Shown here piece after piece: positions 1 to 64,000 of a stretch of 64,000 nt of DNA. Source of the stretch: Podospora anserina. Taxonomy: Eukaryota. The position numbers were made by a program, and so were the translations under genes. The stretch spans positions 5,022,001 through 5,086,000 of the forward strand of contig CM030332.1 in the NCBI GenBank assembly GCA_017654855.1. Direction: 5' to 3'. The notes beneath the pieces were generated by a model. That model searched no databases and was not told the origin of the DNA. It saw only the letters and a list, made by a program, of their open reading frames with translations. Each line of letters opens with the position of its first letter. Position 1 is the stretch's first letter.

Positions 1-1239
1 CACCTCATCAGAATGGGAGGCCCCTTCCTTTGCCTTTGCCTTTGAGTAAGCCCTTTCTTCCCCCCCCACCTGGTCTCTTATACTGATGATAATCCCAGCA
101 TCGACGGTGTCCTCCTCCACGAAAAAGCCCCCCTCGCCGGCGCGGCCCAGGCCCTCGCGCTGCTGGACTATTACCACATCCCATTCATCCTCCTCACCAA
201 CGGCGGCGGCAAGTTCGAGGCCGACCGCGTGGCGGAGCTGAACGAGAAGCTGGGCAGCCACATGACAACTGAGAATTTCTGCCAGTCTCACACCCCGTTT
301 CAGGAGCTGTTGCCAGTGTACCGGGACAAGACCATCTTGGTGACGGGGAGTGACTACGAGAAGTGCAGGGAGATCATGGAGGGGTATGGGTTCAGGAGTG
401 TGGTCACGCCGGGGGACATCTTCAGGGCGGCGCCCGAGGTGTTTCCTTTTGATACCGTCCGAGGGAAGGTGGGGAGGGATTTGCCGAAGCCAATCTGGAG
501 GCCGAGGAAGGAAGCCGGGGAGCATCATCAAGGGTCGAAGGGGATGGTGAGGGATACTGAGCAGGAGGAAAGAGAGGGGAAGTTGGAGGATCATTTAAAG
601 GTTGAGGCGATGTTTGTGTTGAATGACCCGAGGGATTGGGCGTTGGATGTGCAGGTGTTTATTGACTTGTTGCAGTCGAAGCAGGGGTATGTGGGCACGT
701 ATTCGGAGGAGAACAACAAGGGACGGTGGCAGGGGGATGGCCAGCCGAAGCTGTTTTTTAGCAACTCGGATCTGATCTGGGCGGCCAAGTATCACCTTCC
801 GCGGTTTGGGCAGGGGGCGTTCCAGCATGCGTTGGTGGGGATTTGGAACGAGGTTACGGAAGGGAAGAAGGAGCTGGTACGGACGAGCTTTGGGAAGCCG
901 CATAGGGAGACGTATGAGTATGCCGAGGAGATGCTGGTGAGGCATCGGGGGGGGTGGTTGAGGGCGAAGGGGTACAAGGAGGGCGAGATTGAGGGGGGTT
1001 TGAAGAGGGTTTACATGGTGGGGGATAATCCTGAGAGTGATATTGCTGGGGCGAACGACTATGATGGGAAGGGGAAGTATGGGACGGAGTGGGTGAGCTT
1101 GTTGGTGGAGACGGGGGTGTTTGATGCGACGAGGATGAACTTTAAGGATGGGGATGTGAGGAAGGCGGATGTGGTGAAGCCAAACGTTGCGGAGGCGGTG
1201 AAGTGGGCGTTGAGGAATGAGGGGTGGGTTGATGAGTAG
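1..1239 (+). CDS. HAD-superfamily subfamily IIA hydrolase (CECR5/HDHD5/YKR070W-like), 5'-truncated by window edge; intron 46-98
   Basis: Splicing GTAAG(46)..CAG(98) restores FAF-DIDGVL (HAD motif I). Also has LLTNGGG, FGKP and YMVGDNPESDI motifs. Stop at 1237-1239. Confidence 0.92.
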
Positions 1240-1523
1240 ATGTGTGTTGATGGGATAGATACCTTGAATGAGATGATGAATGAGACCACTGTGTCGAGCC
1301 TGATCTTGAAGAAGTGTATTTTCCTGAATGGGGGTCAAGCATTTGAGTGGGTAACAAACGTATGGTAAATTTGGTCCTGTTTAAACTTCATGGAATATAC
1401 GAACTGGGTGTGAAGGCTCATCTTCTGTCAGCAGATCTCTGTTCATCCAGTCGAGGTGTGAAAGCATTCTAATTGCAAATATGTTAAGTCTTTTGTTGAC
1501 ATCCTTGTAACAACAAATTACAA

Positions 1524-1614
1524 GGGCCGCTGGTCTAGTGGTATGATTCTCGCTTAGGGTTCACCCTATAGCATTGCTTGCGAGAGGTCCCGGGTTCAAT
1601 CCCCGGGTGGCCCC
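1524..1614 (+). tRNA. tRNA-Pro(AGG) with 19-nt intron (1560-1578)
   Basis: Acceptor GGGCCGC/GTGGCCC, D arm TGGTCTAGTGGTATGA, anticodon stem CTCGC/GCGAG with TT-AGG-G loop and T loop GGTTCAATCC. A downstream T-run fits a Pol III terminator. Confidence 0.95.
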
Positions 1615-4600
1615 ATCTTTTTCTCTCTCGCGACTCACCTGCAACACTACTCAAGTAGTGAGGCTATCTTTTTTGCCTATAACTGAAAGGCTATCTTTCT
1701 ATCTATGTATGTATGGCCCTGTGGTTATGTAGCAAGGCAAACAGCCAACAGCTAGCTCGCTCTACGTGGGGAGTATGGTCACGACACCCTCTAAAGGAAG
1801 CAGCAGTAAACTGCTTACACCTCCCAACCTTGATGGAGGTGTGTGACCTCTGCTTGACATTGGCGAGAATATATTGCCATCCACTTCGCAGTGCTTCATG
1901 TGATTCCCTCAGGCGCCAAAATAGTACTATCACTCTACGTGGGGCTGTGAGCAAAGATAAGCCCTCATAGTAGGCAGGCCTTTGAATTCTTAGCTAGCAT
2001 ATATGTCTGTGTGTCCCAGGAGATACAGCCTCTCAGTGCCATAGCCGAGGAAACGACCACTCGGGTTTCCAACGTGGTGACACACACACACACACACATC
2101 AAGACCAAAGCCGAGACCTACATTTTCGGGTTCGTCGTTCTAGGTCTGTATCGGCCTTCATGCTGTGCTATGCAGCCACGCTTGCAAAAAAAGTCAGTCT
2201 GGCGGTATGTGTCTCTTGAGCTTGATGTGTGTGTGTGGTGGTGGTACCGGTTTAATATGTGTGTATATAGCCGGGACCAATGATGTGTAATCTATTGGAT
2301 GCTATTTTGGTTAGGAATGGACGTCCCGTTCTGCAGCCAGCATAAGAAACGGAATGGAGAAAAAGAAGAGAGACATTGCGGAGGAGGGGGGCCAGAGGGC
2401 TGGAACTTGGGGAATGAGTTCTTGGGCAAGTCGAGGCTCGGGAACGGATGGCGAGGAATCGTGGCGATATCGGTGGTTGAGGTGGTGGTGGTGGCCAGAC
2501 TATCCCAACCCACAGGTCAAAACCCGGCGTCTTGGGAGGTTCGGTTGTTCGGTTGGAGTCGTGCAGAGGATAATCTTCCTATCCCCCTCTGCCGTGCTTG
2601 CGTCGTGCCTGCATCCATCCATGATGAAGAGTTTCGAGACGAGGCCCGAGTGTTCCTTGCTCCGAGTACGACAACCATCTCGACGATGCCAAGAACCAAT
2701 ACGTTATCTGATGGTTGCGAAACATGGGGCCTGGAATCTGGGTTGAAAGATAAACATTGCCTGGTTCAGGACCCCTCAGCTTTGGGACAAGGCTCGGACC
2801 GAAAGTGCTAAACGGGATGCTCAGCTGGTGTTTTCTGCCCATGAGGTTTTGTGTATGAGTCGTGACAGCGGCAACCAGAGCCAAATGCGACACCGAGCAG
2901 CGGGGAGAATGGGACGAAGAAGAGTATCATTCTTCTGCAGGCTCTGCAGCCCATCCTACCGATGGCCCCCCAACCCCCCCTGCGGTTGCGCCATGTACGG
3001 AAAGCTCCAAGGTTTTCTATTCGCCAAAAATCATCGTTCGGCGTGGTATGGATATGGCATTAGCTGCAGCTTCCCCGATCTTAGGTGTCTCTGGAGGATT
3101 CAAGGTCTTGTGCTCGACATGGGTTGGACCATGGAACATGGGAAAACCGTGCCGGCGAAGTAGAATGGAAATGCGGTCATAAATTGCGCCCTATGTTGTT
3201 GAACACTCGCTGGCCTGGTAGTGAGTGTCTCGATCCACGGCCAAGTAAGTGTAAACCGATAAGGATCTGTTTCCGCTGCTAAGAAGAACGATATTCATGA
3301 CAACTGATTAGACAGAGGCGCTAAAAAGAACATTGCTTGAGATAGGCTTGAGAGCAGTATCATGCACCGAAGCCACACCTGTACGTAAACTCCGAAAGGT
3401 GCAAATCGTGGGTGAGATGGTGAAGATGAAAAGGTGGGGGTTGAATGTGAAAGCAGAGTGGGCTTAGTCAGATGGAAACGGGCGCTGCTAACCACAAGAA
3501 CTCTAAGCGATTGCGGGCTTCAAACCCATTTGACGAATTCAGGTCCGGATCCAAGACTTGGCCAATGGAAACGGAGGTGCACCTGGCAGTCAAGTCGGTC
3601 TTGGGACGGATGTTGCAACCCCGGCCGGCTGTTGTTCCCGCCCCGCAAAGAAGTTGAGAAGGAGCAAGATGGCCGGTGGGTGGCTCGTGATGGCGAGTTT
3701 GTAGGCATATCCGTACTTTCTCCAGGGCTTGCAAGCTTCTACAATATCGCCATCTTTGTCTTTGATTGGTACACTAGTCATACCCCCGCGAATCCCGATC
3801 GAACATGTTGGAAATAATGCATTTCCTAGACCCAAATTCGCCGTTTCAGACCATCGTGCCACGGGGCCAGGCGGGAGATAAGAAGAAGCATCATGGGTCG
3901 CCGATATTAAACACAGGGCAAAGAGATGCCGCCATTGGCCGAGGTCTCTTGGATGCATCGCCGGCCATTAGGAAAACGAGCGGCAAATTCCCCGTCGAGC
4001 CTACCATGCCGTTTTGCACCCCGTTTTCCCTTACTGATTCTTTTCTAGCCCATCATCCCACATGGGCCCCAAGTGGTCCCCAATCCCGATGCCAGAGCAT
4101 TTGATATTGGAGGCATGAAAAAAGACCGTCAGTGCGACATCGCTTGTGAGTTGATTCGGCCCTCCGCTTCGGACACCTCAGGCCTGGCACACCCAGCCCA
4201 GCCCTGCGGCAGCTATCACCAATGCTTTTTGCTTCTTCTCTCCTTCTTTCGAAGCCGACCATCGCTTCCATGCGTCAGGGCGCGCATTAGTGTTATCTCA
4301 TCGCGACGGGATGGATCAAGGAACAGCATCACGCAAGCAGTCTCCAGGTCTCTGGGCAATGCTGGGGCCCCCGCCTCGATCCCTGTCACATCGCCGGGAG
4401 CTCAACCCATCAAACCAGCCATCAGGCCAATTTAGGCAGGTCAGCAGTCGCTGGGGGTCGCTGTGGTCGACGGCTTGTGTGCTTCCTGTGCTTCCAGAAG
4501 CAGCCCCTCCTTCATTTTCACCCGCCAGCGAGTTGACCTGACCCTCCCATGGTCCTGCTCCCCCAGGCCCGCCGAGAAGTCGCCCAGCCGAACCAGTGTT

Positions 4601-5097
4601 TGCCCTTGGCCCAGTGCACTCCATGTCGCCGACGCTGGCTGCTGCAGAGAATCCACCGTTTTCTTTCCCACCACCTTCTCCCCTTCCGACACCACCACTC
4701 TCCATTCCTGCGCTGTCGCCCGCTGCCCCGTTCGTCGCTGGCTCTGTCTCGCCTGTGTGAACCCCGGGCCCCGCTTCTTCACTGATCAGTGAGCCAGTGA
4801 TCTGCGCATTGAAGCACGAGGCAGCCATGTCCAGTTTCAATATACATTAATCCATCCCCCTGTCTTAGCTGCGCTCGCGCCATTGACTTTGTTTTCTCTT
4901 TTTTTCTTCTCCCTACAACACCAAAACGTTGCTATTTTGCGTGACGGCCCCGACGACACACCACTGGGCGCGTCGATTACACCCTTTCTTGCTTCTCCGG
5001 CCCTGTCGCGCCGGGAGCAACGGAGCGGGCCGATACTCGCTCCGCTCAACCAAGGGGATCTCTGAAGGAAGGCAGTGTGGATTGAGACAGAACCAGA

Positions 5098-7710
5098 ATG
5101 GCCCCGGCATTTTTGAGTGGCATTCTTCGACGGCGGCGTGATGAGGAGGAGCAACTGCCAAGTGTTGAGGGGTCGTTGGAGGGTGACTCGAGTGGGCTGG
5201 CGTCGCTGAAGCATTTTGAGAAGATGCACCGACTGGATCCAAACCTGCCGTTGGACGAGCTGGAGGAGGTGGATATCGCCATCATCTTGAACCAGCAAAA
5301 TGCCGAGAAGGGGGCGGAAATTGAGCAGGTCTTGAATGAGGACAACTCTCCATATCCAGAAGTGAGAAGCCACCCTAGAAATATGGCCGGCGCAAGAGGT
5401 GTTGGAGGTTGTGAAATGAGGGGATGGTCGTTCTAACATTTGTCCTCTTATCAAGGTACGAGCCACGGTACGAAACTTCGATGTCGAGATGCCTGCGAAT
5501 ACGGTGCGAGCATGGGTCATTGGGATGCTCTTGTGTACGATTGGCTCCGCCGTCAACATGCTGCTCTCGCTACGAAACCCGAGCATCATGCTCACGACAT
5601 TTGTCATCCAACTCATCGCCTACCCATTGGGTCTCTGCTGGGATTATGTGTTCCCGGACCGTGTGTGGAATGTATTGGGGCTCAAGTTCAACCTCAGGCC
5701 AGGACCATTCAACTTTAAGGAGCATGTCATCATTGTGGTCATGTCAAATGTGCGTTGTTGATGGTTTTTCCCATTTCTGGATGTTCCAGACGCTAACGTG
5801 TACGCAGGCTGCGTATGGAGGTGGCGCTTTGTATGCTACTGATGTGATCATTGCACAGCGTATGTGGTACGGCCAGAACTTTGGCTGGCTATGGCAAATG
5901 CTATTCGGCATCACGACACTTTGCACGGGTTATGGTCTGGCTGGTTTGGCAAGGAGGTTCCTGGTGTGGCCCGCCGCCATGATTTGGCCGACCGATCTCG
6001 TCAACTGCGCCCTATTTTACACCCTTCATGACCACAGCCCATCCGATCCGACAGTGACGAACGGCTGGAGCATCAGCAGATACAAGTGGTTCATGATCGT
6101 GTTCGGTGGCTCGTTTTTGTGGTACTGGTTCCCAGGCTATCTCTTCCAGGGCTTGTCATGGTTCTGCTGGATCACCTGGATCTGGCCGGAGAATGTTGTG
6201 GTCAACCAGCTGTTTGGTGGATATAGCGGTTATGGACTGTTCCCCATCACTCTGGTAGGCCTCCCTGTTTGCTTTCACACGCCGTCTTTGGCTGACACTT
6301 GCTTAGGATTGGAGCATAATTTCCGGCTATCTCATGTCACCGCTTATTCCCCCATTTCACGCCATCGCCAATGTCATCGGCGGGGTCACAGTTTTCTTCG
6401 TTTTTGTCTCCATCGGGATCCATTACTCGGGCATGTGGTACTCGGAATTCCTGCCGGTTCAAAACGCCCACGCTTACGACAACACCGGCAATATTTACAA
6501 CGTTTCCAAGATTTTAGGAGCTGACCTGCAGTTCGACGAGGCCAAATACATGGCCTACTCCCCGCTTTATCTCCCTACGCAATTCGCGCTCGCCTACGGG
6601 CTTTCGTTCGCCGCGGTTGCTGCCGTCATCACACACGTCGCCTTGTACCACGGCCGCGAAATCATGTCGCAATGGAGGCTGGCCCGGCAACAAGAGGACG
6701 ACATTCACATGAGGCTCATGAAGAAGTACAAGGACGCTCCGGACTGGTGGTATGTTGTGCTCTTCGTCATCATGCTCGGCATGTCTTTTGCCGTGGTCGA
6801 GGCCTGGGACACCAACTTCCCCTGGTGGGCTTACATCATCTGCATGCTCATCCCGCTTGTCTGGACGATCCCCATCGGCATCGTCCAGGCTATCACCAAC
6901 ATTCAACTCGGCCTCAACGTCTTGACCGAGTTCATCATCGGTTACATGCTCCCCGGTCGCCCGCTCGCCATGATGATGTTCAAGAACTATGGTTACTTGT
7001 GCATGTCACAAGCGCTTTACTTTGTCCAGGATATGAAACTAGGTCACTACATGAAGGTCCCTCCCCGAACCATGTTCTGGTCGCAGCTCATCGCATCGAT
7101 ATGGTCCGCCATTGTTCAAATCGCCGTCATGAACTGGGCCCTGGACACGATCCCCGACATCTGCTCTGAAGATCAAATTCACCATTGGAACTGCCCAAGC
7201 GCTCGCGTCTTTTATACCGCTTCCATAGTATGGGGCGCTATTGGTCCGGCGCGCATGTTTTCTGGCACAGCGCTTTACAGCTCTCTCCAGTGGTTCTGGC
7301 TCGTCGGTGCCATTGCTCCCATCATCACCTGGTTCTTCGCCCGCCGATATCCGAGATCCCTCTGGCGGTACGTCAACATGCCGCTTATTTTCGGTGGATC
7401 AGGCTGGCTGCCACCCGCGACGGTGTATATCTACTACTGCTGGGGCATCGTGGGGACGGCCTTCAACTATCTTATCAGGAGGAAGAAGACAGGTTGGTGG
7501 TTGCAGTACAACTATGTCACTTCGTCGGCGCTGGACTGCGGGTTGATTGTGTCAACGTTGGTGATTTTCTTTGCGCTCTATCTGAGCGAGACGGATGCGC
7601 CGAAGTGGTTTGGAAACACGGCCGTGTTGGCTACTTTGGATATGACGGCGAAGTCGATACAAAAGGTTGTACCGAAGGGGGAGACTTTTGGGCCGAGTGT
7701 ATGGCCATAG
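5098..7710 (+). CDS. OPT-family oligopeptide transporter; introns 5362-5455, 5750-5807, 6255-6306
   Basis: Splicing gives the EDNSPYPE-VRATV signature, PGPFNFKEH and KLGHYMKVPPR motifs, with many TM segments. All three introns are GT-AG with branch sites and preserve frame. Confidence 0.95.
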
Positions 7711-8263
7711 TGGGGAGTGAGGGTACAGGGGCAAATAGGGGGTCAAATGGGAGGAGTTTAGGGAGTTGGATGTGTTTTTTGAGGGGGGGAGTTTACTGGT
7801 TTCGATTGATTTTCAGTTCGGAAAGTCTTTACTATATGGCATGTGCTGGACTTGGTTTTGTTCACTTGTGGTTTGATGGTTATTTTTGGATGAAAATAAG
7901 CGAGCGAGCAGGCGAGCAATGGTCTTGGGGGGGTTTTGTCTCTCTGTTGATTTAAGGGGTGAGGGGGGTTGATATGGAGAGGATCAAGTCATGTGTCATA
8001 TGTAGCTGTCTATTGGGATGTCAAAAATGAGATAGTTGTCGGTCAAGGGACTTTTCGGGTTTGTTGTGCCCTGTTTGCGAGTGTCAAGTTTCCCTAAAAC
8101 CTTCGATATCACTCTATGACGATAGGTGTTTCAAACGTAGATACGTAAAATTAGAGACCATAGTTCAAAAGCTCAAAAATACATCCTATCCCATAACCTG
8201 CTCACTACCAGATAGCTAAGCATGATTACAAGCCAAATCTCAACATGCAAACCCTCTTCCCTT

Positions 8264-8785
8264 TTACTCGCCCTTGTTCCCCTCCTTCACCTCCGCCCCC
8301 TGATGCCCATCCCTATTAGCCCTCCAAACCCCCCCATCCTCAAACTCCTCCCGTTTCCAAACCTCCACCTTCTCCTTGCACTCCTCCAGCGCCTCCTCGC
8401 CCGCGAGCCATGCAGCCTTCCGATGGGCAGAGCTCACCGCGATGAGGATACTCTCCTCGCCTATGGGGACTGTGCCCAGGCGATGGACGATGGCGATTCC
8501 TTTTAGGGCGTGCTTGGTCAGAAGCGAAGAGGCGATGGAGGAGAGGGTTTGGAGGGCTAGGGGGCGGTACGAGGTGTAGGTTAGGGAGGTGACGGGTTTG
8601 GAGGCAAAGTTGTTTCTTGTCGTGCCGGCAAAGGTGACGATGGCGCCCGCTTCTGGGCTGCGGACTTTGTCCATTATTGAGAGGATGTCGAGGGGGAGGT
8701 CGGTGAGGGAGACGTAGATTCCCGGGAGGGAGATGGAGGATTCTCCCTCTGGGGGTGGGGGGTTGACTTGATCTTGGGTTGTCAT
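8264..8785 (-). CDS. cnxH: Molybdopterin synthase catalytic subunit (MoaE/MOCS2B)
   Basis: GAIVTFAGTTRN, HRLGTVPIGEESILIAVSSAHRKAAW and KEKVEVWKRE motifs. First ATG is at 8785; the ORF track starts at an upstream TTG. Confidence 0.93.
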   Translation of the reverse strand: MTTQDQVNPPPPEGESSISLPGIYVSLTDLPLDILSIMDKVRSPEAGAIVTFAGTTRNNFASKPVTSLTYTSYRPLALQTLSSIASSLLTKHALKGIAIVHRLGTVPIGEESILIAVSSAHRKAAWLAGEEALEECKEKVEVWKREEFEDGGVWRANRDGHQGAEVKEGNKGE

Positions 8786-9768
8786 CGTTGGTGCACTGCT
8801 CGTGGTTGTGTGAGGGGAGGACAAAAGTCAGGGGTTCAGGGGGCAGTGTTGCTCAGGTCTGGGTGGGCGTGTATCGTTTCACCGAGAAATATTGAAGATG
8901 GAGCGTAAAATGGGTTTATAAAAGCATTGTCTGGCTCTTGCAAGTTAGCAGTTTTTTGATTGATATCATCAACTTCATCAAGCACCCACCAGCTGTAATG
9001 AGCCACACCGTGGAGGCAGAGGGTCATCGGCGACTACTTAATGATGGGCCTCGCAAATCGAGTGCAAATGTATTTTTTGGGGTTTTGGAACTGCTGTGCT
9101 GCTTCAAACTTCTTATTGCCTCGTCAACCACACCATCTCTGTCTTTGGTCTGTAAGTGGCCCCCTCAACACCGTGCTTATCAACGGCGAGCCCACACTGT
9201 GGCCCCGCGATGCTAGCCCACTGTCGATAAGATTAGATAATCGGAATATCTTCGGTTACTAACGGCTGCTGCAGACTGCTAGCGCTCTGGCCACCTGCGC
9301 ACGCGCTCCAGGTAAGCTTGCGGCTCGGTGTTTCCTGCGACTGCACCCTTTTGACACTGGCAAAAGGCTAAAAATCTGTGGCCCGTGTGGTGACCTGACG
9401 TATACCTACTACAGCCCCCTATCTTTTAATGTACCTTTTTACAAACGCGTGTATAGGAACCGCGTGTTTTCTTACCTAAAACTCTTCAATTTTATATTTC
9501 TAATTCTCGAGATATATTCTGTAGGATAAAGTGATATCTTTTTATTAATCCTATATTATATTTATAATAATTACTATAACCACGTTAATTAAGTTAATAA
9601 GATTACGGATTTTACCTTTAAAAAAAACTCAGAAATTTCGTTTTTATTTACATTTATATTATTGTACTAAACCTTATAAGCGATTATTTTAATGAAGCTG
9701 ATATTTTTATTATAAATAAAGCTTTAAATAACTGAAACTAAAAAAAAAACAAAATAAGTATTAAAACC

Positions 9769-10343
9769 TGTTACAATATAGCTTTTCTTTGTGGATTTTA
9801 CAGTGTATCTAAGCCCTGTATATTACAGGGCCTTAGAGGCAATATAATGGCTTAGATCAGCAGTGTTTAGGGACCACGGTTACCGGAACGGAACTCGGCT
9901 TCCTGAAGCAATCCGAAGTTCCGGAAAGCCGAGCCTTGCAGCGGTTAAACGGTAGCGCAACGTGGCTTGTAACGAGGCTTGCAACTTTATTTTTAGTTAG
10001 CGCACTTAGCGGGCGTTCGGGCCCGGGAACAGAGTCACTTCGGGGAGCGAGTGGAGGGCTAACGGCCTATAAAACCTCTGCCTCACACCCTATTTACTGT
10101 GATATTTCTTAGTCTATAAGGTTCAATCAATATACTAGTTTACTACACTTATTAGTGCCTCACAAGCCTATATTACAGTGATTATCTTCTATATATTACA
10201 GGGCGCCGCCCCTGTAATCTACTTTCCTTTAGTGCCCCGGCAACTATTGAATACTACAGTTAAAATCTTCTTCGCTCTCAGTATATTACGCCGATAGCTA
10301 TTTAAGCCTATATTTACAGGCCTTAATAGCACCTATTTCAACA
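9769..10343 (+). repeat. Short LTR (family D; TGTT...TTTCAACA), apparently split by a second solo LTR (family E, ~9821-10219)
   Basis: Starts TGTTACAATATAGC, similar to the LTR start at 16271 and to an inverted copy at 35162-35217. The inner unit has inverted termini TATTACAGGG/CCCTGTAAT and a TATA box at ~10068. TSDs are not clear. Confidence 0.55.
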
Positions 10344-10393
10344 TTATATAAAGATTATTTTTAACGTAAAAGGTTTATAGAGAAATACTACCT

Positions 10394-13300
10394 TATAACG
10401 AACCCCTATACAGAACCTCTGAAAGGAATATTAATTAAAGGTAACTTCTAATAATTAGTTCGGTGCAGCTAAACAGTGCACAACAAGATATCTCAATATA
10501 AACACTAAATACCGTAAATATAAACTAAATTACATACTGCGGAACTATCTATCTACACCGGCTAGTTCCTCCGTATATATAGACCTTAATCCTTTAGGTA
10601 CTTCCGTACTTAAATTACCTCGATCACTAAGCGCTCCTAGTAATCCATCCTAGCTCACTTTGCTCACCTAGCGCTCCTAGCGAGCCGGCTCACCTCTGCC
10701 AAGAGGTAAGCGCCCCTCTATCCTATAGCCTCGCTTTTATTTATTATTTAATTAGTTACTACGGCCTACTGTAGTCCCTACTTTGCTTTACTATATAGTT
10801 AGTCTATAATATAATATTCCCCCTCTTTATTTTTTATCCCGAAAGATTTGCTGCTATTATTTTTTATACTTTAATACTTTTTTTTTATTTTTATTATATA
10901 TGTATTCCCTTTCCCTTTTCCTTCTTTAGGCTTACTTAGCGTTACTAATTATATTAGGGCGCGTAGAGAAACGTTACTATAATATAGCTCGCGAACGAAT
11001 AGTCCTTTCCGATTCGATCGACTAAGACGGTATTAAAATTATACTTTACTCCCGTTATTAACGCGCGAAACTTTAAGGACGTTATATTATAAAGGAGGGG
11101 TCGAATTGCTATTCGAATTACGTTCGAGTAAATAAATTATATAATAATTCAAACGTAATTAATTTCTATAAATATTTAAGTACCGTAACTATACGTCCTT
11201 TTATTAATAACCGTAATAATAAAAAATTTATCGAAATAAAAAAAGATTAATAATAAAATAATTATAAAAAAAATTTATTAGCCGAAACGTTAAGTACCTT
11301 AACTTATTTACGTAAGTAGCGTACGTCGATACGTAACTAAGGTTTTAAACTCTTTTATCGAGGTATAGAATCGCTAAACGAAGTTAATAGTTTAACGTCC
11401 TTTATAAACTAATTAAATAAATAATATTTTATTAATCGGGCTTAGTTAATAGGTGCCTTTAGAGTCGTGGATTGGAAGGCTATTAATATTATTCCCTCGG
11501 ATCTTAATATTATCCTCGACTCCTTTATTAATTTCGATTAGCCGCCTAACCTTTCCCTAGGCCCGGACGTAGCCGGTCCTTTCTTTTTAACCCTGTAGGG
11601 TACCGCCGATAACCCGTTTTTTATTTCTTAAAGTAATTAAAACGCGTAATACTATTTATATCTAAGTCCCTTTATATTTTTTAATTTCGTAATATAATAT
11701 ATAGTATATCGGTTATTATATTAAAAATATAAGTTCGATTCTTATTAAAGTTCTTTAATATCGAAGTTTATACCTATAAACCTCGATATTAATCTTTTTA
11801 TTTACTTAAGTTTAGGTCGGTCCGGGTATTATTAATAAAATTCTTTTTACTTATCCGGGCAGTTAAGATTTGCCTCTAGTTCCTATAAATTATTTATAGT
11901 TAAATACTTTAACTAACTAATTAAATACTTTAATTAATTTTTATTAAACCGTAAATCTAATATCTTTTTTATATTATACTTTTTTTCTTCGTCCTACGTT
12001 ATTATTTATATATTAACCTTACTTACTGGTAATACGGGTTTTAAAAGTAAGATATAAAAGGTGTATAACCGTAAACGTATCGTACTAGGTAGCTCCAGTT
12101 CGAATATCGTTTTTAAGATTTTCCTTTTAACTTTAAATAGGCCTACTCTCCTGTAGTCCAGCTTCTTATTAAGTCTTTTAGTATATAAATTGCGTATAGA
12201 AAGGAATACTATATCCCCCCTCTTAAAGTAAGGTCCCTCGAGCCTTTTAGTATTATAGTATTTCCGTATCCTTTCCTTTATAAACTCTAGTTTTTACTTA
12301 AGTTTGCTGTAGATTATATATAGTTTATTTGCTTTAACCCTAGCCCTAGGTACCTTAACGCTAAGTCCCTGCCGTAAGTCTGCCTTATATTTAAAGTTTA
12401 CGAAGAACGGCGTAACTTTAATCGTCTCTATTAGTAATATATTATATGCTAATTATACCGTAGGTAACAGTTTAATCTAGTCGTTTTGCTCGAAATTAAT
12501 ATAATTCCTTAAATATACCCCGAGCTTCGTTATTAACGCTTTCCAAAACTTCGATACGAATTTAGTGTCGCGGTCCGTAATAAATTCCTTTAGCTATATA
12601 TATATTAATGTAATATACCGTAGTACTATATCCGTTAATTACTTTACTAATTAGGTTTTTTATAAAGTAAAAAGTATATTTATTTAATAAACTTATCGAT
12701 TACTGTTAATATACTATTATATTTAACGCCGATTACCGTATCCTTAGACTTTAGTAATTTAATAATAAAGTTTATTATAATTAAACTTTATAATTATTTT
12801 ATTATTAGTAATAGCTCTAGAAATCTATAAAGCTTATACTTCGTAACCCTTGTTTTTTCGTACGTATAGTATAATTGGATAGTTTCCTTAACGTCGTCCT
12901 TAATCTTTAGTTAATTAAAGTACTATTTAATTTTTTCTATAATTTTAGCAATATTTATATACCTTCCGAGCTTTAACCCGTAGATCTCTATTACTAATGC
13001 CGTCCTATTATTTAGTATTACGTACGCTCGATTCCTATACTATAGTCTTCCCTAATTATCTTTCTAGATACCTTATAGCTCCAGCTCTTCCTACTAGTAT
13101 TACTCTATAATATCACTACCTAATTTCCTTTAGTATTTATTAAAAATAGCCCTTTCGCGATATACTATATAGTATTCTATTTACGGCTATAGTAAATACT
13201 TAAGGGTACTATTTAGCGCCTCCTCGAGTAATAGTAGTAACTTTCTAAGTATATCCTTATAGTAGTCGGTACGCCTACTAAATACGTTTGCTTTAACGTT

Positions 13301-16270
13301 TTCCAAACCTTTCTTATAATTAATTTAGAAATTAAATTCCGAAAAAAACTTTAATTATTATATTTACCGTACGTTAAGGACCTTCGTAATAATAAAATAC
13401 TATAGATTTTTATAATCCGTATAGACCTATATTTTATATTTAATATTATTAAAGTATAATCTTTATTCCTCGAATATTTCGATAATAACAAGTAGTTCCT
13501 TATCGTAAATTAAATAGTTTTAACGTACCCCTTCGAGCTTCTTTAAAAAGAAAGCTACCGGGTATAACTTACCGTCATCGTTTCGCTACCTTAATTATCT
13601 ACCGATTATATAATCTAATATATTCGCCTCAACTTTAAATAGTTAACTAGGGTTTAGTAATTTAAGTACCGGGTCCTTTAAAATAGCCTCTTTTAGCTCT
13701 TAAAAGGCTTACTTTTTTTTTTATCCCTACCGGAACTCTACGTCCTTTTTAATTAAGTAATTAAGTAACCGCGCGATACTTACGTATCTACAAATAAATA
13801 TCTAATAGAAGTTTATAAACCTTAAGAATTCTTTAATATATATTTATAATTATAATATAGGCCAGTCCTTAATTACCGTAATTTTCCTAAGTTCTATACG
13901 AACCTCTCCTAATAATATTAAAGATCCTAAATATACTATTTTCTATATATAAAACTCATTCTTTTTTTTATTAATTAAAAATCCGGCTCTATATAGCGCG
14001 TTAAATATTTTTCGTACGTATCGCTTATACTTCTTTAAAGTACGTAAGTAAATAAAAACGTTATTGAGATAGTATATTACTATCTTATCGAAATACTTCC
14101 GGATTATATAATTAATAAAAGATTAGAATATTACGGGTATATTAATTAATTTAAATAGTGATATAAAATACTCGAAATAATTATAGGGTATACAAAATAC
14201 TATTTTCTATTTATCCCCTTCTTTAATCCGTATATAGGTATACCCGATAAATATATTTAAACGTATAAAATATTATACCTTTACTAATTAATTCTATAAC
14301 TTAAATATTAATAGTAATAAATAATTATTTTTTCTTATTTCGTTATTTAATTAATAGTAATTTATATATAATCGTAAACTACTATCCTTTTTTAGTATAA
14401 AAAATACGGGGTATTTTATTAATAATATAAATTCTTTAATATATTTTTTTTTAAACTTTTATTTAAATATTTCCGTAATTTTTTATTTTATTTATTATTA
14501 ATATAATAAACCTTAAATAACTATAGTTTAGTTTCTTTTTTTAATTTAATTTTATAGTTTTATAGTCTTCGCTTTAAAAGTCCCTCTAAATATTTAACCG
14601 TAAAAGTTAAATATCCTTAATATTCTACCGGTACTACTTTTTTCTTACTTTTTTCTATATTATTATAGTAAGTATATTTATGAACATCCGATATTTCTAT
14701 TAACGTTATTAACCCTATTTCTTTAATTTTACCGCCTATATCGATAAAATACATTATTATTTCTTAAGCTCCTTACGGTAGTACCGTGGAAAGTACTTAT
14801 CTTACACTCTACTCCGTATATACGCCTAATCTCCTATCGTTAATTAAATATTTTTGAAGCTTTTTTAATCGTAAGTAATTACTATCCCTTTAATCGATAT
14901 CTAAATTATAATCTTTATACTATAGTTACTCTAAAATTATATTTTTCGAGGGTCCTATATTTATAATATTAAATATAATTAATATTATTTTTCTTTCGAC
15001 TATAATATTTAAAAATAATATTTTTTTATAAATTTTTTATATTGGAAATAGTTTTTATATAATAAATTTTTTTTTTCTATAATATTTTAATTTAATATAT
15101 AAATTATAATAAAATTAAATTTATCTCCGTATTATTATTTACTAATATTATTATTTAAATATTTTTTTAATACGTTATAATTTAAAAGTATTTATCTCTC
15201 TTACTTTCTCCTTATACAGTAACGACCTCGCTAACGAGTATCGGGTCGTTATCCTATACTTTCGCCTTACGTTAATACCTTCGAAAATATTATTCGTGGT
15301 CCGTTAAAGGTTAACGGCCCCCGCGAAAGGCCGCGAATTATTTTTTAAGTAGTTATATCGTTTAAAAATATTTTTCTACTCCGGATTATTTAATAATATA
15401 AAGTCTTTTAATTATATCCGCCTAACTTCCTCCTATCTCCCGTCTTTTATATACTTAATATTCTTTTATATATATATTCGATAATAGTTTTTCGCTTTAC
15501 TTTATTAATACCTAATAACTATAATCTCTATAACTCTCGGTTCTTTCGATATAATAATTACTATAATCTTCTTTTTTATCCGAATCGTTTAAGTACCCTA
15601 TAGTCTTTCTTAAAATATTTTATTTTATTATAATTAAAATATTTAAAATTATTTCTACCCTAACTTTATAGTCTGTATTACTAAATAATATTAATTTCTA
15701 TAGGCCCTACGTATATAATCCCCGAAACGTACATTCCGTACGGCCGTCTTTTCCTTTTATCGTTAAGGTAGTAAAGTCCTTATACACGTATATCCTTACG
15801 CTCTTTACGGCACTAATATTATTAATCGTTAATACGGACTATTATTATAATATACTTATCGATAGTCTCCGGTCGCTCCATTCGATATAGTTTATCTTTA
15901 ACTTTTTCTTTAAACCCGTTATAAAATAATTATATTAACCCTTTATCGTTAATTATATTATAAAATATATTTATCCTAAACACTATAGTATAATCGGTAG
16001 CAAATCGAATCTATTTAAAGTTAACTAGTCGCTCCTAGACACGCCTACCCTCGTCGTACTCTCTAAATACCTTCTTAATCTTCTCTTTAAAACCTTTATA
16101 CGATTTAAAATACTTTTTCGTAATATCCTCCCTCTCGTTATATTTATTATCGAAGTAATCTCCCAAAATCGGCTCGAACTAAGTAAGTGTTTTGTCCTTA
16201 AGCCTAGACGCGGCATATACTACTTTAGATTCCTCGTCTGGGAAACGAGAAGGATAGTATTAAAAGTAAA
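10394..16270 (-). mobile_element. Ty3/Gypsy chromovirus (family A), RIPed, 5'-truncated; 3' LTR 10394-10811
   Basis: Colinear reverse complement of 26850-35006 (gag, PR, RT, RH, IN, chromodomain). Polypurine tract at ~10818-10828. The LTR 3' half matches 32280-32473. Confidence 0.9.
10950..11640 (+). pseudogene. Antisense extra ORF of Gypsy A copy 1 (Zn2Cys6-like + coiled coil), RIP-inactivated
   Basis: De-RIP of 11041-11148 reads MPCSRCQRAKLQGRCVMKEGSNRCSNCVRVNKSCDG. Downstream reads LTRLRKQRTSIRDQG..RGMESLDEVD. Boundaries approximate. Confidence 0.7.
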
Positions 16271-19200
16271 TGTTAAAATGCAGCATTTATTCATGGATTT
16301 TACAGCACTTGTTTATGGAATTCTGCGCCCACATTACTCCCAACAGCTCCCCCACTCGCGTTCCCAACGGCTCGCCCACAGCAGCTCGCCCTTAAGCTTT
16401 TAACGGCTCGCCCACAGAGGCTCGAGCGCTTTTAAGCTCCCAGGATTCCTTACCGGACCTCCGAGTAATAAGACCGTGGTATAAGAAGCCTTATAAGTAA
16501 TACGAGTATTTTATTGGTTACGAAATTAAATTACGAAAAGCTTTATAAGTAATACGAGCGTTTTATTAATAAGTTTATTACCTTATAACTTTACCGAACT
16601 AGAGATCTAAGTTACTAGGGTTATTAAGCGATAAGGAGCGATAAAAATAATAAAGAAGTTTAGGTACTTATAAAGAGCCCTTTTTTAATCGTAATAGTTT
16701 TTTTATTTTTTCTTTTTTTTAAGAAAAATAATAAATTAAATTAATTAAATAAATTAATTATTTATAATACTTTATATAAAATTATAATATTTTAATATAC
16801 TTTTTTTTATATTTATAAGAAATTTTTATTATACTTTTTTCCTTCGATAATTATATTATTATATTTAATAATATAGTCCGAAATTCGTTAAAACCTTAAA
16901 TAATTACTTTTCTTTTATAAAACCTTTATAGTATAAAGCTTTTAATAATTTTATTTTAATAAATTATTTTAATAAATTATAAACCCGGGCTTATTTATTA
17001 ACCTCGGCGAATATTATAGTACTATATTTTTAAAGCGAAATAAAAAAACTTAAATTATAAACCTTTAATGCTACCTCTAGTTTTCTATAGTTTATTCTCT
17101 AGGCCTTACTTATAATTTTATAGTAGGAATAGACTCTAGTATAGTAAATTAAATTCCTATAAATCTATAAATTATTTTTAACGTTTAAACCGAATAATTT
17201 ACGGTACGGCTCGAATTATAATTTAATTAACGGTTTTAAAATATTATAGGAAGGTTCTAAACTATAATTTAAACCTAAAATAATTAAATTAATAAATTAC
17301 TAACGGCTCTTTCTATACCTTTAAGTTCCGCTATAGTTTTGGGTAATAACTTAATACTATTAATTACTATAATATTATTTACTCCAGTAATTTTTAGTTT
17401 TTTATCGAAGGACCTCGCCAAATAAAGTTTTTAACTTAATAAAAAGTAAAGACTTACGGGTCCCGATAACTATTATTAATAAATCTAAACCCTCTCTATT
17501 TAATTATAAATCTTTAAGGTTACTAGTTTTTTTTAAAAATCTAATAATAATAGTTTTAATCCTCTTTAACGTTTAAAAAACTTATTTAATTTTAATTATT
17601 TATAACTTACTTACTTAAAATCCTTTAATTACTATTAAAATAAAAAATTACTTTATAATTATCTTTAATCGCCTAAAAGCTTAATATACTTTAACGTAAT
17701 TAATATTAAAAAATTAACTTTATAAAATTTATTATTTTTTAAAATTTAATAATATAATATTTATAATTAACTTTAATATTAAATTTAATACCTTTATTAT
17801 TAAACTATTAAATTTAAAAATTATAATTTAATTTATTAACTAAATTAATTACTACCTAAACTCCTTAAAATTTAATTTTTTATAATAATATAAGCGTTTA
17901 AAAACTTTACTTTATTATTAATAATTCCTTAAACCTACCTCCGGAGGAAACTTAAATTTAAATTTCTTTTAAAAAAACTTATTAGCCGAAACTCGGGATA
18001 TAATATTTACGACTTATTAAATACTCTCTTTACTATAAAATTAACGCCGTAATATTATTAAGAAAAGTAAAATATTTTAAAATAAATTTAAAAATTAAGG
18101 ATCTATTAATATCCTTATTATTAATAATAAATATCGGAAACGTAAAAAAAGTAATAATAAATTAAAAAAAGAGAATTCGTAAACTTTATTATAAAAGTTG
18201 TTTAACTAAAAAAACTTTATAAACGTAACCTTTATAGTCGGATTCGACCTAAAAATTAAGTTTTTTAATATACTAAAAGAATTAAAAGACTTTATTAATT
18301 AAAACTAATTTTTTAATTACGCTTATAAAATTTTATAAGAATCCTAAATATCTAATACCGGTTTTATTATTTATATTTATAATAATAAAAATTTATTTAT
18401 TTAACTTTATTAATTTAAGGATTTAAATATTATTTTAATAAATAATAATTTAGTTAGACTATAAGGTTAAAGGACCGTAAAAATTAATTTCTTTATTAAA
18501 ATTATTAATAAAAAACCTAGATTCTTTATTATTAAGTTTATTAAAGCCCTTTATATTCTTAGATTTCCATTAAATATTATAAACGGAAAACGTTTTTACG
18601 ATTTAAAAAATATTTTTATTAATTAAAAAATCTATAACAGTAAACGAAAGTTAATTACTTAATTAAATTTCTAAAAATCTAGCTTTTTTTTAAATATTAA
18701 AGGACAAAAGTCTTCTAGGAGGAATTATTAATATAATTACTCGACCTTTATAATAAAAATTTATAAATCTAATACTTATTTTACCGGAGCTTTTAATAAC
18801 TTTAAAAATATAAATATTTTAAAGGGGATTATCGATTTTACGTTTATTATTTTTCCAATACTTTTTTTTAAAGGACCTTCCGTAAAACTTATATAATTAG
18901 CGATTCTTTAATACATTCGTTTAGGCTATATTAACCTAGATTTTTTAAAAAAAACCTCCCTAATTATAAAAGGAATACTGAACTTCTAGAAACTAAAACT
19001 TAAAGACTTAATTTATAAGAGTTATAACGCTATTAAAATCCTTCGAAGGTTTTTTAAATAGGTAGTTCAAGACCCCCCTTTTATCTTAAACCGTTTAGAA
19101 AAAAAATATTATTTTTATTAAGCTTTTACTATTAACGAAAATTCTTTATACTTTTATTTTAATCGATAAGAAAATTCGATTTAAATAGGTTAAACTATTT

Positions 19201-21196
19201 AAATATAAGGAGGATACTATCGTAAAGGTTCGATTAATAATTAAAAATCTTAAAAATATATTTTAATAATATTTAAATTATTTTTATTATAACGGAAGTC
19301 AAGAAATTCTCCCTCTTTAAACTTACTTTATTAAAAAAAGTATTAACTTTAATACTTTAAGCCTTTGTACGTTTAATTAAAATAATTTTATAAAACGGTT
19401 TATTTATATAATTTTAAATAAATTACGTACTATAATATTTACGTTAAAACTTCTTCCTACTCTTTAAAACTATATAATTAATTTTATAATTAAAATAATT
19501 AATTATATAATTTAATTAATTAAAAAGTTTATACTTTATTAAGTTTTCTATAATAAATTATTCCTTAATTAACCTATTTATATACTTAACTTTACTAATT
19601 ATAAAATTATTAAAACTAAAGTTATTATATATATCCTTACTAAAGATCGAGTCTAAAGAAAAAAACTTACTCTTAAAGGAATAAAAAGTAAGTTTTTTAT
19701 AGTCTTTAGTTACTAAACCTATTTAATTTATTTAGGTTTAAATAAAGTTATTAAAATTAATTTTATTAAACTTTATAAAGACCTTTAAATTTAAATTTTA
19801 GGACTATAGAGTTTTATAAATTTATTAAAGATCGTTAATACTACTAAAGATCTAAAAGATTCTTTTATTTAATTACTTATTTTAAAACTAGATTTTAAAA
19901 TTATTATACTTCCTACGCTTATCACGACTATTAAAATACCTTTTCCTTAGGCTATTAAAAACTAACGTAAAGAATTTTAATTTATAAATAAAATAAATTA
20001 TATTAAATTAATTACTTATTTAGTTTCTAGAACCTAAAAAGCTATAGTACTTTAAACTAAAACTATAAAGTTTAATACTTTTAAATAAACTTTAAAATAT
20101 TCTTAAAAGGATTAATAATTAAAAATAGTTTTTACTAAATTATATTAATTCCTTATTATTAAAACTTTTTACTTTATTAATCGCTCTTAAATTAAAAAGA
20201 AATTTATTATTAATCGATAAATCTTTAAAAAAAAAAACCTATAAAGTATTATAGTAAAGTTTAAAGCCCGGTTAATAACCCGTAAATTCTAATAAACTAT
20301 AGGAATCAATTTTCTTTAAACCTATATATTTATTACCGGCCTTCCTACTTAAAGAATTATATTAATTTTAATAATTATTTTTAATTAAAATATTAAATAA
20401 ATAAATTTTATAAAAACTTTTTTTAACTCTAATATAAACTTTAATATATATATTAAATTACCCAAAGGACTACGTAAATACTTTTATAGTACTCTAAATA
20501 TTATTTTACTATTAAAGTAATTTAATTAGGATCTTATAGAGAACTAAGTTATCCTTCTAAAAAAGTCCCTCTATAGTTTAAAATAAACTTTTTACTTTTA
20601 ATAATAAAAAGTTTTAATTATAGTTAAGTTTTTTAGATTTAAACTATTAATTTTTAATACGGCTATATATTTTTATCTAAAGCATACTATATTTATTATT
20701 GTTAATGTGTAGGTACTACTAAATGCCCTACTTACTGCCCTACAGATTGATATTATAGTGGGCAGTACTGCTATAAGCAGTAATGGAACTTCCCGGCTTG
20801 GATCCCTTTAGAATATTCTTTACAAGGGACCCTTAAAGGCTTATAAGGCTACTGTGGCCTAAAGCTTAGTTAATAGATACTAGAACCTTCCAAAGTAGCT
20901 TATAGGCTTACGTAGTAAGTTGCCACAATAGTGTAATTTACAGGGCACCTCTGCTGCCGAAGGTTCTATGGATTTCCGTGAGTCTACACTAGACCCACCT
21001 AAGCCCACCAAATACCCCAAAGTGGTATAGGGGCTTCCAGGGCCTACAGGACCCACAGTAAGCCTACGAAGGCTTATATATAAACCTCTCCTCTCTCCTG
21101 TAGAATAGTTCTCTTTCTTTCCTTAAGGGCAAAAGCTTAAGGCTAAAGCCAAAGGCCAAGGTCAAGGGTAATAAAGGCAATTCTTATTCCTTATAT

Positions 21197-24100
21197 TAGT
21201 TTAGGGTGCGGCTATAGGCCTGAGAGTATGAGTAAGGAAGCGGGGCTCTCAGAGGACTCAGGGGTTTAGGGGTCATATATATAAGCGGTCTGCTTCGGAC
21301 ATTCTATTTTAGACAGGACATCGACTTTTATTCTTTTTTTTGTATTTTATGCCTTACACGCGTGTAGGCAATTCTGGCCCTCTAATCAGGCTAATCCGGT
21401 ACTTATTATATAGCCTGCGAGCCTATAGTGTCTTTTCTTTATCCTACGTAAAGTGCGGCCTGCGAGCGAGTTACTATCACGCAGGTATGTTTATTCTGAG
21501 ACCTGTTAAGGGTATATTTGTAGTGTTGTGGTTGTTTTATATGTTTTTTTACTATTTTAAATGGAGGTCGTACCCGGGTTAAATAAAGCTTAAGGTCTAA
21601 ACTAGACTTATAAGCTTTAGGTACTAGAGGAAGTATAAAATTACGAACGATAATAAGTATTAATAACTTTATTAAATCCCGCGAAGTTTAACGGAAATAA
21701 TTCTTTTTTATTTAATCGGATAAAGTTTTTTTATTATCGACTAAATTCTAAACTTTTTATCCGCGAATAAAAAGTTAAGTATATAGTTTAAATAGGATTA
21801 GGAAGTAAATTAAAAATATTAATTAAAACTAGTTCGTTAATAAATTTTATTTTCGCGTTAATTATTAAAGTCCTCTTTTATTTTTAGTTAGAAGGAATTC
21901 TTTTAATATATTATTTAACGATAGTAAATAATCGTAAGGATTTCCGGGTTAATTTAACTTAGGATATCGGGAACCTAAAAGTAAAGAAACGAAAATACTT
22001 TCCTTTTAATCTAAATAAATATAATTTATATTTATATATTAAAGTTATAAAGGATAACCGTTTTTATATTTTTAATAATATATATAAGGAAAAAACTATA
22101 TTATTAATATAAACGTAATAGTAATTATTGAGTATCGATATATTTAATAATATCCTACTTATTACTTTAGCTAACCTTCCTAGCGATAACTAAGGGTATT
22201 AAGCTCTTACGGCTCGTTCCGTAATAAAAATAACTATTCCGGCGGCTAGGTTTCCGGAATTATTATTATTTGTCCTCTCCCCGGCTACGAACCGCGCTTA
22301 CTTTAAAGATATTAAAACCCCTCGCTCCCTTTTTAATTAAGGTAGCCCGATTATAAGGCCCAACGCTCCTAACGTACTAGGTGGACCTCGTATTTACCTA
22401 AATCCTGCTACTTAAAATTATACTACGCTTCCCACTCGGTATACCGGATATCCCGCTCCTTTTCCTAAATTCGTATATTAATTCTAATAACCCGGATACT
22501 TATATTCTATAAAAGTTTACTCCGACTATCGCTACTTCCAGGGGTCCCTTACGTTTAATTATCTAACCTCTTATCTTATAGTACCTATATATTTTTTTTA
22601 ACGTAAATTCCTTAATTTAAAGAAAGTCGGTTTTAAAAGTAATTTTAAAGGAAAGTATTTTATAAAATATTTAAAGCGTTTCGAAAATACCTATAAAAAG
22701 TATTATATCGTAAAATTTACTTTTCGCGTTTATAAATTTAAATCCTAATATAATTTCGATATAAGAAAATAAATTAACGAATATATAAACCTACCTATAT
22801 TTACCGATACTTAGCTTATCCTAATTATTTACTTTAAACGCTTCTTTAAGATCTATAACCCCCGATAAAATAAAGATATTTATAAGGAATTAAATAACTT
22901 TTACGTTAAAGTTATTTTTAAAAGTATAAGCGAATTAAAGAAAATTATTTTTAATTACTTTAAATTACTTTCTTAAGTACCGACCGAAGAGAAAGAGGTA
23001 ATAAAAGTTAAAATTATTAACCGCTTTTAAATAAAATTCTTCAAATTAATAAGGATAACCTTTATTAACCGAGGAAGATCCGAACGTCGTTTAAAATCTA
23101 TAAATTTTATTACTTAAAGCGATTAAATTAATAATATAATCGAAGATAGGTATAACGTAAGAAAAAAAATCTATAAAAAAAATAAATTAATTATTATACC
23201 CTCCCTTATTACTTTTAATTAAACGGCCGAAATACTTAATTAATATATAGCGGTTAATATTATAATAAATAAAGAAATAGTATTATAGTATTTAAGGGTA
23301 AATATTTATAGTAATTTCTTTATACTAGGAAATAGTAAATTTAGGATAATAAAAACCCACGTTTAATATTTAAAAAACTAAATACTTTATTCCCTAAATT
23401 TTAATATTAATTTTAATAGGGAAATAGATTTATTTTTTAATACTTTCCTTATTATTAATATTAAAATTTAGTTCGGAAAATTAAAGGGGTAGTACCGCGA
23501 TAGCCCTCCCCCACTAAAAAAATACTTCTAGTGCGGTAAGACTAGTTATTACGTTAAATCGATAGAATATCCGAAAAAGGAGTATAATAAAGCGTAAGGA
23601 TTGTGCTATACTAAAGGAAGTAAAGTATATATCGGTAAAAAAAAGTAGCCGGAAAGTAAAAAAGTATAGTTTAATTAAAAAAATATAAGGAAAGTATAGT
23701 ATAAAGGAAAAGTTAATAACTTAGTTTATATTATAATTTTATTAAAACTAAAATTAAATAGGGCCTATAAAGTTTATACGAAATAAGTTAAGTACTAGGA
23801 AATTCGTAAAGGTAAAGGATATAGGCCCGAAATCTTTTTAATTAAAAGGAAAGAGTAAATAGTTATTTAAATAACTAAAGCTATAAATATTAAATTAAAT
23901 AAGCTTTATAAATACTTTAAACCTTACGTACCGTTTAACGAGAATTTAATTAATAATTATATTATTAAAAATACTTTATAACGTTATTTAATAGAAAAGT
24001 GGTCGCTTAAAAGTATTTTAAAACGTTTTAATAATACTTTAATAATCGTTTATAATTAAAAGGTAGAAGTAGGGGTAGGCGTATAAAAAGTAAAGAAAAT

Positions 24101-26400
24101 AAAGATCGAGGATTTACCGAAAAAGAATATAAATAATTTAGCTTTAGCCGAAAATCTAAAAATAATATTTACTTCCGCGTAAAAAAAATTAAAAATAATT
24201 AAGGAAGGAGTTTCGTCCGATTAGGGGAATAAAGTCCGGAGTAACTTAAAGTTATTTAATAGTAAGGTAGAGGACTCTAAAGATTATATTACCGAAAAAA
24301 CTAAAAAATATATTTATAATTAAATTAAATTTATATTAAAAAAATATTATAAGGTTTTACCTATATTTATTTACCGGTTAATAAATTATATAAAAAGTAT
24401 AGCCGAAGATATTAAAGTAATCGAGTAACGTAGATCTTTTAAGAGTACTTTAAATAAAAAAAAAAAATCTTATAAAAGGGAGAGGCCTTACCGTTAATAG
24501 TTCGGACGAATTTTTAAACGGTTAAATATAGTAAGATTCCTCCGTTTAATTAAAGGAAAACTATCCTTACTTTATATAGGATTACGGCGGATAGTAAATA
24601 TAGTATAGTCGAGGAAAGTATTTAAAAGAAGATTATCGAAAGTAAGGTCTAACCGGGTAATAGTTTAAAAGAGCGATTACGGACTTTACTATCTACGCCT
24701 ATTAGCCGGCTTTCCGGTAGTAAGCGAATTTTTCTAGGAGCCGTTACTCGAACCTATAACGTCCTATTACTATATTATAACTTTGTTTTACTAACTTTAA
24801 AGAAAGTATTAGTAATATTAAATATAGGCTCGGAGTGTAACCTAATTAGTAGGACTATAGCTAAGAGGTTTTATCTACTAATAGTATCGACGAACCTATA
24901 ATCTAAAGGCCTTTATAGAAATCCGGTTACGTTTATAGGTAAGACTTAGGCTCCAGTAATACTAACTAGGGTTTTAATTTTATATTATTTCTTCGTTATT
25001 AATAATATTAAAGCTTTAGGTTTCTATAACCTATTATTAAGTATCCCGTTTTTTACGGATATAAACCTTACTTTTAATTTTATAAAGGGCTATATAATTA
25101 ACGTAAATATATTATATAGGGGAAAGCTAATTAAGGCCTATATAATAAAAAAAAAAGTAATTAATAAAATAAAAGCGGAATATAATAGTAGGGATTGAAG
25201 TAATGCCTCTCCTGCTAGCTAACCCTTATAGGTATTTAAGGGATTAATTAATAAAGGAATACCTATCCCTAAGTAAGTAACGGAGGAGCTGGAGGAAGGG
25301 GAAGAAGATAATAAAGTTGTGGATAGCTTATATAAAAAGGTCTTTGGGTTGTAAGCCTAATTAGAGGGTGCGTAATAAGAAATAAAGGAGGAGGGGCTTA
25401 GAGGACTTAATAGACGCGGAAGGATTTAACTTATTAAGTACCTTCTCGTTTCCTTTTAAATTTCTATTAATTCCCCGGTTTACTTCCTTCCCTAATTCTC
25501 CGTTAACTTTAATTACTATTATTAAAGGAAATAAGTATATTATGGGTCTTCCCTTTAATTATAAAGGGTTTAGACTAAGTAGTATATCGAGTAATTCTTA
25601 ATAACTAAGTAGGGTAGTAACCCCCTTTAGGTTCCGCACTCCTATAACAATAAACTTGCCGCTCCTTTCTAGGCCTATAATTACCCGTCTCCCTATTTAT
25701 AACTACTTAGGATCGTTAATAATATACTTTTCGCTTAATTATATATTTAGTTTTATAGGATAAGAGTGGGCTCCTAAAGTTCTTTAGAGACGAAGGGAGG
25801 AAGTCGTTAGGTTACTAATTATAATAGCTCGATAGGGACGAAAGTATACTCTGAGATCCGAAAAGTAAAGGTACTTTTTTCTTTAATTAAGGGAGAATAG
25901 ATAAAGGGATAATAGGATTATATTGTTTTCCCTTCTTTCTACTAAACGATATTTTCTTTTTTTTTATTTATAAAGGATTTTTTTCTTATATACGTATTTG
26001 CCCACTAGTTTATAGTAGTCAAATGCGAAGGGAGGTTTGGTTTGGGGTGCGGCTATAGGCCTAAGAGTATAAGTAAAGAAGCGGGGCTCTTAGAGGACTT
26101 AGGGGTTCAGGGGTTATATATATAAGCGGTCTACTTCGGATATTCTATTTTAAACAGGACATTGACTTTTATTCTTTTCTTCGTATTTTATACCTTATAC
26201 GCGTGCAGGTAATTCTGGCCCTCTAATCAGGCCAATCCGGTGCTTATTATGTGGCCTGCGAGCCCATAGTGTCTTTTCTTTGTCCTACGTAAAGTGCGGC
26301 CTGCGAGCGAGTCACTGTCACGCAGGTGTGTTCATTCTGAGACCTGTTGAGGGTATATTTGTGGTGTTGTGGTTGTTTTGTGTGTTTTCTCACCATTTCA
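21197..26400 (+). mobile_element. Complete LTR element family C (LTRs 21197-21559 and 26038-26400); gag + aspartic protease only
   Basis: Paired ~363-bp LTRs with 4-bp TSD ATAT/ATAC. PBS at 21562-21580 and PPT GAAGGGAGG before 26038. CCHC knuckle ~23520-23570, protease LDTGSECNLIS ~24815-24850. No RT/IN motifs seen. Confidence 0.85.
21562..21580 (+). promoter_or_regulatory. Primer-binding site of element C, tRNA-Gln-like
   Basis: TGGAGGTCGTACCCGGGTT lies 2 nt after the 5' LTR. It is complementary to a tRNA 3' end ...CCGGGTACGACCT-CCA, which resembles fungal tRNA-Gln. Confidence 0.65.
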
Positions 26401-28892
26401 ATACCTTACTGTATTACAGTGCTTTACCTTCCTTCGGCACTGCCGTTGTATCCTCCCGCTTCCGCTTCCGCACTGCTGTATTTTACAGCAACCCTGTATA
26501 GGTTCTATATTATAGGCCTATCAGGGCTTACCAGCTAACAGTTATATATTATATATTTACTTTAACTTTATTACGGATAAATTAAAAGTATTAAAATAAT
26601 ATTATAGCCGGAAACGTTAGTATTTAGGGAGGCTCCACCTAACTTATTATCGATTAGCTTCTCGCTTATATTTAAGAGCTTAAGAATAAATTATACCTTT
26701 CTTACGATACCTTTACGTAAAAGAACGTTATACTCTATTAAGAGATTGATATTTTATATAGGGAGGGAAAGTATATTAAGCTCGAGGTACCCGATCGCTA
26801 TAGAGGTATAAAAGGAGAGCTAAGAAGATTCTTAATTTAATTTAAAGTTTATTTTCGGTACTATCCTTTTTATTTTCCAGATAAGGAATCTAAAGTTATA
26901 TACGCTACGTTTAAACTTAAAGATATAATATTTATATAGTTCGAACCGATTTTAGGAGACTATTTTAATAATATGTATAACGAGAGGGAGGATATTACTA
27001 AAATATATTTTAAATTATATAAAGACTTTAAAAAGAAAATTAAGGAGGTATTTAAAGAGTATAACGAGGGTAAGCGTATTTAGGAACGACTAACTAACTT
27101 TAAGTAAATTCGATTTACTACCGATTACACTATAATATTTAGGACGGATATATTTTGTAGCGCGATTAACGATAAAAGATTAATATAAATATTTTATAAT
27201 GGGTTTAAGGAAAAAGTTAAAGATAAATTATATCGAATAGAACGACCGGAAACTATTAATAAATATATTATAATAGTAATTTATATTAACGATTAATAAT
27301 ATTAACGTTATAAAGAGCGTAAGGGTATATACGTATAAGGACCCTATTACTTTAATAATAAAAAAAAGAGACGGCCGTATAAAATTTATATTTTAGGGAC
27401 TATATATATAGGGTCTATAAAAATTAATATTATTTAATAATAAAGGTTATTAAATTAAAATAAAAATAATTTTAAATATTTTAATTATAGTAAGGTAAGA
27501 TATTTTAAGAGGGACTATAAAGTATTTAAGCGATTCAGATAGAAAAAAGAGATTATAATAATTATTATATTAAAGGAACCGAAAGTTATGGAGGTCGTAA
27601 TTATTAAATATTAGTAAAGTAAAGCGAAAAACCGTTATTAAATATATATACGAAAGAATATTAAGTACGTTAAAGATAAAAAATAAAAGGAAATTAAGTA
27701 AATATAATTAAAAAATTTTATATTATTAAATAACCCGAAGTAGGAGGACGTTTTTAAACGATATAATTATTTAAGAAACGATTTACGGCCTTTCGCGGGA
27801 ACCGTTAATCTTTAACGGACTACGAATAGTATTTTCGAAGGTATCGGTATAAAGCGAAGGTATAAAATAACGATCCGACGCTCGTTAGTAAGGTTATTAC
27901 TATATAAGGAGGAGGTAAGAGAGATAAATACTTTTAGGTTATAGCGTATTAAAAAGATATTTAAGTAGTAATATTAATAAATGGCGGTACGGAAACGAAT
28001 TTAATTTTATTATAGTTCGTATATTAAGCTCGTATACTATAAAAAAAAGAAGGAATAAATTATTATATAAAGATTATTTTTTACGTAAAAGGTTTATAGG
28101 GAAATACTACCTTTAGATATTATAGTCAAAGGAAAAATAATTTTAATTATATTTAATATTATAAATATAAAACCCTCGAAGGATATAATCTTAAAGTAAT
28201 TATAGTATAAAAATTATAATTTAAATATCGATTAAAGGGATAGTAATTACTTACGATTAAAAAAGTTTTAAAAGTATTTAGTTAACGATAGGAGATTAGG
28301 AGTACGTATAGAGTAAAGTATAAAATAAGTACCCTCTACGGTATTACTATAAGGAGCTTAAAAAATAATAGTATACTTTATCGATATAAGTAATAAGATC
28401 GAAGAAATAGGGTTAATAACGTTAGTAAAAATATCGGAGGTTAATAAATATATTTATTATAATAAGGTAGAGAAAAGTAAAAAAAAAGCGGTATTAATAA
28501 AATATCGAGGATATTTAGCTTTTATAGTTAAGTATTTAGAGGGACTTTTAAAGTAAGGACTGTAAGACTATAAAATTAAATTAAAAGAAGGAATTAAATT
28601 ATAATTATTTAAGGTTTATTATATTAACGATAAGTAAAGTAAAGAACTACGGAAATACTTAAATAAAAATCTAAAAAAAAGATATATTAAGGAATTTATA
28701 TTATTAATAGGATACCTTATATTTTTTATATTAAAGAAAGATAGTAATTTATAATTATATATAGATTACTGTTAATTAAATAACGAAATAATAAAAAATA
28801 ATTATTTATTATTATTAATATTTAAATTACGGAGTTAATTAGTTAAGGCGTAATACTTTATACACTTAAATATATTTATCGGGTATACTTAT

Positions 28893-29527
28893 TGTTAATG
28901 TGTGGGTACTACTAAGTGCCCTACTTACTGCCTTACAGATTGATATTACAGTGGGCAGTACTGCTATAAGCAGTAATGGAACTTCCCGGCTTGGATCCCT
29001 TTAGAATATTCTTTATAAGGGACCCTTAAAGGCTTACAGGGCTACTGTGGCCTAAAGCTTAGTCAACAGGATACTGGAACCTTCTAAAGTGGCTACAGGC
29101 TTACGTAGTAAGTCGCCACAATAGCATAATTTACAGGGCACCCTTACTACCGAAGGTTCGATGGATTTCCGTGAGTTTACACTAGACTCACCTAAGCCCA
29201 CTAAATACCTAAAATGGTATAGGGGCTTCCAGGGCCTACAGGATCCACAGTAGGCCTACGAAGGCCTATATATAAACCTCTCCTCTCTCCTGTAGAATAG
29301 TTATCTTCTTTCTTTCCTCAAGGGCAAAAGCTTAAGGCTAAAGCCAAAGGCCAAGGCCAAGGGTAATAAAGGCAATTCTTATTCTTTATACCTCACTGTA
29401 TTACAGTGCTTTACCTTCCTTCGGCACTGCCGTCGTATCCTCCCGCTTCCGCTTACGCACTGCTGTATTTTACAGCAACCCTATATAGGTTCTATATTAT
29501 AGGCCTATTAGGGCTTACCAGCTAACA
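28893..29527 (+). repeat. Solo LTR family B inserted in Gypsy A RT
   Basis: TGTTAATG...GCTAACA, 635 bp, with a perfect 5-bp TSD CTTAT. Confidence 0.95.
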
Positions 29528-30263
29528 CTTATATATAAATTAAGGAAGAAGATAAATAAAAAATAGTATTTCGTATACTTTATAGTTATTTTAAATATTT
29601 TATAATATTATTTAGACTAATTAATACGCTTATAATATTTTAATCTCTCGTTAATTATATAATCCGGAAATACCTTAATAAAATAATAATATATTATTTT
29701 AATAACGTTTTTATTTATTTATATACTTTAAAGAAATATAAGCGATACGTACGAAAAATATTCAACGCGCTATACGGAGTTAGATTTTTAATTACTAAAA
29801 ACAAATAAAAATTTTATATATAAAAAATAATATATTTAAAATATTTAATATCGCTAAGTAAAGTTCGTATAGAATTTAAGAAAATTATAGTAATTAAAGA
29901 TTAATTTACGCTATAATTATAAATATACGTTAAGGAATTTTTAAGGTTTATAAATTTTTATCGGATATTTATTTATAGGTACGTAGGAATTACGTAATTA
30001 TTTAATTACTTAATTAAGAAAAACGTAGAGTTCCGGTAGGGGTAAGAGGAAAAATAAGCCTTTTAGGAACTAAAAGAAGCTATTTTAAAGGATTTAGTAT
30101 TTAAATTATTAGACTTTAGTTGACTATTCGAGGTCGAGGTAAATATATTAAACTATACGATCGGTAAATAATTAGGATAGCGAGACGATAATAAAAAGTT
30201 ATACCTAATAGCCTTCTTTTCGAAGAAATTAAAGGAGGTACGTTAAAACTATTTAATCTACAA

Positions 30264-30622
30264 TAGTTTGGGGTGCGGCCACAGGCCTGAGAGTATGAGT
30301 AAGGAAGCGGGGCTCTTAGAGGACTCAGGGGTTCAGGGGTCATGTATATAAGCGGTCGGCTTCGGACATTCTATTTTAGACAGATTATCGACTTTTATTT
30401 CTTTATATTTTGTGCTCTGCACGCGTGCAGGCAATCCTGGCCCTCTGATCAGGCTAACCCGGTGCTTATTATGTGGCCTGCGAGCCCATAGTGTCTTTTA
30501 TCTGTCCTGAGTGAAGTGCGGCCTGCGAGCGAGTCACTGTCACGCAGGCGTGTCCATTCAGGGACCTGTTGAGAGTATATTTGTGGTGTTGTGGTTGGTT
30601 TGTGTGTTTTCTCACCATTTCA
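30264..30622 (+). repeat. Solo LTR family C inserted in Gypsy A RNase H
   Basis: Matches the element C LTRs; 4-bp TSD ACAA. Confidence 0.93.
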
Positions 30623-30969
30623 ACAATAAAAAGTTATTCGCTATTATCGAAGCGTTTAAAGAATAAAAATTATATTTTAATAGTATTAACTACGAAATAT
30701 AGGTTTATACGGATTATAAAAATCTATAATACTTTACTATTACGAAGGTCCTTAACGCGCGGTAAACGTAATAATTAAAGTTTTTTTTAGAATTTAATTT
30801 CTAAACTAATTATAAAAAGGGATCGGAGAACGCTAGGGTAGACGTATTTAACTAGCGAGCCGACTACTATAAAGATATACCTAGGGAGTTACTATTATTA
30901 TTTAAAAAAACGTTAAACGATACTTTTAAATATTTATTTTAATTATAAATAAAGTATTACGTAATATAT

Positions 30970-31601
30970 TATTAGCTAGTAAGCCCTAATAGGCCTATAA
31001 TATAGAACCTATACAGGGTTGCTGTAAAATACAGTAGTGCGTAAGCGGAAGCTGGAGGATACGACGGCAGTGCTGAAGGAAAGTAAAGCACTGTAATATA
31101 GTGAGGTATAAGGAATAAGAATTGCCTTTATTACCCTTGGCCTTAGCCTTTAGCCTTAGCTTTAAGCTTTTGCCCTTAAAGAAAGAAAAAAAACTATTCT
31201 ACAGGAGAGAGGAGAGGTCTATATATAGGCCTTCGTAAGCCTACTGTAGGTCCTGTAGGCCCTAGAAGCCCCTATACCACTTTGGGGTATTTAGTGGGCT
31301 TAGGTGGGTCTAGTATAGACTTACGGAAATCTATAGAACCTTCGGCAGCAGAGGTGCCCTATAAATCACACTATTGTAGCAACTTACTACGTAAGCCTGT
31401 AGCTACTTTAGAAGGTTCTAGTATCTATTGACTAAGCCTCAGGCTACAGTAGCCCTGTAAGCCTTTAAGGGTCCCTTGTAAAGAACATTCTAAAGGGATC
31501 CAAGCCGGGAAGTTCTATTACTGCTTATAGCAGTACTGCCCACTATAATATTAATCTATAGGGCAGTAAGTAGGGCACTTAGTAGTACCCAAACATTAAT
31601 A
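30970..31601 (-). repeat. Solo LTR family B, inverted
   Basis: Reverse complement of 28893-29527; 5-bp TSD TATAT. Confidence 0.93.
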
Positions 31602-32076
31602 TATATTATAAGTAAACTACTTTTAATAATAAATATTAAGGAAGGCTAAGTAACGATATTATTAAGTAATATTAATAGGAAGAATTAAAGTTATAAAGTA
31701 TTTAAAAAAATAATTAGGGAAAACTATAATATAAAAATCGAATATATATAATAATAAGTAATAGAATAATATTAGTAATAAAGATTTATAGATCGAAGCT
31801 CGGTAGATATATAAGTATTGTAAAGATTATAGAAAAAATTAAATAGTACTTTAATTAATTAAGGATTAAGGATAACGTTAAAGAAGCTATTTAATTATAC
31901 TATACGTATGAGAAAATAAAGATTATAAAGTATAAGCCTTACGGATTTCTAAAGCTACTATTAATAATAAAATAATTATAGAGTTTAATTATAATAAACT
32001 TTATTATTAAATTACTAAAGTTAAAAAATATAGTAACCGGCGTTAAATATAATAATATATTAACGGTAGTCGATAG

Positions 32077-32473
32077 TGTCACGGTTCTGGAAGACAGTGG
32101 GGCCACGACGGACCAATCAGGACTGGACCGCGCAATCGAGCGGGGCTCACGGTCCAGGTAGGCAAACGGACCAATCAGATGGGGACCGGGGACCGCGGCG
32201 GAGCTTACGGTCCACGGTCCAGTATCGGCTAATTAGGGGTGGACCGAGGACCGTCTGTAAGTCAACGGTCCACGGTCCCAAGGTCTATATATACGGAGGA
32301 ACTAGCTGGTGTAGATAGACAGTTCCGCAGTATGCAATTCAGCTTGTATTCACGGTATCTAGTGTTTACATTGAGACATCTTGTCGTGCACTGTTTAGCT
32401 GCACCGAACTAATTGTTAGAAGTTACCTTTAATCAGTATCCCTTTTAGAGGTTCTGTACAGGGGTTCGTCACA
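32077..32473 (+). repeat. Solo LTR family A variant, nearly free of RIP
   Basis: TGTCACGG...TTCGTCACA with a perfect 5-bp TSD GATAG. The 5' half has repeated ACGGTCC motifs. Confidence 0.95.
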
Positions 32474-33849
32474 GATAGGCTTACTAAATAAATATATTTT
32501 TTATTTTATAAAGAAATTTAATCGGTAAAGTAGTTAGCGGATATAATATTATAATATATTATATTAATATATATATAACTAAAAGAGTTTATTACGGACC
32601 GCGATATTAAATTTATATTGAAATTTTAAAAAACGTTAATAATAAAACTTAAGGTAATAAATAAAGCGTTATCGGCCTACTACCTTTAAATAAACGGTTA
32701 GACGGAACGGCTTACTTAAATTATAAAATAATATTTACGGAATTATATTAATTTTAAATAAAATAATTAAGTTAAATTATTATTTATAATATAATTAATA
32801 TATAATATATTATTAATTAAAACGATTAAAATTATATTATTCTTTATAAACTTTAAATATAAGGTAAACCTATAGTAAGGACTTAACGTTAAAGTATTTA
32901 AGGCTAAAATTAAAGTAAATAAATTATATATATTTTATAGTAAATTTAAGTAAAAATTAGAGTTTATAAAGGAAAGGATACGGAAATACTATAATATTAA
33001 CAAGCTCGAAGAACCTTACTTTAAAGGAGGAAATATAGTATTCCTTTTTATACGTAATTTACGTATTAAAAGACCTAATAAGAAGCTAGACTATAGGAAA
33101 GTAGGTTTATTTAAAGTTAAAAAAAATATCGGAAACGGTATTCGAATTAAAACTACTTAATACGATACGTTTAAAATTATATACTTTTTATATTTCACTT
33201 TTAGAATCTATATTACCGGTAAGTAAGGTTAATATATAGATAGTAGCGGAGGATAAAGAAAAGGAATATAATATAGAAGAAATATTAGATTTATAGTTTA
33301 ATAGAAATTAATTAAAATATTTAATTAATTAATTAGGATATCTAATTATAAATAATTTATAGGAATTAAAGGTATATTTTAATTACTTAAATAAATAAAA
33401 AAAATTTTATTAATAATACTTAAATTAATTAAAGCTTAAGTAAGTAAAAAATTAATATTTAAATTTACGAGTAATATTTATAAATTTAAATACCGAAAAA
33501 CTTTAGTAGGAATCAAATTTATACCTTCGACGTAATAATCGATGTACTATATATTATATTACGAGATTAATAAGTATAAAGAAATTTAAGCTTAATTAAT
33601 ACCGTATGCCTTTACCGTAATAAAAAAAAATTAAAAATATATTATTAACGAAAGAACTAAAAAGAACCGTACTTAAATTACAGAAAAGGATTTATAAACT
33701 TAAATATAAAAGAACCCTAATAGGAGTCGAACCTATATTTTCGACGTAATAACCGACGTACTATATATTATATTATAAAATTAAAAAGTATAAAGAGACC
33801 TAAATATAAATAGTACCGTATATTTTAATTACTTTAAAAAGTAAAAGGT

Positions 33850-34540
33850 ATATTATTAATAATATTTTACGGAGTTAAAAAAGAAGGACCGGCCGTATTA
33901 AGGTCTAAAGGAAGGTTGGAAGGCCAGTCAAAACCTAAGGAAAGATCTAAAAAAGAAAAGTCGAAAGGACTTAAGGAAGTAGGATTAAAAGAAAAAGCGT
34001 CGTTAAATAATAAAATAACCGGCGCGACTTACGTAACTTCCTTCTATTTAATACGTTCGGTAGTTTCTAACTTATTAAGAGAAGAGAGGCCGCGGGTAAC
34101 TATAACGGCTCTTTTATTTATAAGAAACTTACGTTAACGACGGACCCGCGATAAACGAACTAAAGCTTTAAAAGCTTTTTACTAATACTCGATTAAAAGA
34201 GTTTCGGTACGTTTCTTTTCTTTTTAAAGATAATATTACTCTCGCATAATTTTATTTCTTAAAAAAAGATTAGTAAAAAAAAAAGAGAGGTAACGGGAGA
34301 CTTACGTAATAAAATAGGGACACCGGTACTATTATATAAACGACTATAATATACGTAAGCCTTATAATACTTTACTTTATTTATTATATAGTAAAATAAT
34401 CTCTATAAATTATATTATAAGTAAAGTATAACGAGGAAACCGTTTTTAATAATATTTTAAGCGAGTTTAATATAATACTATATAAATAATAATAAAGGTT
34501 TTATTATAGATATAGCGTTAATTAGGCTATTAAAGAATAA
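33850..34540 (-). pseudogene. Antisense extra ORF of Gypsy A copy 2 (Zn2Cys6-like + coiled coil), RIP-inactivated
   Basis: De-RIP of 34429-34322 reads MPCSWCDSQGLSCRMMDGVKRCKACVRRGRSCDGTG. Downstream reads LVRLSRVRRQRKFL..KGAVMVTRGLSSLDELE. Boundaries approximate. Confidence 0.7.
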
Positions 34541-35006
34541 AAAGGAAGATTTATAAAGAAAAAAGAGGAAACGAAAAGAATATATATAGTCAATAAAACT
34601 AGGCTAACGGGACGTTAACCTAGAGGAGGGGCATTATATTACGGACCTAATATAAGTGGGGAGCGCGGGGCGCGACCGTCCAACTATTAGAACGGAAAAG
34701 TAGGGAAATCGGATTATTATTAGTATTAAAGGTAATAATTATAATTATTACTAGCCTTCGATAAACGATAAGTAATAATCGATATTATTATTAGTAATAA
34801 TAGTAATAAACCGGTCTATATATACGGAGGAACTAGCTAGTATAGATAAATAGTTCCGCAGTATATAATTCACAGCTTATATTTACGATATCTTATGTTT
34901 ACATTAAGACATCTTATTATACATTATTTAGCTGCACCGAACTAATTATTAGAAATTACTTTCAACTAGTATCCCTTTTAAAGGTTCTGTACAGGGGTTC
35001 GTTACA

Positions 35007-35161
35007 AATTCACAATTGTATTTACAGCATCTTGTATTTACATCGAGATATCTTATTATGCACTATTTAGCTGCACCGAACCAATTATCAGAAGTTACCT
35101 TTAACCAGTATCCCTTTCAAAGGTTCTATACAGGGGTTCGTCACAACAGGGGTTCGTCACA
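35007..35161 (+). repeat. 3' part of a further family A LTR, ending in a 16-bp tandem duplication
   Basis: Matches 34868-35006. ACAGGGGTTCGTCACA occurs at 35130-35145 and 35146-35161. Confidence 0.85.
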
Positions 35162-35217
35162 AATATATAAGGCTCAGATACACTGTAAAATCCATAAACA
35201 AAAGCTATATTTTTATA
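35162..35217 (-). repeat. 5' end of family D LTR, inverted
   Basis: 35162-35211 is 45/50 identical to the reverse complement of 9775-9824. Confidence 0.7.
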
Positions 35218-35986
35218 TATTATTTAAAATATATTCGAAGATATTTTATAATAATTTTTGTTATTTATTAGGTTTTTAATTATAACAGTATTTTAATACT
35301 TTTCATATATTAAAAAGTTTTTGAAAAGATATCAAGTTATGTTTTTTATTAAATATATATTTAAGAAAAAATATTATTGCGATTATTTTAGGAAGTTAGT
35401 AAAGTACATAGTTTATTTTATTAAATACTCGAAGGTATTATATTTAGTTTAATTATTTAGATTATCGAGTAGTAGTTTATTGATTCTAAAAAAATATTTA
35501 AATAATTATTAGACTTAGAGTTATATATAAAAATAAAGTAATTTAATAAAATATATAGGCTTAGTATTTCATGGTTATTTAACTTACTAATTAAATTAAA
35601 TAGTGTGTTTGAGGTTAGCCAACACTTTACAGATGTAAAAGTACAGCTAAGACTTAAAAAACTAGGGTTTTAGCGCGTTTTCCGAGATTTAAATGCCTTT
35701 ACTAGGGTAGGTTTGGAGGCGGGAAAAGTATTGCCTAGGGCGTGCGTAGTAGACGAGTACTAATTGTTAGTGAAGACCAGGTTTTATTGGGCCACAGCGA
35801 GTTTTGGCCTTTTGCCCAGTTAAAGGGATTGCTTGGCTTCGAGTCTCGATTTCCTGACAAATCATCAAGGTCCTCGCCATTCAACTTTGTACTTATGCTT
35901 TGAGCAGCAGACAACCAAACACCACCTTCATCTCAAGCAATTGGGATCTATCTCTCCATTCTGGAACTCAGTTCCACTTCAGCATC

Positions 35987-38879
35987 ATGTACGACGAGGG
36001 GCGGCATCGCTCCAGATCCCCATCGCGGGATGGCGGGCGCAGTGGAAGCTATCGCGACCGCGAATATCGTCGCCCTGATGAAAGAGGTGGCGATTACCGC
36101 CGCTCGAGGAAGGGTAAAACCACACGATAAACCTGTCCTAGCAGAAGCACTCTACGATATCCGCTTGTTGCTTTGCGGTTTGCAAACTGTCGATATGGAG
36201 CAGAAGATGGCTAACTTTGGGTGTGTTTGCCTCGACCGCAAAAGATTCTCCAGCGCCTCCTTTGAGGAACCTCAACTACGACGACGATGACCAGGAGTAT
36301 AACTCGAGACAAGCTGTCGGGAGCCTTCGCACTGGTGGCGACCCGGATCGCGGACGGTATCGGGGCGACAGGCCTCACAGCGGTGGACACCTACGACCGT
36401 CTGGTAGCCCGCCGTCGGACCGTTACGGGCGAGGAGATATCGATTTGGAACATAGTGAACGTTTTTCACGATACAATCTAGATCGCGATGTGTCACAAAG
36501 TCGGCCATCTCGAGATAGGAATCCTGGCGCTGGGCGTGCGGGTGGTCGGGGTCACGGTCGTGGGGAGCACAGCGGTGCGGGTTCGGGCTTTGGCTCGTCC
36601 AAAGTGTTGATTCTTGAAGGTCTCACTGAGGATGCCACCGAGCGCGACGTCCTCTACGGTCTCGACTTTGTAACCCGAGACCATCAGTTCTCGAGCGATC
36701 AAGTGAAGCTCGTTCGATTACGGTACGATCAAAACGGTAGGTCGCTCATTCCTGGACCAAGTCTCTCGTCCCATCTTCCGTGTCGGAGGTGCTAATGCGG
36801 GGTGTTCAGGTCAGCGGATTGCAGCTGTCGAATTCCAACGTCGATCGCAGGTTGAAGACTTTCTGGACCAGTTCTATCCGGAAATTTCTTTTCCACTTCA
36901 GCATTCCCGCGGGAAGGACTCTGAGTTCTTCACCTTCGGCATTCAGGACCCTAATTACCGCGACGACATACCTGATCCTCGGGAGTCACGGCGCGGTGGC
37001 CGAGAAGGCCGAGAAGATGATGGTTGGACGTGTGTAACTGTATGTGCCGTCTATTTCGCCCTGTAAATGGTCTGAGACTAATCGACCGCAGTGCCATGTT
37101 GTTAACTACCCGCACCGAGCTGTGTGTTTCAAGTGCAAAACTGAACGTCCAGAGGATGATGGATATGGAGGTGGCCCATTATTAACTGGCGAGACCGACG
37201 AGTGCCCCCAGCAGATGCCGTCTCAATATGTCGTAATTCGCAACCTCGACCGTTCTGTCACAGAGGAGGTTCTGGCCAAAGGGGTCATGAAGTTATTTCT
37301 GGAGAACCCAGAGCCACCAAAAGAGGCCCCGAGCACCAACAAACTCAAATCAACGGCACCCACCAAGAGCACTGTCGGCATGGGCGCGAAGCCTGGCTCG
37401 CTGCGTCGTGTTTTCGTGATGCGAGATCGCAGAAGCAACGAAAGTTGGAGATATGGCTTCGCCGAATTTGCCACTGTCGAGGATGCCGTGGCCGCCGTTC
37501 AGAAGTTCCAGGCATCGACAAAGTTCACCATCGCCTCAAAGCCAGTCGTCGTTGCCTTTATTCACACAGGAGTTTTTGTTCCTTCGTTCGATCCTGTTAC
37601 ACCTGAGAATCAAGATCTCTCATTCAGCCCTATCTACAATCCTGCCGTTCGCATCAAGTACTGGGATGACCGCGCCTACCCTAGCGTACACGTTGTCACC
37701 ACCGAGCCTATCTCTGAGGTGTCACAGCCTGACAAGAGCAACAATGCCAATGATGATCCAACCAAAAATGTCTCCAAGACGTTCAAGAAGTTTAAGAAGG
37801 ACCTGGGAGTTGCTGTTGGTGCCAAACCCATCATGATGCCTCAGATGGAGTTGTGGGCCAAGAAGTCAGCCGAATTGCATGGTTCGAAAGCCAGGGCCAC
37901 AGATCCCTCAAATACCGATACCGAGTCCTCCAACTTTAACCTCACGACCATCCGTGAGTCTGAGAGCACAGAGCCTGACGGTCCATTTGCGCCTCACTGG
38001 GCTGATCAGTACATTTCTTATGCCGACTGGGAGGCGATGACATGCGTGGCTTGCGGCTGGAAAGCACCGACGGAGCGATCAACCCAAGAACGTAACGACC
38101 TACTTATTCACCACGAAGGGACAGCCCATCTATTCTACCACGACCCCGAGATCAAGGACAAAGCCGCGGCTGCTCTCAGTGCTCTTGGCAAGAAGCACCG
38201 CACCATCATCCGCCGTACCCCTCGTCTCAAATCTGAACCCCTGCCCAAATACAAATCATACGCAGACTTTGACCGCCTCCGTTGTCTACTCTGCAAGCGC
38301 CAATTTCAAAAGATGGAAGTAATCTGGCTACACGAACAGCAAAGCGAACTCCACAAGCGGAACCTCGCCCACCCTAAAGCCCGCTCTCGCGCAGAGGAAG
38401 AGTTCAAGAAACTGGGCAAGAAACAAAGAAGCTGCATCCCCGACCAAGCCTTCTACCGCGAGTGGGAAGCGCAACTTAAGCGTAGTGAGCCCAACTATCG
38501 TGATCGAGCCTTGGAACGTAGGCAAGCTTTCCGTCAGCCGAAGAAACCCACCAATCAGCACAAGACATCTGTGCCAGAAAAGAGGAAAGAACCTTCTTCG
38601 TTGTCCGCAGAGGCGGACACACCGGCCAAGAAGAGCAAAGGGGCGGGTATGCTGGCCAAGATGGGGTGGACGGCGGGTGCGGGACTTGGGGCCGAGGGGG
38701 CGGGGAGGACGGATGCCATTGCGACGGAGGTTTATGCTCCTGGTGTTGGGTTGGGGGCGGAGGGGAGTAAGCTTGGGGATGCTGGGGAGGAGGCGCAAAG
38801 GAGGACGAAGGGGGATTTCAGTGACTTTGTGGAGAAGACGAGGGATAGGGCTCGGGAGAGGTTTGATCGGTTGGGGTAA
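35987..38879 (+). CDS. RBM5/RBM10-like RNA-binding splicing regulator (RRM, RanBP2 ZnF, RRM, C2H2, G-patch); introns 36114-36244, 36737-36809, 37040-37091
   Basis: RS/RD-rich N-terminus. Spliced W-x-C-x2-C..N...R..C-x2-C finger, YGFAEF RNP1, CLLCKRQF..H....ELH finger, YRDRA.ERR and KGAGMLAKMGW..G.GLG G-patch. Confidence 0.92.
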
Positions 38880-39813
38880 GGGGGGGGTTAATGATTATGA
38901 TGTATGTGTTTTGTAAAATATTGAGGTTGGACTGGACGGTAGGAGATGACGTTATGGGTGTTGGATGATGGGATGCGGTATACACCCGGCCGAGAGTGTT
39001 TCAATAAAACCGCTGAGATTGATATGTCGGCTCCACAATAATAAGGCTTTGACTTCCCTTACTCTTTGATGTGTGAACTGTTGATGTGATATTGAAGCGT
39101 ATCTTGCGTGCCCGGGGTTTCCTGTGGTTTTCTCTTTTCACTTAAATTATGTTGTCCAGCTCCAGCCCGAGCACTCACCCAGCCCGAGCACTCATCATCG
39201 TAAATCACATCACCTCAATCACCATCACACAACTCAAAGTTCTCAAAATCAAAGCTAATTTGACCAGGCAAGGTGGCAGTCTCCCCCTCATCTACCACCA
39301 CCCATTCGCTCACCACAAATAGCCTACACTACCAAAAACCCATACATACACAAGCAAAAGCCCCATCCGTCTCGCCTCCAACGCCCACACAATGCAAGTT
39401 GACCCCCTTTTCCCTTCATCCATCACCCCTTCCATCCTCCCATGCCGTGAGGCAACCCGCCCCCCCCCCGCCCCACATGCAACTCGACCAGTGCGTCTCC
39501 ATCCTCCCCAGAACCACACCTCACCAGTCTATAATGAACAGAGGGAGAAAAACAGGGAAAAGGGGGGAATCATGATGCCCATTACCACTACAGACTGCAC
39601 AGAAACGGAAGGTGAGAACCCCCATAACCCATGACCTAGGAAAAGAAAAACGGACATCTGACCAATCCTTGTCTGGACAAGGCAGAAAAAAAGACGAAAC
39701 AAACATCAAGGGGAAAAAAAAAAGAAAAGAAAAACCATACAGAAAATATTGACATGGTAAAGGTAAAAAGTAGGCCTCACCCGCGTCCATTGTCCGCGTT
39801 TTTGTGTGTCCTC

Positions 39814-39988
39814 GAGGCCTTGTCTCCCGACAACAACACCTCCCAACCTCCAAACAAGGCCTCTCAACTCCATTTTGACGCCTTCCAGCCCCCAAACAAG
39901 GCCTGTCAAGTAAAAATTGAGGCCTATCGACTATCCGCTGAGGCCTTCTCACTCTCTACTGAGGCCTTTCGGTTCAATTCTGACGCCT
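39814..39988 (+). repeat. Degenerate 21-nt-periodic array (core RA[GC]GCCT)
   Basis: Cores at 39814, 39835 (weak), 39856, 39877, 39898, 39919, 39940, 39961 and 39982. Confidence 0.75.
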
Positions 39989-42900
39989 ATTGAGGGGGTC
40001 TCGCGCCGCCATTGAAGATGTAAGCCAGCTCCTGAACACCCAGTCTGCCCAGCTGCTTGCTCTTGTCTTCATCCAGGGCGCTCTCCACCAGCTCCCTCTT
40101 CTTCTCTTGCAAATCCATGATGCGGTCCTCGACCGTTTCCTTGACCAGGATTCGGTGGACCTGCACCTCCTTTTGCTGCCCAATACGGTGGGCGCGGTCG
40201 ACAGCCTGCATCTCGATAAATGGATTCCAGAAGGGATCGCAAATGATGACACGCGAAGCGCACGTCAGGTTCAGTCCCGCGTTACCGGCCCGGAGGGACA
40301 CCAGCATGACCTTGTTTTCGGGGTTCTCTACAAAGTCTTGAACCGCTTCGTCGCGGTGGGTGCGCGACATGTCGCCAGTGTACCGGCAGTGACGCAGCTT
40401 GAGGCTGTACTTGATCTGGCATTCGATCAAGTCCAGCAGGGAGGTCCACTGAGAGAAAATGATGGTCTTCTCATTGGTTTCCTGGATCGTCTTCAGAAGC
40501 TCAATGACTTGGGTGACCTTCGCCGAGTCCTCCCAATTATCGCGGAGGTAGTGCATATATCTCCGACGGGCCTCCTTGTTTCTGCCAGCCTCAAGGCGGA
40601 GTGTCCGCAGCTGACTTGGGTTGACCGGCTCAACCTTGCTCTTCCCCTTGCTCAGTTTACTCTTCTCCTTGCCTTTCTTGGACGCCTTCGTGGTCTTCTT
40701 TTCCGCCCGTCTCGCTTCCTTTCTCGCCTTCGCTTCCGCCTTGGCTTCCGCCATCTTCATCGCCTGGGCTGCAGCTTCACCCTCACTGAGTTCATCTGAA
40801 TCATCGTCTTCCACGATGAAGTCATTCAAACTGCCGACAGAATCATTGTCGGAATCCTCGTCTTCTGACGAGCCAGACCAGTCTGAAATCTCTGGCAGCT
40901 CCTCCTCCTTGACATCTTCCTTAGGAAGAGTTTCCGGCATATGAATCTTTCGGAAAGTCGTGTACTTGATCACCTTTGAAGCATCAACGGGGCCGCGGCA
41001 TTGCGGACACTTAGCACCGGCGTTCTCGTTACCTGTAAGAACATTGTTCCTGGCCGCGTTGTCTGTCAGCGAAGTGAAGCACTCTGAGCAGGTGTCATGG
41101 CCGCAGGGTATAGCTAGGACTGGATCCTCGACGCCGTCATAACAGATAGGACACTCAAAAGATTCGATGTCCTTGATACGCTGGATGACTGCAGCATCAA
41201 GCTTCCTGGCCAAATCATCCATGGTCTCGTCAGCGGTGGTTGCGCTGCCGACGCACTCGAAATCAATCAAGTGAGGGTGGCAGCATGCTTGGCGAAGCCG
41301 CAGCAGAAGAACAAGAATATTGGAGTAGTTGCGACCAACAGTACCGGCACGGAGGTATTTGTTGAAGACAACCTGCGACCTCTCTTCGAGGTCTTTGTAA
41401 AATTGTGTCTCATCCACTGAGAACTCTACAAACTCGGATCTCTCGGTCTTGGGGGGTAGAGTCAAGATGGGCTTGCCATCTATCTGCGAGGTTTTCATGC
41501 GCCTCAGCATGATGGCCTTGAGAACGGTCCGGAGTTTGTCCATGGCCTGCTTGCGAGCATACTCGTTGTTACCATTATTCCGGGGGCCGAGGCATTTAAA
41601 CGCCGTTTGGAAGTGCCTATGTTCCCAAAAGGGCTTAATCCTCAAAAAACGGATGAGTGGATAGAGCTCTGATACGTTGTTCATCATGGGCGTGCCAGTA
41701 AGGCACCAGCGGTAGGTGGCATTGATCTTGTGCACGCCCTTTGAGCCCTGGGTGTCCTTGTTTTTGATACACTGGGCTTCGTCGATGATGATGCGGTAAA
41801 AGGTGCTCTTGGGGTGAAGCAAGGGGCACTTTTTGGCAAGCTCGCCGTCGTCTCTCTCCGAATACAACGCAGCCGCGTTGCGTTGTTGCACGTGCTTCTC
41901 GTACTGGCGCCATTCCGAGGCGATTGAACCATACGTTGTGAGCACCACGTCGTAATTTATGAGCTCAGTGAATGGTATCTTCTTCTTCTGGTGGAGGAGG
42001 TAAACACTCATCTTATGAGTACCCCTCAGCTTGTTCTTGACCTCGTTTTCCCATTGTTTGATAAGGGCGACAGGTCCAATGATCAAATTAGTCTATTCAA
42101 TATTAGCATTCAATGTGCTGAAAGATAAGCAGGACGCCTATTAAACTAGTTCAAGGCGTCAATTGCACCATTTCACGGATGCAACATTCCATTCAACACC
42201 CACAGACGACCAACAAACACATGTCATTGTTCTTGGAAGGCGTTTAATAATACGGTCGATGTGTCGAATGATAGTGTTGATGGGTTAAATGATGGTGATG
42301 ATGCGTTAAATGATAGTATCGATGCGTTAGATGATAGTGTCGACCTTTAGTAATAGTGTCGAGGCCTTTACTGATAGTGTCGATGCCTTTGGCGGCGGTA
42401 CCGAGGGCTGTAAAGAACAATGACATGCGTCTGTTGGACAAGTGCAGAAGTTGAAAGAGCTGCTGTATGTAAAGTAAATGCAACCAACACCTTGACAAGG
42501 CACGAACAGGCAAGCTATAAAAAAGGAAGGGGTCTGAGAAGTTGCTTACCCTCACTGCCCGGTCCTCAGAGGGCCTGGAAATCATCAACGCCAGGGTCGA
42601 GACCGTTTTACCAAGACCCATATCATCGGCCAGGATACCGCCTTTGTTTGACCCTGTCTCCATCTCCGCCATCCACTTCAGGGCAAGCTGTTGGTGCGGA
42701 TAGAGAGGATACTTCATGCCCGCCGGTGTTTCACCCCGCTCCTCCTCGGGAATTTCCATATCAGGTCGAATATTCGAAAGAAGTTGTTGAATTTCCTCCT
42801 CTGTTTTGACAGGATTGTGCACAAAGTCATCCAGATAGTTCGCTAACCGCGGATTCAGGGGGTTCCCGTCCATATCGGTCATGTTCTGGAAGTCAATGTT

Positions 42901-44479
42901 GTTTGCACGATGAATCGTTGAAGCAAGACTGGGTTGCCCTCCCAGGTAATCCACGTCGGAGAAGTAGCTGCCGTTGTTCAGTAGACCTGGTCGATCGAGG
43001 CTGGCCAGTTGGCTAACGCTTGCAAAGCCTGGTAACGCGGATGGGTTCCAGGCTGGAATGGATCGGTTGTAGGATGGGTTCGGTGGGGGAAGAGTACGGC
43101 TAGAGGGATGGGTCGAGCGAGCCCCTTGTTGCCACAAAGCATAGCCGCCGGTAGCTACCTCGTCGCTGCCACTATCAGAATCTTCCCAGGCCCCCGGCAT
43201 TTGAGGCATCCGATCGCTTTCCTCGCGGTTGATGCCATTCACTTGACTTGGAGTGATGCTCCATCCCGGACTCCCATTGGCCCTCCCTGGTTCAGACTTG
43301 ACATTGACTCCACAGCTGTGTTGAAAGCTGCTAGCTTGTCGTGACTGAATAGGTGGTGGTTGACCACTTGGAACGATGCTCCAACCCGGACCCCCTGTAA
43401 CCTGACTGGGGCCCAGTTTAACGGGCGTTGTGTTATGGGAGTAGCTGCTCGTGTGCGGTGTGTGAACGCCACCATACCCACGACTTGGCGTGGTGGTCCA
43501 GCCAGCCCCACCTGTAACATTTGACCCCGAGTTCGTTGGGTAGTTCCCATTTCCATATAGTCCATTACTCTGCGCTCCAAACGATTCCGAAGTAGTTCCC
43601 TGCAAAAGTCGTGGTCTGGTAGATAGAGACATTTGATTGGACAACTGGCTGCTCGATGGTTGGCGGTGTGAAATTCGGTCGAATGCATTTGTTTGGCCAG
43701 TGGGTATCGATGAGCCGTACTCGGGTGCCGTCGAAGTGCCTTGCGATAACTGCCTGGCAAAGGCAGCATCTTGATCAAGCTGGGCCTTCGATTGTTCATG
43801 GCGCCTTTCCACATCAAGAGCTCTCTGTTTGATGCCCTGCCACGCATCGTCCCTATGTCAAAGGTTAGCACAGATCGACAGAGCGTGAAACGAGACTGCT
43901 TGCCCAGTAAGGTCAATGGAAGATAATTCTTCATCTACGTCGTTGCTCCCAGGGCCCCCAAAACTGTAATCCCATCCCGGGCTCGGCGACGCTCGGTTGG
44001 AGTTATTTGGACCCCATATGGATGAAGAAACATTCAAGTGAGAGCTTCCGAAAGAACGCTTTCGAGATCCAGAGGCTGGCTGGTGGGGTGGAGGCCCTCC
44101 TCCAGGGCTCGAGCTTGGCGGGTTCGACATTCTCGAGGATGAGCCGTTGGCGGGGTAAGAAGATGCTGGGGGCAATGATTAGCATGAGTTTGAATATGTG
44201 CATGTCCAAAACCTCTTTCGGGCAGGGTTTTGAAGGACTTGGTTGCGTACCTTTGCCTGTGGTAGGAGCTCTCGTCAGCACTGAACGCCATTCCGGCCAT
44301 GGAGGAATGCAGGACTTGAACTAACCTTCTGACGAAGTCCCGCGGGCCCTCCTTTCTTTGAGTTTAATCAATTCAGCCTTGGCTTCCCGTATTTGCTTGT
44401 TGATTTCAGAAGTCCGCGGTTGCTCCAACAACGACCTCAGTATCGTCCCTTGAATCGCAATATCCTCTTCGAGGTCCAT
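39987..44479 (-). CDS. SNF2-family ATP-dependent helicase with RING finger (Ris1/Uls1, Rad5/16-like); introns 44166-44325, 43853-43903 (GC-AG), 42093-42549
   Basis: GGILADDMGLGKT, IIIDEAQ, LTGTPMMN, RING CPIC..PCGH..C..C..CPQCR, IIFSQW and QAVDRAHRIGQ motifs. The splices preserve frame; the start codon is less certain. Confidence 0.92.
42237..42409 (+). repeat. Degenerate 21-nt tandem array within the long SNF2 intron
   Basis: Units such as ATGATAGTGTTGATGGGTTAA and ATGATAGTATCGATGCGTTAG. Cores at 42237, 42258, 42279, 42300, 42321, 42342, 42361, 42382 and 42403. Confidence 0.8.
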
Positions 44480-46032
44480 GGGGCTCGGGTTTGTGAAATT
44501 TAAGGGCACTGACGGTGCCTGATGAGGTGAAAGAAGAGAACGGGAGCCGCAGTCGCAGAGCGGGTAGCCACATGCACAGCCAGGCAGGCTGCCTTTGCCA
44601 AAAGCACCCAGAAGTGCAGTTTGTGGGTGTGCGTCTCCTTCGGTTTAAGTTTTGTTGGACAACCTAAGTAGGGAGTTTTAGCGGATAGGGCGGGGAGCTC
44701 AGGCTGTAGTGGCACGGTAGCCTGTGACTGTTTTCGACGGTCGGTCAGTCCCCCAGGCGAAGCAAGTTGGGCGAGAGGAGAAGGGACTAGATGGAAGACG
44801 AGGCTTTCGGGGCTTGCAGCTTCCAAAGCCAACCAAGTGCTGGCTGGCGCGCGGGCAAAAGCAGGCAAAGGCGGGCAGGCAAAAAAAAGGTAGCCCTGAA
44901 TGGTCGGTCAAAGTTGGCCGGTACCTTCTTGCAGGAGAAGGGGCAGTGATCGTCTTTTTCTTACTGCAACTTCAACTTGGCGCGCCTTTGCTGGTTTTAG
45001 TCAGTTGGGCAGGCAGGCACTGGCGTTGATGCGGAAGACGGGATGCGGAAGGGAGGAAAAGATTGATTGACGGTCAATGGGATTTGGGATTGTGCGACAA
45101 AAACTAGCTGGAGAATTGGTCGCCTTTTGGGGGGCTGTTGAGAGCTGGAAACTTGAAAAGGTCAGGCTTACCTCTCTGAGCTCAGCAGCGCGCAGAGGAT
45201 GGATAGGATAGGATACCTGGACCTCGCGATTATTACTGCTCTTTCTGCAATGTTGCATGCATGCTTGGTGACGACTGAGAGGCTCGGCACTGGATTTGTC
45301 GGGCCCAGCGCCGAGTTTCTCGAATTCCCATGTTGCAACAACACCGGGGCGCGCTCTAATCAACCAGGCAGATAGTGGGGCAATCCTTGATTAGCCCCCA
45401 CAACACCCCCGTCTTTCAGTGGAGTCCGCTCCACTGCCGCAAAACAAAAGTGGAGACCCAGCAGGCACACCTGCAGGGATTCAGCTGAAGTCTTGTCGAA
45501 ACAAAATCTCTTGGCTTGGAGCTCGTGCGACTTTGACGTCTTCAAACGTCCATCTGATATAGCAAGGAGATAGTTCCTTCCAAAGTTACCTGCCATTAAT
45601 ATCAGGAATGGAGAACCTCGAGAAAACATGGAGGGAGATAACATGGAGGGAGAAAACGCAACTATTAGTAAATGGGCCATGTGTTGGCACGTTACACAGC
45701 AAACACGCTACCGGCAACAAAAAGAAAGAAAAAGCTGAACACGCTTCACTCAGCCTCCCATGAGGCATTCGAGTTCAGACCGAATCGGATTACTGGTAGA
45801 CGTTAACTTGTCAACTACTAGGTATTACTAAACGACACGAAATATACGGCCAAACCTAGCTGCTCTTCAGAGCAACCTTAGTACAGCTATGAGGCCAAGG
45901 CAATTTAATTTCCAACTCCTGGTAACTCCTTCAAAAATACCCAAAACGACCGGCCTGATGCAATGAGCCTCTATGCAAGCACGTGTCAAAAGACACCATT
46001 ATACAACCTTTCCCCCCAAGCCACACCTGTGA

Positions 46033-48394
46033 TTACTCGTTGGGGTTTTCGGGAGGCTCCTCACTCTCGCCATCACTGCCGTTGGAGACTTTGTCCCACC
46101 AATGCGAGACCTTTCCAGAAAACCAGTCCCAAAACCCTTTGACCGAGTCATCTACTTTATCCAGAGGGGACTTGCCATCATCGCCCTCGTCATCGCCTGA
46201 GGGATCCGAAGAGGGCTGCGCTGTCGGCTTGTCGACCTCGATAGTCTTCTCAACCGTCTTTGTCACTGTTGCTGTTGGAGCAACCAAAGGAGCACTGGCT
46301 GTGACTGGGTTGACCATGACAGGCTTCGCCGATGTTGAGCTTGAGAACACAGGCGTTTGGGTGCTCGACTCAGCAGGCGAATCAAATTCGTGATCACTGT
46401 GCAGACCAATCGGCTTCAGAGGAAGCCTAAGGGTGCCGTTGTTTGGCGCAGGGGTGATCCCAACTGAATCACAGAGCATGTTATAGACATTGATGTTTTC
46501 TGCCAAGTGGTTAGTTCAAGATTCAAGAAAGCGAAAAAAATCCATGCTACTCACGAAAAACCTCAACCTCACTATTTGGCTGGTGAGGGAAAGCAGGGCC
46601 CCGAGCGACAAACAACGCCCTCATTAGAGGGTGTTCGTTATCGTACCCGTGTAGGCCGCGTGGCGCATAGACAGTACCTTTCGCTTGTGCTTCTTTCAGA
46701 TTCATCTCCTCCATCTTCACAAGCGCCCACCCAGTCTTGGGCACGATCCATAAAGGAGCAATGCGGTCATTCCGGGAGAAATGCCATCTTTCAGGCATGT
46801 CCATATCCCTGAGGTACACGTCGAGATTCGGGTTCGCCTTGGTCCTCTCAACCAACTGTGCGTGAATCTCCTGAAGATCATTGGGATTCTTCGGTCTCAA
46901 ACCAACCAGCGGCCATCCGTCGGTGTGTTCGATCTTGCTGACATCGACAAGATCCTCCAACTGCACAACGCGTGTTATATCGGTGGTTGCCATGCCATGG
47001 TCAGAAACGACAATGACATTGACAATATTTGTCAAGCGTCGTTCCTCCAGCCCCTTAAAGATGCGGTCTAGCATCTTGTCGACCTTGCCAATTGTAAGCT
47101 GAATTTCGGTACTGTTGGGACCAAATGTGTGCCCAACCGCATCAACATTAGGAATGTATGCCGCGATCACCTGCGGGCGCTCATCATCCGGCATATCCAG
47201 GAACTCAAGAACCCGGTCGACTTTCTTGGACAGCTTCTCCTTTCCGTTGTACTTGTCCATGTAGGTAGGGTTCGTGTTGAGAATGTGAGCTTCGCTCCCA
47301 GGCCACATATGTATCGCAGTCTTGAGGCCTTGCTTCTGAGCTGTCACCCAGAACGGCTCACCCTTCCACCATTTTGGATCCAGGCTTCTTTTAGGATCAG
47401 TGTAGTAGAATTCCTCTTTGAGCTCGGGATCCCAGAAGGAGTTTCCAACCACCCCATGAGCCTCGGGGTACAGCCCAGTGACCAAGGTGTAATGATTAGG
47501 AAAGGTGACGCTGGGAAAAGACGGCAGCATATAGCGTGGTGATACACCCTCTTTGACAAAGGCATTGAGCCTCGGTGTCAAGCCCCTGTCAACAAAATCG
47601 GCGCGAAATCCGTCTAAACTGATGATAATGGTCGTAGGAGCGAACAGAGCCGTGCCGTTGCTGACAAGTTTCGCTGCGGTTTGTGCCGTTGCCTTCTTCT
47701 CAATTGACAACTTCCAAGCCACCAAAACCAGAATCCCAAAGCCAACAATTATGAGTGCATAAAGTAGGCCCCAGCGACAACAGTTCCTCCTTCTCTTCGC
47801 TTTCACAGCACCCATGTGCAAGAGATTCTTCCTGTCCACCTCATCGCTGTCATCCCGATCACTGCTTTCCCCAGTATCGCTCCCACTCTTCACCCCCCCC
47901 TCTTCCATTTCATACATCAACTCCCCATCCTCACCATGTTGCGCCTCAGTCAGCAACCGGTCCTTCTTCGCCTTCCTCCTCGCTTTTCTCCTCGACCTCC
48001 TCTCCCCCACATCATTCCCGTCAACCGACTCAGCCGAGTGAAATGACGGACTCGCCGACCTCGATCTCGAAGCATCGCTCAGCCTCCTCGAAAACAACGT
48101 CAACGGATTCGGTATCGGCAACGGCAACCCAGAACCCCTCCTCTCCCTCTCCTTCTTCCTCCGTGTCTCAGTCACCAACTGGCCAAGCTCCTCCTCCTCC
48201 ATCAGCACCAGCCTGTCGTGCGCCCTCAACTCGCGACTGTTCCTCGCTCGCATCTGCCTCTCGTCATCCTCACTATCCGTGTCCTGATCGCTGCGGATCG
48301 AAATCGCATCGGCGTCGTAATCGGACGGCGACAAAAACGTCTGTTGGTCTCGGGCGCCCGCATTCGTTGTGTTCAGCGGCTGGAGGGGACGCAT
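46033..48394 (-). CDS. NPP1: Type II membrane ectonucleotide pyrophosphatase/phosphodiesterase; intron 46500-46554
   Basis: Single TM helix. ISLDGFRAD, FPSVTFPNHYTLVTG, VSDHGM and GLHGYDN motifs; the splice gives EVFQNINVYN. Confidence 0.9.
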
Positions 48395-49112
48395 CTTGGA
48401 AGACGACGACGCTTAACAAAGAAATCCTGTCGTGTTCATCGGCTCAGGAAGATCGGGGTATTCGTCGCTCGGCACACAAAATAAAGCTATCGTCGGTCAA
48501 TCATTGCACACTTCCCCTGTATCTAGGAGTTTGGTTAGGAGGAAATAGGTCAATTTGTTGCCGCCGCTCGCAAATGGGAGACTGCAACTCCCGAGCCTGG
48601 ACCCCGTTCAAATTCGGGAGGACTCCTTACACCCCTGGGGTGTGTCTCTTGTTTTGACAGGCTTGGCCCGCCCCACACTCTCGGCAAGCCCCCCGCCCTT
48701 TTGGGTCTCCTCTTCATCTGGTGGTGCAACATCAACGACTCTCGATCAGTCACAGCTCTGCAGATGGCATCGATCTACCTCAATCGAGGGAAATATATGT
48801 AGAATGACTGGACCATCAACGGATTCCTCGATCACGGACACGATACGAAACAACGCAGACCTGGATCACCCAGTCTTTTCACATGTCACCAGCCTTGACC
48901 CAACCCCCTCACAACTCGCAAAGTTCCACAGCATCACAGCGGAGGAGACCATGTGGAATTAACGTTTCCAGCCTTAGTTTGATTGGTAAGCACCAAGCTA
49001 TCTCCCGTTTCTCACCTGTGTCACAGGAGTTCATTCTTAGGTATCTCATTATCCGCACAAGCCATCTCAACAACTGATAGCAAACGCCAACCAACGCCAT
49101 ATCACGCAAACC

Positions 49113-50288
49113 TCAAGGCAAGCAATATCCGTAATTGTCCTCCCACTCAATCACTCGTACTGGCACACCCGGCTCCGAGGGCTTCCACCGCAAGCTCGGT
49201 ACACAACCACCCATTTGCTGATCAAAAACAACCTTTACGCTCGCCGTGTTCCTGTTCCCAACTGCTTTGCACCCCGTAATCACGTCCTCATCTGGGTTCC
49301 AAAGCACGACTCTGGGTAGCCCCCATTCTTTTGCCTCGGCCAGGGCTGCTTCAAGGAGAACCTGCGTATCGGCGACTTTCTGAGCCTTAGTCTGGCACTC
49401 CACCCCATGCACAATTCTCAGAATCCGAAGTTTCTTGGCTGGGATATCATGCGCCCAGTATAACCAGCTCCTCGAGTTGCCCGTCTTGGCGCCCTTGTAA
49501 GTGATCGTCTTCCCCGTCATTTTCACCGCGTCAAATTCACCGCGGGCAAGCTGCCATTCTAGACGGGCATAGGTTGGGGCAAAGGCTACATGCGTCTTCT
49601 TGTCAGACGGCATGTCTCTGAAGTGAGCGCTGAGCTGGTAGTTGTCTTGCTTGCAAAGCAAAGGGAGATCCTCGAGCCGAAGAAGGTCTACCGTGACAGC
49701 ATCAGCGCGCCCTGTAGGCCGATATGAGAACGATGGGGCTCGGGGCCGTGGTCCCTCTCCTGGGGTCTGTGGTGGTGAGTCGATAGGCGTGAGGGGGGGC
49801 GATTGCGGCAGGGAAAGCAGGATGAGGTTAGCTTGCTTTCCTTGGTATGCCAACCATCCAAGACCGGTATAGTATTCCCTTCCGCTGTCGCTGAAGAACA
49901 CGCTGCATTCACTGTCTTCGTCCATCCGCTCCTTCACATAGCGGAGCAGATACGCAGCCATGCCTAATCGACGCCAAACCGGTGTTGTGAAGACGTGTCG
50001 GATGGTGTAACCATATGACTCCCTAGCAGTTCCATCGGAGACGAGGATCTTTTGGCGTATAGCTTCACAGCTCGCGATGATCTGTCTTGGGTATCCCTTG
50101 AGATAGAGGACCCACTGTCGACAGTCAGAGCGAGTAAGCTCATGTTGTGTGAGGTGACGCTCGCGCTCGATGAATTCGTGAGGATTAGGGCAGGCTTCAG
50201 CTCTTAGTTCAAGAGCAATGCGCTGCTGCTCCGGCGTGGCTTCGTCGAAGACAATATCATCGAGCGTCAAGCCCATTGGTTGGGCCAT
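49113..50288 (-). CDS. GNAT-fold acetyltransferase (fungal lysine acetyltransferase LYC1-like)
   Basis: 391-aa ORF with acetyl-CoA motif A VFTTPVWRRLGMAAYLL, SVFFSDSG..YY..LGW and EAKEWGL..V.LWNP. Confidence 0.8.
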   Translation of the reverse strand: MAQPMGLTLDDIVFDEATPEQQRIALELRAEACPNPHEFIERERHLTQHELTRSDCRQWVLYLKGYPRQIIASCEAIRQKILVSDGTARESYGYTIRHVFTTPVWRRLGMAAYLLRYVKERMDEDSECSVFFSDSGREYYTGLGWLAYQGKQANLILLSLPQSPPLTPIDSPPQTPGEGPRPRAPSFSYRPTGRADAVTVDLLRLEDLPLLCKQDNYQLSAHFRDMPSDKKTHVAFAPTYARLEWQLARGEFDAVKMTGKTITYKGAKTGNSRSWLYWAHDIPAKKLRILRIVHGVECQTKAQKVADTQVLLEAALAEAKEWGLPRVVLWNPDEDVITGCKAVGNRNTASVKVVFDQQMGGCVPSLRWKPSEPGVPVRVIEWEDNYGYCLP

Positions 50289-52022
50289 GCTGATTTAGGT
50301 AGTGTCGTAACTTATTGTAAGTCCGTAGCTCGGCAGGTGGAGATGGAATTTTGCTGATGACCAGGGTTCCAGGCTTTGATGCGAGTGGAGCTCAACGGCT
50401 GCAGGAAAGCTGTGGGTCCAGAAAGATGGTTGATGATTTCGTAGTTCGTCTGACGATAATCGGAATGTTAGAAGAGGTAAGGGACCCGGGACTTATATAG
50501 GCGGAAGAGGAATGTTACGCCAGGTAGATGGGCATGTTCGAAACTTAGTTGAAGAGGGTTGCTGCACGAGAGTCTGAGAGGCTTAACAAATGTGACAAGA
50601 CACATTAAACAAGCCTTTTCAAAGCCCTTCACGTCAGCGGGAGAGAGAAATAAGCTTTCTTCTTCCGCCGTGGTGGGCACCCCCCCAACCCCGTGATATG
50701 TGCCTCATGGGGATCTCCAGACCAGACCTGCCCAATTGCACAGGACTCAGCGTCGCACTTGCCCTCCCCGGGTCTTATCATTTTGTCATCATCCGTGGCG
50801 TTGAAGAACAGGAAACATGCTGAAAATCTCGCAAACAATCTGGAAACAGCGGTTAGGTGTAGGTCGAAAGTATGGAAACAAGCTCATGGGGATTGGGACT
50901 GAGATGCCGACAGGGATGACCCGATGCAGTGGTCAAGATAGCGAGTTATGACACTGCAGATCGCATGCATATGCCATCTCTTTGGGACTGGAACTTTCAA
51001 GTCCATCCTACTCCTTCCAACTCCTAACTCCAAAGAGACTGGTAGCTTAACCACTACGACGGGTCAAGTGACTTGACCAGATACCGGGAATAGGTCGGGG
51101 AGTGTTGACAATCACTGCGGCTTGCATGCCGCAGGACAGCCTTCGGTGGTTGTGAAATCGGACGCCGAAGAGGAGGACAGCCCGGGATACGGACCTCCTC
51201 TCTCGGTCCATTACACCCGAAGCTGGGAACCTACCACACCTCTGGAGACAGGTGTAAGCGGGCTTGTTCCGCGGAAGACAACAGCACGCCAATGGCATGA
51301 TGGGTGAGGTGATTGTCGCTCGCTACAGACACGAGAATGAGCAAACCATGGTTTGCTCGTTGGAGATCGGAGAACTTGAGATGGGACAAGAAAAATGGAT
51401 GGGTTGTATCACCGTCCACGTCTAAGACCGAATGGCTTGGCATCGCCAAGCTCATTCTTGCCAACTGGATGTTCGCCTCATGAGTCTTGCCTGCTCAAGC
51501 CTAGGCTGTTGAATCGCTCGTAATAGCCATTCTCTGGGGGGAAACCGATTGGGTCGAGATTATAAGGCCGAAAGATTGGAGAATTGAACCAAGTTGCGGT
51601 CCCGAGAATGAGTTGGTTGGCCCGGACTGGCAAGAGGTGTCGTCAAAAACGGAGTGGGGCCTAGTGCCGACAAGCCACAATTGCCACGGCCACCTAGCCC
51701 CAAATTGCCCCGCCCTGTGGCTCAAGCGCCAGCACATGAGTGGTCGGAACCGGCACCAACTCATTCCGCAAAATTTCCACGAGCCCTGCCAATTACCAAC
51801 GCACACAAAATTTGGTCTCGATATCGGTGCATGGTAGCGACTTCGAATCTTTGACGGCCCCGGACACAGCATCAAAGGTACGCGCGACCCCATTTCCCTG
51901 CCCACTGTAATTGCCCACGACCCTCCTGCCTTTTCCTCTTCATTTTCGCTTTTCGCACTTCTCCAAGCACCCTGCTGGACCGACCTTACTAACACGACAG
52001 CATCACCAGACAGTCGACCAAA

Positions 52023-52558
52023 ATGGCGGAACTCAACATCGGAGCGACAGCGTGGCGCCGCGTAGAGGTTGGCCGTGTTCTCAAGCTTGAGAGCGGCAGC
52101 CTCGCTGCTATCGTCGAGATCATCGACCACAAGCGCGTATGTTTGAACCCAACCCACCGAGTGGACGCCGAGCACCGAATGGCGATATCTACGATGAAGT
52201 GATCGTGAAATTGGACAGAGAGAACTAAAACAGTGGACTTCAGGCTTTGGTCGACGGCCCCTCCTCCAACGAGAAGCTCGTCACCCCCCGCGGCGAGGTC
52301 TCTTTCGCCAACACCCTCCTGACCCCCATCGTCATCGATAAGCTCCCCCGCGGTGCCCGGACAGGTACCGTCAAGAAGGCCTGGGAGGCTGCCGGCGTTG
52401 ACGCCAAGTGGGCTGCCACCAACTGGGCCAAGAAGCAGGAGAAGCAGGAGAAGCGCCAGGCCCTTACCGACTTTGACCGCTTCAAGGTTATGCGGTTGAA
52501 GAAGCAGAGAAGGTTCGAGGAGCGCAAGGCTCTCGCCAAGATCAAGTCCTCGGCTTAA
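52023..52558 (+). CDS. RPL14: 60S ribosomal protein L14 (eL14); intron 52137-52243; probable 5'-UTR intron 51878-52000
   Basis: WRRVEVGRV..AAIVEIIDHKR|ALVDGP and LTDFDRFKVM motifs. Confidence 0.97.
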
Positions 52559-53436
52559 GCGTTGGGAATGGGCGTCTTGGTAGATGGGAAGCGTTTGGTT
52601 CGGCATGGTTCTCTGGGGGAGGAAAAGATGGGATTTCTGGGAGGGTCAGCATAAGGGTTCAGCACAACACGGATTTGCTGAGTTATTCACTGCGTCTATT
52701 TCGGAAGGCCTCTTATGTCACACTCAACAACGATTGTGGCCGGCGTCATGGAAAGTGCGAATTAAAGCCAAAAATGACATCCACCTCACAAGCAAACCAT
52801 CGAGGGCAAACTGTCGAGTGCCGAAACTACGGGATTAGGTTGGTGACAGTGAGCTCTGTCCGTTAAAATGAATACCCCAAGAATACATGAGGACAATGCA
52901 CTTGCCAAAATCACTCTGCCGTCTTCTGTTCTTATTCTTTGCGACGTTTGAGCTACAATACTGTATATAATTCTCAATTCCACATCCATGTGTTCATGAC
53001 GAAAGGGAAGCCTTGATAACAGCTCCTGATCCGCTATCGCGATAAGAGAGCAATCGAGCTCCGTAGTTGAGAAGGCAGTTGGAGTGAATCTGGAAATCCC
53101 CAGATTACCTAATTGGGACTAGCGTCTTTTGTGGCAGCTTGCGGGTGCTCCAAGCCCTACCTGAAAATTGGAGCCGAAACTTTTCTTCGCACCACGACGA
53201 GAGTCTTCCTACCCCCGCATATCAGGTGTTAACGTCAGTTTCGATATCAATGTGAGTGCAGCGCGGGAAGCGATTCCCAATGTCTTTTCACGACCCCTTT
53301 AAACGGGACAGACCGTCCAAGGTCGCACTTCAAGCTCCAGCTTGACTTGTTTCCCGGGGGTGGTTTGTGTGTGCGTTAGTTTGCGAAGCCAGGAGAGGAG
53401 AACTGACAAGGTCCAACCCACCAACTAGCAGTCAAG

Positions 53437-54236
53437 ATGGCCAACCCCCGTGTCGAGGAACTCCCCGAGGAGGAGACCAAGAAGACCCAAGTCGAGGAGC
53501 TCGATGACTCCAGCGACGACTCCGATGTTGAGGCCGGCGATGCCAGCCTCCCCGCCGGCTCGACCACCATGGTCCACTCGCGCAACGAGAAGAAGGCTCG
53601 CAAGGCCATCGAGAAGCTGCACCTCACCCGCGTCCCCGGTATCACCCGTGTGACTCTCCGCCGCCCCAAGAACGTGAGTTTTACGTTGGGAAGGGAAGGA
53701 CGGTCCTCTGTGGATTGGGAATGCTGTTTGAGTTGGGCGTGGAATTGAAGTGCGGGGTTATATGGGAAAACGAACGTGGGCTGACCAGGGTGTGGGAGGT
53801 ATAGATTCTCTTCGTGATCAACAACCCCGAGGTTTACAAGTCCCCCAACAGCAACACCTACATGTGAGTAGAGGAGTCGATGCAGCTTGTCGTTGGGTTT
53901 GCGATGCTTGGAATGCTGACCCCGCTTCACAGTGTGTTCGGTGAGGCCAAGATTGAAGACCTCAACGCCAGCGCTCAGGCCGCCGCTGCCCAGCAGCTCG
54001 CCAGCCAGTCCGCTGAGCACGACCACGCCGGCCACGACCACTCCCACGAGGGCCACTCCCACGCCGCCAAGGAGGAGGAGGAGGATGACGGCGAGGAGGT
54101 CGACGCCGAGGGCATTGAGGACAAGGACATCGAGCTTGTCATGACCCAGGCCAACGTCTCCAGAAAGAAGGCCATCAAGGCGCTGAAAGAGAACGACAAC
54201 GACATAGTCAACTCGATCATGGCATTGAGTGTCTAG
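53437..54236 (+). CDS. EGD2: Nascent polypeptide-associated complex alpha subunit; introns 53674-53804, 53864-53932
   Basis: [46 protein letters not shown] and a C-terminal [25 protein letters not shown]. Confidence 0.97.
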
Positions 54237-54757
54237 GGCTGAGAGTTGCGTCGTCCGTTAAGCAAAACAAATATAAAGATCAGCCGTCCCTAAAGGGTTG
54301 AGGCTGTCTGTTCTGGCATAAGCCTTCTCGTTGGCCAAAATGTACCTCCTTTTTATGACTTGGTTTAGAGATGTCATATGTGCCCCGCCATCAGTTCTTG
54401 AAAAAGCTCTACACAGTAACATGTGTCTGCCCACGCATTGGGAATGCGAAAGTAATCGAATCTGAGTTGTTGTACCTGCTTCATCTCCTAAAAACTCTAA
54501 TATAATGTAACCAACTCAGTCAATGCATTGTTTTCTCACATTCAGTGAGTTCACATTCAAGATTCTATCCCGCCATCCAAGCTTGGCCAGCTCGCGAGAT
54601 CCCGGAGCTAGCCAACAAGCCCTGCCCGTTGATTCCGTGGAGCAATCACGTGATTGGAGATTCCGCGCCCGGCAAACGTTGCTTGGATTCGGCAGACTCA
54701 ACGCAACGACAGCGACGCAATTCCACCCCTCCAGACCATCTCAGAACCACCGCAAAA

Positions 54758-55498
54758 ATGGCCGCAGTAGGTTTCCTTCTGTCAATTGAACCCGTTGCCG
54801 TGTTGTATCATTGTCCTCTGCTGGGAGGAGCTCCCGGAGGCAAAAGCAGCAGGGAACCTAGCACCTCCGAAGCACCAGAGCTGAGCTAATTTTGTGTTTC
54901 TCTCTTCGCCTCTTCTAGCGCAGCGCAGCTCTCAAGGTCGACTGGGCCAAGATCACCACCTCGCTCGGCCTTCGCGGCCAGACGGTCGCCGGCCTCCAGG
55001 CCTTCAAGAAGCGCAACGACGACGTCCGCCGCAAGGTCCAGCAGCTTTCCGAGCTCCCCACCACCGTCGACTTTGCCCACTACCGCTCCGTCCTCAAGAA
55101 CCAGGCCGTCGTCGACGAGATCGAGAAGCGCTTCACGGCCTTCAAGCCCGCCACCTATGACGTCTCCCGCCAGCTCAAGGCGATCGATGTGTTCGAGGCC
55201 GAGGCCGTCAAGAATGCCGAGGCGACCAAGCAGAAGGTCGACTTGGAGCTGAAGGACCTGGAGAAGACGCTGGCCAACATTGAGAGCGCCAGGCCGTTTG
55301 AGGAGCTTACTGTTGATGAGGTTGCTGCTGCTGAGCCGAGCATTGATGAGAAGACTGCCAAGTTGGTCAGCAAGGGCCGCTGGTCTGTGCCTGGGTACAA
55401 GGTATGTTTTGAGTTGGGAGGATTGGGGGTATGTGGGAGGATGATGCTAACCACGCTGGGGTTTGTAGGAGAAATTCGGCGATCTTTCCGTCCTTTAA
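54758..55498 (+). CDS. ATP7: Mitochondrial ATP synthase subunit d; introns 54767-54918, 55402-55468
   Basis: [40 protein letters not shown] and [16 protein letters not shown]. Confidence 0.96.
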
Positions 55499-57916
55499 GC
55501 GGCATCATGAGCTTAGTGCTGCTGCCATCATCACTACGACGATCATCCACCGTTCCTTTTTTCCGTGTACTCTAGCATTGTAGATAGCCTAAGACGCGCT
55601 GCTTGGGGAAGAAGGGCTGCCACCGCTGTGGTCAACATCATTGCGGAGGATAGAATTTTACCTTGTTAAAATCCATGCGGTTTTGGGCCAGTTACTCTTG
55701 CTGTTCTTTAGCGTTGGTGGACGTGGTGAGGTTGCTTTCCATTGCGATAATACCCCAGGATACATCCAGACATTGTTTGTGTTTGGTGATGGTTCTCTCT
55801 CATGTACGCCATGCCAACCAACTTCTTTAGCTTGAGGACTTTTGGGTAGAATGTATGGATCATGGCCGCTCATGTGGGGAGCATCTCACCATCCATGCCT
55901 GCACCATCCCTATGGCTCGTTCTGCCTTGCATACTGGCCTAGGGGAAACGCCTTTGTTGCTTGCGTCCATAGTCACTAGTAGATCCAAGTGGAGGCTCTC
56001 ACAAGATGAGTCCTCGTCATCTAGAGCGCTTGTTTGGCGAGGGAGGTCTATGTATTCTAACACACACTGCGGCTCAAGAAGCGTGCCTTTAGATCTTGGG
56101 TCTAGGTGGATGGGTGTGTTTAGGGGAAGGAAGGGAGGGGAGGGGGGGGGGGGGAGGGCATAAGCAAAGGGGCCAGGTTGTATTTGCAGGTTTTCTGTCA
56201 GTCTTGGTGGACCAATTAGGTACCTTGCAGATTTCGTGTCGATGTGCTTGCTGCCCATCATGCTATGGATTCAACAATCTAACTGCTGCTGCAAATGGTT
56301 CTAGTTACCTGGTGTGTAGGGTTTGAAATGGGACTGGTATGTTTTTGTTGCGGTGCTGGTTTGTGGTAGGTTTAGTTACCAGCTTATGATGGATATAGGT
56401 TCGAGAAGCTGATATGGAGGTAGGATCATACGAGTCTGTCACGGTCTATCTAGAGTTGAGAGTATGTTTTATTCTTCGGCCCATGCGTGGCTGTCTATGT
56501 CATCAAGGGGTATGTATCACTACTGATTGTCAACGTGGTAGTAGGGGATGTAATATCCGAGACAGGCGTGGAGATTATTATCAGGTGCTGGACAAAGGGG
56601 TGGAAATGACGGATGATGGAACACATGGTTATGAATATGGAAGTGGCCTTGTCGTGGTGTAGGTTTGGGTCATTGATTGTCTTTCCTGTGGGATCTTACA
56701 GTGTTAGTGATCTGTAGTTATCAATCGAATCAGAGGCAGGCTCTAGGCTACGGTTAGTGTGGGCTAGCTAGGACTACCTGATGTGTTTCCCTGCCCATGA
56801 ATGGCTGTCATTATTTGTTCAGTGGTGAAGGGTTATACAGAGCTCTATGGAAAAAAGTTGGTTGAAGGATTGCAGTTGCGATTCCTCGTGCCTGGGTGAG
56901 GTGGTTATAGCAAGGTCTCGAAGTTGCAGTGTATGGAGTCTGAAACAGTACGAGGAGGCATGTCGAAAGATGCCGCTCTCAGTTGGCATAAGACAACCTT
57001 CCATAGAAGGGCAGTGGCGCTAGCTGCATATGATTGTCGGTTCGTGACAAATTGTAATACTTTTTTGACCTCTCACTATTATCAGAAGACTACTTACTAT
57101 TAGTGCGCAAAGTCCGTGGAAACAGCTCGGTTCCAAGTATGCTGCTTCAAGTTTCTGATGCCATCCCCTCTGCGGAAACGGATGAGGTGAATTCATCACT
57201 CTGAGCCATAGTATACATCAGGCCAAATTCCCCAATCGGTTACACTTTTTTATACAATAGCTCAGTTCATATATCTCAATATTCGGCCTACCTCTTTTGG
57301 AGGAGTAGGCAGTTGTATCTAGACAGCCGAATGAATAGTCGAACTATGATGCCAGAAAAAGAAGACTGGCCGGATGATTGACCAAGCAATACAGGACAAC
57401 TCTTGAATTGTTAAATGACGGACAGATTAGTTTCTTGGATTTGCTGTGCTTCAATGTCCTCCACTCTGATTCAGGCATGTTGAGCCTCAAACCTAGCGAC
57501 TGTAGTTTCGACTTTCTGGTTTTGTAGCAATATGTTAACTTGTAATAACATGTTAGAAATCTGAAAGGAAGCATATCAGTACCGGTTCTAAACACTATCC
57601 GAGGGATTGTATCACTTTTTTCGGTGTTGCTAGGCAGCATGGGCCCTTTGTTTACATCGTCCACCATCAACTCAGGGGAACCCTAACCCTCCATATATCA
57701 TGCCATAGCCTGCTTAATCATCCACCCCACCAAAACTTCATCCCATCATACAACAATGACGGAGCAGCTTCCGAGCTTCAATTTCTTCAACGACCTACCG
57801 ATACGGTTTGCACCTCCGAATACCTCGAGTTACCAGCCCAGACCTCTGGAACTGTCAATTTCACAACCCCTACGGAATCACTGCCCGAATCATTCCCGGC
57901 AAAAGTACCACTCAAA

Positions 57917-58333
57917 ATGTCCTTCGGCTCCAAAAAGTTCCGCGGCTCCGCCGAATCCAACACCTTCGGCGCCCGCTACCGCGCCCTGATGGCCAAGCGC
58001 CCCTTCCTCCTCTTCGGCCTCCCCTTTTTGACAGTCATCATTGGCGGCTCCTTCGTCCTCACGCCCGCCACCGCGATCCGGTACGAGCGCCACGACCGCA
58101 AGGTCAGGACCATGACGCGGGATGAAGAGCTGGGTATCGGGCAGCAGAGGAGGAAGGTGGACATGAAGGAGGAGTACTACGTGAGTTTTCTTTTGTCACG
58201 CTGCAAAGAGACATATTGTTTGTGGGGCTGACATGTGTTGGTTGTTGTGCAGAGATTGGCAGCGAAGGATCTCGACGATTGGGAGCAGAAGCGCGTCAAG
58301 AGGTTCAAGGGGGAGAGTGATGGTATTTTGTGA
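57917..58333 (+). CDS. COX16: Cytochrome c oxidase assembly protein COX16; intron 58181-58252
   Basis: PFLLFGLPF...GSFVLT, RYERHDRK and VDMKEEYY|RL..DDWEQKRVKR motifs. Confidence 0.93.
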
Positions 58334-58739
58334 AGAGGTGCGCGCTCTGTGTCAGGTGAGATGATGGGGGGTGTTTACGAAGGGATGATGGAGAAAACTC
58401 GGCCGCGAGCAGCATAATCTCACCGCCGACTTACCCAGCCTTCCAACTTTACGAATCCCTCCAGGCCGCAAGTTGGGTTGGGGGTTTGTTATTGTCATTG
58501 TCGGCTGACCATAGCAACCCCCAGTCACGCGCGTACAAAAAAAGAGACACGCGCGCCTTGTTTTTGTACGACGATGATTGATCCGATGGTTTGGGACTTA
58601 CTCGTGCAACATTGAAAAGAGGGCGGTTGTTGTCTTGTCACTATTACGCCGAAAATCTCCGACAGCTGTTACTCGCCCCCCCTTGCCTTTTCAGCTGTTT
58701 GATGGGAGAGATGGGGGATGTCAGTTTTCGATCATAATA

Positions 58740-59330
58740 TCAGTCAAGATCACGAAGCAGTACGGCCGAGCGGGATCGACTTCCGGGCACACGGTGATGG
58801 TCTCGGGGACTTTTGATGATGGGGGTTTTGTCTCCGCCATCCCTGGCTTCAAACCCGGACGTTATCTCCACATTTTGACTCTGGGAGCCTCCCGCGCTTT
58901 CCCGCGGCCGAGAGTCAAACCAGTCTGTCGGAGAGATCATATATTCAATTTTTTTTGTCTCTGAAAGACGGCGAAATTTTTTATATGAGCCGGTTGTTGT
59001 CGCACACAAGCCACATTGACAGGGGGTGTTGAAGATATCGGGGAAATACTCCGGGGCTGGGTAGGGTACTTGACAACTGATATAGTTATCAGAGTCAAAA
59101 CAGACAAAGACAGGTTGGTTACAGCCGGTGTTTTTGTCTGGTCTCACCTTAGCTTTGGGTATTGCCTAGGATCGGGTTTGCTCATCCGAGGTTGCCGGTG
59201 ACAAAATCAACAATAGTGGTTGTTGGAACCGGGAATTTGATCACTTTTACCAAGTGTCGGGTTTCCGGATTGCTGGTGATGATGGCTGTAATGGATCCGA
59301 TTGGATCCAGACCCTTGGGAGGAGGAGGAT
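58740..59330 (-). other. Possible small orphan or decayed gene convergent with COX16
   Basis: ORFs 58740-59147 and 59182-59577 have protein-like segments (LDPIGSITAII; CQCGLC). No family recognised and no clear ATG/splice model. Confidence 0.25.
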
Positions 59331-62300
59331 GATGGGGGCTAGTTGTTCTCAGCGATGGGATGATGACGGTGTTAGGTTGCTGAGGATTATGATAGCTCGG
59401 GGCTGACGGGGAGGCGAGGCTGCAGAGGGAATAAGTGATGGGATTTTTTGACAACACAGAGATGCATGCATACGTTGCCGCCAGCCTTGCTGCTGAGTAC
59501 CACCACCTCCACCACCACCACCACCAACAATACACAAAACAACGGCCAAAAATATCATCTTTTTTTTCATCCAACAAGAGGATCTAACTTTTTGGCCTCC
59601 GTTCCAACAAGGCAGTAGCTGTAGTGTCTAGTGTTTGATGTTTGCAGGGTGCATATGTCATTGACCCCAGTGACCCCTCTTGTACATAGGAGTTTGAAGC
59701 CAACAAACCATAAAAGATTTGTTTATGTCAAAAACGCGGGGAGGATTTTCCCTACGCCTCGGGCACAAGCGTTGATCTGCGGATCATCCGCCCGCATTTT
59801 GTTTCAGAAGATGGTTTGTGTCTGTTGTCTATGATATAATGTGATCTCGATGCGTCATTGCGTTGGCTCTCTCCGGGGTTTACACACACACCCACACACA
59901 CACATGCGGCAAGGGAATCCGAGGGTGATTTGAGGCAATACGATACGGCCGTCGCCGACAAAAGCCACCAAGGCGTTGCCATGTGGTGTTTTGTGTTTTG
60001 TTAGTCATGAATTAAAAGGAGGCGGGTCGTCAATCCAAAAGGGGCAGGTTGAATAGTAGGGGACCCTGTGTGTGTGTTTACACTTTGCGCCTGCGTCTCA
60101 TGAGTATTTCAAATTATGCGGGAAAGCATTAGTGTTATCTACACACGGTGTCCCCGCGTTGACAGGGCTGGAATTCGTCTGGTCTTTTCAAGAGAGGGGA
60201 TGAAGGCCCGGCTGTCTGTGTGTGTGCATATGCATCGACATATCTACTTCCCCCCGCGCTTGATGCCCGGTGGGCGGGACACACAGACTCGCGCAGAGCG
60301 GGTAGGCTAAGGTAGTGCCTGTGGTGGGTAGGTATTCAGCTTGTTGCACTGGCGTGAGCCCAGCCTCCTGGTTGGGAATTCGTAAAATATTTGTCACTGA
60401 AAGCCCAAGAGGCGGTTAGAGAGAAACCTGGTGCGACCTGCTGTGTAAGGCGAGGAGGCTTTTGGCAGGTTGCTTGGGCGGTTGAAGATAGGTAGGCTGG
60501 AGAGCCTCATCGTCATGGGCGTTGACCCCTGATTGTTGCATTGATCTCTGCGCCCAGTCTGGCGGGATTATGTGTCTGACGCAAAGGGTCATGAAAAAAG
60601 ATGGGATGGTCGCCGAATAACCTGAAGTAACTTCGCAATTACTTGATGATATCCGCAAAGGGATGTGCGTTGTGGAGATGGGGAAACAAAGATCCCGAAA
60701 AGGTTTTGAAACGTTTTTTGACGTATTTCGTGCCACCCAACCATCATCCAGTCTGTCAATCATCGAGCTCATTGGGCGAGATAACAACGAGCCCGAAACT
60801 GCCGATCATAGTGAGGGGAGGGTTGAAAGGGCTGATGACGGGATGAGTCCTCGATTCCCGGGACGACTGGATGTCGCGAAGTGCCGCCGCCACAATTCCA
60901 AGTTGGTTCGTCCATGTTGACAGTCTGGACCGACCTTCACGGCCGGCCATGGTCTACATACGACAGGGCGATACCGTCAATATTTTGATGTTGGATGCTT
61001 CAAACGGAACGATGACTTGCAGCTCAGGCCTCGAGGCTTGCCGCTGCTGAAAAGTGGCTTGCTGACAACTCGGTGTGGAGCTCAAGGCTGATGATATGAT
61101 GGTCGGGAACATGTCTCTCCTCTTCAAGAATAGACGGAACTTTTTCTTACTATTCGGCATGCCGCTCGTCCCGCGTCGTCTTGTCTAGATTCCCGAGCGG
61201 TGAACCCCGCTATGATATTCATAGAGTGCTGACCCCTGGTGTTATCTCCCCAATGTCTCGATTCCCACCTGCAAGGGATGACTGCTGATGGGACATCATG
61301 ATGGATAAAGTGACTGATGATCAAGAGAAGCAAGGAGGGGACTTGGTGCCAAGATGCAGGTGAGCGGCTGTGGTTCGCACAGATAACTCGCTAGCGATCT
61401 GCGGATCAACCACACTGCTGGAACAGCAGGATTTCAAGCCACAGGGCCTGGCGCCGCTTTGGATGTTTTATCCCCGCGTTGATGGCTGCTGGCTGCTGGC
61501 TGCTGATGACTGGGCGGTTCATCCCAATCTGGCTGTCTAAAAAGGCCAGCGAGGCAAGGCTCTCCAATCATGGGGTTGGAGGACACTGCCGAAGGAAGGG
61601 GCGTTCCTTGAGTCCCGTGAGCGGAAGCATTCCAAAGCAAGGTACGAGATTTTCTTTCTGGTTGCCACGAGTTCTTGCTCGGTTCAGTCAGGGCCAGTTG
61701 CCCCTTTTGGCCAACGACCGGTCTTGCGAGTCTTGTCGTAATGGAATAATGATGGCGTGTTGAAATTGCGGGAGGATCGGAGTATACAGATCGAAAGAAA
61801 GGGTGGGAAGCGATGCCTCAAGAGGCCCTCGGATCGATCTATTTTTCTTCAAAGGTGGAAACCGAGTGGAGGAAGCAAACATGTTCGCACGTTCGTGGCT
61901 TCGATGGGATTCCCAATGTGACTGAAAATCTTGAAATCTTGCGCCCTGTGATCTGCTTGGCTGCGCTCAGTATTTCGCCATTGCCATCGCCAATTCTCCC
62001 TCCCGGGCCAATTTGCGAGACCTTTGCGGTCGATTACTATCATTTTGAAGGCCGAGGGAGGTTGCCGGCCATGGTCCACGGCCCAAGACATCTGTTCCTG
62101 CTAACGTGAAAGAGGCAAATGGTCGTCGCAGAAAATTGGCGATTTCTGGGGAGCTCTGGGCAATCGATGGGGCCGTGCCCGATGTGTCGATACCACCCAT
62201 GTTGCAAGTTGCCCAGCGATGCCCAGCTTTGGCGGGGGAGATGATGTCTGCCCTGATCAGTGATGACGTACCCTTGTACTGATTTTGAGGTTGCAAATTT

Positions 62301-62949
62301 TAGGAAGCGCATCAGGGTGAATGGCAGCATGTGGAGGGAGGTACTGGAAACCGCGGGTTGCTCTCTGTGATTCCGGGTCAAAGAAATCAATAGGTAGTGA
62401 GACGGTGGAGGGCTTCATGAGCCGTCATCTTCTCCTCGGCCGGTATTCGTGTTATTCTGACAGCTGAAGCTTGCGCGGAGCGGAGTGGCTTGGATCTGGC
62501 CAGTGCTGAAAGAGTGCAGCTCTCATGGCTCGCTTGGGCGGATTGTAGCCCCACTCTTTTCGATGCATGGTGGTGTGCAGCGCTCGAGCGCCGTGTCCGG
62601 GCCACGGAACAGGCCTAGTCAGCCACCGCATCCACCGCCCAATATCACGCTACTCTGTACGTACTCTCCGGGCTGGGTCTTGCATCAGCTGCAGGTACCA
62701 CATCTCTCGTCATGCCCGATCGGCAGCCTGCCATGAGCATGGGGGAGAAAAGCCCTCCATGCGTATATATCCCCGCTCCTCCCACCTAGCTGTACCTATC
62801 GAGAGCTCCCGGTCTTCAGCAAGCCTCACCAACCACACAGATACCCTCGAATGTCCGGGTCCAGTCCAAGAGCCAACCACGGCTAGCCACCTCTTACAGA
62901 CTATCAACTATATCTACCTCACCACCCACCACTCACCAGACGGCCGGTT

Positions 62950-63693
62950 ATGTTCTGTGGCCTTCCTCACCACCACCACACCAGTCATCGAGCCCTCCGC
63001 AGTTTCCGGAGTCACAACCGTCTTAGAAGCGAAGCTGCCTCACATTCAACCATGCACTTCCGTCACCACCACAGCCAGCCGAGCAGTGCCAGCTCGCTGG
63101 CCAGATCCTCCATGGAGTCCTCATCATCTTCAGTATCACGACCTTCAACGAGCGGGGGAAAATCAGAACTTTCAGTCGACTGGGACCCGCTCCGTCTTCA
63201 CCCACCTCTTGCCTGCGCCCCGGTTCCACATCTTCCCGAGGAGACGTCCAGCAGACGATATCAACCCCACGAGCTAAGGCAAGCTCGATCTATGCACAAT
63301 CTCCGAGCCCAACAACACAACAACCACACATCCCGGCACAACCACCAAGCCTCAACAGCAACTGTTATCTATGGGGGATTTGACTTTGGGTTCGACAATA
63401 GTAGAAGCCATCAGACCTCGGCCAGAAGACCACCCTCACCAACGCCAAGCACTGCTTCGGATGCCTCATCACTGGACGGCACTCGGGATGCCGAGGAGTG
63501 GGGCGATAACTTCATCGTTACGCCCCTCCCGGCCCCGCGCCGTCGCCCCCACCCTCAACACACCCCCGGACAACCGGCCGCCCTGTCCGAGGCCGAGAAT
63601 TTTATCAAGAGGGGCGGCTGGAAAAGACGAGGAATCGTCTTTGTGAGCGACACACCTGCTCTGGCTCCTGAGGAAGAGACTTGGGAGGTCTAA
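62950..63693 (+). CDS. Conserved hypothetical low-complexity fungal protein
   Basis: 247-aa ATG ORF, Ser/His-rich, with motif-like blocks DWDPLRLHP and FIKRGGWKRRGIVF. Followed by a T-rich 3' UTR. Confidence 0.7.
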   Translation: MFCGLPHHHHTSHRALRSFRSHNRLRSEAASHSTMHFRHHHSQPSSASSLARSSMESSSSSVSRPSTSGGKSELSVDWDPLRLHPPLACAPVPHLPEETSSRRYQPHELRQARSMHNLRAQQHNNHTSRHNHQASTATVIYGGFDFGFDNSRSHQTSARRPPSPTPSTASDASSLDGTRDAEEWGDNFIVTPLPAPRRRPHPQHTPGQPAALSEAENFIKRGGWKRRGIVFVSDTPALAPEEETWEV

Positions 63694-64000
63694 ACAATCT
63701 TTCTTTCAGCTCACTGTACCATCATCGACTATACTATTTTCTCTTTTGTCTTCCCTCTGTACACTTTTAATTTCCTTTTTCCACATGTACATGACCCAAA
63801 GCGGGTCTTTTCTGCATCTTAGCCGGCGTTGGGTATTTTTTTTGAGGCTTTTTGGGTCAAGGAATGGGTCACCATCAGTTGGTCAGGACATCGACTGGGC
63901 CCTTCATCGAAAGATTGGTCATGTCATTTGTGCATTTGGATGGAGTTTCATACATCACTCGAGATACCACTTTTTTTGTTACATTTTTCTTTGGATATGG

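Follow-up and report, generated by a model that had tools for sequence, protein, structure and literature searches.

The window analysed here is a stretch of 64,000 nucleotides of Podospora anserina DNA, in which an AT-rich block extends from about 9.7 to 36 kb. A Gypsy element (copy 1) lies on the minus strand, and an antisense gene is found on the plus strand between its pol gene and its 3' LTR. A sequence-only reading of this DNA had placed such a gene between the chromodomain and the 3' LTR, opposite pol, and this location is confirmed. The features of the element are:

10394-10811, minus strand: 3' LTR of copy 1, about 418 bp, with termini matching the TGTGAC...GTGACA of less mutated LTRs of the same type
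10394-10588, minus strand: conserved LTR half, R/U5 by position, common to all subfamilies
10589-10811, minus strand: variable LTR half, U3 by position, type 1, holding the GCTCACC word or mutated forms of it
10812-10825, minus strand: polypurine tract adjoining the 3' LTR, assigned by position and sequence (same position in L044-L046)
about 11834-11978, minus strand: chromodomain-like end of pol, motif found by eye
13301-14500, minus strand: reverse transcriptase (RT) and RNase H of pol (Pfam PF17919, E 2.2e-17; PF17917, E 1.9e-14; PF00078, E 9e-5)

The end of pol is taken by us to be chromodomain-like from its motif; two pieces searched in Pfam for integrase and chromodomain, in frames not carrying pol, gave no match. 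Integrase motifs, also found by eye, lie upstream of it in pol, in the order RT-RNase H-integrase-chromodomain-like end, and copy 1 is, as judged from its sequence, a Ty3/Gypsy chromovirus. The conserved LTR half shows 0-3% transversions against all 26 loci of the same genome that were compared. No matching 5' LTR for copy 1 is found within the 64-kb window.

The stretch with the antisense gene is heavily RIP-mutated: TpA/ApT is 1.51 and (CA+TG)/(AC+GT) is 0.05, whereas the genic DNA of the window gives 0.59 and 1.30. This copy of the gene is dead, with no activity now and no importance of its own. Its parts can be placed by alignment with paralogs and intact relatives:

10951-11167, plus strand: exon 1, N-terminal helix and six-Cys module, aligned with intact proteins P0158, P0160 and P0155
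11047-11142, plus strand: the six Cys columns (x2, x8, x8, x2, x6), all Tyr codons here, from five paralogs and intact relatives
11168-11216, plus strand: inferred intron, 49 nt, phase 1, from signals in paralogs and other subfamilies
11217-11640, plus strand: exon 2, coiled coil, basic RLR-Q stretch, RG-x-x-x-L-D/E-E motif and tail, with TAA at 11638-11640
11266-11273, plus strand: A-run one base shorter than in five paralogs by alignment, an exon-2 frameshift

Origin of the six-Tyr module and structure of the gene

In the plus-strand frame that starts at 10951, six Tyr codons (TAC 11047, TAT 11056, TAT 11083, TAT 11110, TAC 11119 and TAT 11140) occupy the positions from which the sequence-only reading had derived C-x2-C-x8-C-x8-C-x2-C-x6-C by undoing RIP. 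The sole real Cys codon of the stretch, at 11107, is outside the cluster positions, and five paralogs of the same type have Tyr codons in 29 of the 30 cells at the six columns and TGC in the remaining one. The exact C/Y pattern, which was picked post hoc, appeared in 1 of 2000 shuffles of 10590-11560. The loose canonical C/Y pattern was seen 3 times over 9701-36000 against a chance mean of 2.05, which is not above chance, and it was dropped as evidence for a gene. Therefore, the gene was tested by homology.

The intact protein P0158 matches 10990-11544 with an E value of 9.6e-14 and 27% identity (E 3.3e-12 in a genome-wide search). The exact spacing obtained by undoing RIP is present in intact P0155, P0158 and P0160, which align column for column with the window, and the nearest relatives include Thermothelomyces, Canariomyces and Parathielavia. 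We also used a search profile made from the exon-2 frames of ten natural copies only, with all Cys information excluded. It recovered 215 proteins at E<=0.001, and six Cys were found upstream in 53 of the best 150 of these 215 matches (49 of 67 among those of at least 160 aa). A profile of intact relatives, in turn, matches 11278-11394 in exon 2 of the window at E 8.6e-4. Within the same genome, two little-mutated copies from two sister subfamilies, L115 and L123, carry six real Cys codons and are only 0-2% transversions away from RIP-mutated copies of their own type with Tyr at those columns.

The ancestral state of these columns, Cys or Tyr, and an open antisense frame had been put forward as the points to check; the columns are Cys both in the intact relatives and in the unmutated sister copies, and neither of the refuting outcomes was obtained. 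These sister types are the intact copies that were found; for the window's own type, a search of the genome with a 27-nt pattern gave 0 matches and a protein search gave none, both counts being lower bounds. Further homologs come from named proteins across Sordariomycetes and Leotiomycetes, and genomic context was checked for two of the relatives, L063 and L064. The metagenome contig L063 has five of the six Cys and an integrase on the opposite strand, the same antisense layout, and in L064 the gene lies at the contig end with pol outside view. Contigs of runs X7 and X8, possibly RNA, match 11087-11129 in exon 1 with fewer mutations, and the third and sixth columns are Cys codons there; these contigs give neither strand nor splice joint, and no RNA run was among those listed for the sequence. 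Furthermore, in the comparison with L063, third codon positions are enriched for transversions, a class of change that RIP does not cause (31/104 versus 25/208, p 2.5e-4); with L064 (p 0.20) and L007 (p 0.14) the enrichment does not reach significance. On this comparative evidence the six Tyr codons at 11047-11142 are RIP-mutated ancestral Cys codons. For the stop at 11059, the proposed reversion of TAA to CAA (Gln) did not hold, as its column is Trp in intact relatives.

Exon 1 of the window copy is broken, with three stops and with ATA at the start column, where L002 and L007 have ATG. Both splice sites of the intron are also mutated here, and its signals are read from paralogs, with a GTAAGT donor in L002 and L003 and a branch site and AG acceptor in L007. 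Donor, branch site and acceptor of a 46-49-nt intron at the corresponding position, eight to ten codons past the sixth Cys, are visible in L063 and in three further subfamilies; L019, L028 and L029 look intronless. Exon 2 has many stops in the window copy, and the gene of L123 ends at the same motif.

The shorter A-run bears on the reading frame. Since all five paralogs have the extra base, their Cys part is out of frame with the coiled coil, and it is the 1-nt deletion alone that lets the frame of the window copy continue into the coiled coil. This deletion is probably real, because contigs of two other DNA runs (X3 record 2 and X4 record 10) span the A-run at the window's length, and an assembly error is unlikely. 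A single continuous ORF across the Cys part and the coiled coil was rejected for the window's subfamily on the basis of the paralog frame and the intron signals. The coiled coil that the sequence-only reading had seen after the Cys part is thus present, as is the basic stretch, but in a separate exon and not in the same frame. The comparison strongly indicates that a gene of the window's type had two exons. The intron, the frameshift of the window copy and the gene-plus-U3 cassette described below are additions to what had been noticed before.

The predicted protein and its likeness to zinc clusters

The AlphaFold model of an intact relative, P0070 (pLDDT 85), has a helix at the N terminus, two short ones within the Cys module and a further one of about 60 residues. 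Median net charge, calculated over 162 intact proteins, is +8 for the basic stretch preceding the RG motif and -11 for the tail. There are strong indications that the product would have been a protein of about 190-200 residues, combining a Zn2Cys6-type cluster with a long coiled coil, a basic stretch and an acidic tail.

The canonical Zn2Cys6 spacing is C-x2-C-x6-C-x5-12-C-x2-C-x6-8-C, and basic residues of loop 1 in Gal4-type proteins contact CGG. The family resembles the Zn(II)2Cys6 factors (Gal4, Put3, Ppr1, Hap1, Leu3, Pho7) in its six Cys with the C-x2-C...C-x2-C order and in the two short helices of the model followed by a coiled coil, and some relatives are named Zn(2)-C6 in UniRef. In contrast, loop 1 has 6-8 residues in the family (x6 in 38 of 56 intact relatives, x8 in the window's subfamily) and mostly lacks the basic K/R-K, which is found at loop-1 positions 3-4 in 4 of the 38 six-residue loops. 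Pro late in loop 2 occurs in 3 of the 56 intact relatives. The conserved residues of the family lie instead in the second half (SSRC, CVR), and the family adds the N-terminal helix and a much longer coiled coil of about 60 residues in a protein of only about 200. Most members miss the Pfam model, and most U3 words are not CGG-based.

Several searches bear on the fold. A PDB search with a profile of 55 intact members placed GAL4 and PUT3 as the top four of 14 rows (E 0.036-0.089), within an overall range of 0.036-0.19 in which none is significant. Foldseek with the domain model (pLDDT 78.5) returned Zn2Cys6 chains in all of the first 14 rows, but at E>=1.0, the best being Pho7 with an rmsd of 2.1 A over 35 columns; with the full model, Zn2Cys6 chains made up 11 of the 15 rows listed, again at E>=1.0. 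In the VIA fold searches Z did not exceed 2.7, and zinc clusters, at Z 2.2-2.5 and an rmsd of 1.8-2.2 A over 33-37 residues, ranked level with unrelated chains. The Atlas structure search ranked Zn2Cys6 proteins first, and the Atlas feature search returned only unnamed ascomycete clusters. The Pfam profile PF00172, which had been suggested as a check, hit 6 of the 55 intact members at E<=0.1 (best 1.7e-4), and a Pfam search of the window frame and two other mutated copies gave 0 families. The description of the module as Zn2Cys6-like is partly supported: the top structural matches are Gal4-type, none of them is significant, and the x8 of loop 1 in the window's subfamily lies outside the canonical x6.

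The six Cys might also bind metal in another way, for instance at two separate sites, the likeness to Zn2Cys6 being convergent. The variable length of loop 1, the weak PF00172 scores and the lack of a significant fold match speak for this, and AlphaFold may lean towards known six-Cys folds. Against it, the six Cys are invariant in 58 aligned sequences, a set selected for having six Cys, and the sequence profile, Foldseek and the Atlas structure search all put Zn2Cys6 proteins first. We consider this other arrangement unlikely. The family is likely to have the Zn2Cys6 fold, and its six-Cys domain probably works like a Zn2Cys6 domain.

Relation to BRTN and the gene-plus-U3 cassette

A profile of ten family members found the Botrytis protein 'Putative BRTN' (P0249) at E 2.8e-58. 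P0249 has six Cys, a coiled coil and the same C-terminal SQG motif as the family, and it matches P0158 with 28% identity (E 5e-8); a comparison of the profiles of the two sides gave a probability of 99.3. BRTN compared directly with the RIP-mutated window gave E 0.49, no match, so that the homology between the window and BRTN is transitive, through intact relatives (P0158). By this chain of comparisons, the antisense gene is homologous to BRTN, the antisense protein of Botrytis Boty elements. This class of genes has been known since 2011 as brtn (Virology 417:248, as cited in the passages available from PMC7264820, PMC8365987 and PMC4227169), and the window gene is a further member of it.

According to the same passages, brtn is also antisense and lies between pol and the 3' LTR of a chromodomain Gypsy element. 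The two differ in loop 1 (x8 in the window's subfamily, x6 in P0249), in that the window copy is dead and linked at about 28% identity through an intact relative, and in that one genome here contains eight gene types tied to eight or more U3 types. The passages from the three papers contain no BRTN function and no link between brtn and a zinc cluster, and the original description may differ; the available part of 10.1101/2022.03.07.483234 does not mention brtn. The excerpts of PMC7264820 state that the function of such antisense ORFs is unknown. They also describe antisense ORFs in the same position and orientation in plant Ty3/gypsy elements (Grande gene23, RIRE2, Retand and PvRetro13), that of Grande having its own antisense promoter and a nuclear role being suspected for the plant ORFs. 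No homology to these is reported in the excerpts, where 'zinc' has 0 occurrences and no six-Cys cluster appears.

The element of the window agrees in structure, in LTR, U3 and internal region, with crapaud of the Podospora anserina complex, the comparison being one of structure. In the parts of PMC10787394 consulted, crapaud is a chromodomain Gypsy element with LTRs of about 400 bp and a conserved 3' half, drawn with two ORFs. The U3 half defines 14 subfamilies, the internal region does not track the LTR types, and the U3 variation is left between selection on promoter function and chance. In the main text and two supplements of that paper, as available, 'antisense' and 'zinc' have 0 occurrences, and a search by terms in a later preprint (10.64898/2025.12.02.690432) gave no mention of an antisense gene.

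We compared 50 element 3' ends from 50 loci of the same genome, 47 of which include their own LTR half. The six-C/Y pattern was found in 39 of these 47 (38 distinct copies, L004 being identical to L005) and was absent in 8, and the gene copies fall into eight types. In the chromodomain region of pol, the median transversion distance is 1.1% within types and 1.4% between them, whereas between types it reaches 23% in the gene and 21% in U3, the level of shuffled sequence. Each of the eight gene types has its own U3; that of L002 is type 1. Type 1 has two related U3s that are 11% apart, the second of which sits on a pol 9-10% away with a gene that differs by only 2-6%.

A private U3 for each gene type on a near-uniform pol indicates the exchange of a single unit of about 0.9 kb that runs from mid-LTR to about 11520. 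Because the gene lies next to the U3, their co-variation is what linkage by itself would produce, and co-evolution is not required. Together, these results make it almost certain that the gene is antisense, lies between pol and the 3' LTR, encoded six ancestral Cys, is homologous to BRTN and moves with the U3 as a cassette.

Possible function of the gene

The U3 halves contain repeated words. For each U3 type, the natural copy with the fewest mutations was scored for repeated 7-mers against 300 shuffles, and 7 of the 9 types scored above at least 298 of the 300; for the other two, types 3 and 9, all known copies are more heavily mutated. In the same seven copies the conserved LTR half scored 1-5 versus a null of about 3. 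The words differ by U3 type (GCTCACC, TAGCAC, GGATCGA, GGACCG, GTGATAA, ATGATCA, CTGATCA) and are often in inverted pairs. The U3 of the window holds four GCTCACC-type words, exact or mutated, at 10653, 10662, 10688 (+) and 10705 (-), and a less mutated type-1 copy has five exact words (score 29, null mean 5.5, 0/300 shuffles). Transversions between U3 types 1 and 3 avoid the word (2/49 inside, 21/126 outside, p 0.026), a result that the aligner may favour. These words look functional.

The match between word and protein type across distant pol backbones was in favour in one of three tests. The gene of L118, which sits on a distant backbone, is closest to type C and is accompanied by the type-C word (14 versus 1.7); L063 and L064, with type-A-like genes, lack the type-1 word, and L063 fits type-4 words better.

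In our judgement the best explanation, which we hold to be somewhat better than an even bet, is that the locus is a RIP-killed accessory gene of the brtn family in a fungal Ty3/Gypsy chromovirus, and that it encoded an element-borne regulator of the LTR. In a live element, the gene would be transcribed from the U3 side of the 3' LTR. Its protein would dimerise through the coiled coil, bind the repeated and often palindromic U3 words and tune LTR transcription, activation being likelier than repression because of the acidic tail. One template switch within the sequence that the elements share behind pol, together with strand transfer through the shared R, would move the gene and U3 together to another pol. 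The parts of this proposal differ in strength. As read from the sequence, the chances that the protein is some regulator of the element are about even. That it binds a word of its own U3 is a more tentative suggestion. Somewhat more doubtful is the idea that the cassettes are exchangeable modules of regulator plus operator in which each Zn-cluster protein would read its own U3 word, as in the immunity regions of lambdoid phages, to which they may be likened.

A real accessory gene might, however, act at another step of the cycle, in nuclear import or tethering of the integration complex, in RNA export or in particle assembly, with the U3 words serving as host sites and the co-variation resulting from the template switch. 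This is possible, if clearly less probable than a regulator of the LTR. The residues with which Gal4-type proteins contact DNA are poorly kept, and the tests of word against protein type in outgroups failed in two of the three cases. CCAAT boxes are present in 7 of the 9 U3 types and GATA-like words in some (GTGATAA, the word of type 7, matches a GATA-factor site), so host factors are probably used. In addition, the available text of PMC7264820 offers nuclear-import and retroviral-accessory roles for such ORFs. On the other side, the cluster, coiled coil, basic stretch and acidic tail form the architecture of a transcription factor, the word differs with each cassette, and in L118 word and protein type stay together on the distant backbone. 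If the protein did a generic job, one would expect it to vary as little as pol.

The sequence-only reading had also considered a counter-silencing factor. Such a protein, directed against RIP, quelling or heterochromatin or otherwise manipulating the host, would have diversified in an arms race, and the extreme divergence of the gene on a uniform pol does fit diversifying selection in a host with strong RIP. We find this improbable, since no search run here gave a link to silencing proteins, most copies examined are RIP-mutated, and an arms race with the host leaves the in-step change of U3 unexplained. Finally, the idea that Tyr-rich RIP sequence gave the pattern by chance and that there never was a gene can be set aside: the loose C/Y pattern is common in RIP DNA and the window frame has no Pfam match, but the homology of P0158 to the window and the unmutated six-Cys sister copies refute it, and intact homologs, the conserved intron position and the third-position bias also contradict it.

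If the protein is indeed a regulator of the LTR, a group of fungal LTR elements would encode its own sequence-specific regulator, as complex retroviruses do. If the module reading is also true, subfamilies sharing one gag-pol would be controlled separately, without cross-activation, BRTN would gain a function and the crapaud-type U3 subfamilies would be explained. The passages on brtn that were available give no function, and a six-Cys protein together with an array of U3 words ties both questions, that of the protein and that of the U3, to one test. Furthermore, many small gene models of ascomycete genomes that are annotated as hypothetical or 'Zn(2)-C6' may belong to retrotransposons.

The window contains one more gene of this family, in another element copy:

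33825-34510, minus strand: second, divergent antisense gene, type 5/D, in element copy L073 (exon-2 profile E 3.7e-10)

Its Cys columns are at 34334-34423 and its intron at about 34305-34259, and it is of the same type as the unmutated, six-Cys copy L115.

A shared stretch beside the cassette

The stretch at 11540-11770, which lies between the chromodomain and the cassette (the antisense gene and the U3 half of the LTR, swapped as a unit), is common to nearly all subfamilies, with 1-5% transversions. The last part of the antisense protein is encoded here, and in some copies the equivalent positions carry insertions or repeats. This stretch may be the crossover zone for the cassette.

Gene types and their introns

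A further member of this element family in the window carries a second, divergent antisense gene, which belongs to type 5/D and is adjoined by LTR halves at 34813-35141:

33825-34510, minus strand, second antisense gene, type 5/D

At three loci (L019, L028 and L029), and in the type 3 copies (L065, L069 and L071), the antisense gene apparently lacks an intron and the six-Cys module has x9 and x7 loops (residues between Cys); in these features it resembles a large clade of database proteins. From these sequences, an intron would appear to have been gained or lost within the antisense gene family. For four database proteins of the family (P0171, P0182, P0199 and P0241) the automatic name is an unrelated one (seryl-tRNA synthetase, DUF465, aminopeptidase), and the coiled coil is probably its source.

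Less mutated copies

Copies of low mutation, partly truncated or nested, were found in the same genome at L115, L123, L125 and L118 (G000 C1, C6 and C4), and each has a lesion in or near the antisense gene, be it a stop, a frameshift near the start or a deletion. Contigs from X7 and X8, sequencing runs guessed to be RNA, span the half of the LTR that is conserved. They also cover exon 1 of the type-A' gene in a less mutated form, which was not found in this assembly.

Surroundings of copy 1

No 5' LTR of copy 1, the minus-strand Gypsy element, was found in the 64-kb window. Directly outside its 3' LTR, 52 bases (10343-10394) match 28062-28113 at 96%; the match is a piece of pol in opposite orientation, and copy 1 may be nested inside another copy of its own family. 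Further left, 9775-10340 shows a moderate mutation level and a 50-base match to 35162-35211, and is possibly an LTR of another family. The copy 1 gag is followed by highly AT-rich DNA (GC 17-24%, 16500-20700 region), beyond which lies an LTR-like repeat of a different kind:

about 20696-21495, LTR-like repeat
26037, the same repeat
28889, the same repeat
30972-31610, the same repeat

Follow-up and report, generated by a model that had tools for sequence, protein, structure and literature searches.

The stretch under study derives from a real, spliced antisense gene, of which it is a dead copy altered by RIP, and the versions of this gene are paired with different short words in the LTRs of the elements that carry them; that each protein version has its own promoter word suggests a subfamily-specific switch. 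The window, i.e., the whole 64,000-nt stretch of Podospora anserina DNA that was analysed, contains between 10 and 36 kb an AT-rich, RIP-mutated block of nested LTR elements. One of these, copy 2, is a crapaud-like Ty3/Gypsy element on the plus strand, in which the gene lies between the integrase-chromodomain region and the 3' LTR, on the strand opposite to gag-pol (Table 1).

A spliced antisense gene and its protein family

A search of the genome (35.96 Mb, nine contigs) with the stretch returned 23 matches, one of which, L009, was little mutated. Integrase (rve), SH3_Tf2-1 and Chromo domains were found in L009, which identifies this relative of copy 2 as Ty3/Gypsy with a chromodomain. In the alignment of the window sequence with L009, 987 positions were identical, 397 differed by a RIP-direction transition, 36 by a transition the opposite way and 29 by a transversion. 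When read unaltered, L009 displayed the spacing C-x2-C-x6-C-x8-C-x2-C-x6-C together with the basic and acidic stretches that follow it, so the six-Cys pattern, which a previous sequence-only reading had obtained by reconstructing the window copy, needs no reconstruction. In the seven heavily mutated type-A copies, that of the window included, the six Cys positions were Tyr codons in 42 of 42 cases.

That reading had placed the ORF at 33950..34440; the stretch itself is real, but its extent was too short and a 47-nt intron was overlooked, because of which the cluster and the coiled coil lie in different frames. This intron was present at the same place and in the same phase in type B, although the DNA of this type could not be aligned with that of type A, and it was also seen, as judged by eye, in all 14 metagenome loci viewed for that stretch. 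In annotated relatives (CHGG_04275 of Chaetomium globosum, with 71% identity, and others with 75% and 84%) the intron stretch was either absent, as in P0002 and P0003, or carried unspliced. The final 130 nt of the ORF were common to 30 of the 31 genome copies with both an ORF zone and a 3' LTR.

Table 1. Features of copy 2, its antisense gene and the related copy 1 (window positions)
Feature	Position	Strand	Remarks
gag-pol of copy 2	26777..33616	+	RIP-mutated and split by insertions; no 5' LTR
Antisense gene, type A	34513-33825	-	Equivalents of start (34513) and stop (33827-33825) taken by hand from the L009 alignment
5' leader of antisense gene	34514..34636	-	Overlaps polypurine tract (34622-34631, + strand)
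Exon 1: N-terminal helix and six-Cys cluster, RIP-dead	34306..34513	-	Gap-free alignment to L009 1332-1539; frame in L009
Helix preceding cluster, residues 9-24	34442..34489	-	AlphaFold helix 9-24; coordinates by hand
Codon of residue 10 (candidate specificity helix)	34486-34484	-	Residue/word association test; coordinates by hand
Zn2Cys6-like cluster	34334..34423	-	Cys-equivalent codons begin at 34423, 34414, 34393, 34366, 34357, 34336
Intron, 47 nt, phase 1, GT-AG	34259..34305	-	Window copy: donor intact, acceptor mutated
Exon 2: long coiled coil with conserved basic stretch, then acidic/aromatic low-confidence tail	33825..34258	-	
3' LTR of copy 2	34637-35007	+	
U3 of 3' LTR, type A	34637..34816	+	Aligned to L009; GC box and CCAAT box, then word array
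TATA box and R-U5	34817..35007	+	Common to all types: one cluster, 31/31 copies
Copy 1: 3' LTR and type-F version of antisense gene	10393..11641	+	3' LTR 10393-10811, reversed

Further repeats were found in the surroundings of copy 2. A type-B solo LTR (about 32077-32473) is one of the insertions in its gag-pol, and LTRs or repeats of other families are nested both in and around it (21196-21560, 26037-26401, 28889-29525, 30266-30623 and 30972-31636). Its 3' LTR is followed in tandem by another partial R-U5 and one more short LTR end (35007-35160), and a 50-nt inverted repeat (9775-9824 and 35162-35211), which may mark the termini of a larger DNA element, flanks the entire 25-kb RIP-mutated block. 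In four of the five genome copies that were scanned, and in none of the two metagenome loci, the stop of the antisense gene is followed after about 45 nt, on the same strand, by one or two tRNA-like sequences, which scored 54 and 38 bits with Rfam (2064-2135 and 2283-2353 in L009, equivalent to about 33782-33712 and about 33570-33500 on the minus strand of the window); these could set the 3' end of the antisense transcript or block read-through from pol. Another copy, L065 (427-5850), is a type-A element of 5.4 kb with an internal deletion; its LTRs are identical, it shows little RIP, and its antisense gene carries one frameshift and one stop in exon 2.

When 1.84 billion representatives were searched with a profile, 1531 related clusters were obtained at E<=0.001. 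The six Cys were 98-99% conserved across 127 full-length relatives; the exact 2-6-8-2-6 spacing was present in 70 of these relatives, and five gave no match to the general Zn2Cys6 pattern C-x2-C-x6-C-x5..12-C-x2-C-x6..8-C. When the profile of these relatives was run against the genome copies with stops read as X, antisense-frame matches were obtained in 27 of 31 copies and eight of nine types, and no match was found in the sense frames of the 31 copies; copy 1 matched the family profile, again with stops read as X, at E=1.2e-10. Protein-level selection, which had been proposed from the window alone, was borne out by this conservation of the Cys and by the comparison of the two little-mutated type-A copies, in which exon 1 carried 11 synonymous versus three replacement changes (dN/dS 0.075, p=1.3e-5); for the tail, the values were five, five and 0.36.

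With regard to known domains, the curated cut-off of Pfam PF00172 was not reached (14.3 bits versus 21 needed), and 16 of the 127 relatives matched this family at E<=0.01. The best Foldseek matches of the predicted fold were Zn2Cys6-DNA complexes. A homodimer was modelled with a value of 0.40 compared to 0.00 for the best control, with the chains antiparallel, contacts agreeing in at least 57% and a pLDDT of at least 74; in benchmarks, the corresponding mark was obtained for 21 of 30 microbial and 17 of 29 eukaryotic solved pairs, and for no single chain (0 of 23 and 0 of 30, respectively). The tail had a mean net charge of -5.7 over the last 50 residues of the relatives. The loop with which Gal4-type proteins read CGG was variable in the family and usually lacked the contacting residue: this position was Gly in type A, and Gly in 40, Asn in 17 and Lys in 14 of 96 relatives with a regular loop, while the second loop was basic. 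The helix of residues 9-24 was conserved in its frame (Arg14 84%, Leu17 81%, Ile21 80%), with residue 10 being Lys in 46% of relatives and Ser in 28%; P0002 and P0003, which have a type-A helix, carry Ser there.

Cassette types and LTR words

Copies 1 and 2 had been reported to align easily over gag-pol and barely in the ORF zone; this was confirmed, with gag-pol alignment at 78-82% and ORF zones that could not be aligned. Thirty-six sources were examined in the genome, and the ORF zones of the 31 that possessed both this zone and a 3' LTR fell into nine types: A (10 copies, including copy 2), C (5), D and E (4 each), B (3), F (2, including copy 1), and G, H and I (1 each). The type of copy 2 is thus common and that of copy 1 rarer. 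These nine ORF types corresponded to nine U3 types in 30 of the 31 copies, an agreement reached in none of 10,000 label shuffles, which is in line with the earlier observation that the ORF varies together with the 5' half of the LTR. The exception, L016, retained part of a type-A U3 within which a type-D LTR is inserted. In L077 and L082, the 3' LTR is of type F or type B and is preceded upstream by a type-D LTR; the two LTRs either belong to a single copy and are disparate, or stem from insertions next to each other.

By contrast with the U3, R-U5 formed a single group in all 31 copies. Integrase transversions amounted to 1.65% within types versus 1.52% between types (25 rows), and AU tests on the integrase (27 rows, four dropped) rejected monophyly of type A (p=0.003), type C (p=0.001) and all types (p=0.0007). 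Old cassettes have therefore been exchanged on one backbone. In addition, type A was 71-84% identical to proteins of other fungi, whereas the types within this genome shared about 30-40% identity, which likewise indicates that the types are old and exchanged. Hence, of the two options raised by the sequence-only reading, a swapped cassette holds and a fast-evolving one does not.

Every readable U3 had a GC box and a CCAAT box by the polypurine tract and, adjoining the TATA box, an array of short words, often in inverted pairs. On one strand, the words were GTGAYAA in type A (eight copies), CGGTCC in B (9-10), TCGATCC in C (five) and CTGAGC in G (six), and all four arrays exceeded 300 shuffles at k=6. 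In the L009 U3, none of 300 shuffles reached the eight type-A words; the window U3 has a corresponding array next to its TATA box, RIP-damaged and counted from L009. In L065, the type-A word occurred 16 times, eight per LTR and never internally. Little-mutated solo LTRs gave TAGCA for D, GTGAGC for F, TAGATCC for H, ATGATCC for I, and TGATC followed mostly by A or G for E; the array of D did not exceed shuffles at k=6 or 7, and the RIP-mutated copies of E, F, H and I were unsuited to this test. As for the remaining LTRs, 24 of 124 distinct U3s were unassigned to the nine ORF-tied types, solo LTRs such as L068, L110, L127, L130, L141, L147 and L165 carried additional U3 types, and one such type bore the word that is frequent in metagenome elements. 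Five solo LTRs (L039, L047, L153, L162 and L165) combined a distal U3 and an array from different types, which shows that crossovers take place inside the U3.

Inside this genome alone, the match between ORF and U3 is equally compatible with plain linkage. A metagenome scan provided 25 further loci, with 18 having a downstream integrase on the opposite strand (hand count) and the other seven contigs ending near the antisense gene. Among 21 metagenome U3s, 16 carried GTGATCC arrays, two the type-A word and two GTGAGY, while one ended before the array; related-word arrays were thus present in 20 of 21, forming one related series across U3s that could not be aligned. The type-A word was restricted to L086 and L090, the same two that encode type-A proteins (80% and 79% identity to L009).

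Two comparisons separate the pairing from the DNA in between. L090 and L091 were alike in the leader (87%), distal U3 (83%), downstream DNA (83%) and R (81% of the local score), yet unlike in the ORF (51-65%) and the array (62%, with a shuffled background of about 50%). Conversely, L090 shared its protein type (79% identity) and word with L009, from which it differed in the leader (55%) and distal U3 (37%). ORF type and word type thus went together both where the spacer was shared and where it had been replaced, for which contiguous linkage is insufficient. One contig may be a chimeric assembly; L086, from a different assembly, gave the same pairing. As judged from these sequences, protein and word are separate blocks that co-vary across a shareable or replaceable spacer, a co-variation that is new in this analysis. 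The trans factor/cis site pair proposed in the sequence-only reading thereby gains indirect support beyond linkage, with protein-word binding still putative.

One protein position followed the ending of the word. Residue 10 was Lys in 11 of 11 lineages with a word ending in TCC and in none of four others (p=0.013), for 15 possibly non-independent lineages, each with one representative from 20 rows, and a column chosen post hoc; 18 of 1365 relabellings yielded any column as good. Outside the test, in types D, E and F, Lys is impossible at residue 10 and a TCC end is not the main word, and in types H and I the word ends in TCC and Lys, whose codon RIP is able to create from others, was read at residue 10; the comparison for H and I was designed before their unmutated LTRs were inspected. 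L102 had a cluster near the TCC group (57-61%), yet shared its S-T-L-R helix and TGAGC word with type G. In a tree of the cluster and coiled coil, non-Lys lineages appeared in three places, a single clade not being rejected (p=0.29).

Explanations of the pairing

We consider it likely that proteins of this family bind their own array in some role, as the sequence pairing suggests, and moderately probable that they act as subfamily-specific trans-activators of their own LTR in the manner of Tas. We infer that host factors at the CCAAT/GC part would drive a low level of antisense transcript from the 3' LTR, after which the protein would dimerise through its coiled coil and bind the word array in LTRs of its own subfamily, with specificity coming mainly from the helix before the cluster rather than from a Gal4-type loop. 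The acidic/aromatic tail would then raise transcription of the genomic RNA, in a positive loop such as that of foamy-virus Tas. Protein and array would have to match and hence travel together, with pol and R-U5 recombining freely, and this would explain the many LTR subfamilies. In its broadest form, the proposal is tentative and falls just short of probable: that over 1500 clusters (50% identity) represent retrotransposon-encoded transcription factors, whose recognition of DNA by a variable pre-cluster helix on an antiparallel rod is novel among Zn2Cys6 scaffolds and gives each LTR subfamily a private protein/promoter channel, and that exchange of matched pairs on one pol backbone both creates and maintains the LTR subfamilies in crapaud and in numerous other fungal Gypsy elements.

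An alternative, which we regard as unlikely, is that the ORF hitch-hikes with a U3 that it merely adjoins, with the arrays binding host factors and the protein doing otherwise, e.g., in nuclear import or particle assembly. ORF and U3 are indeed adjacent and unalignable between types in this genome, so that crossovers between them would be rare, and the non-Lys lineages may form one clade. The type-A word also contains a GATA-factor consensus; however, in three of the nine type-A sites of L090 the position at which GATA requires T is C, which argues against a host GATA factor. The crapaud study offers host promoter selection or chance recombination for the U3 diversity (PMC10787394). This reading is at odds with the co-variation of ORF and array across an 85%-identical spacer, the persistence of the pairing when the spacer is replaced, the single related series of words across unalignable U3s, and the tracking of the word by residue 10.

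The same pairing evidence would be expected from a self-repressor that binds its own array for copy-number control or immunity, new types spreading by escaping resident repressors, as in the immunity regions of lambdoid phages. Sites directly against the TATA box would suit such a role, as would many old types on one pol backbone, the outcome given by negative frequency-dependent selection. The tail, though, is conserved as acidic and aromatic, and arrays of 4-10 sites upstream of a TATA box resemble an activating sequence, and repression therefore seems improbable to us. We give even less credence to a VANC-like anti-silencing function, in which the protein would bind its word and keep the LTR free of heterochromatin: VANC targets are tandem repeats, with differences from one related element to another (PMC5735166), as here, but VANC acts across the whole element, whereas in L065 the type-A word is confined to the LTRs. 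Homology to VANC would not be expected. Finally, the idea that reverse reading of RIP-mutated DNA produces the ORF as an artefact, to which the many stops and missing Cys of the window copy might lead, is refuted by the intact frame in natural copies and deserves virtually no weight given the low dN/dS of exon 1, the 1531 related clusters and the antisense-only profile matches in 27 of 31 copies.

Relation to known systems

Transcription of LTR retrotransposons is generally attributed to host factors. Our literature search retrieved no description of the zinc cluster, the protein/word pairing or the residue code. The role of antisense accessory ORFs is described as an open question (PMC7264820). 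The closest counterpart by position is brtn of Boty, a published antisense gene which, in this fungal Gypsy element, lies between pol (including a chromodomain) and the 3' LTR (cited in PMC7264820, PMC8365987 and PMC4227169); the citing passages give no function, zinc cluster or LTR-type pairing for it. No record named brtn was present in the database look-ups. Brtn is reportedly transcribed and spliced. If the regulator model is true, genes of the brtn type acquire a testable function.

We also infer that copy 2 belongs to the crapaud family, from shared features rather than from sequence comparison. Crapaud, an LTR retrotransposon of the Podospora anserina complex with 1455 LTRs in seven genomes and 14 subfamilies (PMC10787394), is likewise a Gypsy element with a chromodomain, its U3 variation being confined to the part before the TATA box and its 3' LTR half conserved. 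It is very abundant, as is the TATA-R pattern in this genome (179 exact matches). In the portions of that paper at hand, two ORFs are drawn, the words antisense and zinc do not occur, and the U3 diversity is left unexplained (PMC10787394); trans-activation, if true, would explain this diversification.

Regarding Zn2Cys6 factors (Gal4, Ppr1, Put3, Hap1 and Pho7; PF00172), the family resembles them in Cys spacing and, in the predicted structures, in two short helices, a following coiled coil and top structural matches. It differs in its size of about 200 residues, the extra conserved helix before the cluster, basic residues in the second loop, candidate sites that mostly lack CGG, and a coiled coil of about 65 residues modelled as antiparallel, that of the Gal4 dimer being parallel. 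The base-contacting loop residue is Lys in Gal4, Asn in Pho7 and His in Put3 (PMC6265462), as opposed to Gly in type A and 40 of 96 relatives. If the model holds, many short hypothetical genes annotated as 'Zn(2)-C6' in fungi would be transposon genes, and the family would provide a naturally occurring collection of small protein/site pairs that are orthogonal to one another.

VANC of the Arabidopsis VANDAL elements is also element-encoded with family-specific repeated targets, but it belongs to a DNA transposon and acts through DNA demethylation across the element (PMC5735166), in contrast to words confined to the U3. The nearest functional analogue is foamy-virus Tas, an element-encoded DNA-binding dimer with an acidic activation domain and response elements in U3, in which protein and response elements diverge between viruses as the types do here; Tas differs in being encoded on the sense strand, in having an internal promoter and in belonging to animal retroviruses, the likeness being one of function only (PMC3798896). 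If trans-activation is correct, fungal chromoviruses would encode a Tas-like regulator with switchable specificity.
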